A stretch of DNA of 64,000 nucleotides from an uncultured Anaerolineae bacterium (GTDB taxonomy: Bacteria; Chloroflexota; Anaerolineae; Aggregatilineales; UBA3940). A program made the position numbers and the translations under genes. Numbering within the stretch: position 1 is the stretch's first letter; each line of letters starts with the position of its first letter. The DNA lies in assembly GCA_964390105.1 (NCBI GenBank), contig CAYMGV010000001.1, forward strand, positions 66,002 to 130,001, given 5' to 3'. This document shows, one piece after another, positions 1 through 64,000 of the stretch. The notes below the pieces were generated by a model. That model saw nothing but the letters and a program-made list of their open reading frames with translations, did no database searches and was not told where the DNA came from.

Positions 1-571
1 CGGCCAGCGTGACACTATCCGCATACTCAAGGTCACCACCAACAGGCAGGCCGCGCGCCAGCCGCGTCAGGCGAGTTTTGCCCTTGAGGCTCCTATGCAG
101 GTACATGGCGGTGGCATCCCCCTCAAGGCCGACGTTGGTAGCAATGATGACCTCACGTACCGGGCTGCTGTCAACGCGAGTTATCAGTTCTTTGATGCGG
201 AGCTGATCCGGGCCAATGCCTTCCATTGGATTGATGGCCCCATGCAGCACGTGATAGGTACCGCGATAGGTGCCCGCCCGCTCAAAGGCCAGTACGTCGA
301 GCGGCTCCTCAACCACGCAGATTATCTCCTGATCGCGCTTTTCATCGCCACAGATTCCACAGGGGTCATCCTCAGTGACGTTTTGACACACCGAGCAGGT
401 CCGCGTGTGGGCCTTGAGGTCATTCAGCGCCGAGGCCAGCGCCAGTGCCTGCTCATCGGGCACACGCAGCAGGTAGTACGTTAGCCGAGCCGCCGTCTTT
501 GGGCCAACACCCGGCAGGCGAGAAAACTCATCGATCAGCCGCGTGACCGATGCGGGGATGGCTTTGCTCAT
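1..571 (-). CDS. recR: Recombination protein RecR (3' end / C-terminus runs off the window start)
   Basis: Reverse translation from the ATG at 571..569 gives MSKAIPASVTRLIDEF... Reverse translation of 301-420 gives ...TCSVCQNVTEDDPCGICGDEKRDQEIICVVEEP, which is the RecR CxxC..CxxC zinc finger followed by the Toprim start. The gene sits 3 nt downstream of ybaB in the classic dnaX-ybaB-recR order. It is absent from the ORF track because there is no stop codon in the window. Confidence 0.85.
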   Translation of the reverse strand, partial: MSKAIPASVTRLIDEFSRLPGVGPKTAARLTYYLLRVPDEQALALASALNDLKAHTRTCSVCQNVTEDDPCGICGDEKRDQEIICVVEEPLDVLAFERAGTYRGTYHVLHGAINPMEGIGPDQLRIKELITRVDSSPVREVIIATNVGLEGDATAMYLHRSLKGKTRLTRLARGLPVGGDLEYADSVTLA

Positions 572-574
572 CGA

Positions 575-919
575 CTACCCTTCAAGGCCGGGCATCCCCG
601 GCAGGTCGATACCACCCATCACTTCCTGCATACGCTGGGTCGCCATCTGCTGTGACATCTCAACAGCCTGGTTAACTGCATCAACCAGCGTTTCCTGCAA
701 GTTGTCGACATCGTCCATATCGATCCGTTTGGGGTCAATGCGGATTTCCCTGACACGCTGGTGCCCGGTGATAACCACCGTCACAGCGCCACCCGCCTTG
801 GAGATTTGCAGCGTTTCCGCTTCCAGTTCGTCGCGGGCTTTGGCGATGTTAGCCTGCATCTGGCCCATGTTTGAAAACAGGGAGCCGATATCCGGCCCTT
901 TGTCATCTTTGTCTGCCAT
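575..919 (-). CDS. ybaB: YbaB/EbfC family nucleoid-associated DNA-binding protein
   Basis: 114-aa ORF containing ...MGQMQANIAKARDELEAETLQISKAGGAVTVVITGHQRVREIRIDP..., typical of YbaB. It lies between dnaX and recR. Confidence 0.9.
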   Translation of the reverse strand: MADKDDKGPDIGSLFSNMGQMQANIAKARDELEAETLQISKAGGAVTVVITGHQRVREIRIDPKRIDMDDVDNLQETLVDAVNQAVEMSQQMATQRMQEVMGGIDLPGMPGLEG

Positions 920-924
920 TGTTT

Positions 925-2502
925 TTACTCCTTCTCGTCCTCAACAGTGGTCACAGTGCCACCCAGTTCATTCATTGCAAACTGCGCCAGGTCATCGGCT
1001 TCAGCAGCCGGGGGTCCGTCTCCATCGGCTGCGCCGACCCGGCAGGCCAGCCCCAACTGCACCCCGAATATCTGCCTGAGTGATTCTTCCACCGCGACCC
1101 GGTGGTTATCCACCTCAAGTTTTTCCTTGAGGATTTCGCTGGGCATCTGCACGATCACCGTTGTCCCTTCAACCCCCGCGAACTGGCCCGATCTCAATAG
1201 AGCCGGGGCGGCAAAATTGCGCTGCCCGGAGAGCCGGATCACATCCTCCCAACGGCGCGCCACATCAGCGGGATCAAACTCAGCGGGGGGCGGCGGGGCT
1301 GCTTCCTGTGGGGCAGGTTCGGATTCGGCAGCTTTCTTCTTCCTTTTTGTGGTCTTCTGCTGGGCCGGAGCGGTCTGCTGAGTGGGAACTGCGGGCACCG
1401 GGGCAGGCTCGACCATGGCCTCAACACTGGCAAGAAAAGCCATCTCCAGCGGAAGCTGCGGCTGCCAGCCACCCGTTCCGCTGTTTTGATACGCTTCACG
1501 GAACTGTTTCAGCGCGATGAACAATCCTCGACGCGGGAAGCGTGCGGCCTGCTCATTAACCACTGCCATCTCCGCCTGGGAGAGTGAGGCCGCGATCAGT
1601 TCGCCGCCGCCGGTCTGAGCCAGCATCAGCTGCCGCAGATGTTCGACCATCTGGTTGGTTAACTGCTGAGGGTCGATGCCCTGCGCCATGGAACCGTTGA
1701 TCAGGTCGAGACCATAACTGGTATTGCCCTCGATTAGCGCCCATGCCAGGTTCTGCACACCTTCACCTGTCGCGGTGCCGAGGATGGCTCGTGCCAGGTC
1801 AAGCGTCAGCGGCTCACCGGGGTCGAGGAGCTGGTCCAGCAGACTGATACAGTCTCGCATTGAACCGGTACCCTGCCGCGCGATCAATTCGAGTGCGGCG
1901 TCATCGGCCTGCATGCCTTCCTGGTCAACGATAATACGCAGCCGCTCGAAGATATGATCCAGCCCAATACGGCGAAAGTCAAAGCGCTGACAGCGTGATT
2001 TGATGGTCTGCGGCACTTTGTGAATCTCAGTGGTTGCCAGCACAAAGAGGGCATGGGCGGGTGGCTCCTCAATCGTCTTGAGCAGCGCATCGAACGCCGC
2101 GCCGGAAAAACGGTGGACCTCGTCAATAATATAGACCTTGTACTGGCCTTCATTGGGGGCAAAGCTGATGCGGTCGCGCAATTCGCGCACATCATCGACG
2201 CCAGTATGCGAGGCCGCATCGATCTCGATCAGATCGAGAAAGCGGCCCTCATTCACAGCGAGGCAGTGCCCACATTCATTACAGGGCCGGTTATTGGAGT
2301 CCTCGTTCAGGCAGTTGACCGCCTTCGCCAGCAGCCGCGCCATCGACGTTTTACCCGTGCCGCGCGGGCCGGAGAACAGGTAGGCGTGGCCCAACCGGTT
2401 GTTGTGAATGGCGTTCTTCAGCGTATATGTGATGTGCTCCTGCCCGACAACGTCTTCAAAGTAGCTCGGTCGCCAGCGCAGGTATAAAGCCTGTTGCGCC
2501 AT
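925..2502 (-). CDS. dnaX: DNA polymerase III subunit gamma/tau
   Basis: 525-aa ORF. It has the clamp-loader AAA+ N-terminus (RWRPSYFEDVVGQEHI, Walker A GPRGTGKTS, zinc module CNECGHC, DEVH, SRC motif 'IKSRCQRF'). Confidence 0.95.
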   Translation of the reverse strand: MAQQALYLRWRPSYFEDVVGQEHITYTLKNAIHNNRLGHAYLFSGPRGTGKTSMARLLAKAVNCLNEDSNNRPCNECGHCLAVNEGRFLDLIEIDAASHTGVDDVRELRDRISFAPNEGQYKVYIIDEVHRFSGAAFDALLKTIEEPPAHALFVLATTEIHKVPQTIKSRCQRFDFRRIGLDHIFERLRIIVDQEGMQADDAALELIARQGTGSMRDCISLLDQLLDPGEPLTLDLARAILGTATGEGVQNLAWALIEGNTSYGLDLINGSMAQGIDPQQLTNQMVEHLRQLMLAQTGGGELIAASLSQAEMAVVNEQAARFPRRGLFIALKQFREAYQNSGTGGWQPQLPLEMAFLASVEAMVEPAPVPAVPTQQTAPAQQKTTKRKKKAAESEPAPQEAAPPPPAEFDPADVARRWEDVIRLSGQRNFAAPALLRSGQFAGVEGTTVIVQMPSEILKEKLEVDNHRVAVEESLRQIFGVQLGLACRVGAADGDGPPAAEADDLAQFAMNELGGTVTTVEDEKE

Positions 2503-2579
2503 ATCTGACGGGTTCTCCTGGATGAGGGGCAGCCTGTGAGCGCGAGTCTAGCATCGTGCCGGGTACACCGCAAGCTGGT

Positions 2580-2969
2580 CTAAGCGCCCGATATATCGTC
2601 TTTTTCGTCCGGTTTGGCAGGCGTTTCAGCCGGTGCAGCCGGGGTCGATACGGCGGGCTTCGCCGGGGTCGATTTGACCGGCGGGGCAGCCTTGGCCTGC
2701 TCCTTCTCCAGGGTCGTGATGGCTTTTTCCTGCCCGGAAATCTCACGCTTGAGGGACACAATCGTGGTGCCACGGCGGATCATGCCCGGCAGCGTGACCA
2801 GCAGCGCAGCCAGCACACCCAACATAAACGAAGCCAACAGCACCAGTGCCAGCGAACCTTCCAACTGCCACACCAGGAAGGAGATCGTCACCGGGATGGC
2901 ATTTTGCAGGGCAAACACCACCGCGATGATCACAATAAGCAGCGCAACCAACAGGATCAATACAGTCAT
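2580..2969 (-). CDS. LapA-like (DUF1049-type) small membrane protein with Pro/Ala/Lys-rich tail
   Basis: 129-aa ORF with two N-terminal TM helices (MTVLILLVALLIVIIAVVFAL... / LALVLLASFMLGVLAALLVTL), a short coiled segment and a low-complexity tail. Confidence 0.6.
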   Translation of the reverse strand: MTVLILLVALLIVIIAVVFALQNAIPVTISFLVWQLEGSLALVLLASFMLGVLAALLVTLPGMIRRGTTIVSLKREISGQEKAITTLEKEQAKAAPPVKSTPAKPAVSTPAAPAETPAKPDEKDDISGA

Positions 2970-2987
2970 TACCGGGGTTCCTCCTTG

Positions 2988-5012
2988 TTATGCGCGTTTA
3001 CGCGCATATAAAAACAGATACGGTCCTTCACCATTGGGGCCATCGGCCTTGTAGTTTTCGGTCATCGGGCGCAGCCATGCACGGAACAGTGTGTTGAGGC
3101 TGAAGGCCGGGAACAGCACCCAGCGCCCGGTAAGCTTGTGCGTGATCAGCCGTGGCACGCCGAGATAATGCAGGACATCAAAGGTACGGTGCGCCCGGCT
3201 GCTGAAATAATACTGATATGATTCTAACTCAAATCCATGCTGATCCAACAGATCGTGCCATGTTTCATGGCTGTAGGTATGGAAGTGGTCGGAGTGATTG
3301 TTAAACCAGCCCTCATAGCGCTTTGCCAGCCCTTTCAGGCCGATCCTACGGAACAGCGATGGGAAGAACAGCATCTCCGCGAACCGATGGCTTGGTGAGC
3401 AGAACACGAAGCGACCGCCGGGTTTCAGCACACGGGCAGCCTCACTCAGAGTCCTGTGAGCATCGGGGATATGTTCCACAGACGAATTAGACACCACCGA
3501 TCCAAACAGATCCGATGCGAAGGGCGACTCCATCGCCGAGCCAATGACGGACAGATCGTAAACATCACGATCACGGGCCTGCTTGACGCTGAACGCAAAC
3601 GGATCGACCCCGGCCAGCAGCCTGCGGGTGAAGGTTACACCGGCATACTGGCCGTCCCCACAGCCGAGGTCCAGAACCGGCTCCTCCAATTCGCCCACTT
3701 CCTCCCACAGCTTCGATTCAACCGTGCGCAGCAGCGCCCGGAACTGCGGCTCCTCGCGCAGGTGCTGGGCCAGGTAATCAACCGAGCCGGGATCATGCGT
3801 CAGTGAGCCGGGGCCACCACCGACCTCGGAGGTGTTCAGCAGGGATTTGCCATGAATCTGCTTCGAGAGGTCGTTAAAGGTGGTTATGTACCCAGCCACG
3901 GTGGTTTCAATGGAGAAGTGGGACTCGATCACGTCACGCGGTTGGATGTAACGGTCCTCGCTTTTCAGCACATCGATGATGGCATCGGCCAGCACGGGTG
4001 AGTCCTGTATCGGCACGATCTTACCCATGCCCGTCGCCTGGACCGGGACACGCACGCCCGGCAGGTTGCTGGCAACGACCGGGGTCCCGCACAGCATACT
4101 CTCCACCTGCACCAGCCCGAAGCTCTCAGTGCTATTGATGCTGGGCAGGATCGTCACAGCACAGGCCCCATAGAACGCGCGTATCTGATCAGGGTCCAGC
4201 ACGCCGAGGAACTGCCAGTTCTCACCTGCCTGATCCAGCAGCGGCTGGAGCCGTGCGCGGTACTCATCCTCACCGATGACCTTTTGATACTCCCCGGCAA
4301 ACAACACGCGCGCGTTTGGCACCGCCTCTCGAATGATGGGCAGCGCCTCAAGGATGTATTCGACGCCCTTCTCGGTAGCGAAACGCGCCGCAAAGCCGAT
4401 CAGGGTTTCGTTGTCCGGTGCATGTTCGGCTCGGAAGGCCGCGATCTCCTCAGTGGTTGGCTCAGAGATGATGACCGGGGGCGGGATGATCACGCGCTTG
4501 TGCGGGAAGCGGCTGAGGATATGGCTGTGGTTGGCGTAATCATCGGTATACGCGATGAAGCGATCCACCATCAGCCCCGCCGCCATGTTTGCCGCGAACA
4601 CAAACTGATCGACAACCCGATTCCATACCCCCCTGGGGAGCTGGACATCACAGTGATAGGTGGCCGTGATGGGACGGCGCACCACAAAGCGGGCAAGGAA
4701 TGGCAGGAAGAACGCCTCAAATGGCGTGTTGGGCAGGTTCATTGCCACCACGTCATGGTTGCGCAGTTCAGGCAGCGCGTACAGCATGTAGGAGGGCATG
4801 ATGGTGCCCTTGCTAACCCGGAACCAGACCGGAACGCGCACCACGCGAACGCCGTTGATCGTCTCCTCACTGGGTAGATTCTTTTCATATTGCGAGGTCA
4901 AAACGGTAATGGTATGACCACGGGCCGCCAGCGTCTCCGCAAGGCGCTGTACATAGATGGTTAGCCCGGACACGTGCGGGCGATAGTATGTCAGTGCAAA
5001 CAGGATTTTCAT
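2988..5012 (-). CDS. Fusion protein: GT4-family glycosyltransferase (N-terminal) plus class I SAM-dependent methyltransferase (C-terminal)
   Basis: 674-aa ORF. The N-terminus MKILFALTYYRPHVSGLTIYVQRLAETLAARGH and the later ...SESFGLVQVESMLCGTPVV are GT4/GT-B hallmarks. The C-terminal part has the SAM motif I 'VLDLGCGDGQY' and 'LKPGGRFVF'. Confidence 0.8.
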   Translation of the reverse strand: MKILFALTYYRPHVSGLTIYVQRLAETLAARGHTITVLTSQYEKNLPSEETINGVRVVRVPVWFRVSKGTIMPSYMLYALPELRNHDVVAMNLPNTPFEAFFLPFLARFVVRRPITATYHCDVQLPRGVWNRVVDQFVFAANMAAGLMVDRFIAYTDDYANHSHILSRFPHKRVIIPPPVIISEPTTEEIAAFRAEHAPDNETLIGFAARFATEKGVEYILEALPIIREAVPNARVLFAGEYQKVIGEDEYRARLQPLLDQAGENWQFLGVLDPDQIRAFYGACAVTILPSINSTESFGLVQVESMLCGTPVVASNLPGVRVPVQATGMGKIVPIQDSPVLADAIIDVLKSEDRYIQPRDVIESHFSIETTVAGYITTFNDLSKQIHGKSLLNTSEVGGGPGSLTHDPGSVDYLAQHLREEPQFRALLRTVESKLWEEVGELEEPVLDLGCGDGQYAGVTFTRRLLAGVDPFAFSVKQARDRDVYDLSVIGSAMESPFASDLFGSVVSNSSVEHIPDAHRTLSEAARVLKPGGRFVFCSPSHRFAEMLFFPSLFRRIGLKGLAKRYEGWFNNHSDHFHTYSHETWHDLLDQHGFELESYQYYFSSRAHRTFDVLHYLGVPRLITHKLTGRWVLFPAFSLNTLFRAWLRPMTENYKADGPNGEGPYLFLYARKRA

Positions 5013-5287
5013 TTTATAACGCTACAGTGTGCATACAAGAACAGGCCCGATAGTGCCGGGGGGAACATTAGCTTAACCTCCCCGATGGGGCACCGCAACT
5101 CCCGGTTGCCCATTACCCTCATCCCTGAACTCTTCCCCCACAGCTCGCTCGTTCGCTCCGCAACCATCACTCGCGAAGGGAAGGGAACCCCCTGCGGATT
5201 TGGTATCAATTGCGAGACAAATCCACCTCAAGATAATGAGATCAATGAAGATCAATCTACGTCGTCGTACAAAGCCTGCCTCGCCGG

Positions 5288-5316
5288 TTGCCGCCGTCCC
5301 ACCAACGTGATACACT
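5288..5316 (+). promoter_or_regulatory. Candidate sigma-70-type promoter for the valS leader
   Basis: TTGCCG (5288-5293), a 17-nt spacer, then TACACT (5311-5316). It lies about 20 nt upstream of the start of the T-box Stem I-like region. Confidence 0.3.
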
Positions 5317-5334
5317 CCCCGGTGAATCAGCTTA

Positions 5335-5590
5335 CAGGCTGCGAACGGGAGGAGTACGCGGGCCGAGTTCGGCCAGAGAATGAGGGTCGCAGGCTGCAAG
5401 CCCTCAACGAGACACCCCGCGGAAGGTCGCCCGTAAGCCAACCCATTGAATCAGGCCAGTAGATGGGTTCGGGTGCGCCCGTTACAGTGCCAAATAAGTG
5501 TACGTGGACCACAGCGGTCGGCGTGAACTAAGGTGGTACCGCGAAACCCCGTTTCGTCCTTAGCCAGGATGAACCGGGATTTTTGTTTTT
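5335..5590 (+). promoter_or_regulatory. T-box riboswitch leader (tRNA-Val sensing) with intrinsic terminator, upstream of valS
   Basis: The conserved T-box sequence AAGGTGGTACCGCG is at 5530-5543. It is immediately followed by a terminator helix (5548-5559 pairs with 5567-5578, with 1 mismatch and 1 G-U) and ATTTTTGTTTTT. Upstream elements are a GCGA..GGAGGAGTAC Stem I-like start (5341-5358) and an AGAGA element (5374-5378). The candidate specifier is 'GAAG-GUC-G', with the Val codon GUC at 5426-5428. The UGGU bulge matches an A73-CCA tRNA end. Confidence 0.75.
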
Positions 5591-5765
5591 ATGGAAGGGG
5601 GTGATGGTGACATGTCAGATGTCGCGGAGGATGGTGTCATGGAGGCCGCGCATTGGATAGAGCCTGATTGGTTTTTCGCCGGAATCCCGTTTCAAGCTCA
5701 AATGTTCTAATTCCGATGACCGGCACCTACTGGGGAACATCAAACAAAGGAGCAGACCCTTACCG

Positions 5766-8411
5766 ATGACAAGAGAAATGCCTAAAACCTATGATTTCAA
5801 CGCCACTGAAGCCCGCCTGTACGAGTGGTGGGAATCGAGGGGCTACTTTAAGCCGGAGATTGCGGGGCCAGATGCCGAGCCGTTTGTGATCAGTATGCCG
5901 CCCCCTAACGTGACCGGCGCGCTGCACCAGGGGCACGCGCTGTTCGTGGCGTTGGAAGACCTCATGATCCGCCATGCCCGCATGAAAGGCCACGCGGCGC
6001 TGTGGGTGCCCGGCACCGATCATGCCGGTATCGCGACGCAGTTGCTCGTTGAGCGTATGCTGATCAACGAGGGCACCAGCCGCGAGGAAGTGGGCCGCGA
6101 GGAATTCCTGGAGCGTACATGGGAGTGGAAGCACGAAAAAGGCGGGCGCATCACGGAGCAGCTCCGCAGGCTTGGCGCAAGCTGCGACTGGGAGCGTGAA
6201 CGGTTCACACTCGATGAGGGCCTAAGCCGTGCCGTACGTGAGGCTTTTGTGCGCTGGTACGAAGCGGGCCTGATTTACCGTGACACCTACATGATCAACT
6301 GGTCGCCCAATTTGCAGACGGCGGTCAGTGACCTTGAAGTCGAGCGCGTGGAGCAGAACGGCAAACTGTACTACTTCAAGTACCGCATCGCAGGGGGGGA
6401 CGACTACCTGCCCGTGGCGACCACGCGACCCGAGACGATCCTCGGCGACACTGCCGTGGCCGTCAACCCCAATGACCTGCGCTACCAGGCGTTTATCGGT
6501 AAGATGGCGCTGGTGCCCGTACTCGACCGTGAAATCCCCGTGATCGCGGATGAGTATGTCGATATGGAATTCGGTACAGGTGCGCTCAAGATCACCCCGG
6601 CTCATGATCCCAACGACTACCAGATCGGGCTGAAGCACAACCTCGATATGATTACGATCATGAATAAGGACGCCACCATTAACGACCTGGGCGGGCCGTA
6701 CGCAGGCATGGATCGCTTTGCAGCTCGCAAGAAGCTATGGGCCGATATGGATGGCGCGGGACTGGTGATCAAGGCCGAGGACTACACCCACATCGTGCCG
6801 ATTGCCCAGCGCGGTGGCGAGTTGATCGAGCCGATGATCAGCACACAGTGGTTCGCGAGGATGAAGGGGCCAGCCGATATGGCGCTGGAGGCTGTTCACG
6901 ACGGCACCATGACCATCGTGCCCGACCACTTCAGCAAGGTCTGGGATCACTGGCTGGAAGACATCCATGACTGGTGTATCAGCCGTCAGTTGTGGTGGGG
7001 CCACCGCATCCCAGCCTGGCACTGTGCCGAGTGTGGCGAGGTCACCGTGTCACGCGAGGACCCGACCAAGTGCGCACACTGCGCCTCAACCCGCATTGAG
7101 CAGGACCCGGACGTGCTGGACACATGGTTTAGTTCGGGGTTGTGGCCGTTCAGCACGCTGGGCTGGCCCGATGAAACGCCCGACCTGAAACGCTACTTCC
7201 CGACGCATGTAATGGAAACGGGTTATGATATCCTGTTTTTTTGGGTGGCACGCATGGCGATGATGTCGCTCTCGCTGATGAAGGAAGCGCCGTTCGAGAC
7301 GATCTATCTGCACGGTCTTGTGAGGGATGAGCACGGCAAGAAGATGAGCAAGACCACCGGCAACGTAATCGACCCCATCGAAGTTATGAATGAGATGGGC
7401 ACCGACGCGCTGCGCTTCACCCTGCTGACGGGGTCCGCGCCGGGCAGTGACATGAACCTGTCCATAGACCGCATCGCATCGAACCGCAACTTTGCCAACA
7501 AGCTGTGGAATGCGGCACGCTTCCTCGTCGCAGCGCTGGATGAGGAGAAGCCGGGGGAGGCCCCCACGCTGGAGAGTCTGACCCTGCCGGACCGCTGGAT
7601 ACTCAGTGGCCTGCACAAGCTCATCGATAATGTAAACCGCCTGATGGAGAACCACCAGTATGGAGAGGCGGGTCGCCAAACCTACGACTTCTTCTGGAGC
7701 GAGTACGCGGACTGGTACATCGAGATCAGCAAGGTGGCGCTTTACGGGGAGGACAAGGACGCACGGGCACGCACGCTCAATATCCTGACTTACGTGCTCG
7801 ATCAAATCCTGCGACTGCTGCACCCTTATGTGCCGTATGTCACCGAGGAAATCTGGCAGCACATCCCGCATGAGGGTGAGGCCCTGATCATTGCGTCATG
7901 GCCGCAGTACGATGAGGCCTACATCGACAAGGACGCCGACCATGTCATGGGCCTGCTGATGGACCTGATTCGTGGCATCCGTAACGTACGCGCCGAGTAT
8001 GACGTGCAGCCGTCGCGCAAGGTCACGGCGCTGATCGCGGCAGGTGAGATGACCGAGACGTTCACCGCCAACCGCGCACAGTTCGAACGGCTGGCGAACA
8101 TTGACCTTGAAACACTGGAGATCGCGGAGACAGTCGAAGCGCCGGGGCAGGCCGCGGCAGTCGCCATCAGCAGCGGTATCAGCGCCTACCTGCCGCTGGC
8201 CGGGCTGATTGATCTCGAAGCAGAGAAGGTTCGCATCGAGAAGGAACTGGCTGAGGTGAGCGGGCGCATCGAGAAGACACAGATGCAGCTTGCCCACAAG
8301 GGGTTCGTTGCCAATGCCCCCGGGGCCATCGTACAGAGGGAGCGCGACAAGCTCGAAGACCTGCTGGCACAGCAATCCGCGCTTCGTGAGCGGCTCGAAG
8401 GACTGGGCTAA
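5766..8411 (+). CDS. valS: Valine--tRNA ligase
   Basis: 881-aa ORF with the class I HIGH-type motif (PPPNVTGALHQGHA), KMSKT (7342 region 'KMSKTTGNV'), a CP1 editing domain and a C-terminal coiled coil. Confidence 0.97.
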   Translation: MTREMPKTYDFNATEARLYEWWESRGYFKPEIAGPDAEPFVISMPPPNVTGALHQGHALFVALEDLMIRHARMKGHAALWVPGTDHAGIATQLLVERMLINEGTSREEVGREEFLERTWEWKHEKGGRITEQLRRLGASCDWERERFTLDEGLSRAVREAFVRWYEAGLIYRDTYMINWSPNLQTAVSDLEVERVEQNGKLYYFKYRIAGGDDYLPVATTRPETILGDTAVAVNPNDLRYQAFIGKMALVPVLDREIPVIADEYVDMEFGTGALKITPAHDPNDYQIGLKHNLDMITIMNKDATINDLGGPYAGMDRFAARKKLWADMDGAGLVIKAEDYTHIVPIAQRGGELIEPMISTQWFARMKGPADMALEAVHDGTMTIVPDHFSKVWDHWLEDIHDWCISRQLWWGHRIPAWHCAECGEVTVSREDPTKCAHCASTRIEQDPDVLDTWFSSGLWPFSTLGWPDETPDLKRYFPTHVMETGYDILFFWVARMAMMSLSLMKEAPFETIYLHGLVRDEHGKKMSKTTGNVIDPIEVMNEMGTDALRFTLLTGSAPGSDMNLSIDRIASNRNFANKLWNAARFLVAALDEEKPGEAPTLESLTLPDRWILSGLHKLIDNVNRLMENHQYGEAGRQTYDFFWSEYADWYIEISKVALYGEDKDARARTLNILTYVLDQILRLLHPYVPYVTEEIWQHIPHEGEALIIASWPQYDEAYIDKDADHVMGLLMDLIRGIRNVRAEYDVQPSRKVTALIAAGEMTETFTANRAQFERLANIDLETLEIAETVEAPGQAAAVAISSGISAYLPLAGLIDLEAEKVRIEKELAEVSGRIEKTQMQLAHKGFVANAPGAIVQRERDKLEDLLAQQSALRERLEGLG

Positions 8412-8438
8412 CCCCGCGAAATCCACCAATCAAAAAAT

Positions 8439-8465
8439 GGCGGGATTCCTGTGTTGAATCCCGCC
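8439..8465 (+). terminator. Perfect 10-bp GC-rich hairpin downstream of valS (possible terminator, no U-tract)
   Basis: GGCGGGATTC (8439-8448), a 7-nt loop, then GAATCCCGCC (8456-8465). It is preceded by A6 but not followed by a T-run. Confidence 0.35.
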
Positions 8466-8533
8466 GTAGCAGTCACAAGCATGCCGCACTGAACCCGCGA
8501 CGCGTTGTATGTAACATAGCCTCCACCCATCCC

Positions 8534-9283
8534 GTGGTTTATAATGGGCGCATTCGTTCAGAACTGGACAGGTTTTTCATGATGTTATCATCTGACAGTG
8601 ACACCATTCCTACCAACGATCACTCTCCCATCGACCCGCCGACTGACATCACCGTCACTGACCCTGAACCCGCGTGGAAACCTGGAATTGCCGATTCCGC
8701 CGGGTCAGCCGGGGACGGTTTCTTCAGCGATGCAACTGACAACGACCTGAAGGAAGCATGGGGTGTCATCCGGGAAATCCTCGAAACCGTTGCACTCGCC
8801 GTCGCGATCTGGCTGGTAGTCAACTTTGCCACGGCTCGTTACATCGTCATCGGAAACAGCATGCAGCCTAACCTTGAAACCGGTGAGTTTTTGCTGGTTA
8901 GCCGCCTGTCGTATCGCCTCGGTGAACCGGAGCGCGGCGATATTATCATCTTTGATTACCCCGGTAATCTCAGCGATGATTACGTCAAGCGCGTGATCGG
9001 CCTGCCGGGTGATGCGGTCAGCATCGACGGCAACAGGGTGATCGTCAACGGCGTGCAGTTGGATGAGCCATACATCGATGGGCCAACCAGCGGGGCAGGG
9101 CTGTGGCAGGTGCCCGAGGGGCACTACTTCGTACTGGGCGACAATCGAGGCGGCTCCAGCGATTCACGATCATGGGGGATGCTGGATGAAGAACACATCA
9201 TCGGGAAGGCGGTATTCTCGTACTGGCCGGTCAACCGGCTGGGCCTGATTCCGCATTATGATTATGACAACCTGGAAGAATAG
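8534..9283 (+). CDS. lepB: Signal peptidase I
   Basis: Catalytic Ser box 'GNSMQPNL', 'YVKRVIGLPGD' and 'GDNRGGSSDSRSWG'. The track start is a GTG at 8534. An ATG at 8579 (MMLSSDSD...) is an alternative start. Confidence 0.9.
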   Translation: MVYNGRIRSELDRFFMMLSSDSDTIPTNDHSPIDPPTDITVTDPEPAWKPGIADSAGSAGDGFFSDATDNDLKEAWGVIREILETVALAVAIWLVVNFATARYIVIGNSMQPNLETGEFLLVSRLSYRLGEPERGDIIIFDYPGNLSDDYVKRVIGLPGDAVSIDGNRVIVNGVQLDEPYIDGPTSGAGLWQVPEGHYFVLGDNRGGSSDSRSWGMLDEEHIIGKAVFSYWPVNRLGLIPHYDYDNLEE

Positions 9284-9294
9284 CAGAGGTCAAC

Positions 9295-9840
9295 ATGAAT
9301 GCATGGCATGATGTCGCAACCGGACCAGATTCCCCAAATCGCGTGTACGGGATCATTGAAATCCCTAAAGGCAGCCGTAATAAGTACGAGTACGACAAAG
9401 ACACCGGCCTGATGCGGCTCGACCGCGTGCTGTATTCCTCGCTGCATTACCCCGGTGACTACGGCCTGATCCCGCAGACCTACTACGACGACGGCGACCC
9501 GCTTGACATCCTCATAATGGGCAACGTCCCGACCTTTCCCGGCTGCCTGGTTGAAGCGATCCCCATCGGGTTGTTCCGCATGCTGGACCGTGGCGAACCA
9601 GACGATAAAATCCTCGCCATTCCCAGCGGTGACCCCTTCTTCAACGAGTACCGGGACCTTTCCGATATTCCATCACACTTTCTCGCTGAGGTGGCACACT
9701 TCTTCTCAGTCTATAAAGACCTTGAAGGCGCGCGGGTCGAACCGCTGGGCTGGGAGGGGGCTGACTTCGCGCGGGATCGAATCGTCCATGCCATGAAGTT
9801 CTATCAGCGCAAATTCGGGGCTAAGAAGGATAAGAAGTGA
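9295..9840 (+). CDS. ppa: Inorganic pyrophosphatase (family I)
   Basis: 181-aa ORF with 'IEIPKGSRNKYEYDKDTG', 'YPGDYGLIPQT', 'DGDPLD' and 'DDKILA', matching soluble PPase. Confidence 0.93.
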   Translation: MNAWHDVATGPDSPNRVYGIIEIPKGSRNKYEYDKDTGLMRLDRVLYSSLHYPGDYGLIPQTYYDDGDPLDILIMGNVPTFPGCLVEAIPIGLFRMLDRGEPDDKILAIPSGDPFFNEYRDLSDIPSHFLAEVAHFFSVYKDLEGARVEPLGWEGADFARDRIVHAMKFYQRKFGAKKDKK

Positions 9841-9921
9841 CGACCGGGTAGCGGCATTCTTAAGTCCGGGCTATGCTTTCCTCGTAACCAGGCGCACGGC
9901 ATCAGTTGACAGGGATGAAAA

Positions 9922-10290
9922 ATGGGGCACCGCATCCTGATCGTCGAGGATAACCCGGATAACCGCATTCTCGTTACCGATCTGCTTGAATCGATGGGCT
10001 ACACGGTGCTGCACGCCGTGGACGGGGAACAAGGCGTGCAGATAGCCCACAGCGAGAAGCCGGACGTGATCCTGATGGACCTTTCTCTGCCGGTCAAAGA
10101 CGGTTGGGATGCCACGCGTGAGATCAAGGCAGTACCAGCCCTGAACGCGATTCCCGTGATTGCACTGACGGCACACGCTATGACGGGCGACCGTGAGAAG
10201 GCACTTGCAGCAGGCTGCGATGACTACGTGACCAAGCCCATCGATATGGCAGCCCTGGTCACGAAGATCAAAGCCTACCTGTTGGCATAA
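9922..10290 (+). CDS. Single-domain response regulator (CheY-like receiver)
   Basis: 122 aa: 'ILIVEDNPDNR', phospho-acceptor context 'DVILMDLSLP', 'ALTAHAM' and 'DDYVTKP'. Confidence 0.9.
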   Translation: MGHRILIVEDNPDNRILVTDLLESMGYTVLHAVDGEQGVQIAHSEKPDVILMDLSLPVKDGWDATREIKAVPALNAIPVIALTAHAMTGDREKALAAGCDDYVTKPIDMAALVTKIKAYLLA

Positions 10291-10293
10291 GCC

Positions 10294-11376
10294 ATGCTCA
10301 CCCGTTTTCAACTGGTGGTGCTGCTGGCGGCGCTGACGCTCACTGCCTGCGCGGCGACACCCACCGTATCCCCCCAAAAAGAACCTGTCACCGCTCCCGC
10401 ACCGGCACCGGTTGAGGAGATGCTGCCCCTGCTGACTTCTTTCTATCTTATCTCGCCACTGGAACGGACCAGCGACCCCACGTCAATTATCCGTGATATC
10501 CTCGCCGCGCCGGATGCAGCCGCGTTCAGCGATGCCGACCTCTCACGCCGGGTCAGCGAAGTCGTCAGCCCATTCACATCTACAGGGGAGCCATTCCTGT
10601 TTATCCGCACCAGTCCGGGGGCCGTGGTCAGTGTGCCGGATTATGGCCTGTACCTGTGCGACACGGACTGCCCTCAACTGACAGAATGGAACCGTGGGCT
10701 AACTGATCTCGATGTGTTCACCACAGGGGATGAGATCGGTATATTGTACCGCCAGCGTTACGGAACCGAGCGCGAGATCGCCCATTTTATCCGCGCCACC
10801 CCCATCGATGGCGTGTTGTGGGCCAGCCCGGATACGGAAACATGGTGGCTTAACGCACTGGATGCCGACGTGATCGTCAGTGAAGACCTGGAAACACTGG
10901 CCGTTACCGGGCAGGCGACCTTTACCTCGGATGTCATCGACACGGATACCACCAACACCCATCCGCAGATGGCGCTGACATGGGCCTATGACAGCGACGC
11001 GAGCATCTACCGCCCAACACCGAACCCGGCGCACTTCGAAACGCGCCAGCAGTTCATCGAGGCAGCCATGCTGCCATCGCCCTTTATCAGTCTGATCACC
11101 TTCCTTGAGCGTCTGACCAAAGGCGATGACACCCTTGCCTCACAGGTGACGACTGGGCCGGAGGTGGTGCAGACCGGGCGTGACTTCGGGCTGCATATCA
11201 GTGGCCGCCACTACCAGGTCAAGGCATTTGAATCCACTGACCGTACGTTGACTTTCGGTGATTTGCAGGGACAGTTTGTGGCGTACTTCTCCCCGCCAGC
11301 GGAAGTGGGCGGGCCATGGCTCATCATGGATATCCGGCCCCTTGGCGCTTTAGAAAACCCTGCCGCTGCCCCGTAA
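10294..11376 (+). CDS. Hypothetical lipoprotein
   Basis: 360-aa ORF starting 3 nt after the receiver gene. It has a signal peptide with the lipobox 'LTLTAC'. I recognised no family. Confidence 0.6.
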   Translation: MLTRFQLVVLLAALTLTACAATPTVSPQKEPVTAPAPAPVEEMLPLLTSFYLISPLERTSDPTSIIRDILAAPDAAAFSDADLSRRVSEVVSPFTSTGEPFLFIRTSPGAVVSVPDYGLYLCDTDCPQLTEWNRGLTDLDVFTTGDEIGILYRQRYGTEREIAHFIRATPIDGVLWASPDTETWWLNALDADVIVSEDLETLAVTGQATFTSDVIDTDTTNTHPQMALTWAYDSDASIYRPTPNPAHFETRQQFIEAAMLPSPFISLITFLERLTKGDDTLASQVTTGPEVVQTGRDFGLHISGRHYQVKAFESTDRTLTFGDLQGQFVAYFSPPAEVGGPWLIMDIRPLGALENPAAAP

Positions 11377-11434
11377 CGGAACGCGCCTGCACCATCCGCG
11401 GATGGTGCAGGCGCGTTCCTGGTCAGGGTTGTGG

Positions 11435-12430
11435 CTAAAGCCGCATCTCGGAGGAATGCCCGGGGAAGACCTTGCCGCCTGTGATGTGGCTGAACGCATG
11501 GTTGACGGCCACAGCAGCCTGCCCAAACCCCACCGCGATCAGGTTCAGGGATTCAGCGCTGGGCTGTTTGCACACGTCGCCTGCCGCGTACACGCCGGGA
11601 ATGTTGGTCTCATGCCGCTCATTGACCAGTACATAGCGCTTATCAAGTTCCAGCCCCCAGCCCTTGATCGGGCCCAGGTCAGCCTTGAAGCCGAGGTTCA
11701 TCAGCACGGCATCCACATCAATGGTCATGTCCTCATCGGTGCGGTTGTTGAAGATCGTCACTGCATCAATATGGTCGGTGCCGTGAACTTCGCGCACTTC
11801 ATAGTGCAGCCGAACATCGACACTGGAATTCATCAGCTCCGTCACACTGCTCTCATGGGCACGAAAGCCCTCGCGACGATGGATCAGGGTCACGGCGGCG
11901 GCGTAGTCCTTGAGGTTCAAGGCCCAGTCAACCGCGGAGTCCCCGCCACCGACTACCAGCAGGTTCTTCTTGTGGAAGATCGATTTATCCTTGACGAAGT
12001 AGTAAACGCCATTGCCTTCAAAGCGGTTGAGGCTCTCGTTGTTCAGCTTGTTAGGGCGGAAGGCCCCAATGCCGCCACACAGGATGACCGTCTTGCCGTA
12101 ATGTACCCCCGCCTGTGTCTTCACCTCGATGACACCATCGCCCCCAACGCTGAGGTCTTCAGCGCGCTCATCAAGACGCCAAACAGGATTCCATGTGTTC
12201 GCCTGTGTCACCAGCCCCTCAACCAGATCACGGGCGAGAATCCGGGGGAAGCCAGCTACATCGTAGATATACTTCTCAGGGTAGAGTACGGCCAACTGAC
12301 CGCCGGGTTCTGGCAGGGCCTCAATAACTTTGACGCGCATCTCGCGCAGCCCGGCATAAAAAGCAGCAAACAGCCCGGTGGGGCCAGCGCCAAGGATCAG
12401 TGCATCATAAACATCTTGTTCATCAACCAT
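11435..12430 (-). CDS. Ferredoxin--NADP+ reductase, thioredoxin-reductase-like (YumC type)
   Basis: 331 aa. FAD motif 'DALILGAGPTGLFAAFYAG', 'GGQL..LYPEKYIYDVAGFP' and NAD(P) motif 'VVGGGDSAVDWAL'. The redox CxxC of true TrxB is absent. Confidence 0.85.
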   Translation of the reverse strand: MVDEQDVYDALILGAGPTGLFAAFYAGLREMRVKVIEALPEPGGQLAVLYPEKYIYDVAGFPRILARDLVEGLVTQANTWNPVWRLDERAEDLSVGGDGVIEVKTQAGVHYGKTVILCGGIGAFRPNKLNNESLNRFEGNGVYYFVKDKSIFHKKNLLVVGGGDSAVDWALNLKDYAAAVTLIHRREGFRAHESSVTELMNSSVDVRLHYEVREVHGTDHIDAVTIFNNRTDEDMTIDVDAVLMNLGFKADLGPIKGWGLELDKRYVLVNERHETNIPGVYAAGDVCKQPSAESLNLIAVGFGQAAVAVNHAFSHITGGKVFPGHSSEMRL

Positions 12431-12479
12431 CAGTGTGATGAACCTCCTTTGTGGTTGCTTGCGTAAATTATGGTTGTCT

Positions 12480-13532
12480 CTAACCGGTCACAAGTGTGAC
12501 GTTCAGGGCACTCAGCACCACCTGGATCGGCGTGCAGATCGATACCGCCGTCGACCCTGAGAACAGCAGGCCGACGGCACCACGCTCAAAATCCAGCACC
12601 AGTGACCCCGAATCACCCGGAGAACTAATCGGGGTTGTCATCATCTGGTTGTGAAAGCGGGCCGTGCGCCCCCCGAAGCGGACATCAACCGTGACATCCG
12701 TCTGCACGATCTGCCCCTCGGTTAACCCGCTGGTGCGCCCACTCTTGACGACCTTCATACCCAGCAGCGGGTGGGTGATGCCTGATGGCGGGCCACCGAG
12801 ATCGACAATATCCGGATTCAGCGTGATACCATCCACGGGGCGGGCAAGGGCAGCATCCAGTTGATTGCCAGTCAGGACGGGCATTGTCGGCTGCGGCGAG
12901 GTTGAACGGGAGGCACTGGAGAGCAGTGTCGCAAGGATGGCGGAGCATCCTTGCGGCTCCGCAGCCTGTGCGCTAATCGCCGCGGCATCAGCGGCAGTTT
13001 CCGCAGCACCCTCACCAAAACGGATCGGGATGTATTCCGCCAGCACCGCTACGGTATGTTTCTCGTCGCCGCCATCAGACGGGCCAGGCTGGTAGATCGG
13101 ATCACCAGGCTCTCCCTCGTTGAGCAGGGCCAGCACATGATTAGCGCTGAGGATATACCGCTGACCGCCACGCTCGACAACAGCGCCCAGCGTGCCTGCC
13201 GTGCCGCCACGGTGGCCGATAGAAATGCCGGGACGCAGCGGCCTCAGTACGTTTTTTCGGTCCAGTCCATAGGCCTCGATCTGCCCGGTTTCAACCACAT
13301 CGGTCGGCACTCCGTCCACATTTTCGGGGATGATATCAGCAACCGCCAGTGCGCTGATCGGCTTCTTCTCGCTTACAGAGACCTTCACACAGGGTTCGAG
13401 TAGTTCCTGCCCGGCCACCATCTTGAAGCCCACACCGCACGCCACGACGTTCTGCCGCCGCATGAAATCATCCTCGACCAGCTTCCTGATCTGTCCTACA
13501 CGCTGATAGTCTTCAGGTCCTTTGCTGCTCAC
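12480..13532 (-). CDS. Chymotrypsin-fold (S1-like, Nal1-like) serine protease without signal peptide
   Basis: 350-aa ORF with a GTG start. His box 'ILSANHVL', Ser box 'SPGDSGSLVL', and Gly-rich strands 'GHRGGTAGTLGAVV'. No N-terminal hydrophobic segment. Confidence 0.7.
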   Translation of the reverse strand: MSSKGPEDYQRVGQIRKLVEDDFMRRQNVVACGVGFKMVAGQELLEPCVKVSVSEKKPISALAVADIIPENVDGVPTDVVETGQIEAYGLDRKNVLRPLRPGISIGHRGGTAGTLGAVVERGGQRYILSANHVLALLNEGEPGDPIYQPGPSDGGDEKHTVAVLAEYIPIRFGEGAAETAADAAAISAQAAEPQGCSAILATLLSSASRSTSPQPTMPVLTGNQLDAALARPVDGITLNPDIVDLGGPPSGITHPLLGMKVVKSGRTSGLTEGQIVQTDVTVDVRFGGRTARFHNQMMTTPISSPGDSGSLVLDFERGAVGLLFSGSTAVSICTPIQVVLSALNVTLVTG

Positions 13533-13565
13533 TCCGGTTCTTCCTTTCTTGTTGCGGTGGATTGA

Positions 13566-14420
13566 TTACTGGCGGGCTTCCCACTCCCGGATCACCTCAA
13601 GAATAAATTCTTGCACACCCTCTTCGTCAACATCGCCCACCCCATCATAATACGTCCCATCGACCACGATCACCACACCGCCATCCGTTGACGGGCGGAT
13701 ATGAATCGAGCGGCCCTTGTATTCCTGGTTCTGCAGCAGCCGTACCTGGAGCAGCTCCTCGATCTGTGCCGCCATCGATTTTTCCTCACCCTGCTCATCG
13801 TCACCCACTACCGGGGCTGGTACTGGCACGGGCGTTGGGATCGGTGCCGGTGCGGGCGGCATCACCATATCGCGCCGGGCGTCAGATGACGCCGGAACCG
13901 GGGGTGCAGTCTCTTTCGTCCATAAGACAAGCGCATGGGCATTGCCAAGTAAGCGGCGGCGCACTTCAGGGTCAGTCATCTCGGAGAGCGAACGATAGCG
14001 ACGGCCATCCATCTCGACCACGATGCGGCCATCGGCAATATCACGCAGCACGCGCATCACAGGGACAGCGCCTTCGGGGTCAATGGCGGGCGTGCCAGTC
14101 ATGGCTGGTGGATAGGCCGGTTGGGCAGGGCCGTCAGAAGGCTTTGCCGACGGCAGCATAGATGCCAGCGAAAATCTGCCGTTATCAGCCGTTTCACCGC
14201 GATTCATGAGGCCAGCCATAAAGACCCTGACTTTCTCCCCGATATCACCCAGCGTAGGATCCGCCGGGGCCGAGTCGCCGGTATCCTCACCATCGACAGG
14301 GTCTTCGTCCACCAGTTCCTCGGATGACATCGACCACCACAGCCAGATGGCGGCGATGGAAAGGCTGCCAACCAGCAGCGCAACGATGGGTAAGATTATA
14401 AAAGTGATGCTGCTGTTCAT
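13566..14420 (-). CDS. Hypothetical single-pass membrane protein, acidic/Pro-rich
   Basis: 284-aa ORF with an N-terminal TM helix (FIILPIVALLVGSLSIAAIWLWW) and Pro-rich linkers (PPAPAPIPTPVPVPAPV). The third-codon position is GC-biased, consistent with real coding. Confidence 0.55.
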   Translation of the reverse strand: MNSSITFIILPIVALLVGSLSIAAIWLWWSMSSEELVDEDPVDGEDTGDSAPADPTLGDIGEKVRVFMAGLMNRGETADNGRFSLASMLPSAKPSDGPAQPAYPPAMTGTPAIDPEGAVPVMRVLRDIADGRIVVEMDGRRYRSLSEMTDPEVRRRLLGNAHALVLWTKETAPPVPASSDARRDMVMPPAPAPIPTPVPVPAPVVGDDEQGEEKSMAAQIEELLQVRLLQNQEYKGRSIHIRPSTDGGVVIVVDGTYYDGVGDVDEEGVQEFILEVIREWEARQ

Positions 14421-14437
14421 AGATGTTTTGCTCCACG

Positions 14438-15253
14438 TTATTTCTGGCAGAGGGGGCAGTAATGAGTGCCTCGCTGCCCAATCCTGATCTTTTCAATGGT
14501 CGTGCCGCAGCGCGGACATGGCTGGTCATTCTTGCCATAGGCGTTGAAATGATCCTGCGAATTGCCCTTGCTGCCGTCCGGTTTGCGGTACCAGTTGATG
14601 CTGGCCCCTTCGTGATCGATGCCGCGCTGCAGCACCTCGCGGATGGCCGCGTGCAGCGCCGTGATCTCCACATCAGTGAGGGTGTCGGCAGCACGCAGCG
14701 GCCCAATTCGAGATAACCACAGTGCCTCATCCGCGTAGATGTTGCCAATCCCGGCTACAAACTCCTGGTTGAGCAGCAGCGGCTTAATCGTACCACTACG
14801 CCTGTCCAGGCGCCCGGCGAATACCTCACGAGTGAACGCATCGGAAAGCGGTTCCGGGCCGAGTTTGCCCGTCACTTCATCAATATCAGCCACCAGCCTC
14901 AGACGGCCAAACTTGCGTGAATCCGAGAAACGCAGTTCTTCACCGTCATCGAGCTTTGCCGTGACACGCAGCCAGCGGTCCGCATCATGTACAGTGCCGG
15001 GGCCAGCGATATAGAGCCGCCCGGTCATGCGCAGATGCACCAACAACACATCATGGGTCAGGTTCAGTACGATGTATTTAGCCCGGCGGCCAAGCGATTC
15101 AATCTGCTGGCCGTCAAGTCGCGCCACGAAATCATCGGGCAGCATTGGCTCAACAGTGCGGCCCCACAATACCTGGGCGTCGGAAAGGGTGCGCCCGGCC
15201 AACTGCGGCCCCAGGCCGCGCACCACGGTTTCAACTTCAGGGAGTTCTGGCAT
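14438..15253 (-). CDS. mutM: Formamidopyrimidine-DNA glycosylase (Fpg/MutM)
   Basis: 271 aa with the catalytic N-terminus 'MPELPEVE', an H2TH region, and a C-terminal zinc finger 'CPRCGTTIEKIRIGQRGTHYCPLCQ'. Confidence 0.95.
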   Translation of the reverse strand: MPELPEVETVVRGLGPQLAGRTLSDAQVLWGRTVEPMLPDDFVARLDGQQIESLGRRAKYIVLNLTHDVLLVHLRMTGRLYIAGPGTVHDADRWLRVTAKLDDGEELRFSDSRKFGRLRLVADIDEVTGKLGPEPLSDAFTREVFAGRLDRRSGTIKPLLLNQEFVAGIGNIYADEALWLSRIGPLRAADTLTDVEITALHAAIREVLQRGIDHEGASINWYRKPDGSKGNSQDHFNAYGKNDQPCPRCGTTIEKIRIGQRGTHYCPLCQK

Positions 15254-15268
15254 AAAGCCCTTGCTTCA

Positions 15269-15973
15269 TTAAGGGTCAATCAATTCGAGGTTATCCCACA
15301 GCGCATACCAGCAGCAGCCAGGCGTGGCCCGATCCGGGTTGTACTCCTCTATGGATAACGACAGCGGATAACCAAACTCTGCATCAAAGGTCGTTAGTAT
15401 CACGTTGCGCCCCGGCACAAACTCATCGGCAGCGGCGCGGACCGTATCAAAACTGTGTTCAATGGTCAAGCCCCGCACAATGCGATCACACTCCTCGACA
15501 GGAAACCAGTTCGCCTGGGTGGGGTCCGGCCATGCCAGCAGTTCGCCATCCGTCACAACGATCTGGCCTGGCCCACAGCGGATGCCCTGAGTCTCATCAC
15601 GGTATGTCACCTCGACTCGGTAGTTGGTGACCGCGAGGCTTTCCCAGCGGGCCTCGTTCTCATCGATGGTACCTCGCAAGTCCAGCATCATCACCACATC
15701 GCTGACAGCCTGCCACGGGTAGGGTTGGCCCAACAGCAGCAGCACGATCAGTCCAATCGCACAGGCAAAGATCAGCAGAACAAGGAAGGTACTGCCCCGC
15801 ATCGCAAACCGGCGGCGGCGCATCCGGCGCAGTTGGCGTGCCCGTCGGCGTGCCTCGCGGCGGTCTGTGCGCTCCTGTTTGCGCTTCTGCCGGGCCTTGC
15901 GGCGCTGCTTGAGCCACTTACCCCACGGCGTCCATGGTTCGCGCCCCGGTATTTGTGGTGATCTGCCACTCAT
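15269..15973 (-). CDS. Hypothetical membrane-anchored protein with Arg/Lys-rich cytoplasmic N-terminus
   Basis: 234-aa ORF with a highly basic N-terminus (RRKARQKRKQERTDRREARRRARQLRRMRRRR), then one TM helix (FLVLLIFACAIGLIVLLLL) and a C-terminal globular region. Confidence 0.5.
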   Translation of the reverse strand: MSGRSPQIPGREPWTPWGKWLKQRRKARQKRKQERTDRREARRRARQLRRMRRRRFAMRGSTFLVLLIFACAIGLIVLLLLGQPYPWQAVSDVVMMLDLRGTIDENEARWESLAVTNYRVEVTYRDETQGIRCGPGQIVVTDGELLAWPDPTQANWFPVEECDRIVRGLTIEHSFDTVRAAADEFVPGRNVILTTFDAEFGYPLSLSIEEYNPDRATPGCCWYALWDNLELIDP

Positions 15974-16494
15974 CTCCTGGTTTCCACATGGCTTTGTTGA
16001 TAACCCACCCGGATGATGTTGAAACTCACGTTATTTGTCCATTATCCCGGGCCGTCATGGTAAGTTATCAACAATTAAACACTATATCAACACTTACTCA
16101 TCATCCCGCAAACTATTCGATCCAGGCATTCACCCCCTGTATATAGGGGTAAAACCGGCGACAACCGCCACATACAGGGATACCGTGCCCACTTTCAACA
16201 GAGTTTTGCCATACGACGACTAATACTTATTTTATCTACTATGATCCTGTATAGAGTGTTTAAAGCACCACAGCGAATCATCCCCTTAAAAGTATGCCGT
16301 AATCGTGGGCCAATGACCAGATTGTAATCGGATAGAAAGATCGGTCAGGGTCAAATGCACCTGCACGGGGAAGACCTTAAAACATCCTGCACATGCTGAC
16401 CAGCGCCCAACTGAGGACGCGAAACATGGTATACTAAAAATGACACTTCACCCGTACTGCCGGTGTTTTTTGATTTAAAGGTAAGACACACACA

Positions 16495-19400
16495 ATGCCT
16501 TCATTTTCACATCTCCATGTTCATACGGAATACTCGTTGCTGGACGGCATGAGCCGTATCCCGGACCTGCTCTCCCACGTAAAAGAACTGGGCATGGACT
16601 CGGTCGCCATCACCGATCATGGCACCATGTTCGGTGTATTTGATTTCTATGCCAAGGCTAAGGCTGCCGGGGTCAAACCGATCCTGGGAGTGGAAGCCTA
16701 CATGGCTCCACGGGGCATGGGCGACCGCGACCCGCAGCTCGACAAGAACTACACACATCTCCTGCTGCTGGCTCAAAATGAGACAGGCTATAAGAACCTG
16801 CTGAAGATCGCCAGTGCCTCGCAGTTGGAAGGCTATTATTACAAACCCCGCATTGATCGAGACTTCCTCGCTGCACATAGTGAAGGCGTCATCTGCACCA
16901 GTGGCTGTCTTGCCGCCGACGTGCCGCAGCTCCTCATGGAAGGCCGCGATGATGAGGCTCGCAAGACCCTTGGCTGGTACCGGGATGTGTTTGGGCCAGA
17001 CCGTTTCTTCATCGAGCTGCAGGAACACGACATCGAAGAACTGCGCATGGTCAACAAGAAGCTGATCGAAGAACTCGGGCCGTGGGCCAATATTCCCTTC
17101 CTTGCCACCAATGACGCTCACTACGTACGCCAACGTGATGCGAATCCGCACGACATCCTGCTGTGCATCGGCACGAGCAGCCTCGTCAAAGAAGAAAAGC
17201 GGATGCGGTTCAGCGATGACAGCTACTACATCCGCTCCCCTGAGGAGATGCAACAAATCTTCGGAGACATACCCGCGGCGCTGTCCAACACGGTCAAAGT
17301 GGCGGAAATGTGCAACGTCGATCTTGCTGCGTACTACAACCTCGATGACCCGAAGGGGAAGTACAAGCTCCCGATCTTCCCCGTGCCCGGTGGTTACGAT
17401 GCCCCGAGTTACCTTCGGGAGCTTGTAGAAAAGGGCGCATACTGGCGCTATGGTGACAATGCCGACTCGGAGGTGGTGCAGACGCGCATTAACCACGAAC
17501 TGGGCATCATCCACGATATGGGCTTCGATAACTACTTCCTGATCGTGTGGGACCTGTGCGAGTTTGCCCGCGAGAAGGACATCTGGTGGAATGTGCGAGG
17601 CTCCGGCGCTGGTTCCGTGGTGGCATTCACGCTGGGGATCACCGGCATCGACCCGCTGCGCAATGGCCTGATCTTTGAGCGCTTCCTCAACCCGGGCCGT
17701 AACACCATGCCTGATATCGATATTGACTACCCCGATGACCGCCGCGCTGAGATGATCGACTATTGCACCCATCGCTACGGTGAGGACAAGGTCGCGGCGA
17801 TCATCACCTTCGGTACGCTGGGTGCCCGCGCCGCCATCCGTGACGTGGGCCGCACCCTCGACATCGACCTCAGCGAAGTCGATGAGTTGGCCCGCACGAT
17901 CCCGGCGGTGCCCGGCAAGGGTATCAGCCTCAAGAAGATGCTGGAGGAGCCAGACGACCCCGATCACCAGGATTTCAACGCGCTGTACAAAGACCAATCA
18001 CGCCCATACATGAAGCAGCTTGTCGATACAGCTCGCGAATTCGAGGGGATTTCCCGTCATGCCAGCACCCATGCTGCGGGGGTATTGGTTTCTGATATTC
18101 CGCTGGTTGAATACGTCCCGCTGCATCGACCAACCAAGAGCGACGATACCGGGGTCGGGGTCAATACGGTGGCGCAGTGGCCTATGGCGATTGTCGAGGA
18201 GATCGGCCTGCTGAAGGTCGATTTCCTCGGTCTGCGTACGCTCACCATTATGCGGCAAGCCTGCGATCTGATCGAGACCTACCATGGCGTTAAATACAAC
18301 CTCAGCACGATCCCGTACCGACACCGCGCGGATGACGAGGAATATAACCACGCGCTTGATGCTGCCTTTCACCTGATGTGGCGCGGTGAGACCAGCGGCG
18401 TCTTCCAGGTTGAAGGCCAGGGCATGACCCGCATGCTGATGGAAATGAAGCCCTCGCTCTTTGAGCACATCATTGCGGCCATTTCGTTGTTCCGCCCCGG
18501 CCCGCTGGATTACATCCCACAGTACATCCGCCGAATGCATAACGAGGAGCCAGTCGAGTATCATCATCCACTGCTGGAGCCGATCCTTAACGAGACCTTT
18601 GGTATCATTGTGTACCAGGAACAGATCATGCAGATCGCGTCCGATCTGTTTGGCTACGCGCTGGGTGAAGCCGACCTGATGCGCCGTGCCGTTTCCAAGA
18701 AGAAGGCCAAGGAACTCCAGAAGCACAAGAGCATCTTCCTTAAGCAGGGGCCGGAACGTGGCGTTTCTCCCGAGATTGCCGGCAAGATATTTGAAGATAT
18801 CGAATTCTTCGCCCGGTATGGTTTTAACAAATCACACGCGGCTGACTACGCGGTGCTGACCGTGCAGACGGCCTTCCTCAAAGCACACTATCCACACGAG
18901 TACATGGCAGCTTTGCTGTCGGTTGAGCGTCATAATACGGATAAGGTGCGGGCCTACTTATCCGAGGCCCGCCGCATGAACATCCCCGTACTGGCCCCGG
19001 ACATCAATTACAGCTATCACGACTTCACCATCGAGAACCTGGAGACCGGGCGTCGTGGCATCCGGTACGGCATCAGCGCCGTAAAAAACGTTGGCGAGGG
19101 TGCCGTGGCCACTATCGTCAATGCTCGCGACGAAGAAGGCCCGTTTGCTGACGTGGCAGACTTGTGCCAGCGCGTCGATATGCGCGAGGTGGGCAAGCGT
19201 GCGCTGGAAGGATTGATCAAAGTTGGCGCACTGGATTCCTTTGCCCCGACCCGGCTGCATCTGCTGGAATCACTGGACCGCATCGCCAGCTACAGCGCCA
19301 AGCTGCATCAGGCCGCCGATATCGGCCAGATGAGCATGTTCGGTGAGAGTACAGGTATTACCTTTGAGGACAACGCCGGATCGATCCTCGTCAGTGAGGT

Positions 19401-20367
19401 GACGCAGGAGGTGCCCTCGCGCGAGATGCGCCAGTGGGAGCAGGACCTCGTCGGTATGTATGTCTCCGAACACCCGCTCCAGCAGATCATGGATCAGATT
19501 GAAACCGTGATCTCGGCGTACAGTAACGACATCACCGAGGAATTCCATGAACGACAGGTTACTATGGCCGGGATGGTGATGGAGGTGCGCCCGCACAAAA
19601 CCAAGACCGGCAAAGCGATGGCCTTTGTGCAGCTTGAGGACCTCTACGGCAACATCGAGGTACTGGTATGGCCCAACACATGGAAGCAGACGCAGGACCT
19701 GTGGGAACAGGGGCGTATCCTGCTCGTACAGGGCAAGCTCGATTGCTCAGGCCGCAGCCCCAAGCTGCTTTGTGACAGCGCTTCGACCAACTTTGACACA
19801 TTTAACGCCGTTCGTGATGAGCGCACATCGCGTCAATCGCCGCGCCAGCCCGCGCCGACCTACGATGATGAGATGCCGTGGTATGCTGACGAAGCGATGG
19901 CAGCAAGCCCGGACCCATCCGAGGAGGCGGATTACGACTACACCTCCGATGTCGCCATGCCGTCGGCAGAGCCGCCCACAACACCGCAGCGGAACGGCGA
20001 AGCACCCCCCGACGGCTACAGCAACGGCTATGAAAACGGGACGGGTGATCGTTACAATGGGAACGAAAACGAGCGCAGCAGCGAGCAGATTACAGGGATG
20101 CCGGCCAGGCAGGCCGATCCAGACCGCCATGTCAATATCTACATTGAGCGCACGGGTGACCTTGAACGTGACAAGCGCCGTCTGAGCATCATCCATGGCA
20201 TCCTGCATAGTGCCCCCGGCAATGACAGCTTTTCTCTGTGTGTGACAGGTGATGGTAAAATGGTTCGTGTCGAGTTTAACGGTGAACGCACCCAGATAGA
20301 CGTGGTCTACCATGATTTACTCAAACACCTGAAAGACCCGGCTGCTATCGAGATCAATGAACCATAA
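16495..20367 (+). CDS. dnaE: DNA polymerase III subunit alpha
   Basis: 1290 aa. PHP domain start 'FSHLHVHTEYSLLDG', palm/fingers motifs ('PDIDIDY', 'GLLKVDFLGL') and an OB fold, plus an extended low-complexity C-terminal region. Confidence 0.97.
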   Translation: MPSFSHLHVHTEYSLLDGMSRIPDLLSHVKELGMDSVAITDHGTMFGVFDFYAKAKAAGVKPILGVEAYMAPRGMGDRDPQLDKNYTHLLLLAQNETGYKNLLKIASASQLEGYYYKPRIDRDFLAAHSEGVICTSGCLAADVPQLLMEGRDDEARKTLGWYRDVFGPDRFFIELQEHDIEELRMVNKKLIEELGPWANIPFLATNDAHYVRQRDANPHDILLCIGTSSLVKEEKRMRFSDDSYYIRSPEEMQQIFGDIPAALSNTVKVAEMCNVDLAAYYNLDDPKGKYKLPIFPVPGGYDAPSYLRELVEKGAYWRYGDNADSEVVQTRINHELGIIHDMGFDNYFLIVWDLCEFAREKDIWWNVRGSGAGSVVAFTLGITGIDPLRNGLIFERFLNPGRNTMPDIDIDYPDDRRAEMIDYCTHRYGEDKVAAIITFGTLGARAAIRDVGRTLDIDLSEVDELARTIPAVPGKGISLKKMLEEPDDPDHQDFNALYKDQSRPYMKQLVDTAREFEGISRHASTHAAGVLVSDIPLVEYVPLHRPTKSDDTGVGVNTVAQWPMAIVEEIGLLKVDFLGLRTLTIMRQACDLIETYHGVKYNLSTIPYRHRADDEEYNHALDAAFHLMWRGETSGVFQVEGQGMTRMLMEMKPSLFEHIIAAISLFRPGPLDYIPQYIRRMHNEEPVEYHHPLLEPILNETFGIIVYQEQIMQIASDLFGYALGEADLMRRAVSKKKAKELQKHKSIFLKQGPERGVSPEIAGKIFEDIEFFARYGFNKSHAADYAVLTVQTAFLKAHYPHEYMAALLSVERHNTDKVRAYLSEARRMNIPVLAPDINYSYHDFTIENLETGRRGIRYGISAVKNVGEGAVATIVNARDEEGPFADVADLCQRVDMREVGKRALEGLIKVGALDSFAPTRLHLLESLDRIASYSAKLHQAADIGQMSMFGESTGITFEDNAGSILVSEVTQEVPSREMRQWEQDLVGMYVSEHPLQQIMDQIETVISAYSNDITEEFHERQVTMAGMVMEVRPHKTKTGKAMAFVQLEDLYGNIEVLVWPNTWKQTQDLWEQGRILLVQGKLDCSGRSPKLLCDSASTNFDTFNAVRDERTSRQSPRQPAPTYDDEMPWYADEAMAASPDPSEEADYDYTSDVAMPSAEPPTTPQRNGEAPPDGYSNGYENGTGDRYNGNENERSSEQITGMPARQADPDRHVNIYIERTGDLERDKRRLSIIHGILHSAPGNDSFSLCVTGDGKMVRVEFNGERTQIDVVYHDLLKHLKDPAAIEINEP

Positions 20368-20383
20368 CACACGGGGGTATGTT

Positions 20384-21361
20384 ATGCCGGGTAAGATCAA
20401 GAGTATTGGCGTCATGACCAGTGGGGGAGACTCCCCGGGCATGAACGCTGCCATACGAGCTACCGTCCGGGCCGGGCTGCATTACGGCCTTAAAGTCTAC
20501 GGCATTCGGCACGCTTACTTTGGCCTGATAAACGGCGATATCGAGGAGATGACCAGCCGTAAGGTCAGCGGCATTATCCAGCAGGGGGGCACCCTCTTAC
20601 AGACGGCACGCCTTCCTGAGTTTAAAGAAGAAGCGTACCAGATGCGGGCCGTCCGCCGCCTGAAGGAGCATGAGATCGATGCCCTGATCGTGATCGGCGG
20701 GGATGGCAGCCTGGCCGGCGCGCTGGCCCTGTCTCGCCATGGTATCCCGGTTGTGGGAATCCCGGCCAGCATTGATAATGATATTTGGGGTACGGCGTCC
20801 TCTATCGGGGTCGATACAGCCCTGAACACCATCCTCGATTCGATTGACCGCCTGCGTGATACGGCGTCATCACATGAGCGCCTGTTTGTCGTCGAGGTAA
20901 TGGGGCGTAACTGCGGGTACCTTGCGGTGGTGGCAGGCCTGATCACAGGGGCGGAACTGGTACTTGTCCCGGAGGAGGATTTTGACCTGGCCCAAGTCGG
21001 TGAACTGATGACCGATGCCTACCTCAAGGGCAAGTCACATGCGCTGATCGTAGTGGCTGAAGGCTCGAACCTGAAAGCCAACGACATCGCGGCGCACCTC
21101 AAAGAAACCAGCATCGGCTTTGAGGTGCGCGTCACGATCCTCGGTCATGTTCAACGTGGGGGTGGCCCAACCGCCTATGACCGAACCCTGGCCAATCGCA
21201 TGGGTGTGGCCGCTGTTCAGCAGTTGGTCGAGCGTGACGCAGGCGTCATGATGGCGTTGGATGGCACCGAGATTGTGCCAAAGAAACTGAAGGACGTGAT
21301 CGGGAAACACCGCCCACTTGACCCGGGATACATTGAGCTATCCCGTATCCTTGGGCGTTAA
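20384..21361 (+). CDS. pfkA: ATP-dependent 6-phosphofructokinase
   Basis: Starts [25 protein letters not shown]. It has 'GGDGS' (Gly at the position equivalent to E. coli 104) and 'IPASIDND'. The track ORF starts at 20357 and overlaps the dnaE end. I prefer the ATG at 20384, which has an upstream GGGGG. Confidence 0.9.
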
Positions 21362-21404
21362 AGTTTGTTTTGCTACCCCTTATCTGCATAGGAGCACATG
21401 GACC

Positions 21405-22556
21405 ATGAAACTAGGAATTCTGACAGGTGGCGGCGACGTCCCCGGCCTCAATCCCTGTATCAAGGCGGTGGTGGATCGCACCATTGACGAGGGTCATACC
21501 ATTTTCGGGATCCGCCGGGGCTGGGCGGGCCTGCTTGAATATAACATCGACGAAAAAGATAACAGCAAGCTGGTGATCCCGCTTGACCGGCTGGCTGTGC
21601 GCCGTATTGCCCGCACCGGCGGCACCTTCCTGCACACCTCGCGGACCAATCCCGGCAAAGTCAGGGCCGATGCCGTACCGGAACATCTGCGCAATAATGA
21701 CTGGGCAGAAGACCAGCCCATACAGGATTACACCGAACACGTCCTCAAGGTGATCGACCACCTGGGGATCAATGTGCTGATCGCCATCGGTGGTGACGAC
21801 ACCCTGAGCTATGCCGAGCGCCTTCATCGCGAAGGCATCCACGTCATGGCGATCCCGAAGACGATGGACAATGACGTGTTCGGCACCGACTACTGCATCG
21901 GCTTCTCGACGGCTGTAACGCGCAGCGTCGACTTCCTGAACAACCTGCGGACCAGCGCTGGCTCGCATGAGCGGATTGCCATCGTTGAGCTGTTCGGGCG
22001 CAATTCCGGTGAGACCTCCTTGATCGCGGCATACCTCGCGGGCGTAGACCGAGCGGTCATCTCCGAGGTACCCTTCAACCCGGACCTGCTGGCCGATATG
22101 CTGATCGAGGATCGCGACAGCAACCCCAGCAACTACGCCATGATGACCATCTCTGAAGGTGCTCGCATGGAAGAAGGCGAGATCGTGCAGTCCGGTGAGG
22201 CCGATGCTTACGGGCACAAGAAACTCGGCGGCATCGGCATGATGACGGCGGACTATATCAAGCGCAAGACCGGGATCAACACCATTTACCAGCAGGTCGC
22301 CTATCTGATGCGCTCCGGTGCTCCTGACGCGCTCGACCTGATGGTCGCTTCCAACTATGCTCATATGGCGATGGATATGGTGCTGCGCGGGCAGAGTGGC
22401 CGTATGGTTGCGCTGCGCGAGGGCGTCTACACTGATATCCCGCTCAGCATGATTATGCAGGGCCGCAAGGTGGTGGATGTCGGCGAGTTGTATGACGTCA
22501 AGAACTATCGCCCGAAAGTCCGGCATGTCTCCGGCATGCCAATGTTCCTGAGTTAA
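21405..22556 (+). CDS. pfp: Phosphofructokinase of the PPi-dependent type (predicted)
   Basis: Starts [16 protein letters not shown] (ATG at 21405, AGGAG upstream). It has 'GGDDT' and 'PKTMDND', giving Asp and Lys at the two positions known to discriminate PPi- from ATP-PFKs. Confidence 0.8.
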
Positions 22557-22597
22557 CAGGCAACAGATCGAAACCCGGCCCAAATGAGAACCCGACA

Positions 22598-22630
22598 GGG
22601 GGGTGAGCCACGGCTTACCCCCCGTTCTCT
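22598..22630 (+). terminator. GC-rich hairpin after pfp (probable terminator)
   Basis: GGGGGGTGAG (22598-22607) pairs with CTTACCCCCC (22614-23) with one G-U pair. It is followed by GTTCTCTCT. Confidence 0.45.
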
Positions 22631-22648
22631 CTGAAATATGGATGCGCC

Positions 22649-25198
22649 ATGATCCCCGTCAAACTTGAACTGACCAACTTCCTCGCCTATCGTAACCCGC
22701 TGCCCCTGGATTTCACCGGGCTGCACCTTGCGGTGCTGGTCGGCTCAAACGGCGCAGGGAAATCTTCACTGCTTGATGCGCTGACATGGGCACTGTGGGG
22801 CAAGGCGCGCACCACGCGTGACAACGACCTGATCCACACCGGTGAAACGGAAATGACGGTCCGGCTGGTCTTTTTGCTGGATCGTAACGAGTACCGGGTT
22901 ACACGCTATCGCTCCAGCAAGGGACGCGGACAAACAGCACTCTCGCTGGAAATCCGTGATGGCGACGCATGGCGCAATATCTCCGAGAACACGGTTCGGA
23001 CGACGCAGGGCACGCTGGACGTGCTGCTTAAACTTGATTATGACACCTTCATTAACTCCGCGTATCTTGTGCAGGGCCGCGCCGACGAATTCACCAGCAA
23101 AACCCCCGGCGAACGCAAGCGCATCCTTGGTGAAATACTGGGCCTGGAACGCTGGGCCGTGTTCGAGGAACGGGCCAGAACGCACATCAGGCAGATTGAT
23201 AACGAACGCGCACTCAATGAGACGCGCCTGGGCGATATTGATGAAGAACTGGGCCGTGAAGATGTGTATAAGGAGGCTTTGGCCGAGGCCGAGGCCGAAC
23301 TTGAACGGCTGACGGACGAACTCGAATTGATGGATGCCCACTACCGCGAGATGGAAGCCGAAAACCGTCGCCTTGAAGACCTGCGCCGCAACCAGCGGGA
23401 AGCCGGAAAAACGCTCGATGCAAACCAGGCCGAGATCGATTCAATCGCGGAGGAGCAGCGCCGCACCGAGGCTCGCCTGGCAGAGCTGGATGCGGTCATC
23501 GCACGGCGTGAGAGCATCGAGAAGGGCTTCGAGGCATACCAACAGGCCATCGAGCAGGATAAGCAACTAAATGAGCAGTATCGTCGTCAGAGTGAACTGC
23601 GCCAGCAGCAAGCCGACCTGCGACAGGCCATCACCGAGGCTCGCGCCGGGCTGGAAGCTCGCCTGAGCGCACTGAACCAGCAGGCGGGAACCCTGCAATC
23701 CACGCTGGATGAAGCCGGGGATGTCTCATTGTTCGAGGAGCGACAGGCGGAGTTTGAGGAATTGCAGGTACTTGAGGCGAATCTGACGACATGGCGTGAG
23801 GAACTCACGACCACCCGGCAGGCAGTCGCAGACCTCAACAGCGAGAACAGCGGGCTGAAGGCTAAGATGAATCCAATGGCAGAGCAGCGCGACACTCTGC
23901 AAAAAACAACGGAGCCGATTTGTCCAACCTGTGGACAGCCGTTATCGGAAGAAGATCGTGAAGCACTGATTGAACGATTGTTCCACGATGGTACGGAACT
24001 TGGCAATCAGCATCGCGCCAATACAGAGACGCTGCGACAACTAACTGATGACGTTATTGAGTTAGAAAAGAGTATCAAACAATCCGAACTGGAACTCAAA
24101 CAAATGCCCAGCCTGCAAAGCTGGCTCGATATGCAGAAAGACCGCATCGAGAAGGCCAGTGAGGCACAGCAGGCGCTTGCATCTGTGCAGGCAGAGATGG
24201 CAGAGGTCGAGGCTGCCATCCAGGATGGCAGTTTTGCCCCGGAGCTTACCACGAATCTGCACGAAGTCGAGGCAGCACTGGATAAGCTCGGCTACAGCGA
24301 GGAAACGCACCTTGCCGCCCAGAAACACATCGAGGACTTTAAGGATTTTGAGGAACTCAGCCGCACACTGGCCCTCGCGCTTGAGGAGGCCCCGCGCCGG
24401 CAGGAGGAGATCGATGGGCGCGCCGTGCGGCTGCAGCAGTGGGGAGAGCGTCAAGCCGAAATCCGGGAGCGTATGGCTGAGTGCGAGGCAGAGATCGCAC
24501 AGATCGAGGAAGCCCTGACCGATTTCGAATCATTCGGTCTTGAGGTCGCCCGCATGCGTGAGCAGAAAGCGCAGGCGGGCACCGAACTGGGTGTGGCGCG
24601 CCAGCGCCTCAACGCGCTCGACCAACAGCGCGACCGCCGCCTGGGCATCGAGGAGGCACAGGCCCAGCTTGCCGACGAGAAGGGCATTTACGAGGAACTG
24701 AGGGTGGCCTTCAGCAGAAACGGCATCCCTGCCATGATCATTGAGGCCGCCATCCCGGAGATTGAGAATGAGGCTAACCAGCTTCTGGCGGACCTGACCA
24801 ATGGCCGTATGCACGTCCGCTTTGATACCCAGCGTGACAACGTGACCGGCGGTGTCCGCGAGACGCTTGATATCAGAATCGCTGATGAACTGGGCACGCG
24901 TGACTACGAAACCTTCAGCGGGGGCGAGGCTTTCCGCGTCAACTTCGCCATCCGCCTGGCGCTCTCCAAAATGCTGGCTCGCCGTGCCGGGACGCGGCTC
25001 CGCACCCTGATTATAGATGAGGGTTTCGGCTCCCTGGATGAGCTGGGCCGCGACCGCCTGATCGAGTCGATCAATGCCATCCAGGATGACTTCGACCTGA
25101 TACTCGTTATCACCCATATCGATGAATTGAAGGACGCCTTTCCGGCCCGCATCGAGATCGTCAAAACAAGTTCCGGCGCGATGATCCAGGTTGCCTGA
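22649..25198 (+). CDS. SbcC/Rad50-like SMC-family ATPase with zinc hook
   Basis: 849 aa. Walker A 'GSNGAGKSSLLDAL', a long central coiled coil with a CxxC hook 'CPTCGQPL', signature 'FSGGEAFRVNFAIRLAL', Walker B 'LIIDEGFGSLD' and H-loop 'VITH'. No SbcD/Mre11 gene is adjacent. Confidence 0.85.
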   Translation: MIPVKLELTNFLAYRNPLPLDFTGLHLAVLVGSNGAGKSSLLDALTWALWGKARTTRDNDLIHTGETEMTVRLVFLLDRNEYRVTRYRSSKGRGQTALSLEIRDGDAWRNISENTVRTTQGTLDVLLKLDYDTFINSAYLVQGRADEFTSKTPGERKRILGEILGLERWAVFEERARTHIRQIDNERALNETRLGDIDEELGREDVYKEALAEAEAELERLTDELELMDAHYREMEAENRRLEDLRRNQREAGKTLDANQAEIDSIAEEQRRTEARLAELDAVIARRESIEKGFEAYQQAIEQDKQLNEQYRRQSELRQQQADLRQAITEARAGLEARLSALNQQAGTLQSTLDEAGDVSLFEERQAEFEELQVLEANLTTWREELTTTRQAVADLNSENSGLKAKMNPMAEQRDTLQKTTEPICPTCGQPLSEEDREALIERLFHDGTELGNQHRANTETLRQLTDDVIELEKSIKQSELELKQMPSLQSWLDMQKDRIEKASEAQQALASVQAEMAEVEAAIQDGSFAPELTTNLHEVEAALDKLGYSEETHLAAQKHIEDFKDFEELSRTLALALEEAPRRQEEIDGRAVRLQQWGERQAEIRERMAECEAEIAQIEEALTDFESFGLEVARMREQKAQAGTELGVARQRLNALDQQRDRRLGIEEAQAQLADEKGIYEELRVAFSRNGIPAMIIEAAIPEIENEANQLLADLTNGRMHVRFDTQRDNVTGGVRETLDIRIADELGTRDYETFSGGEAFRVNFAIRLALSKMLARRAGTRLRTLIIDEGFGSLDELGRDRLIESINAIQDDFDLILVITHIDELKDAFPARIEIVKTSSGAMIQVA

Positions 25199-25276
25199 GG
25201 CGAATCATCCTGCCACGCAGGGCGTTCTGTGCCATAATGTCCCCAATACTTTGACAGAGGAGAGGGTAACCCCATT

Positions 25277-27028
25277 ATGGTAGGTTCTGCTGATCCACAA
25301 TCTGCCCGGCCCGCTCAAGTCACACCACTCCAGGTTGCCTTGATGCCGCTGGTGGGCAACACACCGGGCGCTGAAAGCGCGTGGCTGGGGGCACTGTTCA
25401 GCACACTGATCTTGGAGCATATCGACGTCGCGCCAATCATGGTGCTGGAATACAACAAATCTGCACAGGCTGTCATCGACGGGCTGCATGAACTGCCGCT
25501 GACGCCCGGTTCCGTGGGTCACCTGCTTGATCAACTTCACCTCGACGCCTTGATTCACGGACGTTTTGTCCATGATCAGGCTGGCGATATGCTGGGCCTG
25601 CGGCTGATCGTCGAAGGTGATGCCGTTGTGAACACCCCGGTGGAAGCCGCCGCACCCGTTGCAACCTTCTCACGGTTTATTGAGCGCATGTCACTGGCGC
25701 TGCTTGAACGGCTCAACGTGCGCATTACCGACGACCTGCGTGAAGCCATCCACCAGGTACCACGTCCCGCCAGCCTTGAGGCCTTCCGCCAGTTGGCATC
25801 GTCACGCGCCGCGTGGGCGCGTGGTGATAATGAACTCGCACTGACTGCTGTCAGTTCCGCGCTCACCCTCGACCCTGCCCTTGAGGCCGCTATGCTGATC
25901 GAGGTGGCGATCTCCCGCGCGGCGCAGGACAACCGCACCACACAGACCGCCTTTAAACGCTGGTCCGAGAGTGCCGTCAAGCGTGGTAACCCCGGTGTCG
26001 GGGCCGAACGGCTGACCATGTTGGGGCACTGGCTGGCAGATCGTGGGGACTGGCGCGAGGCACGTCGCACCTACGAGGAAGCCGGGCGGCTCTACAACCG
26101 CGCCAATGATGAGGCCGGGCAGGCCCGCATCGTTAACAACATCGCCAACCTGGACCTGCTGATGGGCAAAACCGGCGACGGCATCCGCACCTACCGTCGC
26201 ACACTGCGTATCTTCGAGCAGCAGGTTCTTGATGCTGAGGATACCGCCGTGACGTTCCTCAATGTGGGTCTCGCCCACAAGAACCAGGGCCAACAGGAGG
26301 AGGCTCAGCATGCCATCGAGGAGGCCGTCGCCCGTGCTGAACGGCTCAACCTGCCTCATCTGCTGGCGCACAGCCTGGCACAGCGCGGTGCGTTGAACGA
26401 CGACCTCGGTAACTGGCTGCAATCCGAGGCCGATTACAAGCGGGCACTGACCCTGTTTGCAGATATTAGGGATGAGGCCGGGCAGGCTATGGTGATCAGT
26501 TACCGGGGGCTGCTGACCCGCCAGCGCGGCGCGTATGACCAGGCCGAGCGGCTGATGCAGCAGGCCCTGACGCGCTTCCAGCGCCTCGACATGCCCCATG
26601 AAGTCGCCATCGTGCAGTACAACCTTGCCGATCTGTATCTCTCGATGAACCAGTTGGAACGTGCATGGGAACTGGCCGAGCAGTCCCACACGGCCCTAAA
26701 GGAACTGCGCAGCGTTTGGTTCGATGCCAGCAGTGAGCTGCGAAATATGATCCAGAACACGCTGGCAACGCGCGAGGAACAACGCAGGCAGGCAGAGGAG
26801 GCTGAGCGCCAACACAGGCTTGAGGAACAGGCGCGGATGGCAGCGGAGACTGCCGAAACTGAGGCCGCCGGGTCCCGGCAAACGGAGGACGCTGCCGGCT
26901 TCGGCGGGGATACCGCCACACCACCCACGGAATATAATGAACCCCCGTCGCGCATCAGCCCGGATGACAGTATCAGCCTGACCGCCCCCCCCCCCCGCGA
27001 GCCTTACAACCCGGACCCGGAGGAATAG
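25277..27028 (+). CDS. TPR-repeat protein with non-TPR N-terminal domain and acidic/Pro tail
   Basis: 583 aa. It has repeated A/L/Y-rich 34-aa-type helical pairs (e.g. 'EARRTYEEAGRLYNRANDEAGQARIVNNIANL', 'EAQHAIEEAVARAERL'). It starts 78 nt downstream of the SbcC-like gene on the same strand. Confidence 0.75.
   Translation: MVGSADPQSARPAQVTPLQVALMPLVGNTPGAESAWLGALFSTLILEHIDVAPIMVLEYNKSAQAVIDGLHELPLTPGSVGHLLDQLHLDALIHGRFVHDQAGDMLGLRLIVEGDAVVNTPVEAAAPVATFSRFIERMSLALLERLNVRITDDLREAIHQVPRPASLEAFRQLASSRAAWARGDNELALTAVSSALTLDPALEAAMLIEVAISRAAQDNRTTQTAFKRWSESAVKRGNPGVGAERLTMLGHWLADRGDWREARRTYEEAGRLYNRANDEAGQARIVNNIANLDLLMGKTGDGIRTYRRTLRIFEQQVLDAEDTAVTFLNVGLAHKNQGQQEEAQHAIEEAVARAERLNLPHLLAHSLAQRGALNDDLGNWLQSEADYKRALTLFADIRDEAGQAMVISYRGLLTRQRGAYDQAERLMQQALTRFQRLDMPHEVAIVQYNLADLYLSMNQLERAWELAEQSHTALKELRSVWFDASSELRNMIQNTLATREEQRRQAEEAERQHRLEEQARMAAETAETEAAGSRQTEDAAGFGGDTATPPTEYNEPPSRISPDDSISLTAPPPREPYNPDPEE
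26985..26996 (+). repeat. C12 homopolymer inside the 3' end of the TPR gene
   Basis: Direct count gives 12 consecutive C (26985-26996), encoding A-P-P-P-R. Confidence 0.95.
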
Positions 27029-27031
27029 CGA

Positions 27032-27742
27032 CTACGGGGTAATATCGAGCGCATCGAGCTGTGCGACAAAATCCTCAACATAATCGACATACACGGCCTG
27101 GGGAGCTTCCCACTGCACTACCCAGGTCGTGTTATCCAATGCGGTACCCACCGTCAGCGAGCCATTGATCACCGCGCCCTCACGCACATACACGTAATCG
27201 GACGCGCGTCCATTCTGAACAGCATCAAGCGCAAACCTGTACGGCTCATAGAAGCGGGCTGCGGGGTCCACGGCCTGCACATCAGCCAACAGCCGGTTCG
27301 CGATCTCCTCATCGACCACATCCGGTGACAGTCCATAGTCATCGCGCGTCACGCGGAACCAGATGCGGCTGTCCACGGCATCAAAGAAAGCCAGCCCGTT
27401 CTCCAGTGTCACCGCAAGGAAATCGGCTCGCGCATCGAGTGTGAAGCCAAACTCATCCGATTCAACCGTCAGATACGTGACGGTTTGGGTGGGGGAGGCG
27501 GCGGGCTGAGCAGGGTTCGGGGATGCAGTGGGGGCTGATGTGGGCGGCGCAGTTGCCGCCATCTCGATGCCTGAATCATCATCGGCATCACCCAAAAGGG
27601 CCTCCGTTGGCAGGCCCAGTGCGTCGTCAGGCAGCGGTGTGACAGTAGGCGCTGCTCCCGCGCCACAGGCTATCCCGGCCAGCAGCACGGCCAGCACCGG
27701 CAGGGTCAGGTAATTGTGATGGATGCGGTCTGTATCATTCAT
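27032..27742 (-). CDS. Hypothetical lipoprotein
   Basis: The preferred start is the ATG at 27742 (MNDTDRIHHNYLTLPVLAVLLAGIACG), with the lipobox 'LAGIAC'. It has a Pro/Ala/Thr linker followed by a globular domain. The track ORF extends to 27832. Confidence 0.55.
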   Translation of the reverse strand: MNDTDRIHHNYLTLPVLAVLLAGIACGAGAAPTVTPLPDDALGLPTEALLGDADDDSGIEMAATAPPTSAPTASPNPAQPAASPTQTVTYLTVESDEFGFTLDARADFLAVTLENGLAFFDAVDSRIWFRVTRDDYGLSPDVVDEEIANRLLADVQAVDPAARFYEPYRFALDAVQNGRASDYVYVREGAVINGSLTVGTALDNTTWVVQWEAPQAVYVDYVEDFVAQLDALDITP

Positions 27743-27920
27743 GTCGATAGCATAGCAGGTTCGGCCTGCCGGGGCCATGCCCCCTGGTGAGACCAATATC
27801 CTGGTGCTGAGAAGGGTTAGGCGGCAATACACTTATCAAGATTTTGTATATAATAAGTTTGTATACTGTTACAAATTGTAATGTGGATTGGTGGTATTCA
27901 ATTGGGCAGGTGGGAAGAAA

Positions 27921-28165
27921 ATGGTATCCGGTATCGGCATCGTCATACTCGGCTTCGCCATGATCTGGCTCGCGGTGGCGGGCAGGCAAGGCAAAGTGAA
28001 CCCTTTAAAGGTGGCGGGGGGCCGCCAGGCATATCGACAGGCCGCAGGATTCGCCCCCCGAAGTGGGTCAGGACCCTGCGCGCGCTCGCTATTGTGGTGC
28101 TTTTGCTGGTTTCTGCCGTCCCCTGTGTGATCTTCGTGGTGCTGTTCTTCCAACAGTACCAGTAG
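27921..28165 (+). pseudogene. Small two-TM membrane protein gene split between two frames (assembly indel, pseudogene or -1 frameshift)
   Basis: The frame of ORF 27888 encodes a TM helix from the ATG at 27921 (MVSGIGIVILGFAMIWLAVAG). The frame of ORF 27881 encodes a second TM helix at the C-terminus (LRALAIVVLLLVSAVPCVIFVVLFF). Third-position GC bias switches from the first frame to the second around 28004-28025. Confidence 0.4.
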
Positions 28166-28169
28166 CGCC

Positions 28170-30041
28170 TTAGCGCAGCAGCCGTACGTCGCCATCGCGG
28201 CGCGTCATACCGACCGCGTCGAGATACTCCAGCAGGGCCAACATATACTTGCGCGTACTGCCAAACAGGTCACGGGCTTCAGCTACCGTGATCGATCCAT
28301 GTTCGGCAAGGTATTCACGCACGCGTGCAGCCAGCCAGTCATACGTGTCACTCGTATACACCACTGACGTGGTGACCGGCTTGAGTACGCCCATACTCAC
28401 CAGCGCCTCGTACACATCCTCACCAAGTTCAGTTTTGATACCAGGGATCGATGGTGTATTGACCGGGTCACCCGTCATACGCGCCAGCAGCGCGTCAATG
28501 GCGGTCTGCTGAGCTTCGCTGAACCGTATTTCGAACCCTGTAAGCCGAACCAGTGCGCCATCAAGAACCAATTTGCCGTCTTCAGCCAGCCGGTTCAGCA
28601 ACAGTGGATATGCCCGCCCAGGGATTTGAAGCTGACTGCGCAACCCCTCACGTGGCATACCGGGCCGCAGCGGATACCCGGCATGATAGCCCCTGACCGC
28701 GTCCAGCATCTGCTCCAGCATTGCATTGAGCCGCGACGCCCCGGCATATAACCCCGGGGACAGCTCGACAAGCGCATTGTTGGTCAGCAGCGCAGCAACT
28801 GCTTCGTGTAGTGAATCTTGGTTCAGCGATAAAAGTGCCTGCAGATCATCTATGCCGCAAAGCAACTTTCCTGAAACTGCCTGTAAGATCAGGTCTTCCG
28901 GAGTGCCCGAGGCCAGCGTTTCAAACCGTCCAAGCACCTCGGGTTTGAAACGCCGCCAGCGATGCGTGGGGGAAGAATCGAGAATCACGCCCCCACCAAT
29001 GGTCTGTGCCGGGGACGGTATACGCAGGATAAAACGGTCCCCTTTGGCAACGGTGACAGGCTTCTCAAGATGCAGTTGCAGCCAGCCGGTCTCGCCGGGC
29101 AGCAGCTGCTCATCCCCCACCAGCCGAACACGCGCCAGCACTTCCGCCGCCCCGGTGAAGAATTTGACTTCCATATTGTGACGCAGCGGCAGTGTGCCAT
29201 CAGGCAGATAGTCAAACGAGGCATCCAGCAGACGGGTTGATGGATAAAGCCCGGTGACGGTCAGCACATCCCCACGCCGAATGTCTTCGGTAGCAACACC
29301 ACTCAGGTTAACTGCAACCCGGCTGCCCGGCACAGCGTGATCCAGTGATTCCTGGTGAGTTTGCAGCCCCCGCACCCGTGCCGGAAGCCCAACAGGTTCA
29401 ATTGACACCTCATCGCCAACACGCAGCCGCCCATCCAGCAGCGTGCCGGTCACTACAGTGCCAAACCCGCTGATGGTAAACACACGGTCGATGGGCAGCC
29501 GGGGCCGCGCCATATCGGGGCGTGGCGGGCTGGCGGCCAGTGCTGACGCCAGCGCAGTGATCAGGTCCGGTAGCCCGGCACCTGTGCGCGCGGATACGGG
29601 CAGCACGGGGGCACCCGCCAACCGGGTGTCCTCAAGCAGCGCCATGACATCAAGCGTGACGAGGTCCAGCCATTCAGGGTCTTCAACCAGATCCGTCTTG
29701 GTCAGCACGACGATAGCGTTACTGACATCCAGCAAATGCAGGATCGCGAGATGTTCACGTGTCTGGGGCATAATGCCTTCATCGGCAGCAATCACCAGCA
29801 GCGCAAGGTCGATGCTGCCCACACCGGCGAGCATATTCTCAATGAAGTCGCGGTGACCCGGCACATCGACCACACCGACAGCCTGCTCATCAGGCAGAGT
29901 CAGCCACGCAAAGCCCAGGTCGATGGTCATCTCGCGGGCTTTTTCCTCAGCCAGCCGATCAGGGTCAATGCCGGTAAGCGCCTGCACCAGCGTCGATTTA
30001 CCGTGGTCTACATGCCCGGCAGTACCAATGACATAGGTCAT
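28170..30041 (-). CDS. selB: Selenocysteine-specific translation elongation factor SelB
   Basis: The start is at the ATG 30041 ([24 protein letters not shown]). GTPase motifs DVPGH and TKTDL are present, followed by beta-barrel domains and C-terminal winged-helix repeats ending '...[27 protein letters not shown]'. The 72-codon N-terminal extension in the track ORF overlaps the upstream gene and is rejected. Confidence 0.9.
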
Positions 30042-30048
30042 GGGCGGG

Positions 30049-31218
30049 TCAACCCAGGCCGGGCAGAGAAGCTGCCGTATCGTCAAAGTCCTCGACATTG
30101 GACTGGATGTGTTCACTGAGGGCGCGCAGATAGGTGCGCTGGAACTGGCGCAGCATCTGCACGTTTTCAAGCAGGCTTTGAACCTTTTCGCCAGTTTGTG
30201 CCATGCGACTTTGCAGGTCTTCGAGCAGTTTTTCGTTTTCACGCCAGGCTTCTTCATTGGTCAGCGTGAACTGGCGCAGCCGGCGCTGATCCTCCTGCAG
30301 GAACTCCTCCCATTCGCGGCGGAAACGGTCCTCGGAGAGGCGCTGCACCTCGGAGACCTCGTTGACGCGGCGGTCCACACGGTCCACCAGCCGCTCAAAA
30401 TCGTCCACATGCTTCTTCATCAGGCGGTGAGTTTCGCTCCAGTTCTCAACCAGGCGGGCCTGCGCCTCCATCTCCTCGACGAAGCTGTCAATGCGACGCT
30501 TCATTTCATCGACCAACTGCTCGCGCTGCTGATCGACGATGGCATTCTGTTCCAGCCAATCTCGCCGCTCCTGCTTAACCTGGTCAATGGCTTCACTTAC
30601 TTCACCAACAGTACGCTCGTTCCGGCGGCTCAGCCCTTCAAGCAGGTCAATTTTGGTCTCAAAGGCATCGTACTTCTTGAGGCTTTCGGTCAGCTCCGTG
30701 ATCCGGCGGGCATCGGAGCGGCGCTGTTCCTCGAGGAAGCCCAGTGTATGCTCGAACTCCTCAAAGCTCTTACTGAGGTTATCGGCATAGTTTTGCAGCT
30801 CAAATGCCACGCGGGAAAGACGCTCCTCCTCGGCACGACGCGGCTGAAGCTCGCGCTCGATGCGGGTCAGCATCTCCTGCCGGAGGTCGTTGATGGCTTT
30901 TTGCAGGCTGTCGCGGTCGGCATCCCGCATCTTCTTAAGTTCCTGGCTGGTGGAGGACCGCCGCACCTCAGCCTGTTCCAGTGAACTGGTGAGTTCATTA
31001 CGCAGCCGAGTGCTGCTCTCATCGACGAACTGCACCGTGGCGTATTTGTTTTTCAGCCCGGTCAGCTCTGCTTCAAGCGCCACCAGCCGCCGCGTCTGAT
31101 CCTCGATCAGCGCGTTCTGTGACCCGACACGATCTTCAAGTTTGGTGATCAGCGCCTTATCCTTGCGGCGCTCCTCATCGAGCCATGTCACCATTTTGGC
31201 TGTCTGGTTGGCTTCCAT
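30049..31218 (-). CDS. Hypothetical all-coiled-coil protein
   Basis: 389 aa, E/R/K/L-rich with heptad-like periodicity throughout and no TM segment. Its stop codon is 7 nt upstream of the selB start. Confidence 0.6.
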   Translation of the reverse strand: MEANQTAKMVTWLDEERRKDKALITKLEDRVGSQNALIEDQTRRLVALEAELTGLKNKYATVQFVDESSTRLRNELTSSLEQAEVRRSSTSQELKKMRDADRDSLQKAINDLRQEMLTRIERELQPRRAEEERLSRVAFELQNYADNLSKSFEEFEHTLGFLEEQRRSDARRITELTESLKKYDAFETKIDLLEGLSRRNERTVGEVSEAIDQVKQERRDWLEQNAIVDQQREQLVDEMKRRIDSFVEEMEAQARLVENWSETHRLMKKHVDDFERLVDRVDRRVNEVSEVQRLSEDRFRREWEEFLQEDQRRLRQFTLTNEEAWRENEKLLEDLQSRMAQTGEKVQSLLENVQMLRQFQRTYLRALSEHIQSNVEDFDDTAASLPGLG

Positions 31219-31511
31219 GCTGCTAACTCCTGGTTCCCATGTGAGATGACGTCATTCTAGCGCATCATGCGCCCGGTATCACGCCGCATGACGATGCCGT
31301 ATTGCCATGCCCCTATCGTATCACTATACTTAAAATGGACACACACATACAAGAACCGTTTGATAACACTCACTCCTGAGTGTAGCGTTACGGTTCAAGG
31401 CTGATTTAACCGCATAAACAAAGATAGACAACTGCCAAGGTCACTGGCGGGCTGTATATTGCTGTTCACTGCGGGGCCAACCACAACCACCCTGTTTAAG
31501 GAGGAGCCAAA

Positions 31512-33239
31512 ATGACTAGTTACCAGGATCGCCCGTGGATAAAAAACTACGATACGGGCATCCCCGCTGATGCGGAATTCCCCAATGTCCCTGTGTATGG
31601 CATCCTGGACGATGCTGTTGCCAACCACCCTGACCGCGCCGCGCTGGTGGCATCCGCTGACCTGCCGCTTGTTGGGCGTAAGGGTCAGGCAGTTTCATTC
31701 AAGGAGCTTGGCGAAGCCTCGGACAGTATCGCTGCCGCGCTGGTGGCGATGGGCTTGAAGAAAGGTGACCGCGTCGCCATTGTCGGCCCGAACTCGGTTC
31801 AGTTTGTCGTGGCATGGTGGGCTGTTCTGAAAGCCGGTGGCATCGTCGTCGCACTCAACCCGTCCTTCCCGCCGGAAAAATGGAAGGACCAGATCAACGA
31901 TTCCGGGGCCCGGATAGCCGTCTCCATGACCCTGTTCTACGACGCCCTGAACAGCGTTCGTGATGAGACCAGCCTGGAAAAGGCAATCGTTTATAACATT
32001 AAAGAGTACCTGCCGCCATTGGCACGCACCCTGTTTACACTTGCCAAGGAAAAGAAGGAAGGCCATTACGTCGAGAGCCTTCGCCCCGGTGATATGTGGT
32101 ACCAGGATGCGGTGACGACGTATCCGCCTTCACAACGCCCGCAGATCGATATCAACCCCGTCGAAGATACCGCGATCTTCCAGTACACTGGCGGCACTAC
32201 CGGCTTCCCCAAGGCGGCACGAAGCCCGCACCGTGCGCTGGTCGCCAATGCCTATATGATGAAGGTATGGTTGGGTCAAGGCGATGATGCCCTGATGGGT
32301 GCGATTCCGTTCTTCCATGTCTATGGCATGGTGGCGGTCATGATCTTCGCGGCAGCTATTGAGCAGACCATTTACCTATGCCCCAACGCCCGTGACATCG
32401 ACGATGTCATCAATATTATCGACCACTATAAACCGACCCTGTTCCACGCCGTCCCGGCGTTGTACAACGCCATCAACAATCACCCGGATGTAATGTCCGG
32501 TAAGGTTGACCTGACCTCGATTCGTGGCTGCATCAGTGGTTCAGCGCCGCTGCCATCCGAGGTCAAGCGCCGGTTTGAGGAGATCACCGGCAGTGTGGTG
32601 ATGGAGGGCTTCGGTATGAGCGAGTGCCCAACCGCCACGCACTGCAACCCGATGCAGGGTAACAACAAGACCGGCTCAATCGGTATGCCGCTGCCGGGTG
32701 TTAAGTGCCGCATTGTCAGTCTCGACGACGAAGTCTCCGATGTCGGCATTGGTGAGGTTGGTGAGCTGCTGATCCAGTCACCTAATCTGATGACCGGTTA
32801 TCACAACATGCCCACCGAAACCGCTAATGCGCTGCGCGACGGCTGGCTGTACACCGGTGACATCGCTCGTATGGATGAAGAAGGCTACTTCTACATCGTT
32901 GACCGCAAGAAGGATATGGTGCTTGTGGGTGGGTTCAACACCTACCCGAACCAGATCGAAGAATACCTGATGACACACCCGGCCATCCTTGAATGTGGTG
33001 TGGCCGGTATCCCGCATCCTGAAAAGCCGGGGCAGGAAGCCCTTAAGGCGTGGATCGTGGTCAAGCCTGACCAGTCACTGACAAGGGAAGACCTGATTGC
33101 ATTCTGCGAGAAGAAGCTGGCGAAGTATGAAATCCCGCGCCGCATGGAATTTGTCGATGCCATCCCGCGTTCAGCTGTGGGTAAAATTCTGCGCCGTGAG
33201 CTGATCCGCATGGAGATGGAAACCCGCGAGGGTGCATAG
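31512..33239 (+). CDS. fadD: Long-chain fatty acid--CoA ligase (AMP-dependent synthetase/ligase family)
   Basis: 575 aa. AMP-binding motif 'IFQYTGGTTGFPKAA', 'GYHNMP', 'YTGDIARMDEEGYFYIVDRKKD' and a terminal 'GKILRREL'. An AGGAGG RBS lies upstream. Confidence 0.88.
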   Translation: MTSYQDRPWIKNYDTGIPADAEFPNVPVYGILDDAVANHPDRAALVASADLPLVGRKGQAVSFKELGEASDSIAAALVAMGLKKGDRVAIVGPNSVQFVVAWWAVLKAGGIVVALNPSFPPEKWKDQINDSGARIAVSMTLFYDALNSVRDETSLEKAIVYNIKEYLPPLARTLFTLAKEKKEGHYVESLRPGDMWYQDAVTTYPPSQRPQIDINPVEDTAIFQYTGGTTGFPKAARSPHRALVANAYMMKVWLGQGDDALMGAIPFFHVYGMVAVMIFAAAIEQTIYLCPNARDIDDVINIIDHYKPTLFHAVPALYNAINNHPDVMSGKVDLTSIRGCISGSAPLPSEVKRRFEEITGSVVMEGFGMSECPTATHCNPMQGNNKTGSIGMPLPGVKCRIVSLDDEVSDVGIGEVGELLIQSPNLMTGYHNMPTETANALRDGWLYTGDIARMDEEGYFYIVDRKKDMVLVGGFNTYPNQIEEYLMTHPAILECGVAGIPHPEKPGQEALKAWIVVKPDQSLTREDLIAFCEKKLAKYEIPRRMEFVDAIPRSAVGKILRRELIRMEMETREGA

Positions 33240-33261
33240 CCGTTTTTTTGCTGTGACCGCA

Positions 33262-33300
33262 AACGGGGGAGCCGGATGGCTCCCCCGTTGTTTGTTGTGT
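33262..33300 (+). terminator. Intrinsic terminator after fadD
   Basis: AACGGGGGAGCC (33262-73), loop GGAT, GGCTCCCCCGTT (33278-89), then GTTTGTTGTGTTT. Confidence 0.8.
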
Positions 33301-33321
33301 TTCCCGTTCCCGCGCTGCCCG

Positions 33322-35271
33322 CTATGCCGGTGACGGTGCGGGCGGCATGTCGAGGTTATCGGAGATGCCCTGCGTGGCTTCCGGCTCCTCGTCTTCCTCG
33401 TCCCCACTGCCAACCGTATCCAGCCAGTCCGTGCCGATGTCTGACGGTTCGGGCATAGCCTCACCATTCATAACCGCCTCGAACTGTACGCGGGTCAGCG
33501 TCTCGACGGTCAGCAGTGCCTGGGCCACCGCCTCAAGCTGCTCACGGTTATCTGTCATAACCTGGCGGCCACGCTCATATGCCTCGCTAACAATGCGGCG
33601 CACCTCGCTATCGATCTCCTCGGCGACGGCCTCGCTGTAATCGCGCTGCTCACCGATCTCGCGTCCCAGGAAAACCATCTCCTGCTTCTGGCCGAAGGTC
33701 ATTGGGCCGAGCTTATCGCTCATGCCGTAACGGGTCACCATATCCCGCGCCAGCTTGGACACCTTCTCAAGGTCACTGCTGGCCCCGGTGGTGATCTGGT
33801 CGAAGATCAGCACCTCCGCGATGCGACCACCCAGCGCCACAACGATCTCATCCAGCAGCTTCTCACGTGAGTAGTACCAGATCTCATCCTTGAGTGGCAT
33901 CATGTAACCGCCAGCCATGCCTCGCGGCACGATGGTTACCTTGAGTACCGGGTCAGCATAGGGGAGCAGATGGGAGAGCATGGCATGCCCGGCCTCATGA
34001 TAGGCCGTCACCTTGCGCTCCTCCTCCTTGATGATACGGCTGCGGCGTTCCGGCCCGGCCATGATGCGCTCAATGGCCTCCTGGAACTCCGCCATATTGA
34101 TGGTCTTCTTGTTACGCCGGGCCGCCAGGATGGCCGCCTCATTGACCATGTTTTCGAGGTCCGCACCGACAAATCCCGGGGTGGCCCGTGCCAGCACCTT
34201 GAGGTCCACATCGGTGCCAATGGGCTTGCCAAGCACATGCACCGCCAGGATTTCCTCACGGCCTCCCACATCGGGGCGATCAAGGATCACACGGCGGTCG
34301 AAGCGCCCGGGGCGCAGCAGCGCCGGGTCAAGGATGTCCGGGCGGTTGGTCGCCGCGATGATGATCACGTTAGTATCCGTGTCAAAGCCATCCATTTCGA
34401 CGAGAATCTGGTTAAGAGTCTGTTCACGCTCGTCATGGGAGCCGCCCAGGCCTGCACCACGCTGACGCCCGACCGCATCCACCTCGTCGATGAACACGAT
34501 ACACGGGCTGTGACGCTTGGCCTGCTCAAACAGGTCACGCACACGGGAAGCACCCACACCGACGAACATCTCCACAAATTCGGAGCCGGAAATCGAGAAG
34601 AAGGGGACGCCAGCCTCGCCACTGACGGCTTTTGCCATCAGGGTTTTACCGGTCCCCGGGGCGCCAACCAGCAGCACACCCTTAGGGATGCGTGCGCCCA
34701 ATTGGATGAACTTGGCCGGTTCCTGCAGGAACTCAACAACCTCGGTCAGTTCTTCCTTGGCTTCGTCACACCCGGCCACATCATCAAACGTGACGGTGGG
34801 CTTCTCGCCTGTAAACATTCGGGCTTTGCTTTTGCCGAATGACATGGCCTGGTTGTTACTGCCCTGCGCCTGGCGCATCATGAAGAAGATCACCCCGACC
34901 ACGATCAGCAATGGCAAAATCCACATCGCGATCATGAAGACGCCGTCCCATCTGGCGGCCTGTTCGTTCATCCACTCGATCTCGGCAAGCTCTTCGGTGG
35001 TGACCCCCAGTTCTATAAGCTGCTGCGGGGCCGTCGCGCCGGGGTCCTTGGTCGCGGTGACGGTCTCCTCGTTGGTCAGCAGGATGGTCAGTTTATTTGA
35101 ATCGGAGACGCGGACTTCCTCGATGCGACCTTCGGCTGCCGCCACCGCGACATCCGTCATAGACCACTCCTCGGAGGGTTCTTCACGCCCGATGGTGCTG
35201 TACACAATAGCGACAATAGCCAGGATGATCAGTAAATACACAAACCCCTGGCGTAATCGTGATGAATTCAC
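33322..35271 (-). CDS. ftsH: ATP-dependent zinc metalloprotease FtsH
   Basis: 649 aa with two N-terminal TM helices, AAA+ Walker A 'GAPGTGKTL', Walker B 'IVFIDEVD', SRH, and the zinc site 'HEAGHA'. Confidence 0.97.
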
Positions 35272-35408
35272 GCGAATTCACTCCCATATAACACTTGCGG
35301 CGCAAGAGCGCCGCATGGCGAATATTGCAGTTCACTTACGATAAGTATACCAAATGGGCAAAAGCCTCAACAACGTAGCCTGGGCTTCTTACAGCGTTCT
35401 TATGCAGC

Positions 35409-36701
35409 CTAGCGCGTAAATGTGATGAAGACGAACACCCACAGCGGCACCAAACCCAGCACTGCGATGGCCGTCAGCACCCCCAGCACAATGTTCTCAA
35501 TATCGACGCCGGGCAGCAGCCCCTCTTCTTCCCCTGGTGGGGCAGTATCATAGGCTGGCGCTGTTGCCCCTTCAGGATAGCCCCGCTGATCGTAGGTACT
35601 GCTGCGCCCGCGCGCCCGGTAGAGTGCCGCCGCAGGATCTGTGGCCGGGAGGCCCGGTAGTGTGTAATCACTTGATGATGCCCGAACGGGTTCCTCACGC
35701 TGGGGCCGCTGATCATTGCCGTACCCGGCCTCATATGGATCATCCATGTGCGGCTGCGTCATGTCACCATCAGGCGCGGCTTCCTGCCGGGGGGGTGAAG
35801 ACGGGGTTGAATCGACCTGGACCGGCGGCATTTTACTCATTGATTCCTGCACCTCAAACGATGATGTCTGATGCAGGCCGCGATCCCGGTAGGATTTCAG
35901 GATGCGCCCCAACTGGTCACCTGTGCGGTAACGGTTGGACGGCTCTTTGTCCATCACCTTACGGATGATGCGGTCCAGCTCCACCGGCAGCGATGGATCA
36001 ATATCAAGGATAGAGGGCGGTGTCTGCTGAAGATGCGCCATCGCCAGATCATGATAATTTGCCCCTGTAAATGGCAGCCGCCCGGTCAGCAGTTCAAACA
36101 GCACAATGCCGATTGAGTACACATCAGAGGCCGGGGTCGGCGGTTCCCCGGCGGCTTGCTCTGGCGAGAAGTAATGTGGGCTGCCCCACACCAGTTCTTC
36201 TTTCTCGGCCTTGCCACCGCTGAGAGCCCGCGCGATACCAAAATCTGCCACCTTGATCATCTTATCCGGGGTCATCAGGATATTCTGCGGCTTGATGTCA
36301 CAGTGGACCAGTTCGGCCCGGTGTGCGTAGCCGACGCCCTTGCAGGATTCAATGGCAACGGCCAACGCGCCGTCCACATCAAGTGCGCCCTGAGCCCGCA
36401 GTATTTGCTTGAGGTTCTGGCCTCGAATGTACTCCATCACAATATAATGTGTGCTGGGGCCATCCTGGCCCACATCATGTACCATAACGATGTTGGGATG
36501 GGCCAGCTTTGCCGCTGACCGGGCCTCGCGTTTAAAGCGAGTCAGGAACTCAGGGTCACCAACGAGACTGGGGCGCAGCACCTTAATGGCGACCTGCCGC
36601 TCCAGTTCAAGGTCCTGCCCGCGATAGATGACGGCCATGCCGCCCGCGCCAATCTGCTCGATCAGCCGATAGCGATCATTGAGGATGGGGTTCTCTGCCA
36701 T
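35409..36701 (-). CDS. Ser/Thr protein kinase (Hanks type) with C-terminal membrane anchor
   Basis: 430 aa. 'GAGGMAVIYRG', 'VAIKVL', 'HCDIKPQNIL', 'DFGIA' and 'GSPHYFSPEQ'. There is a Pro-rich linker and a terminal TM helix (LGVLTAIAVLGLVPLWVFVFI). Confidence 0.92.
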   Translation of the reverse strand: MAENPILNDRYRLIEQIGAGGMAVIYRGQDLELERQVAIKVLRPSLVGDPEFLTRFKREARSAAKLAHPNIVMVHDVGQDGPSTHYIVMEYIRGQNLKQILRAQGALDVDGALAVAIESCKGVGYAHRAELVHCDIKPQNILMTPDKMIKVADFGIARALSGGKAEKEELVWGSPHYFSPEQAAGEPPTPASDVYSIGIVLFELLTGRLPFTGANYHDLAMAHLQQTPPSILDIDPSLPVELDRIIRKVMDKEPSNRYRTGDQLGRILKSYRDRGLHQTSSFEVQESMSKMPPVQVDSTPSSPPRQEAAPDGDMTQPHMDDPYEAGYGNDQRPQREEPVRASSSDYTLPGLPATDPAAALYRARGRSSTYDQRGYPEGATAPAYDTAPPGEEEGLLPGVDIENIVLGVLTAIAVLGLVPLWVFVFITFTR

Positions 36702-36749
36702 TACAAGGTCCTTTTGATGATGATGGTCACAACCCGGTGTCAGATAGTC

Positions 36750-37187
36750 TTATACCAATCCGCCCGCGGCGTCCAGCCCTGCGGTAAGTTTATCGAGCCA
36801 TGCGGCGGGGATGCGCTGTACTTGCCCGGCACGGTTAACGCAGATATGGCGCGTGTACCCTGAAACCAGCACAGTCTCATCCGAACCGAGAATTTCATAG
36901 CCGAAGGTGATACCCCGGCTGCCCATCTTCTCGACCCAGCAGCCTACCATGAGGGCTTGATCATACACCGCCGGGGCCGCGTAGCGCGCGTTGACTTGCG
37001 CCACCGCGAGCGAGTAGCCCATCTCCTCCAGGTCAGCATACGGTGCGCCGACCTCGCGCGAAAAGTGGCTGCGGCCTTCCTCAAAGTACACGATATACGC
37101 AGCATGATGCACAATGCCCATCATGTCGGTTTCGGCAAAGCGGACGCGCAGGGGAGCCTTTGAAACGTACCGGTCGGCAGGCGGCAT
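36750..37187 (-). CDS. Acyl-CoA thioesterase, 4HBT/YbgC-like hotdog fold
   Basis: 145 aa with 'VRFAETDMMGIVHHAAYIVYFEEGR', typical of the YbgC/4HBT family. It starts 4 nt downstream of the CoA-transferase beta gene. Confidence 0.8.
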   Translation of the reverse strand: MPPADRYVSKAPLRVRFAETDMMGIVHHAAYIVYFEEGRSHFSREVGAPYADLEEMGYSLAVAQVNARYAAPAVYDQALMVGCWVEKMGSRGITFGYEILGSDETVLVSGYTRHICVNRAGQVQRIPAAWLDKLTAGLDAAGGLV

Positions 37188-37191
37188 GATT

Positions 37192-38022
37192 TTACAGCAC
37201 TCCTTCTTTTTGAAGTATCTCGCGGATCAGGTTTTTACGGGCCTGCCCGCCGAGGATTTCCAGCTTGCGGATGCCCAGCGGATCGATCTCCTCGCGCAGC
37301 AGGCGGAGTTCTTCGGCGGTGGGTAGTTCCGTCTCCCCCCAGCGGTCGGCAAAGGCCAGTTCAAAGCCGGTCTTGCGCTGAACCCGTTCCGGTTTCACGC
37401 CGGGATGCAGCGAGGTTACGCGCATCCGGCCCGCGGCCCAGTCGAACTGACCCAGATCGGTGATAGCGTAGACGGGGCCATTCCCGCGCCTGCGGTCAGG
37501 GTGATCATGCCCCATACCGGAGATGAAATCCAGCGTCTCAACAAAGGTCACCTTGGAGTGACGCGGTACATAGATGTAGACGCGCTCCGAGAATGTGGAC
37601 ACATCCGGGATACCGCCGACACCGGGCAGCCGTACGAAAGGGCGATTGTAGTCGGTGCCAAACGCGATGTTGTTAAAGTTGCCCTGCTGATCAATCTGCC
37701 CCGGACGAAAAAACTCGGTGGGCGCAAACGAAGGCAGGACCTCTGTTGCGGCGGAAACGAACCCACCGACTATCATGGCCTTGCTCAGCCATAAATCCTC
37801 AATGCGAGCCAGCCCCAGCGGTGCCCAGTCCTGGCACAGCGACTGACCAATTGCCGAGGCAAAGCGCAGGTTGGGGGCGTGAGTAAGCCTGGCGAGCAGA
37901 TACCCCGCCGCCACCAACGGTGTCGCGAGGCCCTGCGCCACCAGTTCACCATCGGTGATCTGATGGGCAATACACACGCTCATGATCTCATCAACTGTGG
38001 GTTCCATCTGCGATGTATCCAT
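37192..38022 (-). CDS. CoA-transferase subunit beta (glutaconate/3-oxoacid CoA-transferase family I, B subunit)
   Basis: Family-I B-subunit-like sequence ('GQIDQQGNFNN', 'LPGVGGIPD', 'ITDLGQFDW'). The ATG at 38022 (MDTSQMEPT...) is preferred over the TTG at 38085 used by the track. Confidence 0.75.
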   Translation of the reverse strand: MDTSQMEPTVDEIMSVCIAHQITDGELVAQGLATPLVAAGYLLARLTHAPNLRFASAIGQSLCQDWAPLGLARIEDLWLSKAMIVGGFVSAATEVLPSFAPTEFFRPGQIDQQGNFNNIAFGTDYNRPFVRLPGVGGIPDVSTFSERVYIYVPRHSKVTFVETLDFISGMGHDHPDRRRGNGPVYAITDLGQFDWAAGRMRVTSLHPGVKPERVQRKTGFELAFADRWGETELPTAEELRLLREEIDPLGIRKLEILGGQARKNLIREILQKEGVL

Positions 38023-38162
38023 GCTCCGCTGCCCTGTACCTGTTGCCAGTCGCCTTATTGTATGACTGCCGCCGGGTCGAGGCAACAGGACGATGTTTGC
38101 GGCGCTTAACAGGCTGGATTAGACTCCTCACAGAACCATCATTTCAAGGAAAGTAGCCCATC

Positions 38163-39095
38163 ATGAGCGAATCCGACCGCGCCCGAGCGGTGATACTGGG
38201 GCTGGCGCTGGGCGACGCCCTCGGCTGGCCGATACAGTTCCTCTCGATGCCCAAGATCAAGGTTATCTACGGTGAGGAGGGCATCCAGGAACCACCCGAC
38301 CCCGCCGAATTCACCGATGACACCCAGATGTCCATCGCCCTCGCTCGCGCGCTGGTTGAGGCCGGGGATGCAGACATCGATACGCTGATGGGTGCCTTCC
38401 GTAAACACCTGCTGGAGTGGTACAACTCCCCCGATAACAACCGGGCGGCAGGTATCACCGTCACAGAAGCATGCCGCAACCTTGCGGCGGGTATCCCGTG
38501 GCGCGAAACCGGTGACCCACACGCCCGTGGCGGTGGCTCCGTGAACCGTGTTGCACCGATTGGCTACCTGTATCAGCACGATCCTGACCGCCTGCGCGTA
38601 GTAGCTGAAGCCACAGGCACAGCAACCCATGCCAACCCCATCGCTAACGCAGCCAGCATCTCAGCCGCATATGCCGTCAAACTGGCGCTGGATGACGTGA
38701 ACCCCGAAACCTACCTGGGCCAATGTCTCGCATTCACCGACGGCATCGCCGAGGACTTCGATATCACTATGCTGCGCGTTGGTCACGCCATCGCATGGAC
38801 GGATGAAATGGCCGCCCTGATGCATATTGGCAGTGGCTGGATTGCGGATGAGACGATTGCTATGGCGCTCTACTGCGTGATGCGCTACCCCGATGACTAC
38901 AGCGGTGCCATCCAGCGGGCCGTGAACCACAAAGGGGCTTCCGATTCGATTGGCTGTGTGACGGGTGGCATCATGGGGGCACGGTTGGGGGTGGATAGCA
39001 TCCCTGCGAAATGGATACTGCGCCTTGAGCGCCATGAGGAATTGCTCGAACTGGCCGATCAGCTGGCCCGTAAAAAGCAGGAGATGTACGGATGA
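38163..39095 (+). CDS. ADP-ribosylglycohydrolase family protein
   Basis: 310 aa. N-terminus 'RARAVILGLALGDALGWP', 'FTDDTQMSIALA' and C-terminal 'GASDSIGCVTGGIMGA', which are hallmarks of the DraG/ARH fold. Confidence 0.85.
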   Translation: MSESDRARAVILGLALGDALGWPIQFLSMPKIKVIYGEEGIQEPPDPAEFTDDTQMSIALARALVEAGDADIDTLMGAFRKHLLEWYNSPDNNRAAGITVTEACRNLAAGIPWRETGDPHARGGGSVNRVAPIGYLYQHDPDRLRVVAEATGTATHANPIANAASISAAYAVKLALDDVNPETYLGQCLAFTDGIAEDFDITMLRVGHAIAWTDEMAALMHIGSGWIADETIAMALYCVMRYPDDYSGAIQRAVNHKGASDSIGCVTGGIMGARLGVDSIPAKWILRLERHEELLELADQLARKKQEMYG

Positions 39096-39901
39096 GCACA
39101 CACGCTGCTGTCATCGATAAACGCATGAGCATGGACGAGGCCGCGATGCTGGTTCAGGCCGGGAATACGCTGGCGCTGGGCGGCATCACCATCTACCGGC
39201 GTCCGGTAGCCTTTGTCAAGGCCCTGCTTGCGCGCCACGATGAGGTCAACGACCTGACCCTGCTATCGTATACTGGCAGCTACGAAAGCGACCTGCTGAT
39301 CGGTGCGGGGATGGTCTCTGCTATCCGGTCGTGTTATGTCGGCATGGAAATCTTCGGGCTGGCCCCGATGTTCACCCGGCGAATTCAATCCGGGGACCTG
39401 CGCATGATCGAAGAAAGTGAAGCCAGTCTTGCCCATGGCATCAAGGCCCATCTGGCCGGGGTCAGTTTTATGCCCGGCCTCGGCTGGATCGGCACTGACA
39501 TGCTGACTGTGCGTCCTGATGTGTGCGTGATCGAAGACCCATACAATCCCGGTGAACACATCGTGGCCTTCCCGGCCATCGCGTGGGATGTGGTCGTCAT
39601 TCATGCGCTGGAAGCCGACCCCTTTGGCAATGCCATCATCAACAACAACCCCGGTGTGGACCGCGAACTTTCGCTCGGGTCGGGCAAGGTCATCATCACC
39701 ACTGAGCGCATTGCAGAACGCTTCGAGCACCCCGTAGACCTGATCGGGGATCGCGTTGAAGCTGTCGTCCATGCCCCTCGTGGTGCCACGCCGACCTCCT
39801 GTCATCCTGAGTACCCGGTACAGGGCGGCGACCTGCTGCGCTACATCGATATGTGCAACGCCAACCGCTTCGAGGAATACCTCGCGGAAATCCTCGCTTA
39901 A
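39092..39901 (+). CDS. CoA-transferase subunit alpha (family I, A subunit)
   Basis: 269 aa with 'MSMDEAAMLVQAGNTLALGG' and 'SEASLAHGIKA', typical of GctA/ScoA-like A subunits. Its ATG overlaps the stop of the upstream gene (ATGA at 39092-39095). Confidence 0.78.
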   Translation: MSTHAAVIDKRMSMDEAAMLVQAGNTLALGGITIYRRPVAFVKALLARHDEVNDLTLLSYTGSYESDLLIGAGMVSAIRSCYVGMEIFGLAPMFTRRIQSGDLRMIEESEASLAHGIKAHLAGVSFMPGLGWIGTDMLTVRPDVCVIEDPYNPGEHIVAFPAIAWDVVVIHALEADPFGNAIINNNPGVDRELSLGSGKVIITTERIAERFEHPVDLIGDRVEAVVHAPRGATPTSCHPEYPVQGGDLLRYIDMCNANRFEEYLAEILA

Positions 39902-40911
39902 TAACCCAGCGATCGATCCACCACGTTGACCAGCGGCTCACCAGCCACATAATGCGCAAGATTGTACGCAAAAATCTCAACCGCGCGATTGTCATATTCC
40001 GGGGTAAAACCGGAGACGTGCGGGCTGAGGATCACATTAGGGGCTGCCCACAGCGGCGAGTCACCCAGCAGCGGCTCCTTGTGAAACACGTCGAGCGCTG
40101 CGCCGCCCAGCTGACCGCTTTTTAACGCCGCAAGCAGCGCATCCTCATCGACCAGTTCACCGCGCCCGATGTTGATCAGCACTGCGCCGGGTTTCATCTT
40201 GCTCAGCATGGCCGCATCGATCATCCCGCGTGTTTCTTCGGTGAGCGGGGCCGTCAGCACCACGTAGTCACAATCCGCCACCATGGTCGGCACGGCTTCG
40301 GGGGGATAGAGCCGGTCAGGAATGTCAGCCTCGGGGTCACCAATGCCATCCGTCACATAGGAGCGGTCGGTCAGGGCACGCAGATCGCGTTTGGAGGCCA
40401 GTACGCGCATCCCGAACGCATCGGCCAGCCGTGCGATCTCGCGCCCGATGCTGCCATAGCCAATGATGCCGATAGCTGCGCCACGCAGTTCGGACGGCAC
40501 AAAGCGTGCCCAGCGATCCGAAGACCATCGTTTTGTCCCCATATCCTCGAACATGCGCGGCATGCGATGGGCAAAGGCCAGCACCATCCCGATGGCATAC
40601 TCTGCCATCGGGACGGCATGGATGCCGCTGGCATTGGTGAAGATCACGTCAGTCTCGGTAAACAACGGGTGCCCCACGATGGAATCAACACCCGCCATAT
40701 GAAGCTGCACCCAGCGCAGCGCCGGAGCATCGTCGGGTTGCGGCAGCACACGCCACGAGTAAATGATCTCAGCCTCTTTCGCGGCATCGCCCAGATCATC
40801 CAGGGCGCGCGCCACATGCGGCACGATCTCCAGCTTGGGCGAAACCGCTCGCAGAATGTCGAGCTGCTCCACTGAAAGCGGCATTGTCATCAGCACTTTG
40901 ACCTTATCCAC
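39898..40911 (-). CDS. D-isomer-specific 2-hydroxyacid dehydrogenase (NAD-binding)
   Basis: 337 aa. Rossmann motif 'IGIIGYGSIGREIA', 'NIGRGELVDEDAL' and catalytic 'SPHVSG'. Confidence 0.88.
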   Translation of the reverse strand: MDKVKVLMTMPLSVEQLDILRAVSPKLEIVPHVARALDDLGDAAKEAEIIYSWRVLPQPDDAPALRWVQLHMAGVDSIVGHPLFTETDVIFTNASGIHAVPMAEYAIGMVLAFAHRMPRMFEDMGTKRWSSDRWARFVPSELRGAAIGIIGYGSIGREIARLADAFGMRVLASKRDLRALTDRSYVTDGIGDPEADIPDRLYPPEAVPTMVADCDYVVLTAPLTEETRGMIDAAMLSKMKPGAVLINIGRGELVDEDALLAALKSGQLGGAALDVFHKEPLLGDSPLWAAPNVILSPHVSGFTPEYDNRAVEIFAYNLAHYVAGEPLVNVVDRSLGY

Positions 40912-41095
40912 ATCTCACCACCTTTGCTGCGCTTGCGACGTTTCCGGGTATCATCCTGATTTTACCATCCCCAGGCCAAGTTCCCTCAAAACGGAAGGCA
41001 GTTTACAATAAAGGCGGATTCATTAAACAGATATGGAACCAACTCATTCACCATGACGTCTATACAACTGAGGAACACTCTCAGGAGGAGAAACG

Positions 41096-42100
41096 ATGTC
41101 AAACAAGGTATCTCGATTGTTACTGGTCTTCAGTGTGCTGATCGTTGCGGTGCTGCTTTCAGCCTGCGGCGGTGCCGCATCAATGACCACGGAGGAAGTC
41201 TATTACGGTGATGACGAAGGCCGCGCCGTCGGAGGTGTTGCGCCTGCACCGCAGGCAGAGATGGACTTTGCCGAGGAAGAGGCAGCCGAGGAATTCCTGG
41301 TTGAACAATCGTCTGTGGCTGCTGATGGTATTGCCAGCACGAATGATGTACAGATCGAGCGTGTAATTATCCGCACGGGCTATGTCAGCATCCAGGCGGA
41401 AGATCCGCTCGCTACTCGCGAGGCTATCGAGCAGATGGTGGCCCAGTATGCCGGTGAGGGGGCGTTTATCGTCTCGATCAACCAGAGTGGTAGTGCCAAC
41501 TCACCCTACATCAACATGCAGATTCGTATCCCTGCCGATTATTTTGACACGGCGATGGACGATGTTTCAGGCATGGCCGCTGAGGAAACCACACCACAGC
41601 GCAGCGAAAGCGCCCAGGATGTGACAGAGGAGTTCTACGACCTTGATAACCGCATCGAATCGCTGGAAGCCGCCCGCGAGCGTTTGCTGGAGCTGATGGA
41701 AAATGCCAACACCACGGAGGACCTGCTTCTTGCGGAGCAGCAGCTTACCCAGCGTGAAGCCGAGATCAATTCACTACAAGGCCGCCAGAACTACCTGGCG
41801 CAATCAGCGCGCCTATCCAGCATCAACATTGATATCTCGCGCTACATCCTGAGTACCCCGGTCGATACATCATGGCGTCCCATGGAATCGGTCAGGCAGG
41901 CATTCGACAGCCTGCTCCGCAGCCTGCGTGGCTTCGGCGACTTCCTGATCTTCTTCATCATCTCCGTGCTGCCGTGGCTGACTGTGTTTGGGCTGGTCAT
42001 TTACGGGGTCATCCGGTTTATCATCAGCCAGATCCGTAAACGCCAGGAGCGCAAGGCCGCTCATTCACCACCGGTCATATCACCAGATGATGAAAGCTAA
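41096..42100 (+). CDS. DUF4349-like lipoprotein with coiled coil and C-terminal TM segments
   Basis: 334 aa. Lipobox 'LLSAC', a central 'DVTEEFYDLDNRIESLEAARERLLELME...' coiled segment, and C-terminal TM helices (FLIFFIISVLPWLTVFGLVIYGVIRFII). This architecture is typical of DUF4349. Confidence 0.7.
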   Translation: MSNKVSRLLLVFSVLIVAVLLSACGGAASMTTEEVYYGDDEGRAVGGVAPAPQAEMDFAEEEAAEEFLVEQSSVAADGIASTNDVQIERVIIRTGYVSIQAEDPLATREAIEQMVAQYAGEGAFIVSINQSGSANSPYINMQIRIPADYFDTAMDDVSGMAAEETTPQRSESAQDVTEEFYDLDNRIESLEAARERLLELMENANTTEDLLLAEQQLTQREAEINSLQGRQNYLAQSARLSSINIDISRYILSTPVDTSWRPMESVRQAFDSLLRSLRGFGDFLIFFIISVLPWLTVFGLVIYGVIRFIISQIRKRQERKAAHSPPVISPDDES

Positions 42101-42120
42101 AACCCCCTTTTAACCGCTAC

Positions 42121-42150
42121 GAGGCCGGGACTTTCCCGGCCTCATTTTGA
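42121..42150 (+). terminator. Intrinsic terminator after the DUF4349 gene
   Basis: GAGGCCGGG (42121-29), loop ACTTT, CCCGGCCTC, then ATTTTGATT. Confidence 0.75.
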
Positions 42151-42414
42151 TTCCGTGGACCACTTCCGTTCTTACCCCTAATAAACCTGATTTGCCCCCA
42201 ATCTCACGCAGGGTCATGCGCAGCGAGCTTCATAAAGTGAAGCCGCTTGTTAGCAGGCGCTCATGCAACCACTACCAGCTCACCATGAAAGAAGCTGTCA
42301 ACCCCGCCCAAACCACAAACCATTTACCAACATTCGGCACAGTTGGGGTAGGGGGGGTAAAACAAAAACGCCGGATCACTGTCATGGCCCAGGCTCATCA
42401 GCATGATCAGTCTT

Positions 42415-44109
42415 TTACTCAAACCCATCGAAGCCCTCATCTCCGTAGAGCTTCTTACTGGCTTTTCCTGGCTTCCCGCCCGTTGACTTGCCTGTAATAG
42501 GTGCCCCCATCGCAGTATAGAACGCAGCATCATACGAGCGCGTTTTGATGACAACCGGCATCGGGACGGCATGACCAAGCACAATCGCCTGCTGACGTGT
42601 ATCGAGGCGGGCCAACACTTCACGCAGACCGGCAGCACCGCTAACCCCCATCAGCACCGCAGCGATGTCCTTATCATTGTCGAGCAGTGCCGTGACGCGC
42701 GTCCCGATCTGGGACATGACCTCCTCATCGATGGCACTGGGGCGCTGGTCCACGACCAGCAGCGTTACCTTAAACTTACGCAGTTCCCGCGCAATTGTGC
42801 CGAAGATGGTCTGATGCGCGATCTTCGGCTCCAGGAACTTATGAGCCTCCTCGATGGTGATCATGAGCTGCGGGGGTTCCTGCCCACCTTCACCCAGTGA
42901 CTTCTCGATACGGTCCACGTAGCGATTGCGAATGCGGCGCGTCAGGTAGTTGGCGACGAGGATGTAGGCATCGAGCGTGTTCCCGTACCGGCCAAACTCA
43001 AGGATCACGCTGATGCCGTTCTCGATATAGTTGAGAATTTCCTGCACAGCAGAATCGCCGGGTGAGTGTGGTACGAGGAAATCCCAGCGCCTGAAGCGCT
43101 CCAGCCGGCGGGTTAGCGCCGTTAGCGAAGCCCCGTTGATGGTGGTGTTCTCGGTCAGGTCATCGATGGTCGCACCGTCTGCCGTTAATAGCTGCTGAAT
43201 CCAGCCCTTGCCCCACATGCGGTACAGGTTCCACGCGGCATCGAGCATCGTATCGGAGATGTCCATGGTGTGTGCCACAGCGGCGAGGTCATCGGGTGAA
43301 ATCTCATCATAGCCAAGACGGACCACAAAATCAGGCCGTACGTTACGATTACGCGAGGATTCATCGTCCAGCGTGAAGATCGAGACCCTATCGGGAAACA
43401 ACTGCTTGAGGCCCTTATCCTTGCGCCCGGACTCGTTGATAACCTCCCATCCATAATCATTGTGCATATCAAACACCAGGCTGACGGCAGTCCCGCGCGA
43501 TATCGTACCGGCCAGCAGCACACGGGTCAGGTAGCTCTTGCCTGTACCGCTCTTGCCAAACACGCCCACTGAGCGTTCCGTCAGGCGTTTGAGGTCTACA
43601 TTGATCTGCGTATCCTGCAGTTCGAGCGGGCTGCCGATGTTGAAATGAGTCTCGTCCTCATGTCCGAATACGTCGTTGATATCCTGCTCGGTGGCCGTCC
43701 ACACCTCCTGGAAGTGCGCGGGGATGGTGCGCACGGGCAGGATTGTGCCGTCTTCCTGGATGATCAGCATCGGCACGATATGGACCGTACCGAAGGCTGT
43801 TGTGCCAGAATACACCTCGGCAATATATGGGTTGAGCTTCACATCGGGCGGTTTCTGCGTCAGCGCGAGATTGGTGCTGTTCAACCCAATATCGGTGATC
43901 ATGCAGAAGTAGCGCTGGCTGCGGCCATGCACCACCACGTACCGGCCCACGGCCAGTTCCTCGATGTCAGTGTCGCCGTCGAGTTTGACCTCAATCCCAC
44001 GCCCAAGCGAGCCGCCAACCACCACACCGAGGCGGGGGGAGCGCGGCCCGAAGTGCCTATCCAGTTCGCTGAGTCCGTTGTTCACCATCGCTTGGTTACT
44101 CACTCTCAT
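42415..44109 (-). CDS. HerA-like hexameric ATPase/translocase (DUF87, FtsK/HerA superfamily)
   Basis: 564 aa. N-terminal HAS-barrel-like segment 'RLGVVVGGSLGRGIEVKLD...VGRYVVVHG', Walker A 'GVFGKSGTGKSYL', Walker B 'QLMITIEEAHKFL' and 'LLVVDQRPSAID'. Confidence 0.82.
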   Translation of the reverse strand: MRVSNQAMVNNGLSELDRHFGPRSPRLGVVVGGSLGRGIEVKLDGDTDIEELAVGRYVVVHGRSQRYFCMITDIGLNSTNLALTQKPPDVKLNPYIAEVYSGTTAFGTVHIVPMLIIQEDGTILPVRTIPAHFQEVWTATEQDINDVFGHEDETHFNIGSPLELQDTQINVDLKRLTERSVGVFGKSGTGKSYLTRVLLAGTISRGTAVSLVFDMHNDYGWEVINESGRKDKGLKQLFPDRVSIFTLDDESSRNRNVRPDFVVRLGYDEISPDDLAAVAHTMDISDTMLDAAWNLYRMWGKGWIQQLLTADGATIDDLTENTTINGASLTALTRRLERFRRWDFLVPHSPGDSAVQEILNYIENGISVILEFGRYGNTLDAYILVANYLTRRIRNRYVDRIEKSLGEGGQEPPQLMITIEEAHKFLEPKIAHQTIFGTIARELRKFKVTLLVVDQRPSAIDEEVMSQIGTRVTALLDNDKDIAAVLMGVSGAAGLREVLARLDTRQQAIVLGHAVPMPVVIKTRSYDAAFYTAMGAPITGKSTGGKPGKASKKLYGDEGFDGFE

Positions 44110-44112
44110 TTA

Positions 44113-44727
44113 CTATGCGTTGTTGGGGTATATCAGGCGCAGCATGTAATCCAGCCGATCCATATCATTACTGAGCAGACGAGCAGCCTCACGGCCCGCA
44201 CTCACCAGGAAGGAATACTGGCGCTCCTCCGGCATCATCAGCGCCGTATTCAGCAGTGCCGATGCAAGTAACTGTTCACTCGGCACGCCAGGCGCACTGA
44301 GTACCATACGGAAGAAATCGAAACGGTGGCCGAGTACCTGGATGTGTTCACCTGGTGTACATACGTAGACCGGGTCAAGGCTGAGCGGCGGGCGTGGGGG
44401 CAGTGCGTGACGCACGCCCCCATCCGGCAGGCGGTAGCCAATGGCCAGCACACTCATCTCGACCGGTGCCAGCCGGTGATGATGCTGATCACGCACCATC
44501 TCATCGCTGATCGCCTCGGCCAGCACCAACTGGCGCACCAGCGGGTCATCATCAATATGGATGTCATACAGCAGGCCGTAGATCACGTCGCGAGTCTCAG
44601 CACGCGGCACGGCCTTCACTACGCTGCCAAACGCGGGCGCATCCAACTGCTGGACGCGCGCCCCGGCTGAAAAGCCGCTGGTGCTGGCGCGCAGCACACT
44701 CCCGATCGGTTCTTGCCAATCCATCAT
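44113..44727 (-). CDS. Hypothetical 204-aa protein, middle gene of the NurA/HerA operon
   Basis: The ORF is 3 nt upstream of the HerA-like gene and 18 nt downstream of the NurA-like gene. I recognised no family. The N-terminal 'PIGSVLRASTSGFSAGARVQQLDAPAFGSVVKAV' loosely resembles a HAS-barrel strand pattern. No TM segment or signal peptide. Confidence 0.6.
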   Translation of the reverse strand: MMDWQEPIGSVLRASTSGFSAGARVQQLDAPAFGSVVKAVPRAETRDVIYGLLYDIHIDDDPLVRQLVLAEAISDEMVRDQHHHRLAPVEMSVLAIGYRLPDGGVRHALPPRPPLSLDPVYVCTPGEHIQVLGHRFDFFRMVLSAPGVPSEQLLASALLNTALMMPEERQYSFLVSAGREAARLLSNDMDRLDYMLRLIYPNNA

Positions 44728-44745
44728 AGGGCTGCACTCACTTTG

Positions 44746-45990
44746 TTAATTGGTTTTTGCGGATGATGATTGGCCTGACTGATGACGGGTCTTGAGGCCA
44801 CGGGCGGCGTCCTTGCTGCCTGCCTTGGCACTCTGCCCCGGCAAAATGCCATGCCGTGTCATAGAAACACTGATCATCATATCGAGTTGGCGAGCTTCCT
44901 CGCGCTTAACGACCGCCAGTTCATCGGCGCGGGCCAGCACATAGGGATACCGGACCACCGTCTGTTGACACTGCTGCCACAACAGGCCCTGCACTTCGGC
45001 CACCAACTCGCGATTACGCATGGCCCACATCGGCATCTCAACACGGGCCAACACGGGGAAATCACCTTCGTGTGCGGCCACGTTCATATAAAAGAAGGCG
45101 ATCTCAAGCTCCTCACCGCCCTCCTGCCTGAACTCCTTGTTCTGCGGAGACATCTGCACGAAGATCGCGCTGCGCTGGCCCGGTTCGAGAAAGCGGCCAA
45201 ACACCTGGATATCGCGCACCCCTTCGATGCGGCCATTGGTAGCAAGGCTCCTGCGGGAAACGCTTTCCTCGTCAATATCCATCAAATGCAGCAAACTGAT
45301 CACAAAGCGCGAACGCGGGCGGTCGGTATAGCCAACCAATGCGGCCTGCACATCCATCAGACGCACCATGGCACTGAAGTACACCCGCCGAAGCTGTTCT
45401 CGGTCGGGCACGTCGGCACTCATCACGAACAGCAGTGGGCCGTCCAGCAGCGAGATCAGCGGGCGGGCCGCCCCGCGCTGTTTCCATGAGTTCTCAGTCA
45501 GGGCTTCCATCTCAGCCACGGTACGCCGCGCACTGATCACGGAGGATTTCACCATGCCGCGCCCCTCGGTTTGCAAGTAGCCTTCTTCGAAGAACAGGTA
45601 CGGCTGAGTGACGATCTCCGGTGGCGTTCCGCTGCCGTGGCTCAGTATGATAGTGCCCGTGTTCAGCAGATAATACAGCGATGAGCCGTGCGTATCAGGC
45701 AGTATCTGCGAGCCATCTGTGGCAATAATGGTCGCCGATTCCGGCAGCGGAGCCGGGTGATAGGCCGCCATGATCGGTTCATCCAGTGGCCGGGCACCAC
45801 GATAGCCCGCGTCCTTATCGATGGCATCCTGCACGCGGCGGTCAATTTCGGGGAGCCACGCCTCATCAGCATAGGCTTCCATGATCTTCAGGGCAAGGTC
45901 GGTCTTGTAGAACTCCTCGTCCTCTTTTGTCGCAATATATTCACCCATGCGGTCAACCTGCTCGGTGAGCTTGGCAAATTCCAGTGTCAT
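44746..45990 (-). CDS. NurA-like nuclease
   Basis: 414 aa. 'TIIATDGSQI' and 'LISLLDGPLLFV' match the two Asp-containing NurA motifs (xDGS / DG[SP]L). The size and operon partner (HerA-like) are consistent. Confidence 0.7.
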   Translation of the reverse strand: MTLEFAKLTEQVDRMGEYIATKEDEEFYKTDLALKIMEAYADEAWLPEIDRRVQDAIDKDAGYRGARPLDEPIMAAYHPAPLPESATIIATDGSQILPDTHGSSLYYLLNTGTIILSHGSGTPPEIVTQPYLFFEEGYLQTEGRGMVKSSVISARRTVAEMEALTENSWKQRGAARPLISLLDGPLLFVMSADVPDREQLRRVYFSAMVRLMDVQAALVGYTDRPRSRFVISLLHLMDIDEESVSRRSLATNGRIEGVRDIQVFGRFLEPGQRSAIFVQMSPQNKEFRQEGGEELEIAFFYMNVAAHEGDFPVLARVEMPMWAMRNRELVAEVQGLLWQQCQQTVVRYPYVLARADELAVVKREEARQLDMMISVSMTRHGILPGQSAKAGSKDAARGLKTRHQSGQSSSAKTN

Positions 45991-46145
45991 GGCATTCTCC
46001 AGCCGCTCAAGGCAATTATCCCCGGCATATTTCGTTCAGATGGCATAGTAGCACTTTCGTTCTAAACACGCAAATGAATCCGCCAAGCGTGATCAATGGT
46101 ACAATTCGAGCAGCAGTTCAACCCCTTGCCAGCCGGAGTAACATC

Positions 46146-47087
46146 ATGCGTCGGTATGTCTATACGGCCAGCATCTTCACCATCTATGTTTACATCATCC
46201 AGTTTGGGTTCATCCTGTTCAATCTATTCACAACCTCCAGTTCCGTGATGCCCACCCTACAGGAGTTCTTCCACTTCTACCGGCCTGATGCCATCTATTC
46301 CCACATCAACGTCGCGGCCCTGTTTATTGCAGCGGCGGCTTTGCTGGCATTCGACGAGAAGCGCTATACACTAACCGGTGTATTTGGCGTGGCGCTGCTG
46401 CTCTCGACCTCGCGTACCTCAATGATCGCGCTGATCCTGGGGGCCGCCGTCTACTTTTGGCTAAAAGGTGGTGTCAAGCTCATGCGCTTTGCGCCGGGAG
46501 TGGCCGTCATCGGTGCAGCGGGTGTGCTGGTCACCTTCCTGCGTGGTGGCTCCTCACGGATGATCTACTGGTCAGCGGGTATTGATCTGCTAAGACCAAC
46601 CCCATGGCTCGGCGTACCACGCGGCGCGATTCGCGAACTGATGTCGCCACTATCGCAGATTCACCTGCACAACCTTTACGTCCAAATGCTGGTGGAAAAC
46701 GGAATCGTGGGGCTGGTACTGCTGATTGCGGCGATCATCGTGGCATTTATCCTGATTTGGCGATATGCACCCGACCGCGCGCTGGCCGCCTCGATGTTCA
46801 CGCTGTTTGTCGGCGCGGGGCTGTTCGATTATCATTTCTTCTCATACCCGGCTGATATGATCTACATTGGCGCATTGATCGCCGCCTGGCAGAGCCAACC
46901 CGCCCGGTTTTACCGCGCCGACCCCTGGCTGCATTTGTTGGCTGCTGTCATCTCGTTCTTCGCATTTATCCCCGTCGAACGCATCGCGGCGTTTGGAATC
47001 TTCTGGCCTGTGCTGCAAACTGTGATTGTGCCGTTCGGCATCAAAATACGAGACCAGATACAAAACCTCGAATCGGCGGCGATATAA
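46146..47087 (+). CDS. O-antigen ligase/polymerase-like (Wzy_C-type) polytopic membrane protein
   Basis: At least 8 predicted TM helices and an 'LLLSTSRTSMIALILGAAVY' loop motif. The ATG at 46146 (MRRYVYTASIF...) is preferred. The track start at 45984 overlaps the NurA start. Confidence 0.65.
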   Translation: MRRYVYTASIFTIYVYIIQFGFILFNLFTTSSSVMPTLQEFFHFYRPDAIYSHINVAALFIAAAALLAFDEKRYTLTGVFGVALLLSTSRTSMIALILGAAVYFWLKGGVKLMRFAPGVAVIGAAGVLVTFLRGGSSRMIYWSAGIDLLRPTPWLGVPRGAIRELMSPLSQIHLHNLYVQMLVENGIVGLVLLIAAIIVAFILIWRYAPDRALAASMFTLFVGAGLFDYHFFSYPADMIYIGALIAAWQSQPARFYRADPWLHLLAAVISFFAFIPVERIAAFGIFWPVLQTVIVPFGIKIRDQIQNLESAAI

Positions 47088-47279
47088 GGGCACTCTCCGA
47101 GAGCCGTTCTCTCACAGAATTGCCCTGAATTTCGCGGTGACTGATGTGCTTCCATGGCCTAGCATTGTTTGCACCCATATTAGTGCCGATTATTTATACA
47201 AATCGGAACCTTTACTTTTTCAGGCATGCCGTGTACCATTAACTCAGAAGACGCCTTGGTTAAAAGGAGCAGAAGGGCC

Positions 47280-47870
47280 ATGCCAAAGGGAAGTGGAAAA
47301 GCCATCCCGAAAGTGGAAATGAACAAAGAGATCGCACTGAGACTTTTAGAAATCCTCAAAACACGCTTCAAAGAGAATATGAGGCGTCACGAAGGAATCG
47401 ACTGGGCTGATGTACAGGCCCGCATGGAGGCCAACCTCGGCAAACTGGCTTCGCTCAATGCGATGGAGCACACTGGTGGTGAACCCGACGTGGTTGACCA
47501 CGATCCATCCACAGGAGAATATTTGTTCTGCGATTGTTCCGCCCAAACCCCAGAGGGGCGCCGCAGCATCTGCTATGATGACCCCGCCGAACAGGAGCGC
47601 ATCAGGAAAGGCGTTAACCCCGGCGGCAATGCCGTTGCACTTGCCGAGGCTATGGGCATCGAACTCCTAAATGAGGAACAGTACCGCTATCTCCAAACGG
47701 TTGGCGAGTTTGATACCACCACGTCGAGCTGGATCAAAACACCCGAGGAGATCAGGAAACTCGGTGGGGGGCTTTTCGGGGATCGCCGGTACGGTACCGT
47801 GTTCATCTATCACAATGGCGCACAGTCATTCTACTCCGCGCGGGGTTTCCGGGGTGTACTGCGAGTCTGA
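47280..47870 (+). CDS. DUF4256-like protein
   Basis: 'LLEILKTRFKENMRRHEGIDWADVQARMEAN...LNAMEHTGGEPDVV...WIKTPEEIRKLGGGLFGDRRYG' matches my recollection of DUF4256. The start is ambiguous (47226, 47280 or 47319). Confidence 0.6.
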   Translation: MPKGSGKAIPKVEMNKEIALRLLEILKTRFKENMRRHEGIDWADVQARMEANLGKLASLNAMEHTGGEPDVVDHDPSTGEYLFCDCSAQTPEGRRSICYDDPAEQERIRKGVNPGGNAVALAEAMGIELLNEEQYRYLQTVGEFDTTTSSWIKTPEEIRKLGGGLFGDRRYGTVFIYHNGAQSFYSARGFRGVLRV

Positions 47871-47878
47871 AAGCACTT

Positions 47879-48961
47879 ATGAGCCAAGACACGAACGACA
47901 ACACCGATATCACCATCCAGGATCAGATCACGCTTTCCGACGTGGATGCCATGCTGCGTGCCGGGCAGATCGCAAACGACTATGCACAAAGCACCGTCTT
48001 CAGTGATTACCACATCCGGCGTTCAGATAATACCCTGCGCCGCCAGTTAGGGGACCTGCGCCTGTTTGCGTTATTTCTTAATAATGCAGGTTTGCGCCTC
48101 AACGGGGACACCCTGCAAATCAGCCCCGAGGCATGGCGCGGCGTGACCTGGGGAATCATTGAGGGATTCAAGCGTTGGATGTTGACCGAAGGCTACGCGG
48201 TGGGCAGCATCAATGTGAGGCTGTCCACCATCAAGACCTATGCGCGCCTGGCGGTGAAGGCTGGCACGATCACAGCCGAAGAAGGACTTCGTATCAAAGG
48301 GGTCAACGGCTTTAGCCACCAGGAGAAGCGTAAGGTCGATCAAAAACGTACCGTGACGCGTGTCGGGGAAAAGAAGGCGCAGCCCGTCCGCATTACGACC
48401 GAGGTCTACCGGAAGCTGATCGCAGGACAGCCCAAAACCCCACAGGGCCGACGTGATACACTGATGTTGTGCCTCCTGCTTGAACACGGGCTGCGCGTCG
48501 GTGAAGTGGCCGGTTTGGCGGTCGATGATATTGACCTCAACCGTGGCGTACTGCACTTCTTCCGAGAGAAGGTTGGTAAACAGCAAGTGCACACCTTGAC
48601 GGCCAACACGTACCGGGCCGTGTCCTTCTACCTCGAAACGGAAGGTGCGCCACAGGGTGGCTATCTGCTGCGGGCCAGCTATCGCGGCGGCCACCTCGCG
48701 CCATCCTCCGGCATGACCAAACGTGCTATCAACAAGCGTATCCGGCTGCTGGGCCGGCGCATGGGCATTGACGGTATGAGCCCCCATGACTGTCGCCACT
48801 TCTGGGCTACCCGTGCCGCACGTTCCGGCACCGATACATTTGCATTACAGGAGGCCGGTGGCTGGAACAGCCTCGCGATGCCGCGCCGCTACGTCGAGGA
48901 ATCGTCAGTGGCAAACCAGGGTGTGATGGGCTTTAATACTGTTGATGACAAAAACGAGTGA
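47879..48961 (+). CDS. Tyrosine-type site-specific recombinase/integrase
   Basis: 360 aa. Catalytic-domain motifs 'LLLEHGLRVGEVAGLAVDDID' (Arg I), 'SPHDCRHFWATRAA' (H-x-x-R) and 'GGWNSLAMPRRYVE' (catalytic Tyr). It ends 58 nt before tRNA-Leu. Confidence 0.85.
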   Translation: MSQDTNDNTDITIQDQITLSDVDAMLRAGQIANDYAQSTVFSDYHIRRSDNTLRRQLGDLRLFALFLNNAGLRLNGDTLQISPEAWRGVTWGIIEGFKRWMLTEGYAVGSINVRLSTIKTYARLAVKAGTITAEEGLRIKGVNGFSHQEKRKVDQKRTVTRVGEKKAQPVRITTEVYRKLIAGQPKTPQGRRDTLMLCLLLEHGLRVGEVAGLAVDDIDLNRGVLHFFREKVGKQQVHTLTANTYRAVSFYLETEGAPQGGYLLRASYRGGHLAPSSGMTKRAINKRIRLLGRRMGIDGMSPHDCRHFWATRAARSGTDTFALQEAGGWNSLAMPRRYVEESSVANQGVMGFNTVDDKNE

Positions 48962-48976
48962 ATCGCGCCGTTTACC

Positions 48977-49004
48977 TTGACAATCCGGCCCGGTGCGGTA
49001 CAAT
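48977..49004 (+). promoter_or_regulatory. Near-consensus sigma-70 promoter for tRNA-Leu
   Basis: TTGACA (48977-82), a 16-nt spacer, then TACAAT (48999-49004). The tRNA starts at 49020. Confidence 0.7.
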
Positions 49005-49019
49005 TTCACTTCGATGCAC

Positions 49020-49104
<85 letters not shown>

Positions 49105-49156
49105 TCAATGAAAGGCCGGGCTTGCAGCTCGGCTTTTGTTTTACTGGGGCATGCTC

Positions 49157-49609
49157 ATGAGCGACACTGAAGCCAAACCCCGCAACGGCTTTTTTAAGAA
49201 GCTGCGGTTCCAACTCACCAACTGGCAGATTTTGCTGATCGCGCTGATCATCATCGGTGGGCGGCTGGTGATCGACTTCAGCCAGCGCATCATTGATGGG
49301 CAGGAAAAGACCAGCGAACAGGCCATGCTGGAAGCCGAGATCGCGCGGCTGGAGCTGGAGCAGCGCCAACTTGAAGCGGCCAAAGCCTATTACAGCAGCC
49401 CTGCCTACATCGAAGAATGGGCACATGATGAAGGCAAGATGGTGCGCCAGGGTGAAATCCTGGTGGTGCCTTCGTTTGATACCAGCGTCGCATCGGTTGA
49501 AACCCTGCCTGCCCGGCCTGATGAAATCTACATCACCCTTGAGAACTGGCAAGTATGGTGGTCACTTTTTTTTGATGACACCTCAGCCCTTGAACACGTC
49601 ACCCCGTAA
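49157..49609 (+). CDS. Septum formation initiator family protein (FtsB/DivIC-like)
   Basis: From MSDTEAK... the protein has one TM helix (WQILLIALIIIGGRLVI), then the coiled coil 'EAEIARLELEQRQLEAAKAYYSSPAYIEEWAHDEGKMVRQGE'. Confidence 0.75.
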   Translation: MSDTEAKPRNGFFKKLRFQLTNWQILLIALIIIGGRLVIDFSQRIIDGQEKTSEQAMLEAEIARLELEQRQLEAAKAYYSSPAYIEEWAHDEGKMVRQGEILVVPSFDTSVASVETLPARPDEIYITLENWQVWWSLFFDDTSALEHVTP

Positions 49610-49729
49610 GATTTGATATTGAAATACCCCCGTTACCCTGAGTAGAATCCATTCAGTACCTATTCATCCAGGGATCACCGCAGAATTGCTGCGCCGCACT
49701 TTTTCACTGAGATCGGATAACAAACTGTT

Positions 49730-50749
49730 TTGAAAACCCAGATACATACAACACCGGATGCTTTTGATACGCTGGCCGAGGAATGGCTCACCGTACTGCC
49801 CCCCGGTTCATCAACCAACATCTTTCTGCACCCCGAATGGCTCAGGCTGTGGTGGCAGCATAAAGCCACGCCCAGCTGCGAGATTGCTATCGTAACTGTA
49901 CGTGATGACAACGATAACCTACTCGGCATTGGCCCGTGGTACATTGAGCAGACCTCCGGTGAGCGCGTCGTGCGCTTCCTGGGCTGTACAGATATTGTTG
50001 ATTACCTCGATATCATCGCGCGCCCCGGCATAGAACAGCAGGTACTGACCGGCCTGCTGCTCTTCATGATGGGGGATGATGCCCCGGAGTGGACGCGCTT
50101 CGAACTCTGCAATATCCCCGGTGCGTCAGGCACGTTGCAAGATGTTGAAACCGTGGCCGCTGCCACCGGATTGACTCTGACCCCGAAATCTGAAGAAGTA
50201 TGTCCGGTGATCAGCCTGCCTGATGACTACGAAGAATACCTCGCCGAGCTGGACAAGAAACAGCGCCACGAACTGCGGCGCAAACGGCGGCGGGCCGAAG
50301 GCGCAGATGTCTCATGGTATATCGTCGGCGAGGAACATGACCTTGACGAGGAGATCGAGGCGTTTCTCGAACTGATGGCGGCCAGCACGATTGAAAAAGC
50401 AGACTTCCTGCAGGAGCCGGGTCACCGCCAGTTTTTTATCGATACCGGGCACCTGATGTACCACCTCGGCTACCTCGACCTGATCGTACTGACCATTGAA
50501 GGCCAGCGTGCTGCGGCGATGTGGCAATTTGGATACCGTGACCGAATGCTGCTGTACAACTCCGGGCTGGACCCTGAAAGCTTCTCGCACCTCAGCCCCG
50601 GTATCGTGCTGCTGACATACAGCATCGAGGATGCCATCAGCCGGGGGTTCAAGCATTATGACTTCCTGCGCGGTGATGAGCAGTACAAGTTCCGTATGGG
50701 CAGCCAGCCTACCGAAATCTTTACACTCAACATCAACCGGGCCTTGTAA
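49730..50749 (+). CDS. GNAT-fold acetyltransferase of the CelD/BioF2-like (FemAB-related) type
   Basis: 339 aa with a TTG start. 'FLHPEWLRLWWQH' and the C-terminal 'GFKHYDFLRGDEQYKFRMG' are characteristic of this family. Confidence 0.65.
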   Translation: MKTQIHTTPDAFDTLAEEWLTVLPPGSSTNIFLHPEWLRLWWQHKATPSCEIAIVTVRDDNDNLLGIGPWYIEQTSGERVVRFLGCTDIVDYLDIIARPGIEQQVLTGLLLFMMGDDAPEWTRFELCNIPGASGTLQDVETVAAATGLTLTPKSEEVCPVISLPDDYEEYLAELDKKQRHELRRKRRRAEGADVSWYIVGEEHDLDEEIEAFLELMAASTIEKADFLQEPGHRQFFIDTGHLMYHLGYLDLIVLTIEGQRAAAMWQFGYRDRMLLYNSGLDPESFSHLSPGIVLLTYSIEDAISRGFKHYDFLRGDEQYKFRMGSQPTEIFTLNINRAL

Positions 50750-51984
50750 TGACAAAGCGTATCGCGCTGATCTGCGTTCATGCCTCTCCGTTAATCCCGC
50801 TGGGTGGCGACAAGGCCGGTGGCATGAATGTCTATATAAAGGAATGCAGCCGCGCACTGGCCCGCTTTGGCTGGGGAGTGGATATTTTTACCCGTGCGCA
50901 AAAACAAAGCGATATTGCCCGCATCGATACCTCAATTGATGAGGGCGTACGTGTCGTCCACATTACGGCTGGCCCCGCTGAACCGATGGGCACTGCGGCC
51001 CATGCAAAGCACATTGACACGTTTACTGACGGCGTGCTGCGCTACAGCGATGAGAACAACTGCTGCTACACACTGATTGCCAGCCATTACTGGCTTTCCG
51101 GGCTGGTGGGGCTGCATCTGCGGAAGGTCTGGGGCGTACCGTTGATCTCCATGTTCCACACACTGGGCCTGATGAAAAACCGCATCGCGACCTCAGAGGC
51201 AGAGCGAGAGCCAGCCCTGCGCATCGACAGTGAAACCCGCATCATGCAGCAAACCGATGCCCTTATTGCAGCGACCCCAGCCGAGCGTATCCAGATGATG
51301 TGGCTGTATCACGCTGACATGGACCGCATACACATCATCCCGCCGGGCGTGGACCTTGATCATTTCTGCCCGGTGCCACAGGACGAAGCCCGGGGCGAGA
51401 TCGGTATTGCCCCCGAGGATTACCACCTGCTGTTTGTGGGTCGGCTCGAACCGCTAAAGGGGATCGATACTCTGCTGCGCGCAATGGCGCATCTGCGCGA
51501 GACCGCGCCTGACCTCAGCCATGCCATCGTGATCACGATTGTTGGTGGGGCGGGCGATCATCATGAAATGGAACGGCTGCGGCACGCTGCCTGCGACCTC
51601 GGTATTGCGGACCGGGTGAGCTTCCTCGGCCCGCGCAGCCAGGATGCGCTGCCACATTTCTATTCGGCGGCTGATGCGGTCGTGATGCCCTCACACTACG
51701 AGTCATTTGGCATGGTTGCACTTGAAGCCATGGCATGCGGCACCCCGGTGATTGCATCCGAGGTCGGTGGGCTGGCCTACCTGATCCAGGATGGGGTAAC
51801 GGGGTTCCGTGTTCCTTCGCGAGATCATGAGCAGCTTGCCGATAAGATCGTCATGCTGCTGACAAACCCCGGCCTGCGTACCGAGATGGGCTATGCTGCG
51901 GCACGATACGCCACGCAGTATGCATGGGATACCATCGCGCGGCAGCTTGACGCACTGTACAATCGCGTCATCGCCACAAACTAA
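50749..51984 (+). CDS. GT4-family glycosyltransferase (MshA/BshA-like)
   Basis: 411 aa. 'ALICVHASPLIPLGGDKAGGMNVYI' and 'PSHYESFGMVALEAMACGTPVIASEVGGL'. Its start overlaps the upstream stop (TAATG). Confidence 0.82.
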   Translation: MTKRIALICVHASPLIPLGGDKAGGMNVYIKECSRALARFGWGVDIFTRAQKQSDIARIDTSIDEGVRVVHITAGPAEPMGTAAHAKHIDTFTDGVLRYSDENNCCYTLIASHYWLSGLVGLHLRKVWGVPLISMFHTLGLMKNRIATSEAEREPALRIDSETRIMQQTDALIAATPAERIQMMWLYHADMDRIHIIPPGVDLDHFCPVPQDEARGEIGIAPEDYHLLFVGRLEPLKGIDTLLRAMAHLRETAPDLSHAIVITIVGGAGDHHEMERLRHAACDLGIADRVSFLGPRSQDALPHFYSAADAVVMPSHYESFGMVALEAMACGTPVIASEVGGLAYLIQDGVTGFRVPSRDHEQLADKIVMLLTNPGLRTEMGYAAARYATQYAWDTIARQLDALYNRVIATN

Positions 51985-52016
51985 AAAGAGGCCCGCACGG
52001 GCCTCTTTTGTTTTTC
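51984..52016. terminator. Bidirectional intrinsic terminator between convergent genes
   Basis: AAAAAGAGGCCC, loop GCAC, GGGCCTCTTTTGTTTTT. A- and T-tracts flank a 7-bp GC stem. Confidence 0.8.
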
Positions 52017-52030
52017 AGTTGCTCTGTTCG

Positions 52031-53311
52031 CTATTCTGAGACAATCGCGTGGTAAAGCTCCTGGGTTTCCGGTGATGGCGCGATGTCGTACTCCGAATCC
52101 AGCAAATCCTGTAATTGGGTGTAGTGTTCGGCGGCTTCGCCCCGGCGGCCCAGGTCATGGTAAATCTGAAGCACCTGGCGATGCAGGTCTTCGCGATTGG
52201 GGACCTCGGCAACGGCCTTGAGGTAATACCCCAGAGCATACTCAGGCTTACCTTTATCCATGTTGAACTCGGCCAACCGGATGAGGGCCTGAAAATAACC
52301 GACCCTGAAATCCTCCCGACGCTTGGTTACCCATTCGTCCTTGTACCCCTGGAGGAACTCGCCGCGGTAAGTCTCCACGGCATCCATCCACAGGCGTTCG
52401 GCCTCAGCATCTGGAGCAGTGCGGGCCTCAACCAGGTACTTGACAAATTCAAGCACGTCATATTTCAGATTGATATCAGGGTTGACCAGGTAATGACCGC
52501 CCTGGTGGACGAGGACATCAAAACCGAGGGCTTTGTGCAGACGGCGTTTGGTTACATGGAAAACATTAACGGCCTGATCAATCGGCAAATCGGGCCAGAA
52601 GGATTCGCAGATTTCAGCGCGTGTCACCATAGGGCGATCCAGGACAAAGAAGAACAGAAGACGAGGTAAGTACCCTTCCCATGTATTCACCTGGACGCCA
52701 TTGATCATGACGTAGCCTGACCCAAGGGCAAATACCTCGATATTAGGGTTTTCCTGGAACCTGTCCGAGTAGAACCCACTGGTTAGCATGCGGGCATCAC
52801 GCAGAACAACGGCCTGCGCACGGGCCACCAGCGCGACCCACGGCAGACGGGGCAGCGAACGGCTGTTGATCAGCAGGTGGCAATGTTCGGGAAGGTAGTT
52901 GAGAAGGCGTTCGGTAAAGGTCTGGACCTCAGCCACTTCGTCAGCCCTGTCATATTCATCCAGAATAAGAAGGAAGTGTTCATTGCTGAGGTTCGCGAGA
53001 TCGGCGGCAACCGCTTCTGCCAGCGCATCAACATCTTCGGGGGATCTCTGGCGAACCAGGCTGGTCTGCTTGCCAAACGTCGGCATTTGATCCGATAAAT
53101 CGCGAACCAACCCGGTTAGGAAGGTGTCAAGGCTGACATCTTCAAAACCAAGACCATAGTAAAACAATGGGCACGGGGGATTATCGATCAGGGCGGAGAT
53201 CACAAGGGTTCGATACCGACTACTAGGATGAATCAGCATGAGTTTATTATACTCTATGCTGTTCACAATCGTCTGTATTGAAGGTTGTACCAATTCTTTA
53301 AGTGATGTCAT
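52031..53311 (-). CDS. BTAD-domain (SARP/AfsR-like) transcriptional regulator with degenerate NTPase-like N-terminal domain
   Basis: 426 aa. The C-terminal half contains a winged-helix-like segment ('RAEICESFWPDLPIDQAVNVFHVTKRRLHKAL') plus the BTAD helical repeat ('YRGEFLQGY...LIRLAEFNMDKGKPEYALGYYLKAV...REDLHRQVLQIYHDLGRRGEA'). The N-terminal half has a Walker-B-like 'FLLILDEYD' but no GxxGxGK[ST]. Confidence 0.7.
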   Translation of the reverse strand: MTSLKELVQPSIQTIVNSIEYNKLMLIHPSSRYRTLVISALIDNPPCPLFYYGLGFEDVSLDTFLTGLVRDLSDQMPTFGKQTSLVRQRSPEDVDALAEAVAADLANLSNEHFLLILDEYDRADEVAEVQTFTERLLNYLPEHCHLLINSRSLPRLPWVALVARAQAVVLRDARMLTSGFYSDRFQENPNIEVFALGSGYVMINGVQVNTWEGYLPRLLFFFVLDRPMVTRAEICESFWPDLPIDQAVNVFHVTKRRLHKALGFDVLVHQGGHYLVNPDINLKYDVLEFVKYLVEARTAPDAEAERLWMDAVETYRGEFLQGYKDEWVTKRREDFRVGYFQALIRLAEFNMDKGKPEYALGYYLKAVAEVPNREDLHRQVLQIYHDLGRRGEAAEHYTQLQDLLDSEYDIAPSPETQELYHAIVSE

Positions 53312-53495
53312 ACTTTTTGTCCTTAGGAAGGTTGGTTATATAGGAAGAATGGCAAGAAACAGCCCAACCTTACATCCATCTTACAAATATTAACCTCTAT
53401 AGTAATACTTGTTTAAGAGTTTCGCAAACCATTAATGTGTGGTTTTTCAGATTTTTTACAATTTCTAACGGAATCTTCACCATAGGGAGGGTGAT

Positions 53496-53834
53496 ATGCA
53501 GCACGATATAAAACCAACCGGCATTACACTTGACAAGAACTCACACGAATTACAGGTCACCTGGGCCGATGACCACACCAGCCATTTTGACCTGAACCAA
53601 CTCCGCGAAGCCTGCCCCTGCGCCGCGTGCCGTGGCGGGCACGACTACATGGGTAAGGAGTACGACCCCGATCTCACAACATTAACCCCAAAGAGTGTAT
53701 ACCATGTGGTGGACATCCAGATGGTAGGCGCGTATGCTGTTCAAATCTGGTGGGATGACGGCCATAGCAGCGGCATCTATACGTGGGATTACCTGCGCCG
53801 TATCGATCCATCCCTGAAAGGCCCGCGTGAATGA
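53496..53834 (+). CDS. DUF971 (gamma-butyrobetaine hydroxylase-like N-terminal domain) protein
   Basis: 112 aa with 'LQVTWADDHTSHFDLNQLREACPCAAC' and 'YAVQIWWDDGHSSGIYTWDYLR'. Confidence 0.75.
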   Translation: MQHDIKPTGITLDKNSHELQVTWADDHTSHFDLNQLREACPCAACRGGHDYMGKEYDPDLTTLTPKSVYHVVDIQMVGAYAVQIWWDDGHSSGIYTWDYLRRIDPSLKGPRE

Positions 53835-54457
53835 GCCAACCTCATCTCAGCACCGTGGTATTTGACTGGGGTGGTGTGTTTTTACAGACCAAAGATCGTT
53901 CCGGGCGCATCGCGTGGGATGACCGGCTCGGTTTGCCGCATGGCAGCGTTGAATCCGTAGTCCATGGCCCCGGCGTGTGGATACAGGCTCAGCTTGGCCG
54001 CATCAGTCCCCGGCAGTACTGGGATATGATCGCCTCTGAACTGGGTATCACGAGTGAGCAGGTGCGTCAACTGGCTTTTTACTTCTATCGTGGCGATGCA
54101 TTGGATACCGATCTCGTCGATATGCTGCTTGAATTGCGTAACAATGGCATCCGAACCGCACTGCTGAGCAACTTCAGCATTGAATTGAAGCCACTTCTTG
54201 ATTGCCTTTATCTCGCGCCGTTTTTTGAGGTTGCCGCCATTTCTGCTGAAATCGGCGTGATGAAGCCGCAGGCTGATGCGTACCTGCATGTCACCGGGGA
54301 AATGGGCATTGAACCGAATCAGGCCGTCTTCATCGATGATCGGCAGGAGAACATCGTCGGCGCGCGTGCCATCGGGATGCAGGGCGTGCTGTATCAGGAC
54401 ACCCTGCAATTACGAAAGGACCTGTTCGAACTGGGGCTGCCCATTGCGGGCGCATGA
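53831..54457 (+). CDS. HAD-superfamily hydrolase
   Basis: 208 aa. Motif I 'VVFDWGGV', motif II 'LLSN' and motif IV 'FIDDRQENI'. There is a 4-nt overlap with the upstream gene. Confidence 0.8.
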   Translation: MSQPHLSTVVFDWGGVFLQTKDRSGRIAWDDRLGLPHGSVESVVHGPGVWIQAQLGRISPRQYWDMIASELGITSEQVRQLAFYFYRGDALDTDLVDMLLELRNNGIRTALLSNFSIELKPLLDCLYLAPFFEVAAISAEIGVMKPQADAYLHVTGEMGIEPNQAVFIDDRQENIVGARAIGMQGVLYQDTLQLRKDLFELGLPIAGA

Positions 54458-54556
54458 TCAGACGATTACAATAAGTTTATCCGAAGCCAGAAGATCAGAG
54501 GCGTGGCAACCCCACGCCATTTTGATGTGACCCGCAGCACCAGTTGAGGAGATGGC

Positions 54557-56164
54557 ATGACTGACATTGTTCCGCCCCGCATCCCCGCCGGGATGCGGGA
54601 CATCCTGCCCAAAGACATGCTCAAGCGCGGCTACGTGATGGGCGTTATCCGCGAGATTTTTGAGCGCTACGGCTTCGAGCCGCTGCAAACCTCTGCTATT
54701 GAAAACACCGAAACCCTGACGGGCAAATATGGCCCGGACGGTGAACGCCTGATCTACAAGGCATGGTACGGCGACAAGCCGGGCGGGGAATATTCGCTGC
54801 GCTATGATCTCTCGGTGCCGCTGGCGCGCGTCGCTGCGATGTATCCTGACCTGCCACGCCCATTCAAGCGCTACCAGATCGCGCCGGTGTGGCGTGCCGA
54901 CCGCCCGGCCAAGGGGCGATATCGCGAGTTCTACCAGTGTGATGTTGATATTGTCGGATCTGCCAGTATGCTCGCCGACGCCGAGATCGTGGCGCTGGCC
55001 TATGAAGTACTCAACGCACTGGGCTTCACCGCATTCACTATCTCGATCAACAACCGGAAGCTGCTGGACGGCATCGGGCAGTATGCAGGTGTCCCTGGGG
55101 AACTGCAGGCCGGGCTGTATCGCTCCATCGATAAATTTGACAAGATCGGTATTGACGGTGTGCGCGACGAACTGCTCATGGTCGGGGTCCCGCGAGATGA
55201 CTTCCAGCCGTTGCAAAAGGCATCTCGACTGATCATCCAGGGTAAACGTGAGATCAGCGACAGCCCCGCCATCCTGCAGGAAGAAGGCGTAGATGATGGT
55301 CTAATCGAAGCTGTACTGCCGGACTTCAACCGGCTGGTGAACGAGGCCATCGAAGCCAACATTCCCCCCGGCGAATTGCAGGCCGCCACGCGCGAGTTGG
55401 TACTCAAGCTCGGCGAACCGCTGCGCGACTACTACGGGAAGTCCAGTGCTGTCATCCCATCCGATGTGGTGACACGCCTGCTGGAGCTGATCCAGATCGA
55501 AGGGGAACCGCTCAAGCTGCTTGACGAGCTGCAAGAACGCCTTTCAGAGTTTGACCGTGCCGTCGAGGGCATTGAAGAACTGCGCGCGCTGCTCAACGGA
55601 TTGGCGGCATTGGGTGTCCCGCCTGATTCATACGCGATTAACTTCGCCATGGTGCGCGGGCTGGAATACTACACCTCCTCGATCTTTGAAATCACTGTCT
55701 CCGAGCCGAAGGCTATGCCCAGCATCACGGGGGGTGGGCGCTTTGATGACCTCATCGGGCTGTTTGCCGATCAAAGCTACCCTGCCGTTGGTATCAGTTT
55801 TGGTATTGAGCGCATTATCGACGTAATGACCGAGCTTGATATGTTTCCGGCGGGCATCCGCAGCGCCGCGGCGGAGGTGCTTGTCACCACATTTAACGAA
55901 GCTATGGCTAGTGTTTCTCTCGCCGTCACGGCAGACCTGCGCCGGGCAGGTATCAACACAACCCTGTATTTCGAAGGTCGTGACCGTCTCGGCGATCAGA
56001 TCGGATATGCCTCCTCGACCGGCATCCCATTTGTGATCATCATCGGCCCGGATGAAGCCGAAGCCGGGCAGGTTACGGTGCGCAAGCTGGGCAAGACGCG
56101 GAAGGACAGCGAGGAAAAAACTATCGACCGGGCGGAAATGGCAGAAATCATACGTAATTGGTGA
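54557..56164 (+). CDS. hisS: Histidine--tRNA ligase (long form with enlarged insertion domain)
   Basis: 535 aa. 'GMRDILP', motif 2 'YREFYQCDVDIVG', motif 3 'GGGRFDDL' and a C-terminal anticodon-binding domain. Confidence 0.92.
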   Translation: MTDIVPPRIPAGMRDILPKDMLKRGYVMGVIREIFERYGFEPLQTSAIENTETLTGKYGPDGERLIYKAWYGDKPGGEYSLRYDLSVPLARVAAMYPDLPRPFKRYQIAPVWRADRPAKGRYREFYQCDVDIVGSASMLADAEIVALAYEVLNALGFTAFTISINNRKLLDGIGQYAGVPGELQAGLYRSIDKFDKIGIDGVRDELLMVGVPRDDFQPLQKASRLIIQGKREISDSPAILQEEGVDDGLIEAVLPDFNRLVNEAIEANIPPGELQAATRELVLKLGEPLRDYYGKSSAVIPSDVVTRLLELIQIEGEPLKLLDELQERLSEFDRAVEGIEELRALLNGLAALGVPPDSYAINFAMVRGLEYYTSSIFEITVSEPKAMPSITGGGRFDDLIGLFADQSYPAVGISFGIERIIDVMTELDMFPAGIRSAAAEVLVTTFNEAMASVSLAVTADLRRAGINTTLYFEGRDRLGDQIGYASSTGIPFVIIIGPDEAEAGQVTVRKLGKTRKDSEEKTIDRAEMAEIIRNW

Positions 56165-56240
56165 AACGCTAACACAGTTTATACGTATATGTTGTATGAT
56201 ATAAGAGTATCAATACGATTGTTAGCTTTGGAGGTACCCA

Positions 56241-56543
56241 ATGACAGATGAGATGGTTGTCGCCCCGGAAGGCAAAGCGATGCCGAAGGAAAAGAGTGAA
56301 TTCTTTACTCACCTTGAGGCTGCTGGCGATAACGTGGTAAAACAGTGGTCGAGCCTGATCCCGAAGGAGTTCTGGAGCTATGGGCGTGAGGCCCAGCGCG
56401 AATTCCTCTATGCGATGCGCACGCTGGTTGATCACGCCATCGAGTTCGTGGATGATGCGAATGGCGAGATCGAGGTGGAGGGAGAAGCTCCCAGGAAGGC
56501 CACCAAGCGCAGCACCAAGAAGGTTAAGGTCGAAGTCGAGTAA
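56241..56543 (+). CDS. Hypothetical small acidic protein with Lys-rich tail
   Basis: 100-aa ORF with GGAGG 7 nt upstream of the ATG, followed by a strong terminator. I recognised no family. Confidence 0.5.
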   Translation: MTDEMVVAPEGKAMPKEKSEFFTHLEAAGDNVVKQWSSLIPKEFWSYGREAQREFLYAMRTLVDHAIEFVDDANGEIEVEGEAPRKATKRSTKKVKVEVE

Positions 56544-56562
56544 GCTTCTGGCTGAAAAAGCT

Positions 56563-56595
56563 AAAAACGGCGGGTTTTGAACCTGCCGTTTTTGT
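56563..56595. terminator. Bidirectional intrinsic terminator
   Basis: AAAAACGGCGGGTT, loop TTG, AACCTGCCGTTTTTG (9-bp stem with one G-U pair, flanked by A5/T5). It sits between the small ORF (+) and tRNA-His (-). Confidence 0.8.
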
Positions 56596-56597
56596 TG

Positions 56598-56673
56598 TGG
56601 GGTGGATGATGGGACTCGAACCCACAACCACCTCATCCACAGTGAGGTGCTCCACCATTGAGCTACATCCACC
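56598..56673 (-). tRNA. tRNA-His (anticodon GTG) with encoded G-1 and CCA
   Basis: The reverse complement reads G-GTGGATG-TA-GCTCAATGGTGGAGC-A-CCTCA-CTGTGGA-TGAGG-TGGTT-GTGGGTTCGAGTCCCAT-CATCCAC-C-CCA. The extra 5' G pairs with C73, which is diagnostic for tRNA-His. Confidence 0.92.
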
Positions 56674-56687
56674 ACGAAAGCAGCGTA

Positions 56688-56716
56688 ATTGTAACGCAGG
56701 TATAAGCCCCCTGCAA
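56688..56716 (-). promoter_or_regulatory. Candidate promoter for tRNA-His
   Basis: On the minus strand: TTGCAG (56716-11), a 17-nt spacer, then TACAAT (56693-88). It ends 14 nt before the tRNA 5' end. Confidence 0.6.
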
Positions 56717-56736
56717 TAGCACCATACCGGGCAGAT

Positions 56737-56775
56737 CAAAAGGAGGCGCGGGTCATTCCTGCGGCCTCCTTTTCG
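56737..56775 (-). terminator. Intrinsic terminator after korB
   Basis: The AAAAGGAGGCGCG...GCGGCCTCCTTTT hairpin (one bulged G) begins 19 nt downstream of the korB stop. T-tracts are present on both strands. Confidence 0.7.
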
Positions 56776-56793
56776 CGTTGTTCGCTGAATTCG

Positions 56794-57840
56794 TTACGCC
56801 ATGTAGTCCTGCATAATGGCTTCCAGTTTGTCAGCGGTGGGGCGCAGCAGTGATTCATCCAGCGCGACCAGCGGGGTCTCGGTCATATTCTCAATCTCAT
56901 GGATGGTGCGACGCTCATGCTCATAATACAGCAGCCCCGTCAGAATTTTGTTTTCCATGCGCGCGGTATCGACTGCATTCAGTGCTTCAATACGATTCGT
57001 CGGATCGTATGACCCTTCCTCGCACTTCTTGAGGACCACCGTTGACCCATCGTGCATGGTCACTGCCATCTCACCTTCAGCATCATACACGCCCTCATCA
57101 ATCTCAATGTTCTCCTTGCTGGGCACGTAGCCATCAGCGAAGAATTCCACCGAGTGAATCGGATACTTGTTCTTACGAGCGAAGGCGTAGCTCTTGGTCG
57201 ATTGCGGCGTATCGTTGAATGCTACACAGGGGCTGATGATATCGATGATGGCAAGGCCATCATGGTGGATGGCGGCCTTGAGCAACGCGGAAACTTCCTT
57301 GGGCGACCCGGCAAATGAGCGGGCCACGAATGACGCCCCCCCGATGATCGCCTCCGTGACGATATCAACGCTTGGGTAGAGATTCTCGCCATAGTACTTT
57401 TGCGGTACGCCTTCGTCCTGTGTGGCGGAATGCTGACCCTTGGTCAGTCCATAGACGCCGTTGTTCTCCACGATGTACACCATCGGGACATTGCGGCGCA
57501 TCACATGTTTGAACTGCCCCATACCAATGCTGCCGGTGTCACCGTCCCCGCTGACACCCAGCGCGATCAGACTGCGGTTGGCGACAATGGCCCCGGTACC
57601 AACCGAGGGCATACGTCCATGTAATGCATTGAACCCGTGCGAACGGCCCAGGAAGTATGCCGGGCTTTTGCTGGAGCAACCGATACCGCTCAGCTTGATG
57701 ACACGGTGCGGATCAAGATCGATGTCGTAGGCGGTTCCCACGATCTGGTTTGCAATTGCGTTATGACCACAGCCGGGGCACAACGTCGTTGGGCGGCCCT
57801 TGTAGTCATTCTTCGCCAGGTTAAGATTATTCACTGCCAT
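56794..57840 (-). CDS. korB: 2-oxoacid:ferredoxin oxidoreductase subunit beta (TPP-binding)
   Basis: 348 aa. 'TLCPGCGHNAI' and the TPP motif 'GDGDTGSIGMGQFKH...VENNGVYGLTKGQ'. Confidence 0.9.
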   Translation of the reverse strand: MAVNNLNLAKNDYKGRPTTLCPGCGHNAIANQIVGTAYDIDLDPHRVIKLSGIGCSSKSPAYFLGRSHGFNALHGRMPSVGTGAIVANRSLIALGVSGDGDTGSIGMGQFKHVMRRNVPMVYIVENNGVYGLTKGQHSATQDEGVPQKYYGENLYPSVDIVTEAIIGGASFVARSFAGSPKEVSALLKAAIHHDGLAIIDIISPCVAFNDTPQSTKSYAFARKNKYPIHSVEFFADGYVPSKENIEIDEGVYDAEGEMAVTMHDGSTVVLKKCEEGSYDPTNRIEALNAVDTARMENKILTGLLYYEHERRTIHEIENMTETPLVALDESLLRPTADKLEAIMQDYMA

Positions 57841-57872
57841 TTTTGATCCCTTTGCAATCAGGTCTGTCGTTT

Positions 57873-59711
57873 CTAGTATTCGTCGCCAGTAATCAACCCG
57901 ACCACGCGGCCCGCGGTGAAGGGCATCCCATCCATGAACGGACGCGTCTTCATCTTCGGGGCGAGGTCAGGATACGCCATCAGTGTGATCTTGTAGAGCT
58001 GACCATCGTGGTTGTTCTCCACGATGTACACCTCGTCATGAGCCTCAATGAACTCACGAACCTCATCATGCAGCGGCAGTGAGCGCACGCGTATGTAATC
58101 CATTTCAAGGCCATGCTCGCTCATACGGTGGCGGGCCTCCTGTATGGCGGCATCGAGCGTGCCATAGGCAAGAATGCCGCTTTTCTCCTTACCGCTGCCA
58201 TGCGTTACCGGCTTCGGTGTGTACTGGCGGGCATTATCGTATTTATGCTGAAGCCGGACGAGATTAGCGTGCCAGGTATCAGAGTCCTCGCTGTAGACGG
58301 CATACTCATCATGGCCGGTCCCCCGCGCGAAGTACGCTGACTGCGGATGCGGGTTACCGGGGATGGTGCGGTACGGAATGCCATCGCCATCAACGTCACG
58401 GTAGCGGCCCCATACCTTAAATTCCTTGATGTGCGCGTCCAGTGCCTCTGCGGTCAGCACCTTGCCGCGGTCCATCGGCTGATCCGGGTACGTGAATTTA
58501 TTGCACATCCACAGATTCATACCGAGGTCAAGGTCGCTTAGCACAAACACCAGTGTCTGCATACGTTCGGCCACATCAAAGGCACGCCAGCCGAACTCGA
58601 ACGCTTCAGACAGCGTACCGGGCATCAGCACCACATGATGGGTATCACCATGACCCAGCATATAAGCCGCCAACAGATCACCCTGTGAAGTGCGGGTTGG
58701 CAGGCCGGTGCTGGGTCCCACGCGCTGGATGTTCCAGATCACTGAGGGAATCTCGGCGAAGTAGGCCATACCGGCAAATTCGCTCATCAGTGACATGCCG
58801 GGGCCTGAGGTGGCCGTCATGGCGCGCGCACCGGCCCAGCCAGCACCCAGCACCATACCGATAGCGGCCAGTTCGTCCTCAGCCTGCACAATCGCATAGT
58901 TGTGAGTGCCGTCCTCGTTACTGCGCAGCTTGGCCATGTGCTTCAATGCATAGTCAACGACGCTGGATGACGGTGTGATCGGATACCATGCGATGACCTG
59001 TACTCCACCGAAAGCTGCGCCAAGTGCAGCCGCCTCGTTGCCATCCATCAGGATTTTGCCCTTGGTCGCCTCCATACGCTCAACACGATACGGTGACGGT
59101 TTATCAGCCCATTCTTTCTCGGCGTAAGCATACGCGGCATTGATGATATCCATGTTCATATCAACGGCCTTGCGCTTACCCTTCAGCGCTTTGACCAGCA
59201 CGTTCTCCGTTTCATCAAGGTCCATGCCGATCAGATAAGCCAGCGCACCCACATAGATCATGTTACGAACGCGTTCCTTGAGCTGTGTCGGCACATCATG
59301 CGCGGTGAGGATGGCCTCGACTGGCAGCGGGTACTTGATGATATCGGTACGGGTGCTTTCATAGTTGAGGCCGGTATCAAAGATGACTATCCCGCCGGGT
59401 GGCAGGTTTTTCATATCCTGGATGATCGTGGCCTCGTTCATCGCGATCAGGACTTCACTGACTTCCTTCCGCGCAATGTAGCTCTCCTTGTTAACGCGGA
59501 TTTCGAACCAGGTGGGAAGCCCTTTAATGTTGGATGGGAAGATGTTCTTCCCGTTAACGGGGATACCCATGGCAAACAGGGTACGGATAATGGCGTTGTT
59601 TGAGGTCTGCGACCCTGTGCCATTCATGGTGGCAACGCTGATCTGGAAGTCGTTAACGACGACTTGTGGCGTCACCCCATTTGGGGTAGCCGGGCTGGCA
59701 GCATTACTCAT
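57873..59711 (-). CDS. korA: 2-oxoacid:ferredoxin oxidoreductase subunit alpha
   Basis: The start is at the ATG 59711 (MSNAASP...). 'SVATMNGTGSQTSNN', 'GNEAAALGAAFGGVQVIAWYPITPSS' and 'VQAEDELAAIGMVLGAGWAGARAMTATSGPG'. Confidence 0.9.
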   Translation of the reverse strand: MSNAASPATPNGVTPQVVVNDFQISVATMNGTGSQTSNNAIIRTLFAMGIPVNGKNIFPSNIKGLPTWFEIRVNKESYIARKEVSEVLIAMNEATIIQDMKNLPPGGIVIFDTGLNYESTRTDIIKYPLPVEAILTAHDVPTQLKERVRNMIYVGALAYLIGMDLDETENVLVKALKGKRKAVDMNMDIINAAYAYAEKEWADKPSPYRVERMEATKGKILMDGNEAAALGAAFGGVQVIAWYPITPSSSVVDYALKHMAKLRSNEDGTHNYAIVQAEDELAAIGMVLGAGWAGARAMTATSGPGMSLMSEFAGMAYFAEIPSVIWNIQRVGPSTGLPTRTSQGDLLAAYMLGHGDTHHVVLMPGTLSEAFEFGWRAFDVAERMQTLVFVLSDLDLGMNLWMCNKFTYPDQPMDRGKVLTAEALDAHIKEFKVWGRYRDVDGDGIPYRTIPGNPHPQSAYFARGTGHDEYAVYSEDSDTWHANLVRLQHKYDNARQYTPKPVTHGSGKEKSGILAYGTLDAAIQEARHRMSEHGLEMDYIRVRSLPLHDEVREFIEAHDEVYIVENNHDGQLYKITLMAYPDLAPKMKTRPFMDGMPFTAGRVVGLITGDEY

Positions 59712-59890
59712 GGGATGCACTCTCCTGCTGGATGTGTGTGGTATGAGCCTAAACCGTCTTAGCAATCAGGAGAAAGCCATACATAGGTCTGGTTTATCTG
59801 ATAAATCAGTTTTATCAGATTATTTGAGATATTCTACATTATCCTGTGAAGTGAGGCAACAGTTACCCGGCGGGATTCTGTGAATCCTGC

Positions 59891-60892
59891 CTAATCGCCT
59901 TCGGTGGGGTCAGCAGGTATTTCATCCGTGGGGGCTTCGTCATCACCTTGCCCTGGTGTGGATGATCGGCCCGGCACTGCATCGACCTCACGAGGCGGCA
60001 CAAATTCCGGGTTGAGTGCATACCAACGGATCGCATCAATAGGCTGCCCGTTGATCACGATCTCGAAATGCAGATGTGGCCCGTTCGTGCGGCCTGTGGC
60101 CCCGGCAGATCCTAGAATCTGCCCGGCATGCACATATTCACCGTGATTCACAAAAAACTCGGACAGATGCGCATACTGGGAAAAGATGCCATTGCCATGA
60201 TCGAGGATCACAACGCCACCACGCACCTCGAAACCTTCAGCGACAACCACCCAGCCATCTGCCGTGGCATACACCGGCTCCCCGACCAGCCGCCGGAAAT
60301 CCGTACCCGTATGATACTGGTACCACATTCCGCTGTTGTAGGTACGGTCGCCGCCAAACTGCGAGGTCACATCGCCATTGGGCACGGGCAGCACAAACGG
60401 CCACGATTGGATCGAGCGATTAGTGGGTTGCGCATATATCGTATCCAGCCGAACCTGTTCCATCTCGTTGATCTCTGCATCCAGCAGACCGACGAGATTA
60501 TAAGGCAGAGAGACGCTCTCCTCCGGGAACTCATAGTAGATCACGGTGATGGTTTTTGTCACCTCAATAACCAACCCGGTGACCGGGTCGGTCGCCGTCA
60601 CCACCACCTCGCGCTCGCCGGGTATGGCGTCAAATGGATAGGCAAACACTGCGCGGTAACCATCACCTGCCCAGAACACGTCAAGTGGCTCTCCCGCCAG
60701 CATCACAGTGACATCAAGCGGATAGCGCCCACCGACATACACCACGCCACCTTCTGCCGGGCGGATGAATTCAGGCGAGACCGATACGGTGAGATCAGGT
60801 GCAACAGGTGCCGCTTTAACCACCGGGACGGCAGATAGTAACACGATCCATACGGCGAGAACCAGGCCAAGAAGAGACTTTTTGATCGTCAT
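59891..60892 (-). CDS. M23-family metallopeptidase (peptidoglycan endopeptidase-like), secreted
   Basis: It starts at MTIKKSLLGLVLAVWIVLLSAVPVVKA (signal peptide). M23 motifs 'YHTGTDFR' and 'GATGRTNGPHLHFEI' are present. The ATG overlaps the stop of the upstream gene (ATGA at 60892-60889). Confidence 0.85.
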   Translation of the reverse strand: MTIKKSLLGLVLAVWIVLLSAVPVVKAAPVAPDLTVSVSPEFIRPAEGGVVYVGGRYPLDVTVMLAGEPLDVFWAGDGYRAVFAYPFDAIPGEREVVVTATDPVTGLVIEVTKTITVIYYEFPEESVSLPYNLVGLLDAEINEMEQVRLDTIYAQPTNRSIQSWPFVLPVPNGDVTSQFGGDRTYNSGMWYQYHTGTDFRRLVGEPVYATADGWVVVAEGFEVRGGVVILDHGNGIFSQYAHLSEFFVNHGEYVHAGQILGSAGATGRTNGPHLHFEIVINGQPIDAIRWYALNPEFVPPREVDAVPGRSSTPGQGDDEAPTDEIPADPTEGD

Positions 60893-62859
60893 GAGAGCAG
60901 GATATTTCCCCATTCATCAACCTCACCGTGCCAGCCGGGTGGCACCACGGCAGTTGAATCTAGCTGTACAATGATCGCCGGGCCGTCAAACGTGTGCCCC
61001 GCCAGCAGTTTTGTGCGGTCAAACACCGGCGCAGGCTGCGGGCCATCGGCAAACCAGGCTGTTCGCGTATCCAGCACAGCCTCATCGACCACGCCAGACG
61101 CCCGCGTTACCGTCGGCAGATCGGGCTTACCCCAGCGCCCAACCGCACGGACACGCACTGCCACCACCTCGACGGACTGCTCATCATGTCGATGCCTGTA
61201 CAGCCGGTAATGCGCAGCATGAAACGCTTCGAGCCAATCCGCGCTCACATCGTTAACCGTAACCTCGTGAGACTGCCCAGCATAGCGCATATCGAGCGCG
61301 CGCTCAAGTTCGATATCTGTATAAGGCAGCCCTTCATCAACCAATGCAGCAGCGGCACGTTCTTCAAGATCAACAAACACACCTTCCAGCCGTACAGGCA
61401 GGTCATCGGCCCAAACCTCCAGCAGCGGCGCGACGCCGTCCCGCACGAGGTCGGCCACTGTCATCCCCAGCGCCGAAAGTACCCCCGCCGTTCTCGGCAG
61501 GAACACGCGCGGAATATGCAGTGACATCGCCAGATCACAGGCATGCAGCGGCCCGGCACCACCAAAGGCCACCAGTGTAAACGTACGCGGGTCAAAGCCA
61601 CGCTCAATCGAGACGGCCCGGATGGCGCGCTCCATACTCGCGTTAGCAACACGCACCACGCCCAGCGCTGCCTGTTCGATACTGGCATCCGGCCACAGGT
61701 CCGTCAAGCGGGCCACGGCCTTACGGGCACGGCCCAAATCAAGAGACATACTGCCACCAAGAAAATGATCAGGCTGAAGACGACCTAACACGAGGTTGGC
61801 ATCAGAGGTAGTGGGTTGCCTGCCCCGGCCATAGCAGGCCGGGCCGGGATCCGCCCCGGCACTCTGCGGCCCGACGCGCAGTGCGCCGCCTTCATCAATG
61901 CGGGCGATGCTGCCACCGCCAGCGCCCACCGTGTGAATATCGACGACGGGCAGCGTTAACGGCATGCCATTGATCAGCGCCTCGCGCGTATATGGGATAC
62001 GCCCCGGGAAGACGGCAACATCGGTCGAAGTTCCACCCATGTCAAAGGTGATGATGTCCTCGATACCGGCCAGGCCCGCCGTATGAAAAGCACCCACTGC
62101 GCCCGCTGCCGGCCCCGATAAGGCCGTGCGAGCGGCCTCACGCCCAGCAGTAGCCGCATCAATGATGCCGCCGTTGGACTGCATGATCAGCAGACGGCGG
62201 CCCTCAAGCCCCTCCTGCACACGGGTCAGGTAACGTTCCATCAACGGACGCACATAGGCGTTGATGACCACGGTCGAGGCGCGTTCGTACTCGCGGTATT
62301 CCGGTGCGAGTTCTGATGAGAGCGTCACAGGCAGGCCAAGCGGCGCTAATGCCGTTTTGATCTGCTGCTCATGTTCATCGTTCATAAAGGAAAAAAGCAG
62401 GCACACTGCCAGCGACTCCGCACGGCTTGCCGCCACCTGTCTGACAAGACTTTCCAATGCGTCTGCATTCAGCGGGTGACGCACATATCCCGCCGCATCG
62501 ACGCGCTCCTCGGCTTCAAAACGCAGGTCCGGCGGCACCAGCGGGTCAGGCCGGGCGGGCACCAGCACATACAGATCGGGCCGGTTCTGCCGCCCGATCT
62601 CGATGATATCGGCAAAACCCGCTGTAGTGATGAAAGCCGTCGGTGCGCCTTTGTATTCAAGAAGCGCGTTGGTTGCTACGGTCGATCCATGGATCACGGC
62701 AGCATCATGGCTCAGCCCGAGATGGGTTACGCCTTCGAGTAATGCCCGTGACGGGTCACCTGGCGTGGAAAGCTGTTTGTGCAGCCGCAGTACACCACCC
62801 TGCACCAGCACGAAATCTGTAAACGTGCCGCCAATATCAACACCCAGTACAACGGTCAT
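60889..62859 (-). CDS. Hydantoinase/oxoprolinase family protein (HyuA-like, A subunit only)
   Basis: 656 aa. N-terminus 'LGVDIGGTFTDFVL', 'ITFDMGGTSTDV' and 'HTVGAGGGSIA', which are ASKHA-fold hydantoinase A motifs. No HyuB-like gene is adjacent. Confidence 0.85.
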   Translation of the reverse strand: MTVVLGVDIGGTFTDFVLVQGGVLRLHKQLSTPGDPSRALLEGVTHLGLSHDAAVIHGSTVATNALLEYKGAPTAFITTAGFADIIEIGRQNRPDLYVLVPARPDPLVPPDLRFEAEERVDAAGYVRHPLNADALESLVRQVAASRAESLAVCLLFSFMNDEHEQQIKTALAPLGLPVTLSSELAPEYREYERASTVVINAYVRPLMERYLTRVQEGLEGRRLLIMQSNGGIIDAATAGREAARTALSGPAAGAVGAFHTAGLAGIEDIITFDMGGTSTDVAVFPGRIPYTREALINGMPLTLPVVDIHTVGAGGGSIARIDEGGALRVGPQSAGADPGPACYGRGRQPTTSDANLVLGRLQPDHFLGGSMSLDLGRARKAVARLTDLWPDASIEQAALGVVRVANASMERAIRAVSIERGFDPRTFTLVAFGGAGPLHACDLAMSLHIPRVFLPRTAGVLSALGMTVADLVRDGVAPLLEVWADDLPVRLEGVFVDLEERAAAALVDEGLPYTDIELERALDMRYAGQSHEVTVNDVSADWLEAFHAAHYRLYRHRHDEQSVEVVAVRVRAVGRWGKPDLPTVTRASGVVDEAVLDTRTAWFADGPQPAPVFDRTKLLAGHTFDGPAIIVQLDSTAVVPPGWHGEVDEWGNILLS

Positions 62860-62862
62860 TGC

Positions 62863-63531
62863 TTACTCGGTATCGCTGTTCAGGCGGATAAACACATGGG
62901 CGGCAATCGTCCGCCCCAGGACTACGTCATCCTGCTGCCCCATACGTACCGTGATAGGGCCGTTGTACGGCGCGATATCAACCAGCCGAATCGATGCGCC
63001 GGGATACAGGCTGCGCTCGGCAAGGTAGGTCAGCAGCGTGGTCTCCTCCGGGTAAATGCGGTCAATAGCTCCCCTATCACCAACCTCCATGCTGTTAAGT
63101 GTCGTAACGGGTGATTCTGGCAGCTCGCCTGATACACCGGGAATCGGATTGCCGTGCGGGCACCGTTCCGGCTCACCAAGGAAGACGGCCAGGGCCTCGG
63201 TTACCTGGTCGGTAGTGGCATGTTCAAGCTGACAGGCCGGATCATGAACCTCCTCCCATGACACGCCAAGCTGATCAACCAGAAACGTTTCCCACAATCG
63301 ATGGCGACGCACCACGGAAAGCGCCTTACGCATCCCGGCATCGGTTAGTTCAACCCCTTTATATGGCGTATGGGTAATCATCTCCTGCTCACCCAACCGC
63401 TTCATCATCTCGTTGGCGGATACCGTGGAAACACCGAGCCGCTGCGCCACGCGCGATATGGCAGCGGGTTCCTCGGTGCTGAGTTCCATGATCGTCTTGA
63501 GATACATCTCGGTGCTTTCAGACATAGACAT
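62863..63531 (-). CDS. DtxR/MntR-family metal-dependent transcriptional regulator with C-terminal FeoA/SH3-like domain
   Basis: 222 aa. 'SESTEMYLKTIMEL', the wHTH 'ISRVAQRLGVSTVSANEMMKRL', dimerisation/metal site residues ('RRHRLWETFL', 'ACQLEH...CPHGNPIP') and a FeoA-like tail. Confidence 0.85.
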   Translation of the reverse strand: MSMSESTEMYLKTIMELSTEEPAAISRVAQRLGVSTVSANEMMKRLGEQEMITHTPYKGVELTDAGMRKALSVVRRHRLWETFLVDQLGVSWEEVHDPACQLEHATTDQVTEALAVFLGEPERCPHGNPIPGVSGELPESPVTTLNSMEVGDRGAIDRIYPEETTLLTYLAERSLYPGASIRLVDIAPYNGPITVRMGQQDDVVLGRTIAAHVFIRLNSDTE

Positions 63532-63686
63532 CTCGATTTAATCACTCTTAAGCGGGCGCGATACCGGATATTATACCCGCCACGGGTTGGATTCATCCAT
63601 CAGATAAATGACCAGTCTGGCCCAATGCCTGTATACTATGAGGGAAAGCTGACGCCGTTGAACCATCAGCTCATGTGGAGGAAACC

Positions 63687-64000
63687 ATGCCAACCCCGGA
63701 AAAGCACATCATCGTTGTATGCTGCGTATTATTCATCAGCTTGCTTGCCTGTAACGCGCCGGGCATTAGCTCGCCGACCATCACGCCGTCGCCATCCCCC
63801 ACGGCTGAGGCGACCATGACCCCGGAAGTCACGGCCACCGATGAAGCCACCGCCGTGCCAACGGCCACCGAGTTTGTCTGCATCTATAACGGGCGCTTCC
63901 TTGAGGATGTCACCATCCCGGATGGCTCCACTTTCACCCCCGGCGAGGTTTTTGATAAGACCTGGCGCATGGACAACACCGGCTGCCTGGCGTGGCCGGA
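63687..64000 (+). CDS. Lipoprotein with Thr/Pro linker and NBR1-like Ig-fold start (3' end beyond window)
   Basis: The ATG at 63687 is preceded by GGAGG. 'CCVLFISLLAC' is a lipobox, followed by a P/T/A-rich linker, then 'RFLEDVTIPDGSTFTPGEVFDKTWRMDNTGCLAWP'. The reading frame stays open to the window end, so it is absent from the track. Confidence 0.65.
   Translation, partial: MPTPEKHIIVVCCVLFISLLACNAPGISSPTITPSPSPTAEATMTPEVTATDEATAVPTATEFVCIYNGRFLEDVTIPDGSTFTPGEVFDKTWRMDNTGCLAWP

Follow-up and report, generated by a model that had tools for sequence, protein, structure and literature searches.

We describe a chromosomal operon of an uncultured Anaerolineae bacterium that encodes a NurA nuclease, a HerA ATPase and, between the two, a protein of 204 amino acids, ORF204, which is predicted to be a HAS-barrel protein without a motor domain. 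On balance we favor the view that the locus specifies a NurA-HerA DNA-end-processing machine in which ORF204 serves as a NurA-binding adaptor or regulator. In archaea NurA-HerA is a well-known machine of this kind.

Organization of the locus

The operon is located on the minus strand of a stretch of genomic DNA of 64,000 nucleotides, the window. The nurA gene (44746..45990) codes for a NurA-family nuclease of 414 aa. A spacer of 18 nt (44728..44745) leads from its stop codon TAA to the start codon ATG of ORF204 (44113..44727), which codes for the putative standalone HAS-barrel protein of 204 aa. The herA gene (42415..44109), coding for an FtsK/HerA-superfamily ATPase of 564 aa, follows after 3 nt in the arrangement TAG-TAA-ATG. 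Coordinates and the reading of stop and start codons agree with the original prediction of three closely packed genes on the minus strand with gaps of 18 and 3 nt.

The nearest neighbors of the operon are DUF4349, a 2-hydroxyacid dehydrogenase, a Wzy-like protein, DUF4256 and an integrase. Genes with metabolic or housekeeping functions surround it both in the window and in relatives, and the GC content of the region is unremarkable. The integrase gene (47879-48961), about 2 kb from the operon, and the tRNA-Leu gene beside it (49020-49104) form an islet outside the operon that is missing from most relatives and is a separate insertion. No mre11/rad50 (sbcD/sbcC) genes are linked to herA-nurA among the immediate neighbors in the window, and the only SbcC-like gene of the window (22649-25198) lies about 17 kb off. 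The positions of all these genes are as first noted. The lack of an adjacent Mre11/Rad50 pair is real, but its proposed use as a distinguishing trait did not hold, since this is normal for bacterial nurA-herA, e.g. in Thermus (PMC5448004).

The NurA nuclease and the HerA ATPase

The 414-aa protein is a NurA nuclease by profile, fold and conserved acidic residues. A profile search matched the Pfam NurA model (PF09376) in full length (model positions 2-254 of 254) with an E-value of 9.8e-25 and 87.9 bits at a cut-off of 21. The AF2 model (pLDDT 92.5, pTM 0.87) begins with an N-terminal helical hairpin (residues ~5-58), continues into a core of RNase H-like fold and ends in a disordered tail (402-414). 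There was no sequence-level match in the PDB, yet four different solved NurA proteins headed the Foldseek search of the PDB with this model at E-values of 1e-10 to 9e-7, namely those of S. solfataricus (2ygk, E 1e-10), T. kodakarensis, T. maritima (1zup) and D. radiodurans (7f6d_G). The two Asp motifs that had suggested a NurA nuclease in the first place, 'IIATDGSQI' and 'SLLDGPLLF', hold D92 and D183, respectively. Together with E160, R316, K389 and K393 these residues are invariant or at least 95% conserved among orthologues; conservation of the motif residues of NurA and HerA was scored over 47-73 orthologues. D92, E160 and D183 would be equivalent to catalytic residues such as D53 of the D. 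radiodurans enzyme (PMC9960219), as judged from the position of the motifs rather than from superposition. NCBI lists the orthologues as 'DNA double-strand break repair nuclease NurA'.

Profile searches also bore out the assignment of the 564-aa protein as a HerA with a HAS-barrel-like N-terminus and both Walker motifs. DUF87 (PF01935) was matched with an E-value of 9.4e-25 and the Pfam HAS-barrel with 2.4e-4, where the score of 21.6 bits is slightly below the cut-off of 25.2; PF09378 is on record for most HerA orthologues. The protein is a HerA with a central ATPase domain and an N-terminal HAS barrel of its own, which comprises residues ~27-77 and beyond. Walker A spans residues 185-192 ('GKSGTGKS', with K191) and Walker B residues 414-423 ('MITIEEAH', with E420/E421). 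G188-K191-S192, E420/E421 and the arginine finger R456 are at least 95% conserved among orthologues, and D73, L76 and T79 of the HAS barrel are conserved, too. All PDB sequence matches at E <= 1e-3 were HerA proteins, i.e. the HerA of SIR2-HerA and those of T. kodakarensis and S. solfataricus; D. radiodurans HerA was absent from the matches at this threshold. NCBIfam HerA models were matched with an E-value of 1.7e-23. The scores for HerA_Thermprot, helicase_HerA, HerA_antiphage and HerA_antiphage_2 were 60-83 bits (76-83 bits for the archaeal HerA equivalogs) and stayed far below the equivalog cut-offs of 800-970. By sequence the window HerA represents a distinct clade, at the same distance from the archaeal DSB-repair and the anti-phage HerA groups.

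ORF204 is predicted to be a HAS barrel without a motor

The HAS-barrel domain (PF09378) is the N-terminal crown of HerA and of the alpha/beta subunits of the F1-ATPase. The AF2 model of ORF204 (pLDDT 87.2, pTM 0.84) consists of a beta-barrel at residues ~9-122 and a helical bundle at residues ~125-199. When it was compared with the PDB by Foldseek, 50 of the 50 matches listed were HerA chains from at least six different systems, and the matches were confined to the N-terminal HAS-barrel region of these proteins. The best match had an E-value of 8.5e-7 and a probability of 1.00 over ~140 aligned columns; the HAS regions of DUF4297-HerA and SIR2-HerA chains ranked at the top. At the level of sequence the Pfam HAS-barrel profile remained below threshold in ORF204 (12.8 bits vs 25.2, E 0.13) and scored E < 1 in 3 of 18 members of the family, with a best value of 0.036. 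A comparison of ORF204 with the HerA of its own operon by hhalign yielded a faint match in the same register (E 0.037), which aligned ORF204 25-59 to residues 46-77 of the HAS region of HerA.

No P-loop ATPase was found in the 204 aa of ORF204, neither as a Walker motif nor as a DUF87 match. Because the P-loop domain is lacking and the family is uniformly ~200 aa long, ORF204 is not a HerA. The model indicates a motor-less HAS-barrel protein that resembles the N-terminus of HerA, the barrel being predicted as part of a separate polypeptide of ~200 aa with a helical bundle. The middle gene had been described as conserved-looking and free of any recognisable domain; it is indeed conserved, but AF2 modelling and Foldseek made its fold recognisable as a HAS barrel. 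NCBI already lists one orthologue as 'HAS-barrel domain-containing protein', while a literature search found no paper characterising the ORF204 family.

Conservation, distribution and gene order

Across 74 orthologues ~30 residues of ORF204 are at least 95% conserved. They include the invariant motifs I-D-D-D-P-L-V-R-Q (58-66) and L-P-P-R-P-P (109-114); by secondary-structure order the invariant DDDP-LVRQ corresponds to a loop and the first helix of the barrel. ORF204 has a higher mean identity than NurA. Its conservation exceeds that of NurA at all levels of divergence and, at the deepest level, that of HerA as well. The noise-level similarity to HAS-barrel models (E 0.13; 3 of 18 members at E < 1) would be expected if ORF204 were an unrelated passenger gene or the decaying remnant of a HerA duplication inside a nurA-herA operon. 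Yet a remnant in decay would not stay so constrained, the position after nurA is kept across orders and in an Armatimonadota-labelled MAG, and the predicted fold is confident and specific for HerA. We consider this origin of ORF204 highly improbable.

Clustering at 90% leaves 2,239 members of the ORF204 family, which fall into 722 clusters at 50%; almost all are ~200 aa long. At least 519 species-level Chloroflexota genomes encode a member, as does the one Armatimonadota-labelled MAG. The neighborhood analysis proposed along with the original prediction showed that the pairing of NurA and ORF204 is conserved: NurA is encoded directly upstream of ORF204 in 77 of 80 loci from several Anaerolineae orders. 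Across these 77 related loci the gap between the two genes is mostly between -4 (a 4-nt overlap) and ~50 nt. The adjacency was seen in the Armatimonadota-labelled MAG and in an unlabelled contig as well. HerA follows downstream in 52 of 80 loci, in some past inserted genes; in the cultured Aggregatilinea lenta GT87 is among the genes inserted before HerA. Divergence of NurA, ORF204 and HerA is correlated (rho 0.86-0.92), the downstream flank of the operon is syntenic in 10-13 close species, and no relatives were found on viral contigs. The NurA/ORF204/HerA operon is chromosomal, vertically inherited and typical of Anaerolineae.

HAS and F1-type barrels are established as ring-forming crowns (Iyer et al. 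2004, cited in PMC3326311). Such a property, together with the fold that ORF204 has in common with the HerA N-terminus, would suit a protein that partners mainly with HerA. It might stack on or intercalate in the HAS ring as a cap, a loader or an assembly chaperone and gate DNA entry or hexamer formation, with NurA binding to HerA directly as in two-gene systems. The spacing of 1-30 nt between ORF204 and herA in the window and its closest 20 relatives and the rho of 0.86 for ORF204-HerA divergence fit as well. However, ORF204 is tied far more loosely to herA than to nurA. In 21 of 55 loci the ORF204-herA interval contains inserts of 0.5-2.6 kb, and among the loci with enough flank there were 17 without HerA within 8 kb of ORF204, while nurA is nearly always adjacent. 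Furthermore, removal of the HAS domain left the oligomeric state of Sulfolobus HerA unchanged (PMC3326311). HerA as the main partner of ORF204 is thus rather unlikely in our view.

The question of a defense module

The original prediction had raised the possibility of a defense module. HerA would then be the scaffold that activates NurA as an effector against phages or plasmids, with ORF204 as a sensor or regulator, in analogy to SIR2-HerA and DUF4297-HerA. HerA matched the PADLOC HerA models with an E-value of 2e-32 and NCBIfam HerA_antiphage with 3e-23, but the scores are generic: 82 bits compare with equivalog cut-offs of 800-850 bits, and models of archaeal repair HerA scored equally. Among the PADLOC models none was matched by NurA or ORF204. 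TdpAB, a HerA-like ATPase with a NurA-like nuclease, is among the structural matches of ORF204 and NurA, and destruction of foreign dsDNA has been proposed for archaeal HerA-NurA (PMC12977600). One distant member of the ORF204 family, encoded apart from NurA and HerA, adjoins a HEC-01 candidate defense pair. On the other hand, an operon that occurs lineage-wide, in 519 species genomes or more, diverges in lockstep and has a syntenic downstream flank is unlike the patchy and mobile pattern of defense genes. The same direction is indicated by the unremarkable GC content, the metabolic or housekeeping neighbors and the absence of relatives from viral contigs. The integrase, though only 2 kb off, belongs to the islet that is outside the operon and missing in most relatives. 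Taken together, the data speak against a defense island, and a role of the triplet as an anti-phage or anti-plasmid module appears improbable.

Comparison with known systems

Bacterial NurA-HerA is better characterized than the 'barely studied' of the original prediction. Crystal and cryo-EM structures and biochemistry are available for D. radiodurans (PMC9960219) and genetics for nurA-hepA of Thermus (PMC5448004), although the physiological role in bacteria is disputed (PMC9960219, PMC12977600). Deinococcus DR_0836/DR_0837 and Thermus thermophilus nurA-hepA are likewise chromosomal with nurA preceding herA, metabolic neighbors and no adjacent Mre11/Rad50 (PMC5448004). Both have a HerA with HAS barrel and ATPase, and the likeness to Deinococcus extends to the RNase H-like fold of NurA, 7f6d_G being among the top matches, and to an N-terminal extension (described for Dra in PMC12977600). 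The mechanism to be expected is likewise that the HerA hexamer passes DNA on to a NurA dimer, which sits on the HAS face (PMC9960219). Yet the sequences are very distant from those of the window, and the systems of Deinococcus and Thermus have two genes, whereas the locus studied here adds a gene for a predicted standalone HAS barrel between nurA and herA. [quoted passage not shown]

The archaeal Mre11-Rad50-HerA-NurA operon employs the same NurA and HerA families, with S. solfataricus NurA as the best structural match of the window NurA, and docking of NurA on HerA via the HAS domain (PMC3326311, PMC12977600) is a further likeness. It differs from our locus, which has no linked mre11/rad50 and the extra HAS-barrel gene. 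SIR2-HerA/Nezha, DUF4297-HerA and TdpAB would have in common with it a hexameric ATPase of the HerA family with an effector bound at the N-terminal face. The effector is SIR2 or DUF4297 in SIR2-HerA and DUF4297-HerA but NurA in the window, where the partners of HerA have no PADLOC match. Moreover, the anti-phage systems on a HerA scaffold and TdpAB comprise two genes without a standalone HAS-barrel protein, in contrast to an operon of three that is inherited vertically throughout a lineage. In bacteria only the two-gene versions of Deinococcus and Thermus have been studied, and the extra HAS-barrel protein of the window is probably a third, as yet unstudied subunit.

A model for ORF204 in the NurA-HerA machine

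In Sulfolobus deletion of the HAS domain abolishes the HerA-NurA complex (PMC3326311), in D. radiodurans the acidic patch D78/E80/D81 of HerA is needed for NurA binding (PMC9960219), and in the cryo-EM structure of T. kodakarensis the alpha1 helices and the preceding loops provide the HerA-NurA contacts (PMC12977600). Because the HAS barrel is the NurA-binding surface of HerA and ORF204 stays with nurA where herA drifts, we infer that ORF204 binds to NurA.

In the model we favor, that of a housekeeping machine of the Anaerolineae lineage, the HerA hexamer would translocate dsDNA into the NurA dimer, which would cut it for end resection or degradation of linear DNA, as in the archaeal and Deinococcus complexes. 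ORF204 would join as the third component, an ATPase-less relative of the HAS-barrel domain of HerA with a small helical bundle. It would bind to the NurA dimer, probably through the invariant loop-helix IDDDPLVRQ; the DDDP motif is a candidate for the NurA-contacting element, mapped by secondary-structure order only. ORF204 might hold or pre-assemble NurA or, alternatively, lie as an extra HAS-barrel layer between the HerA ring and NurA. That the window HerA has a conserved HAS barrel of its own (D73, L76, T79) counts against the need for a second one, and ORF204 might instead partner with HerA or DNA. The 17 loci that lack HerA within 8 kb and the distant family member beside the HEC-01 pair speak against the model, too. 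What the analysis showed are the identities of the domains, the conservation of catalytic motifs and gene order, the joint divergence and the location on the chromosome. The contact between NurA and ORF204, its stoichiometry and a cellular role either in repair and recombination or in the degradation of foreign linear DNA are the inferred parts of the model.

More tentatively, ORF204 may stand for a new class of ATPase-less 'HAS-barrel-only' subunits that would give rise to a three-tier NurA-HerA assembly. Such a subunit could form a second HAS ring between motor and NurA dimer, or it could mimic HerA on the docking face of NurA and license the nuclease when the real motor arrives.

Anaerolineae keep a strongly constrained third gene beside nurA, in at least 519 species genomes, that by its predicted fold is a motor-less copy of the NurA-docking domain. 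Its retention suggests that assembly or regulation of the NurA-HerA machine involves a layer not yet studied, and an interaction of ORF204 with NurA via the DDDP loop-helix is a testable hypothesis in the cultured Aggregatilinea lenta. If true, a role as HAS ring or HerA mimic would mean that HerA-coupled nucleases are regulated by a new principle, and it could bear on the role of bacterial NurA-HerA and on the control of defense effectors on HerA scaffolds.

Organization of the operon

The operon comprises three ORFs on the minus strand, nurA (44746-45990, 414 aa), the middle gene ORF204 (44113-44727, 204 aa) and herA (42415-44109, 564 aa). They are separated by gaps of 18 nt (nurA-ORF204) and 3 nt (ORF204-herA). 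From 42415 to 45990 the genes continue in a single reading frame, 3576 nt or 1192 codons long, with stop codons as the sole separators. The three minus-strand ORFs of the original prediction, their positions, gaps and quoted motifs were all borne out by ORF reading. No promoter or terminator signals above chance were detectable inside the operon.

The assignments as NurA and HerA, originally made from the sequence alone, were likewise supported by Pfam. The 414-aa protein matched NurA over the full length of the model with an E-value of 9.8e-25, and the 564-aa protein matched DUF87, the HerA central domain, with an E-value of 9.4e-25 in addition to an N-terminal HAS-barrel match (E 2.4e-4). 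The HerA models of NCBIfam and PADLOC matched the 564-aa protein at about 82 bits, far under the equivalog cut-offs of 800-970, and models for archaeal repair HerA and 'anti-phage' HerA scored equally. A sequence comparison of NurA with the PDB yielded no match. Its AlphaFold model (pLDDT 92.5, pTM 0.87) was nearest in fold to the solved NurA of S. solfataricus, T. kodakarensis, T. maritima and D. radiodurans, followed by wider RNase H-like relatives, i.e. Argonaute PIWI and EndoV. D92, E160 and D183 of NurA were conserved to at least 95% among 47-73 orthologues, as were G188, K191 and S192 of the HerA Walker A motif, E420/E421 of Walker B and R456. Therefore both proteins look active.

Distribution and linkage of ORF204

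The ORF204 family contains 2,239 clusters at 90% identity and 722 at 50%, almost all of them standalone proteins of about 200 aa, and is encoded by at least 519 genomes (GTDB contigs, one genome per species). All 80 loci fetched were labelled Chloroflexota (Anaerolineae, Aggregatilineales, Thermoflexus, Ardenticatenia and Caldilineaceae). The nurA gene was directly upstream of ORF204 in 77 of them, mostly with a gap of -4 to 50 nt, while in the remaining three a contig end cut the locus. A herA gene was downstream of ORF204 in 52 of the 80 loci. The ORF204-herA gap was at most 90 nt in 31 of 55 measured cases and 0.5-2.6 kb with inserted genes in 21; no herA was found within 8 kb in 17 loci having at least 5 kb of flank. 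One Aggregatilineales genome (locus L086) carried a solitary herA belonging to the clade of the triplet's herA. Distant family members in one Armatimonadota-labelled MAG and on one unlabelled contig retained the triplet. Within the triplet, nurA and ORF204 are the most tightly linked.

Among the 41 loci with all three genes the mean pairwise identity was 0.48 for NurA, 0.55 for ORF204 and 0.63 for HerA, and at the deepest divergence ORF204 was the best conserved of the three proteins (0.43). The divergences of NurA, ORF204 and HerA correlated with a rho of 0.86-0.92. From distribution, gene order and correlated divergence we concluded that ORF204 is strongly constrained and co-inherited with its neighbours. 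That it is an unrelated passenger of the operon is hardly credible.

In deep-branching Chloroflexota (loci L064-L079, e.g. L065, L072 and L079) NurA and HerA were 30-36% identical to the proteins of the window and the ORF204 homologue was 45-52% identical; thus, over long distances, the small middle protein evolves most slowly of the three.

In Aggregatilineales and related orders, a gene of about 1.1-1.4 kb for a GT87-family membrane glycosyltransferase, on either strand, repeatedly separated herA from the ORF204 homologue. The cultured Aggregatilinea lenta thus has the order nurA, ORF204, GT87 glycosyltransferase (locus L085, 8541-9902), herA; further examples were L087, L026, L033 and others, with GT87 assigned by Pfam in L085 and L087 and presumed from similar size and position in the rest. 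The A. lenta region is GCA_003569045.1, BFCB01000001.1, positions 409340-431055. The insert explains ORF204-herA gaps of about 1.2 kb in some 15 loci. In L087, from an Aggregatilineaceae MAG, two 59-aa PDDEXK_3 fragments (7716-8101), apparently a disrupted nuclease gene, lay between nurA and the ORF204 homologue, a rare case of an interrupted nurA-ORF204 junction. L024 had no adjacent herA, and its ORF204 homologue is followed by a gene (8615-10072) that starts with 'FISYRR', a motif reminiscent of TIR domains.

Chromosomal context

A variable islet about 3 kb long (45984-49104) separates the start of nurA from tRNA-Leu(CAG) on the plus strand (49020-49104); it carries genes for a Wzy_C/O-antigen-ligase-like membrane protein (45984-47087), a DUF4256 protein (47226-47870) and a tyrosine integrase (47879-48961). 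In a related locus (L009) the tRNA-Leu(CAG) was about 100 bp from nurA, and the islet genes were missing from most relatives. Therefore the islet is variable cargo beside the operon. An integrase orthologue of 64-65% identity occupied the same position in two loci (L010 and L016). Being located 5' of the tRNA, the islet does not occupy a classical 3'-end attachment site, and no att-like direct repeats bounding it were found.

The original prediction had considered the triplet a possible defence module. Models of 'anti-phage' HerA match its HerA as well as those of repair HerA do. Yet, the window has an even GC content and housekeeping genes such as DnaE, two phosphofructokinase genes, ValRS and SelB. 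Among the approximately 20 closest species, 10-13 had the triplet in synteny with the genes found downstream of herA in the window (DUF4349, 2-hydroxyacid dehydrogenase, CoA-transferase and ADP-ribosylglycohydrolase). No relatives of ORF204 were found on IMG/VR viral contigs, and neither NurA nor ORF204 matched a PADLOC model. The locus is core chromosome and not a defence island, and we regard a defence function of the triplet as quite improbable.

A distant ORF204-family member of 209 aa (P0247) in locus L082 (3755-6421; GCA_964575355.1, CAZNQP010000032.1) adjoined neither nurA nor herA. It directly followed a candidate defence pair of PADLOC, HEC-01A (AAA_15/21 ATPase, E 4.5e-138) and HEC-01B (DUF4276, E 1.8e-43). 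This was the sole such context seen and may represent recruitment of a HAS-barrel protein to another system.

Fold and origin of ORF204

The statement that the middle gene has no recognisable domain was nearly true at the level of sequence. ORF204 matched the Pfam HAS-barrel with an E-value of 0.13, just three of 18 family members reached E < 1, and searches of the PDB by sequence, including a profile search, yielded no match. The fold revealed otherwise. AlphaFold, given 18 homologues, yielded a confident model (pLDDT 87.2, pTM 0.84) with a beta-barrel (approximately residues 9-122) and, after it, a bundle of five helices (approximately residues 125-199). All 50 matches listed by Foldseek against the PDB were HerA chains with E-values down to 8.5e-7, among them DUF4297-HerA, T. 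kodakarensis HerA-NurA, SIR2-HerA, TdpA and S. solfataricus HerA. The approximately 140 aligned columns corresponded to the N-terminal HAS-barrel region of HerA; a P-loop domain is absent from ORF204. One NCBI record names an orthologue 'HAS-barrel domain-containing protein'.

A profile-profile comparison of ORF204 with its own HerA gave an E-value of only 0.037, yet in the correct register (ORF204 25-59 with HerA 46-77). A recent duplication of the HerA N-terminus was therefore rejected. The HerA-like fold combined with weak profile similarity indicates that ORF204, as modelled, is an old, diverged HAS-barrel protein without a motor domain.

The most invariant motif of ORF204 was I58-D-D-D-P-L-V-R-Q66 with D60 and D61 present in 74 of 74 sequences. 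In the model it forms a loop and the first helix of the barrel.

A likeness between NurA ('LLHL..IDEE') and ORF204 ('GLLYDIHIDDD') was dismissed as chance, being missing from the NurA family consensus and having an hhalign probability below 1%. Two proteins joining a NurA C-terminus to ORF204 (P0218, 434 aa; P0224, 341 aa) were discarded as evidence of fusion because their garbled, low-complexity linkers point to frameshift, assembly or sequencing artefacts. The chimeric-looking P0193 was discarded as well.

Comparison with known NurA-HerA systems and proposed role of ORF204

The original prediction called bacterial versions of HerA-NurA barely studied. Yet, HerA crystal structures, a cryo-EM structure of the NurA-HerA complex and biochemistry have been published for D. 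radiodurans (PMC9960219), and nurA-hepA genetics for Thermus (PMC5448004), although the cellular role remains disputed in the literature. The Deinococcus and Thermus systems consist of two genes and the operon of the window of three; the Thermus genes overlap, nurA by its stop codon and hepA by its start codon (PMC5448004), whereas here ORF204 lies in between. As in Thermus (PMC5448004), bacterial nurA-herA genes normally have no Mre11/Rad50 beside them, and the operon of the window is no exception. An SbcC-like ATPase gene elsewhere in the window (22649-25198, 849 aa; AAA_23, SMC_N, SbcC_Walker_B) had no obvious adjacent SbcD/Mre11 gene; its neighbours encode a phosphofructokinase paralogue and a TPR protein. 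Full-text searches, which did not cover Iyer et al. 2004, found no paper on a NurA-HerA system of three genes or with a separate HAS-barrel protein as partner.

NurA docking has been traced to the HAS-barrel face of HerA in every complex that has been solved or mapped (PMC3326311, PMC9960219, PMC12977600). Deletion of the HAS domain abolished NurA binding in Sulfolobus (PMC3326311), an acidic patch on the barrel (D78/E80/D81) is required in Deinococcus (PMC9960219), and in the 2.8-Å structure from T. kodakarensis the contacts with NurA involve the alpha1 helices together with the loops preceding them (PMC12977600). By homology, the HerA hexamer would translocate dsDNA into the NurA dimer. The most economical inference is that ORF204 binds NurA, because it appears to be a free copy of the NurA-docking domain, is tied by gene order to nurA rather than herA, and carries its invariant motif in the loop and first barrel helix. 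Mapped by the order of secondary structures, IDDDPLVRQ would be the counterpart of the NurA-contacting element in solved HerA. As an adaptor, ORF204 might add a further HAS layer; as a mimic or regulator, it might instead keep hold of NurA until HerA has engaged. An action mainly on HerA, whose gene follows in 52 loci, is unlikely given the linkage to nurA. Thus we somewhat favor the view that ORF204 acts through NurA as the third subunit of a NurA-HerA machine with a housekeeping role.

The observation behind the original prediction is confirmed, and its interpretation is supported in part. The triplet is a lineage-wide three-gene NurA/HAS-barrel/HerA operon, neither a novel defence system nor a new class of machine. 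For specialists its motor-less HAS-barrel subunit would be a real curiosity and a testable one, and a cultured host exists.

Follow-up and report, generated by a model that had tools for sequence, protein, structure and literature searches.

A stand-alone HAS-barrel protein encoded between NurA and HerA in Anaerolineae and its probable place in a DNA-processing machine

Gene organization of the locus

The window, a 64,000-nucleotide stretch of a contig from an uncultured Anaerolineae bacterium, harbors three co-oriented open reading frames (ORFs) on its minus strand that encode a NurA-family nuclease, a 204-residue stand-alone HAS-barrel protein referred to here as X, and a HerA-type hexameric ATPase. 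The first gene of the operon, encoding the 414-residue nuclease, spans 44746–45990 (−) and matches the Pfam NurA model PF09376 over residues 87–361 with an E-value of 9.8e-25. Gene X (44113–44727, −) is an ATG-to-TAG ORF with its stop codon at 44113–44115 and occupies the middle position of the operon. The third gene (42415–44088, −) encodes a HerA of 557 residues when read from the start codon that is consistent with its orthologs, or of 564 residues when read from 44109. The longest HerA ORF (42415–44109) matches the Pfam models for DUF87 (E 9.4e-25) and, at residues 27–77, for the HAS-barrel (E 2.4e-4), and is matched by the sequences of solved HerA proteins with E-values down to 1.2e-17. 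It also matches the HerA models of NCBIfam and PADLOC, but far under the equivalog cut-offs; the PADLOC matches (E 2e-32) are to generic HerA models only. The PF09376 and DUF87 matches on the same strand identify the adjacent, co-oriented NurA and HerA genes by which a NurA-HerA end-resection system is recognized.

The junctions between the three genes are short. NurA and X are separated by 18 nt (44728–44745, −), in which a Shine-Dalgarno-like AGTGAG (44737–44742), read from the sequence, lies 9 nt 5′ of the X ATG. The X-HerA junction (44089–44112, −) contains a TAA codon straight after the X stop, the alternative ATG at 44109, and a second AGTGAG at 44099–44104. It was originally predicted that the X stop lies only 3 nt from the HerA start; in the context TAG TAA ATG this holds only for the longest HerA ORF. 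When the HerA starts of 19 close orthologs (L002–L026) were tabulated, the start codon was located 19–21 residues ahead of the GVVxGG motif in 17 of the 19, and the matching position in the window is the ATG at 44088, 24 nt past the X stop. The hexamer AGTGAG precedes this ATG by 10 nt, and its two occurrences (44099–44104 and 44737–44742, −) may represent a weak ribosome-binding motif shared in this organism. With gaps of 18 nt and of 24 nt or less, the three genes are tightly packed whichever HerA start is right, and nothing resembling a terminator or promoter was found between them.

Gene X shares the third-position GC bias of its neighbors, as had been noted originally, with a GC3 of 0.69 compared with 0.70 for NurA and 0.72 for HerA. 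In an alignment with 14 orthologs, the fraction of differing sites is 0.53–0.65 at codon position 3 but only 0.13–0.31 at position 2. This asymmetry reflects purifying selection on the X frame and agrees with the earlier statement that the gene is almost certainly translated.

Two-gene nurA-herA systems are known from other bacteria, among them the Deinococcus radiodurans pair DR_0836/DR_0837. In Thermus, the nurA stop codon overlaps the start of hepA (herA) (PMC5448004), and the Deinococcus genes are treated as a two-gene operon (PMC9960219). The locus in the window resembles both in that the same two enzymes are co-transcribed, with the nuclease first and the ATPase second. Unlike these two-gene tandems, it has a third gene interposed, and NurA directly abuts the HerA subfamily of the window in 0 of 52 loci. 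Searches of the literature on a third NurA-HerA gene, or on a free-standing HAS-barrel protein in such systems, returned nothing relevant.

A predicted HerA-type barrel without a motor domain

The AlphaFold2 model of X, generated from a 29-sequence alignment, has a pLDDT of 87.9 and a pTM of 0.83 and consists of six N-terminal strands followed by five helices. The N-terminal domain (residues 8–123; 44359–44706, −) is predicted to be a six-stranded HAS-type β-barrel on the basis of DSSP analysis of the model, Foldseek searches, and the Pfam matches of related proteins. The strands are assigned to residues 9–15, 18–23, 36–39, 49–58, 89–99, and 119–122, with a helical insert of ∼28 residues after strand 4. 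Two motifs are present in the barrel: DDDP (residues 59–62), a motif of the Chloroflexota clade whose DDD (residues 59–61) is invariant there, and LPPxPP (residues 109–114), which is found family-wide. The C-terminal domain (residues 124–204; 44116–44358, −) is a family-specific helical domain with a pLDDT of about 95 in the full model and 81.8 when modeled alone. Its helices comprise residues ∼125–132, 138–143, 150–164, 167–184, and 189–199 and harbor conserved AGRE/LxxLL motifs. No PDB structure matched this domain significantly (best E 0.58), and as modeled it is without a known structural analog.

In a Foldseek search of the X model against the PDB, the best 50 matches were all HerA chains (E 3e-6 to 1e-3, probability 1.00), with 124–170 aligned columns and about 140 in the best ones. 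The matched chains include those of the Thermococcus kodakarensis HerA-NurA complex (9x1l), Sulfolobus HerA (4d2i), SIR2-HerA, DUF4297-HerA (8zit, the HerA of this system), and TdpAB. The predicted structure of X thus carries a six-stranded fold that can be superimposed on the N-terminal HAS-barrel of HerA (PF09378; 4d2i, 9x1l, 8zit). At the level of sequence, X matches PF09378 over residues 8–58 with an E-value of 0.13 and 12.8 bits, which misses the gathering threshold (cut-off 25.2 bits); among 78 diverse members of the family, 14 match PF09378 at E ≤ 0.01 (best 2.7e-9), and membership of X in the HAS-barrel group follows by transitive homology through these relatives.

The original prediction had proposed a stand-alone HAS-barrel, with structure prediction and a Foldseek search as checks, and the confident six-stranded model, its HerA matches, and the PF09378 matches of relatives all point to such a fold. 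The basis on which the proposal was made, a resemblance by eye between X and the N-terminus of its cognate HerA, did not hold up. The local alignment of the two scores 28, compared with 29 ± 5 for shuffled sequences. An hhalign comparison of the X family with an alignment of HerA N-termini gave an E-value of 0.12, pairing X residues 29–60 with HerA residues 50–78 in the register first proposed; hhalign against a single HerA sequence gave nothing useful, and the X-family profile matched none of the PDB sequences at E ≤ 10. A shuffle-level score and an E-value of 0.12 leave the eye-level argument without weight on its own, and direct sequence homology of X to the N-terminus of the cognate HerA was discarded as evidence. 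The assignment of the N-terminal domain to a HAS-barrel-type fold is right as far as the predicted structure and the relatives of X indicate, and does not depend on likeness to the cognate HerA.

HerA and the wider FtsK-HerA group are defined by a RecA-like P-loop ATPase domain. No P-loop, DUF87, or AAA match was detected in X with Pfam, and the C-terminal half of the protein is all-helical in the model; X is therefore not a HerA. It differs from HerA in being a separate polypeptide of ∼200 residues that lacks the RecA-like ATPase domain, the Walker motifs, and the helix-bundle insert, in having a C-terminal helical domain with no PDB analog, and in showing chance-level similarity to the barrel of the cognate HerA. 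No catalytic family was matched in Pfam, NCBIfam, PADLOC, or PHROGs, and the maximum of a Kyte-Doolittle plot with a 19-residue window is 1.14, in keeping with the original observation that X has no catalytic motif and no transmembrane segment. Initiator methionine aside, the only columns conserved across the family are glycine, proline, and leucine, including those of the LPPxPP loop; together with the absence of a P-loop, this argues for a structural rather than a catalytic protein.

A split HerA, with barrel and motor encoded by separate genes, was considered and rejected. The HerA downstream of X in the window keeps its own HAS-barrel (E 2.4e-4), and HAS-barrel matches are also present in the HerA proteins of L087, L089, and L094, so X is not half of a split HerA.

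The predicted fold of X corresponds to the N-terminal part of HerA minus the ATPase domain, as would be expected if the gene were the decaying remnant of a duplicated herA, reduced to its N-terminal fragment. A related possibility is that X is a hitch-hiker without a role in the NurA-HerA system, to which the few distant homologs in unrelated genomic contexts would also lend themselves. Several properties of the family contradict these explanations, which are very improbable: its length is constant at about 200 residues across 698 sequence clusters, the strong codon-position asymmetry denotes purifying selection, the C-terminal domain is conserved, confidently folded, and not derived from HerA, and the linkage to NurA and HerA is kept across phyla down to 30% identity. 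A decaying herA fragment is essentially excluded.

The X family and its linkage to NurA and HerA

X had been described as an orphan, yet 2239 homologs at E ≤ 1e-3, mostly proteins of ∼200 residues, were detected among the 5.8 billion proteins searched, and a profile search of cluster representatives detected 698 clusters at 50% identity, of which 393 reach E ≤ 1e-10. The family is widespread and uncharacterized. Few homologs in the main search have a source name, and these derive from metagenome-assembled genomes of Anaerolineae/Chloroflexota; one of the homologs (P0010) is named 'HAS-barrel domain-containing protein' by NCBI. A genome scan, for which the diverse X alignment (A2) was too variable to serve as seed, located 80 X loci, all in Chloroflexota (Anaerolineae, Aggregatilineales, Thermoflexus, and Ardenticatenia). 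A further branch of the family, reached with a protein 28% identical to X (P0265), bears source names from Rhodothermales, Bacteroidota, and Candidatus Latescibacteria, and many members of this distant branch have precomputed PF09378 matches. Neither Pfam nor NCBIfam contains a dedicated model for the family, and X itself matched no model in NCBIfam, PADLOC, or PHROGs. The plasmids searched contained no X homolog and no close HerA, and the BFVD viral structure library contained no match to X under 1e-3. Two apparent NurA-X fusions (P0214 and P0224) are likely frameshifted gene calls; the sequence between their two parts is garbled, and for this reason they were left out as Rosetta-stone evidence.

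Linkage was evaluated in two samples, one anchored on X in genomes and an independent one anchored on HerA in metagenomes (52 loci; 49–74% HerA identity). Among the 72 X-anchored genome loci that could be evaluated for NurA, the gene ends at most 300 nt upstream of X in 61, lies further upstream in 7, and is absent in 4. HerA starts at most 300 nt downstream of X in 33 of 71 evaluable cases, is 0.3–4 kb off in 10, and is absent in 28; where at least 5.5 kb of downstream sequence is present, 22 of 49 loci have no nearby HerA. In the HerA-anchored sample, X is adjacent at 37 loci, further upstream at 8, and absent at 7, which places X upstream of HerA in 45 of 52, and NurA never abuts this HerA subfamily without X in between (0/52). 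The co-occurrence with NurA and HerA that the original prediction had put forward as a check is strong from both anchors (61/72 and 45/52).

The trio extends beyond Chloroflexota. At about 30% X identity, the three genes overlap or nearly abut in loci from other phyla (L087, L089, L090, and L094). Relative to the window, the NurA, X, and HerA proteins are 64, 69, and 77% identical in L002, 46, 53, and 65% in L049, and 30, 30, and 47% in L087, and the three proteins thus diverge in parallel. Where the trio is broken, the breaks fall on either side of X. The gene between X and HerA in L040 encodes a membrane protein on the opposite strand, and the genes between NurA and X include an amylase in L049 and heterogeneous ORFs in L147–L172. 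A conserved fourth component was considered and rejected, given that the insertions consist of unrelated genes and that the methyltransferase, HATPase, and TIR neighbors are lineage-specific.

The linkage of X to NurA is no weaker than its linkage to HerA, so that a role directed at NurA is as plausible as a HerA cap. The main rival to a subunit role is that X is chiefly a NurA partner, a mimic of the HerA barrel that occupies the HerA-docking surface of the NurA dimer as a decoy or chaperone. Bound in this way, the nuclease would remain inactive or stable until handover to HerA, or could act without the motor. NurA is known to bind HAS barrels (PMC9960219), and in the Chloroflexota genomes its adjacency to X (61/72) is tighter than that of X to HerA (33/71). 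In the 22 of 49 loci noted above, NurA-X is present with no HerA within about 6 kb, and in L001, L084, and L088 the NurA-X pair is followed by unrelated genes. X and NurA also resemble each other in evolutionary rate, and HerA evolves more slowly than either. The HerA-anchored sample speaks against the proposal, with some loci in which X overlaps HerA while NurA lies 1.5–2.7 kb away; such X-HerA pairs apart from NurA indicate that X is not exclusively NurA-linked. A NurA-directed decoy or chaperone is judged rather unlikely as the main function of X.

A few distant members of the family occur elsewhere, after an AAA_15/DUF4276 pair (L091), by an integrase fragment (L092), or after a peptidase M23 gene (L093). 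In L091 (3755–6421), the distant homolog P0262 (about 27% identity) is encoded behind the genes for an AAA_15/AAA_21 ATPase and for a DUF4276 protein, and neither NurA nor HerA is present in the retrieved ∼5.8 kb upstream and 6 kb downstream. This context hints that a stand-alone barrel may pair with other ATPase systems as well.

Proposed role of X and surroundings of the trio

The current mechanistic models of NurA-HerA, derived from archaeal and Deinococcus proteins, consist of two components, with the nuclease dimer placed directly on the crown formed by the HerA barrels. An NurA2-HerA6 complex with ATP-dependent 5′-3′ resection is known only for proteins from these sources. In Deinococcus and in the archaeal complexes alike, the HerA hexamer receives the NurA dimer on its HAS-barrel face; the Deinococcus contact involves the acidic HerA residues D78, E80, and D81 (PMC9960219). 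The HAS-barrel domain of HerA thus serves as the crown of the ring and as the dock for NurA or other effectors.

A motor-less barrel gene between NurA and HerA, retained with a HerA subfamily over several phyla, points to a subunit that is absent from these models, and X is probably an undescribed third subunit of the NurA-HerA DNA-processing machine. More specifically, the evidence leans slightly towards X being a non-catalytic structural subunit at the barrel face of HerA or its interface with NurA. The two predicted domains, a HerA-type HAS β-barrel followed by a family-specific helical bundle, would be non-enzymatic, and X would act on the crown of the HerA hexamer, the face that receives the NurA dimer. 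In one version, X would assemble into an additional ring of barrels, fitted with a helical collar, that connects the NurA dimer to the HerA hexamer; in another, it would offer NurA a second HerA-like docking surface. Either could make X an adaptor or a regulator. From fold and gene context we infer physical binding, and with it a ring, a stoichiometry, and an effect on nuclease or ATPase activity that such binding may entail.

The subunit reading draws on the HerA-like fold, the missing motor, the linkage to both NurA and HerA in two samples, the parallel divergence, and the packing of the operon. Set against it are the Pfam E-value of 0.13, the lack of similarity to the cognate HerA, the 22 of 49 loci without a nearby HerA, and the odd contexts of L091–L093. 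The cognate HerA also keeps its own HAS-barrel, which means that an additional barrel is not obviously needed. A stronger form of the subunit reading is tentative and on present evidence doubtful: X would be an obligate third subunit, a HAS-barrel ring with a novel helical collar that sits between the NurA dimer and the HerA hexamer or gates NurA, such that the nuclease never docks directly on the motor in a large bacterial branch. If true, this would constitute an undescribed way to couple or license a nuclease on a ring translocase.

Were X to bridge or gate the NurA-HerA contact, the licensing of the nuclease in these bacteria would be explained, and the HAS-barrel would be newly used as a free-standing docking module. 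Such a role would also bear on HerA-based anti-phage systems, because these recruit effectors on the same face of HerA. A three-gene variant of NurA-HerA extends a known machine in a way that may surprise specialists. Overall, the original prediction stands in part: its gene context and barrel fold are supported, its orphan label and its sequence argument are not, and the capping or adapting of the HerA ring that it suggested would be one possible role of X.

HerA hexamers that recruit an effector on the barrel side are established defense modules, and three of them (SIR2-HerA, DUF4297-HerA, and TdpAB) are among the best structural matches of X. Their partners are the SIR2, DUF4297, and TdpB effectors, none of which is encoded at the locus in the window, and unlike the X locus they have no stand-alone barrel subunit. 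It is conceivable that the NurA-X-HerA trio serves in anti-phage or anti-mobile-DNA defense rather than in housekeeping end resection, with X as adaptor or sensor, and this would be compatible with X being either a subunit or a NurA partner. The match of the window HerA to the PADLOC HerA models (E 2e-32) fits such a function, as do the differing methyltransferase/restriction cassettes beside the trio in other phyla (L087, L089, and L090), the TIR-domain gene and PIN toxin near the L088 locus, and the variable genes inserted between NurA and X at some loci. In contrast, X and NurA match none of the PADLOC families, including those of the known HerA defense systems (SIR2-HerA, DUF4297-HerA, MADS, and Dnd), and neither a plasmid copy nor a viral structural match was found in the collections searched. 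In Anaerolineae, the trio is embedded in conserved synteny with housekeeping genes (window compared with L002), it diverges in step with its partners as a core module passed on by vertical descent would, and the defense-like neighbors are lineage-specific. A defense function for the trio is regarded as unlikely.

In a non-Chloroflexota lineage, N6/N4 methyltransferase cassettes are located directly downstream of HerA (L087, 9347–11361; L089/L090, 9354–10891). L087 is otherwise syntenic with L089/L090, and the methyltransferases match only at E 1e-25; the methyltransferase is paired with a 384-residue protein in one genome, whereas the others have a BglII-type endonuclease in its place. This variation suggests a restriction-modification insertion hotspot beside the trio. 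In L088, NurA-X is followed by a TIR_2/NosD β-helix protein in the place of HerA, with a PIN-domain toxin near (7680–8972 and 9109–9435), which may represent another effector pairing or simply the neighborhood of a defense island.

About 2 kb from the NurA start in the window, a tyrosine recombinase of the phage-integrase family (47879–48961, +), assigned by synteny with L002, is followed after 58 nt by tRNA-Leu(CAG) (49020–49104, +). The synteny with L002 covers the integrase as well as the FemAB-like and GT4 genes on its flanks, and the region thus resembles a conserved arrangement of the chromosome more than a recent insertion; the window ORFs at 45984–47087 and 47226–47870, between the integrase and NurA, are absent from L002. 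Elsewhere in the window, a T-box leader (5332–5564, +; Rfam RF00230, 104 bits, E 6e-22) is situated about 200 nt upstream of an 881-residue ORF (5766–8411) that presumably encodes an aminoacyl-tRNA synthetase under T-box control.
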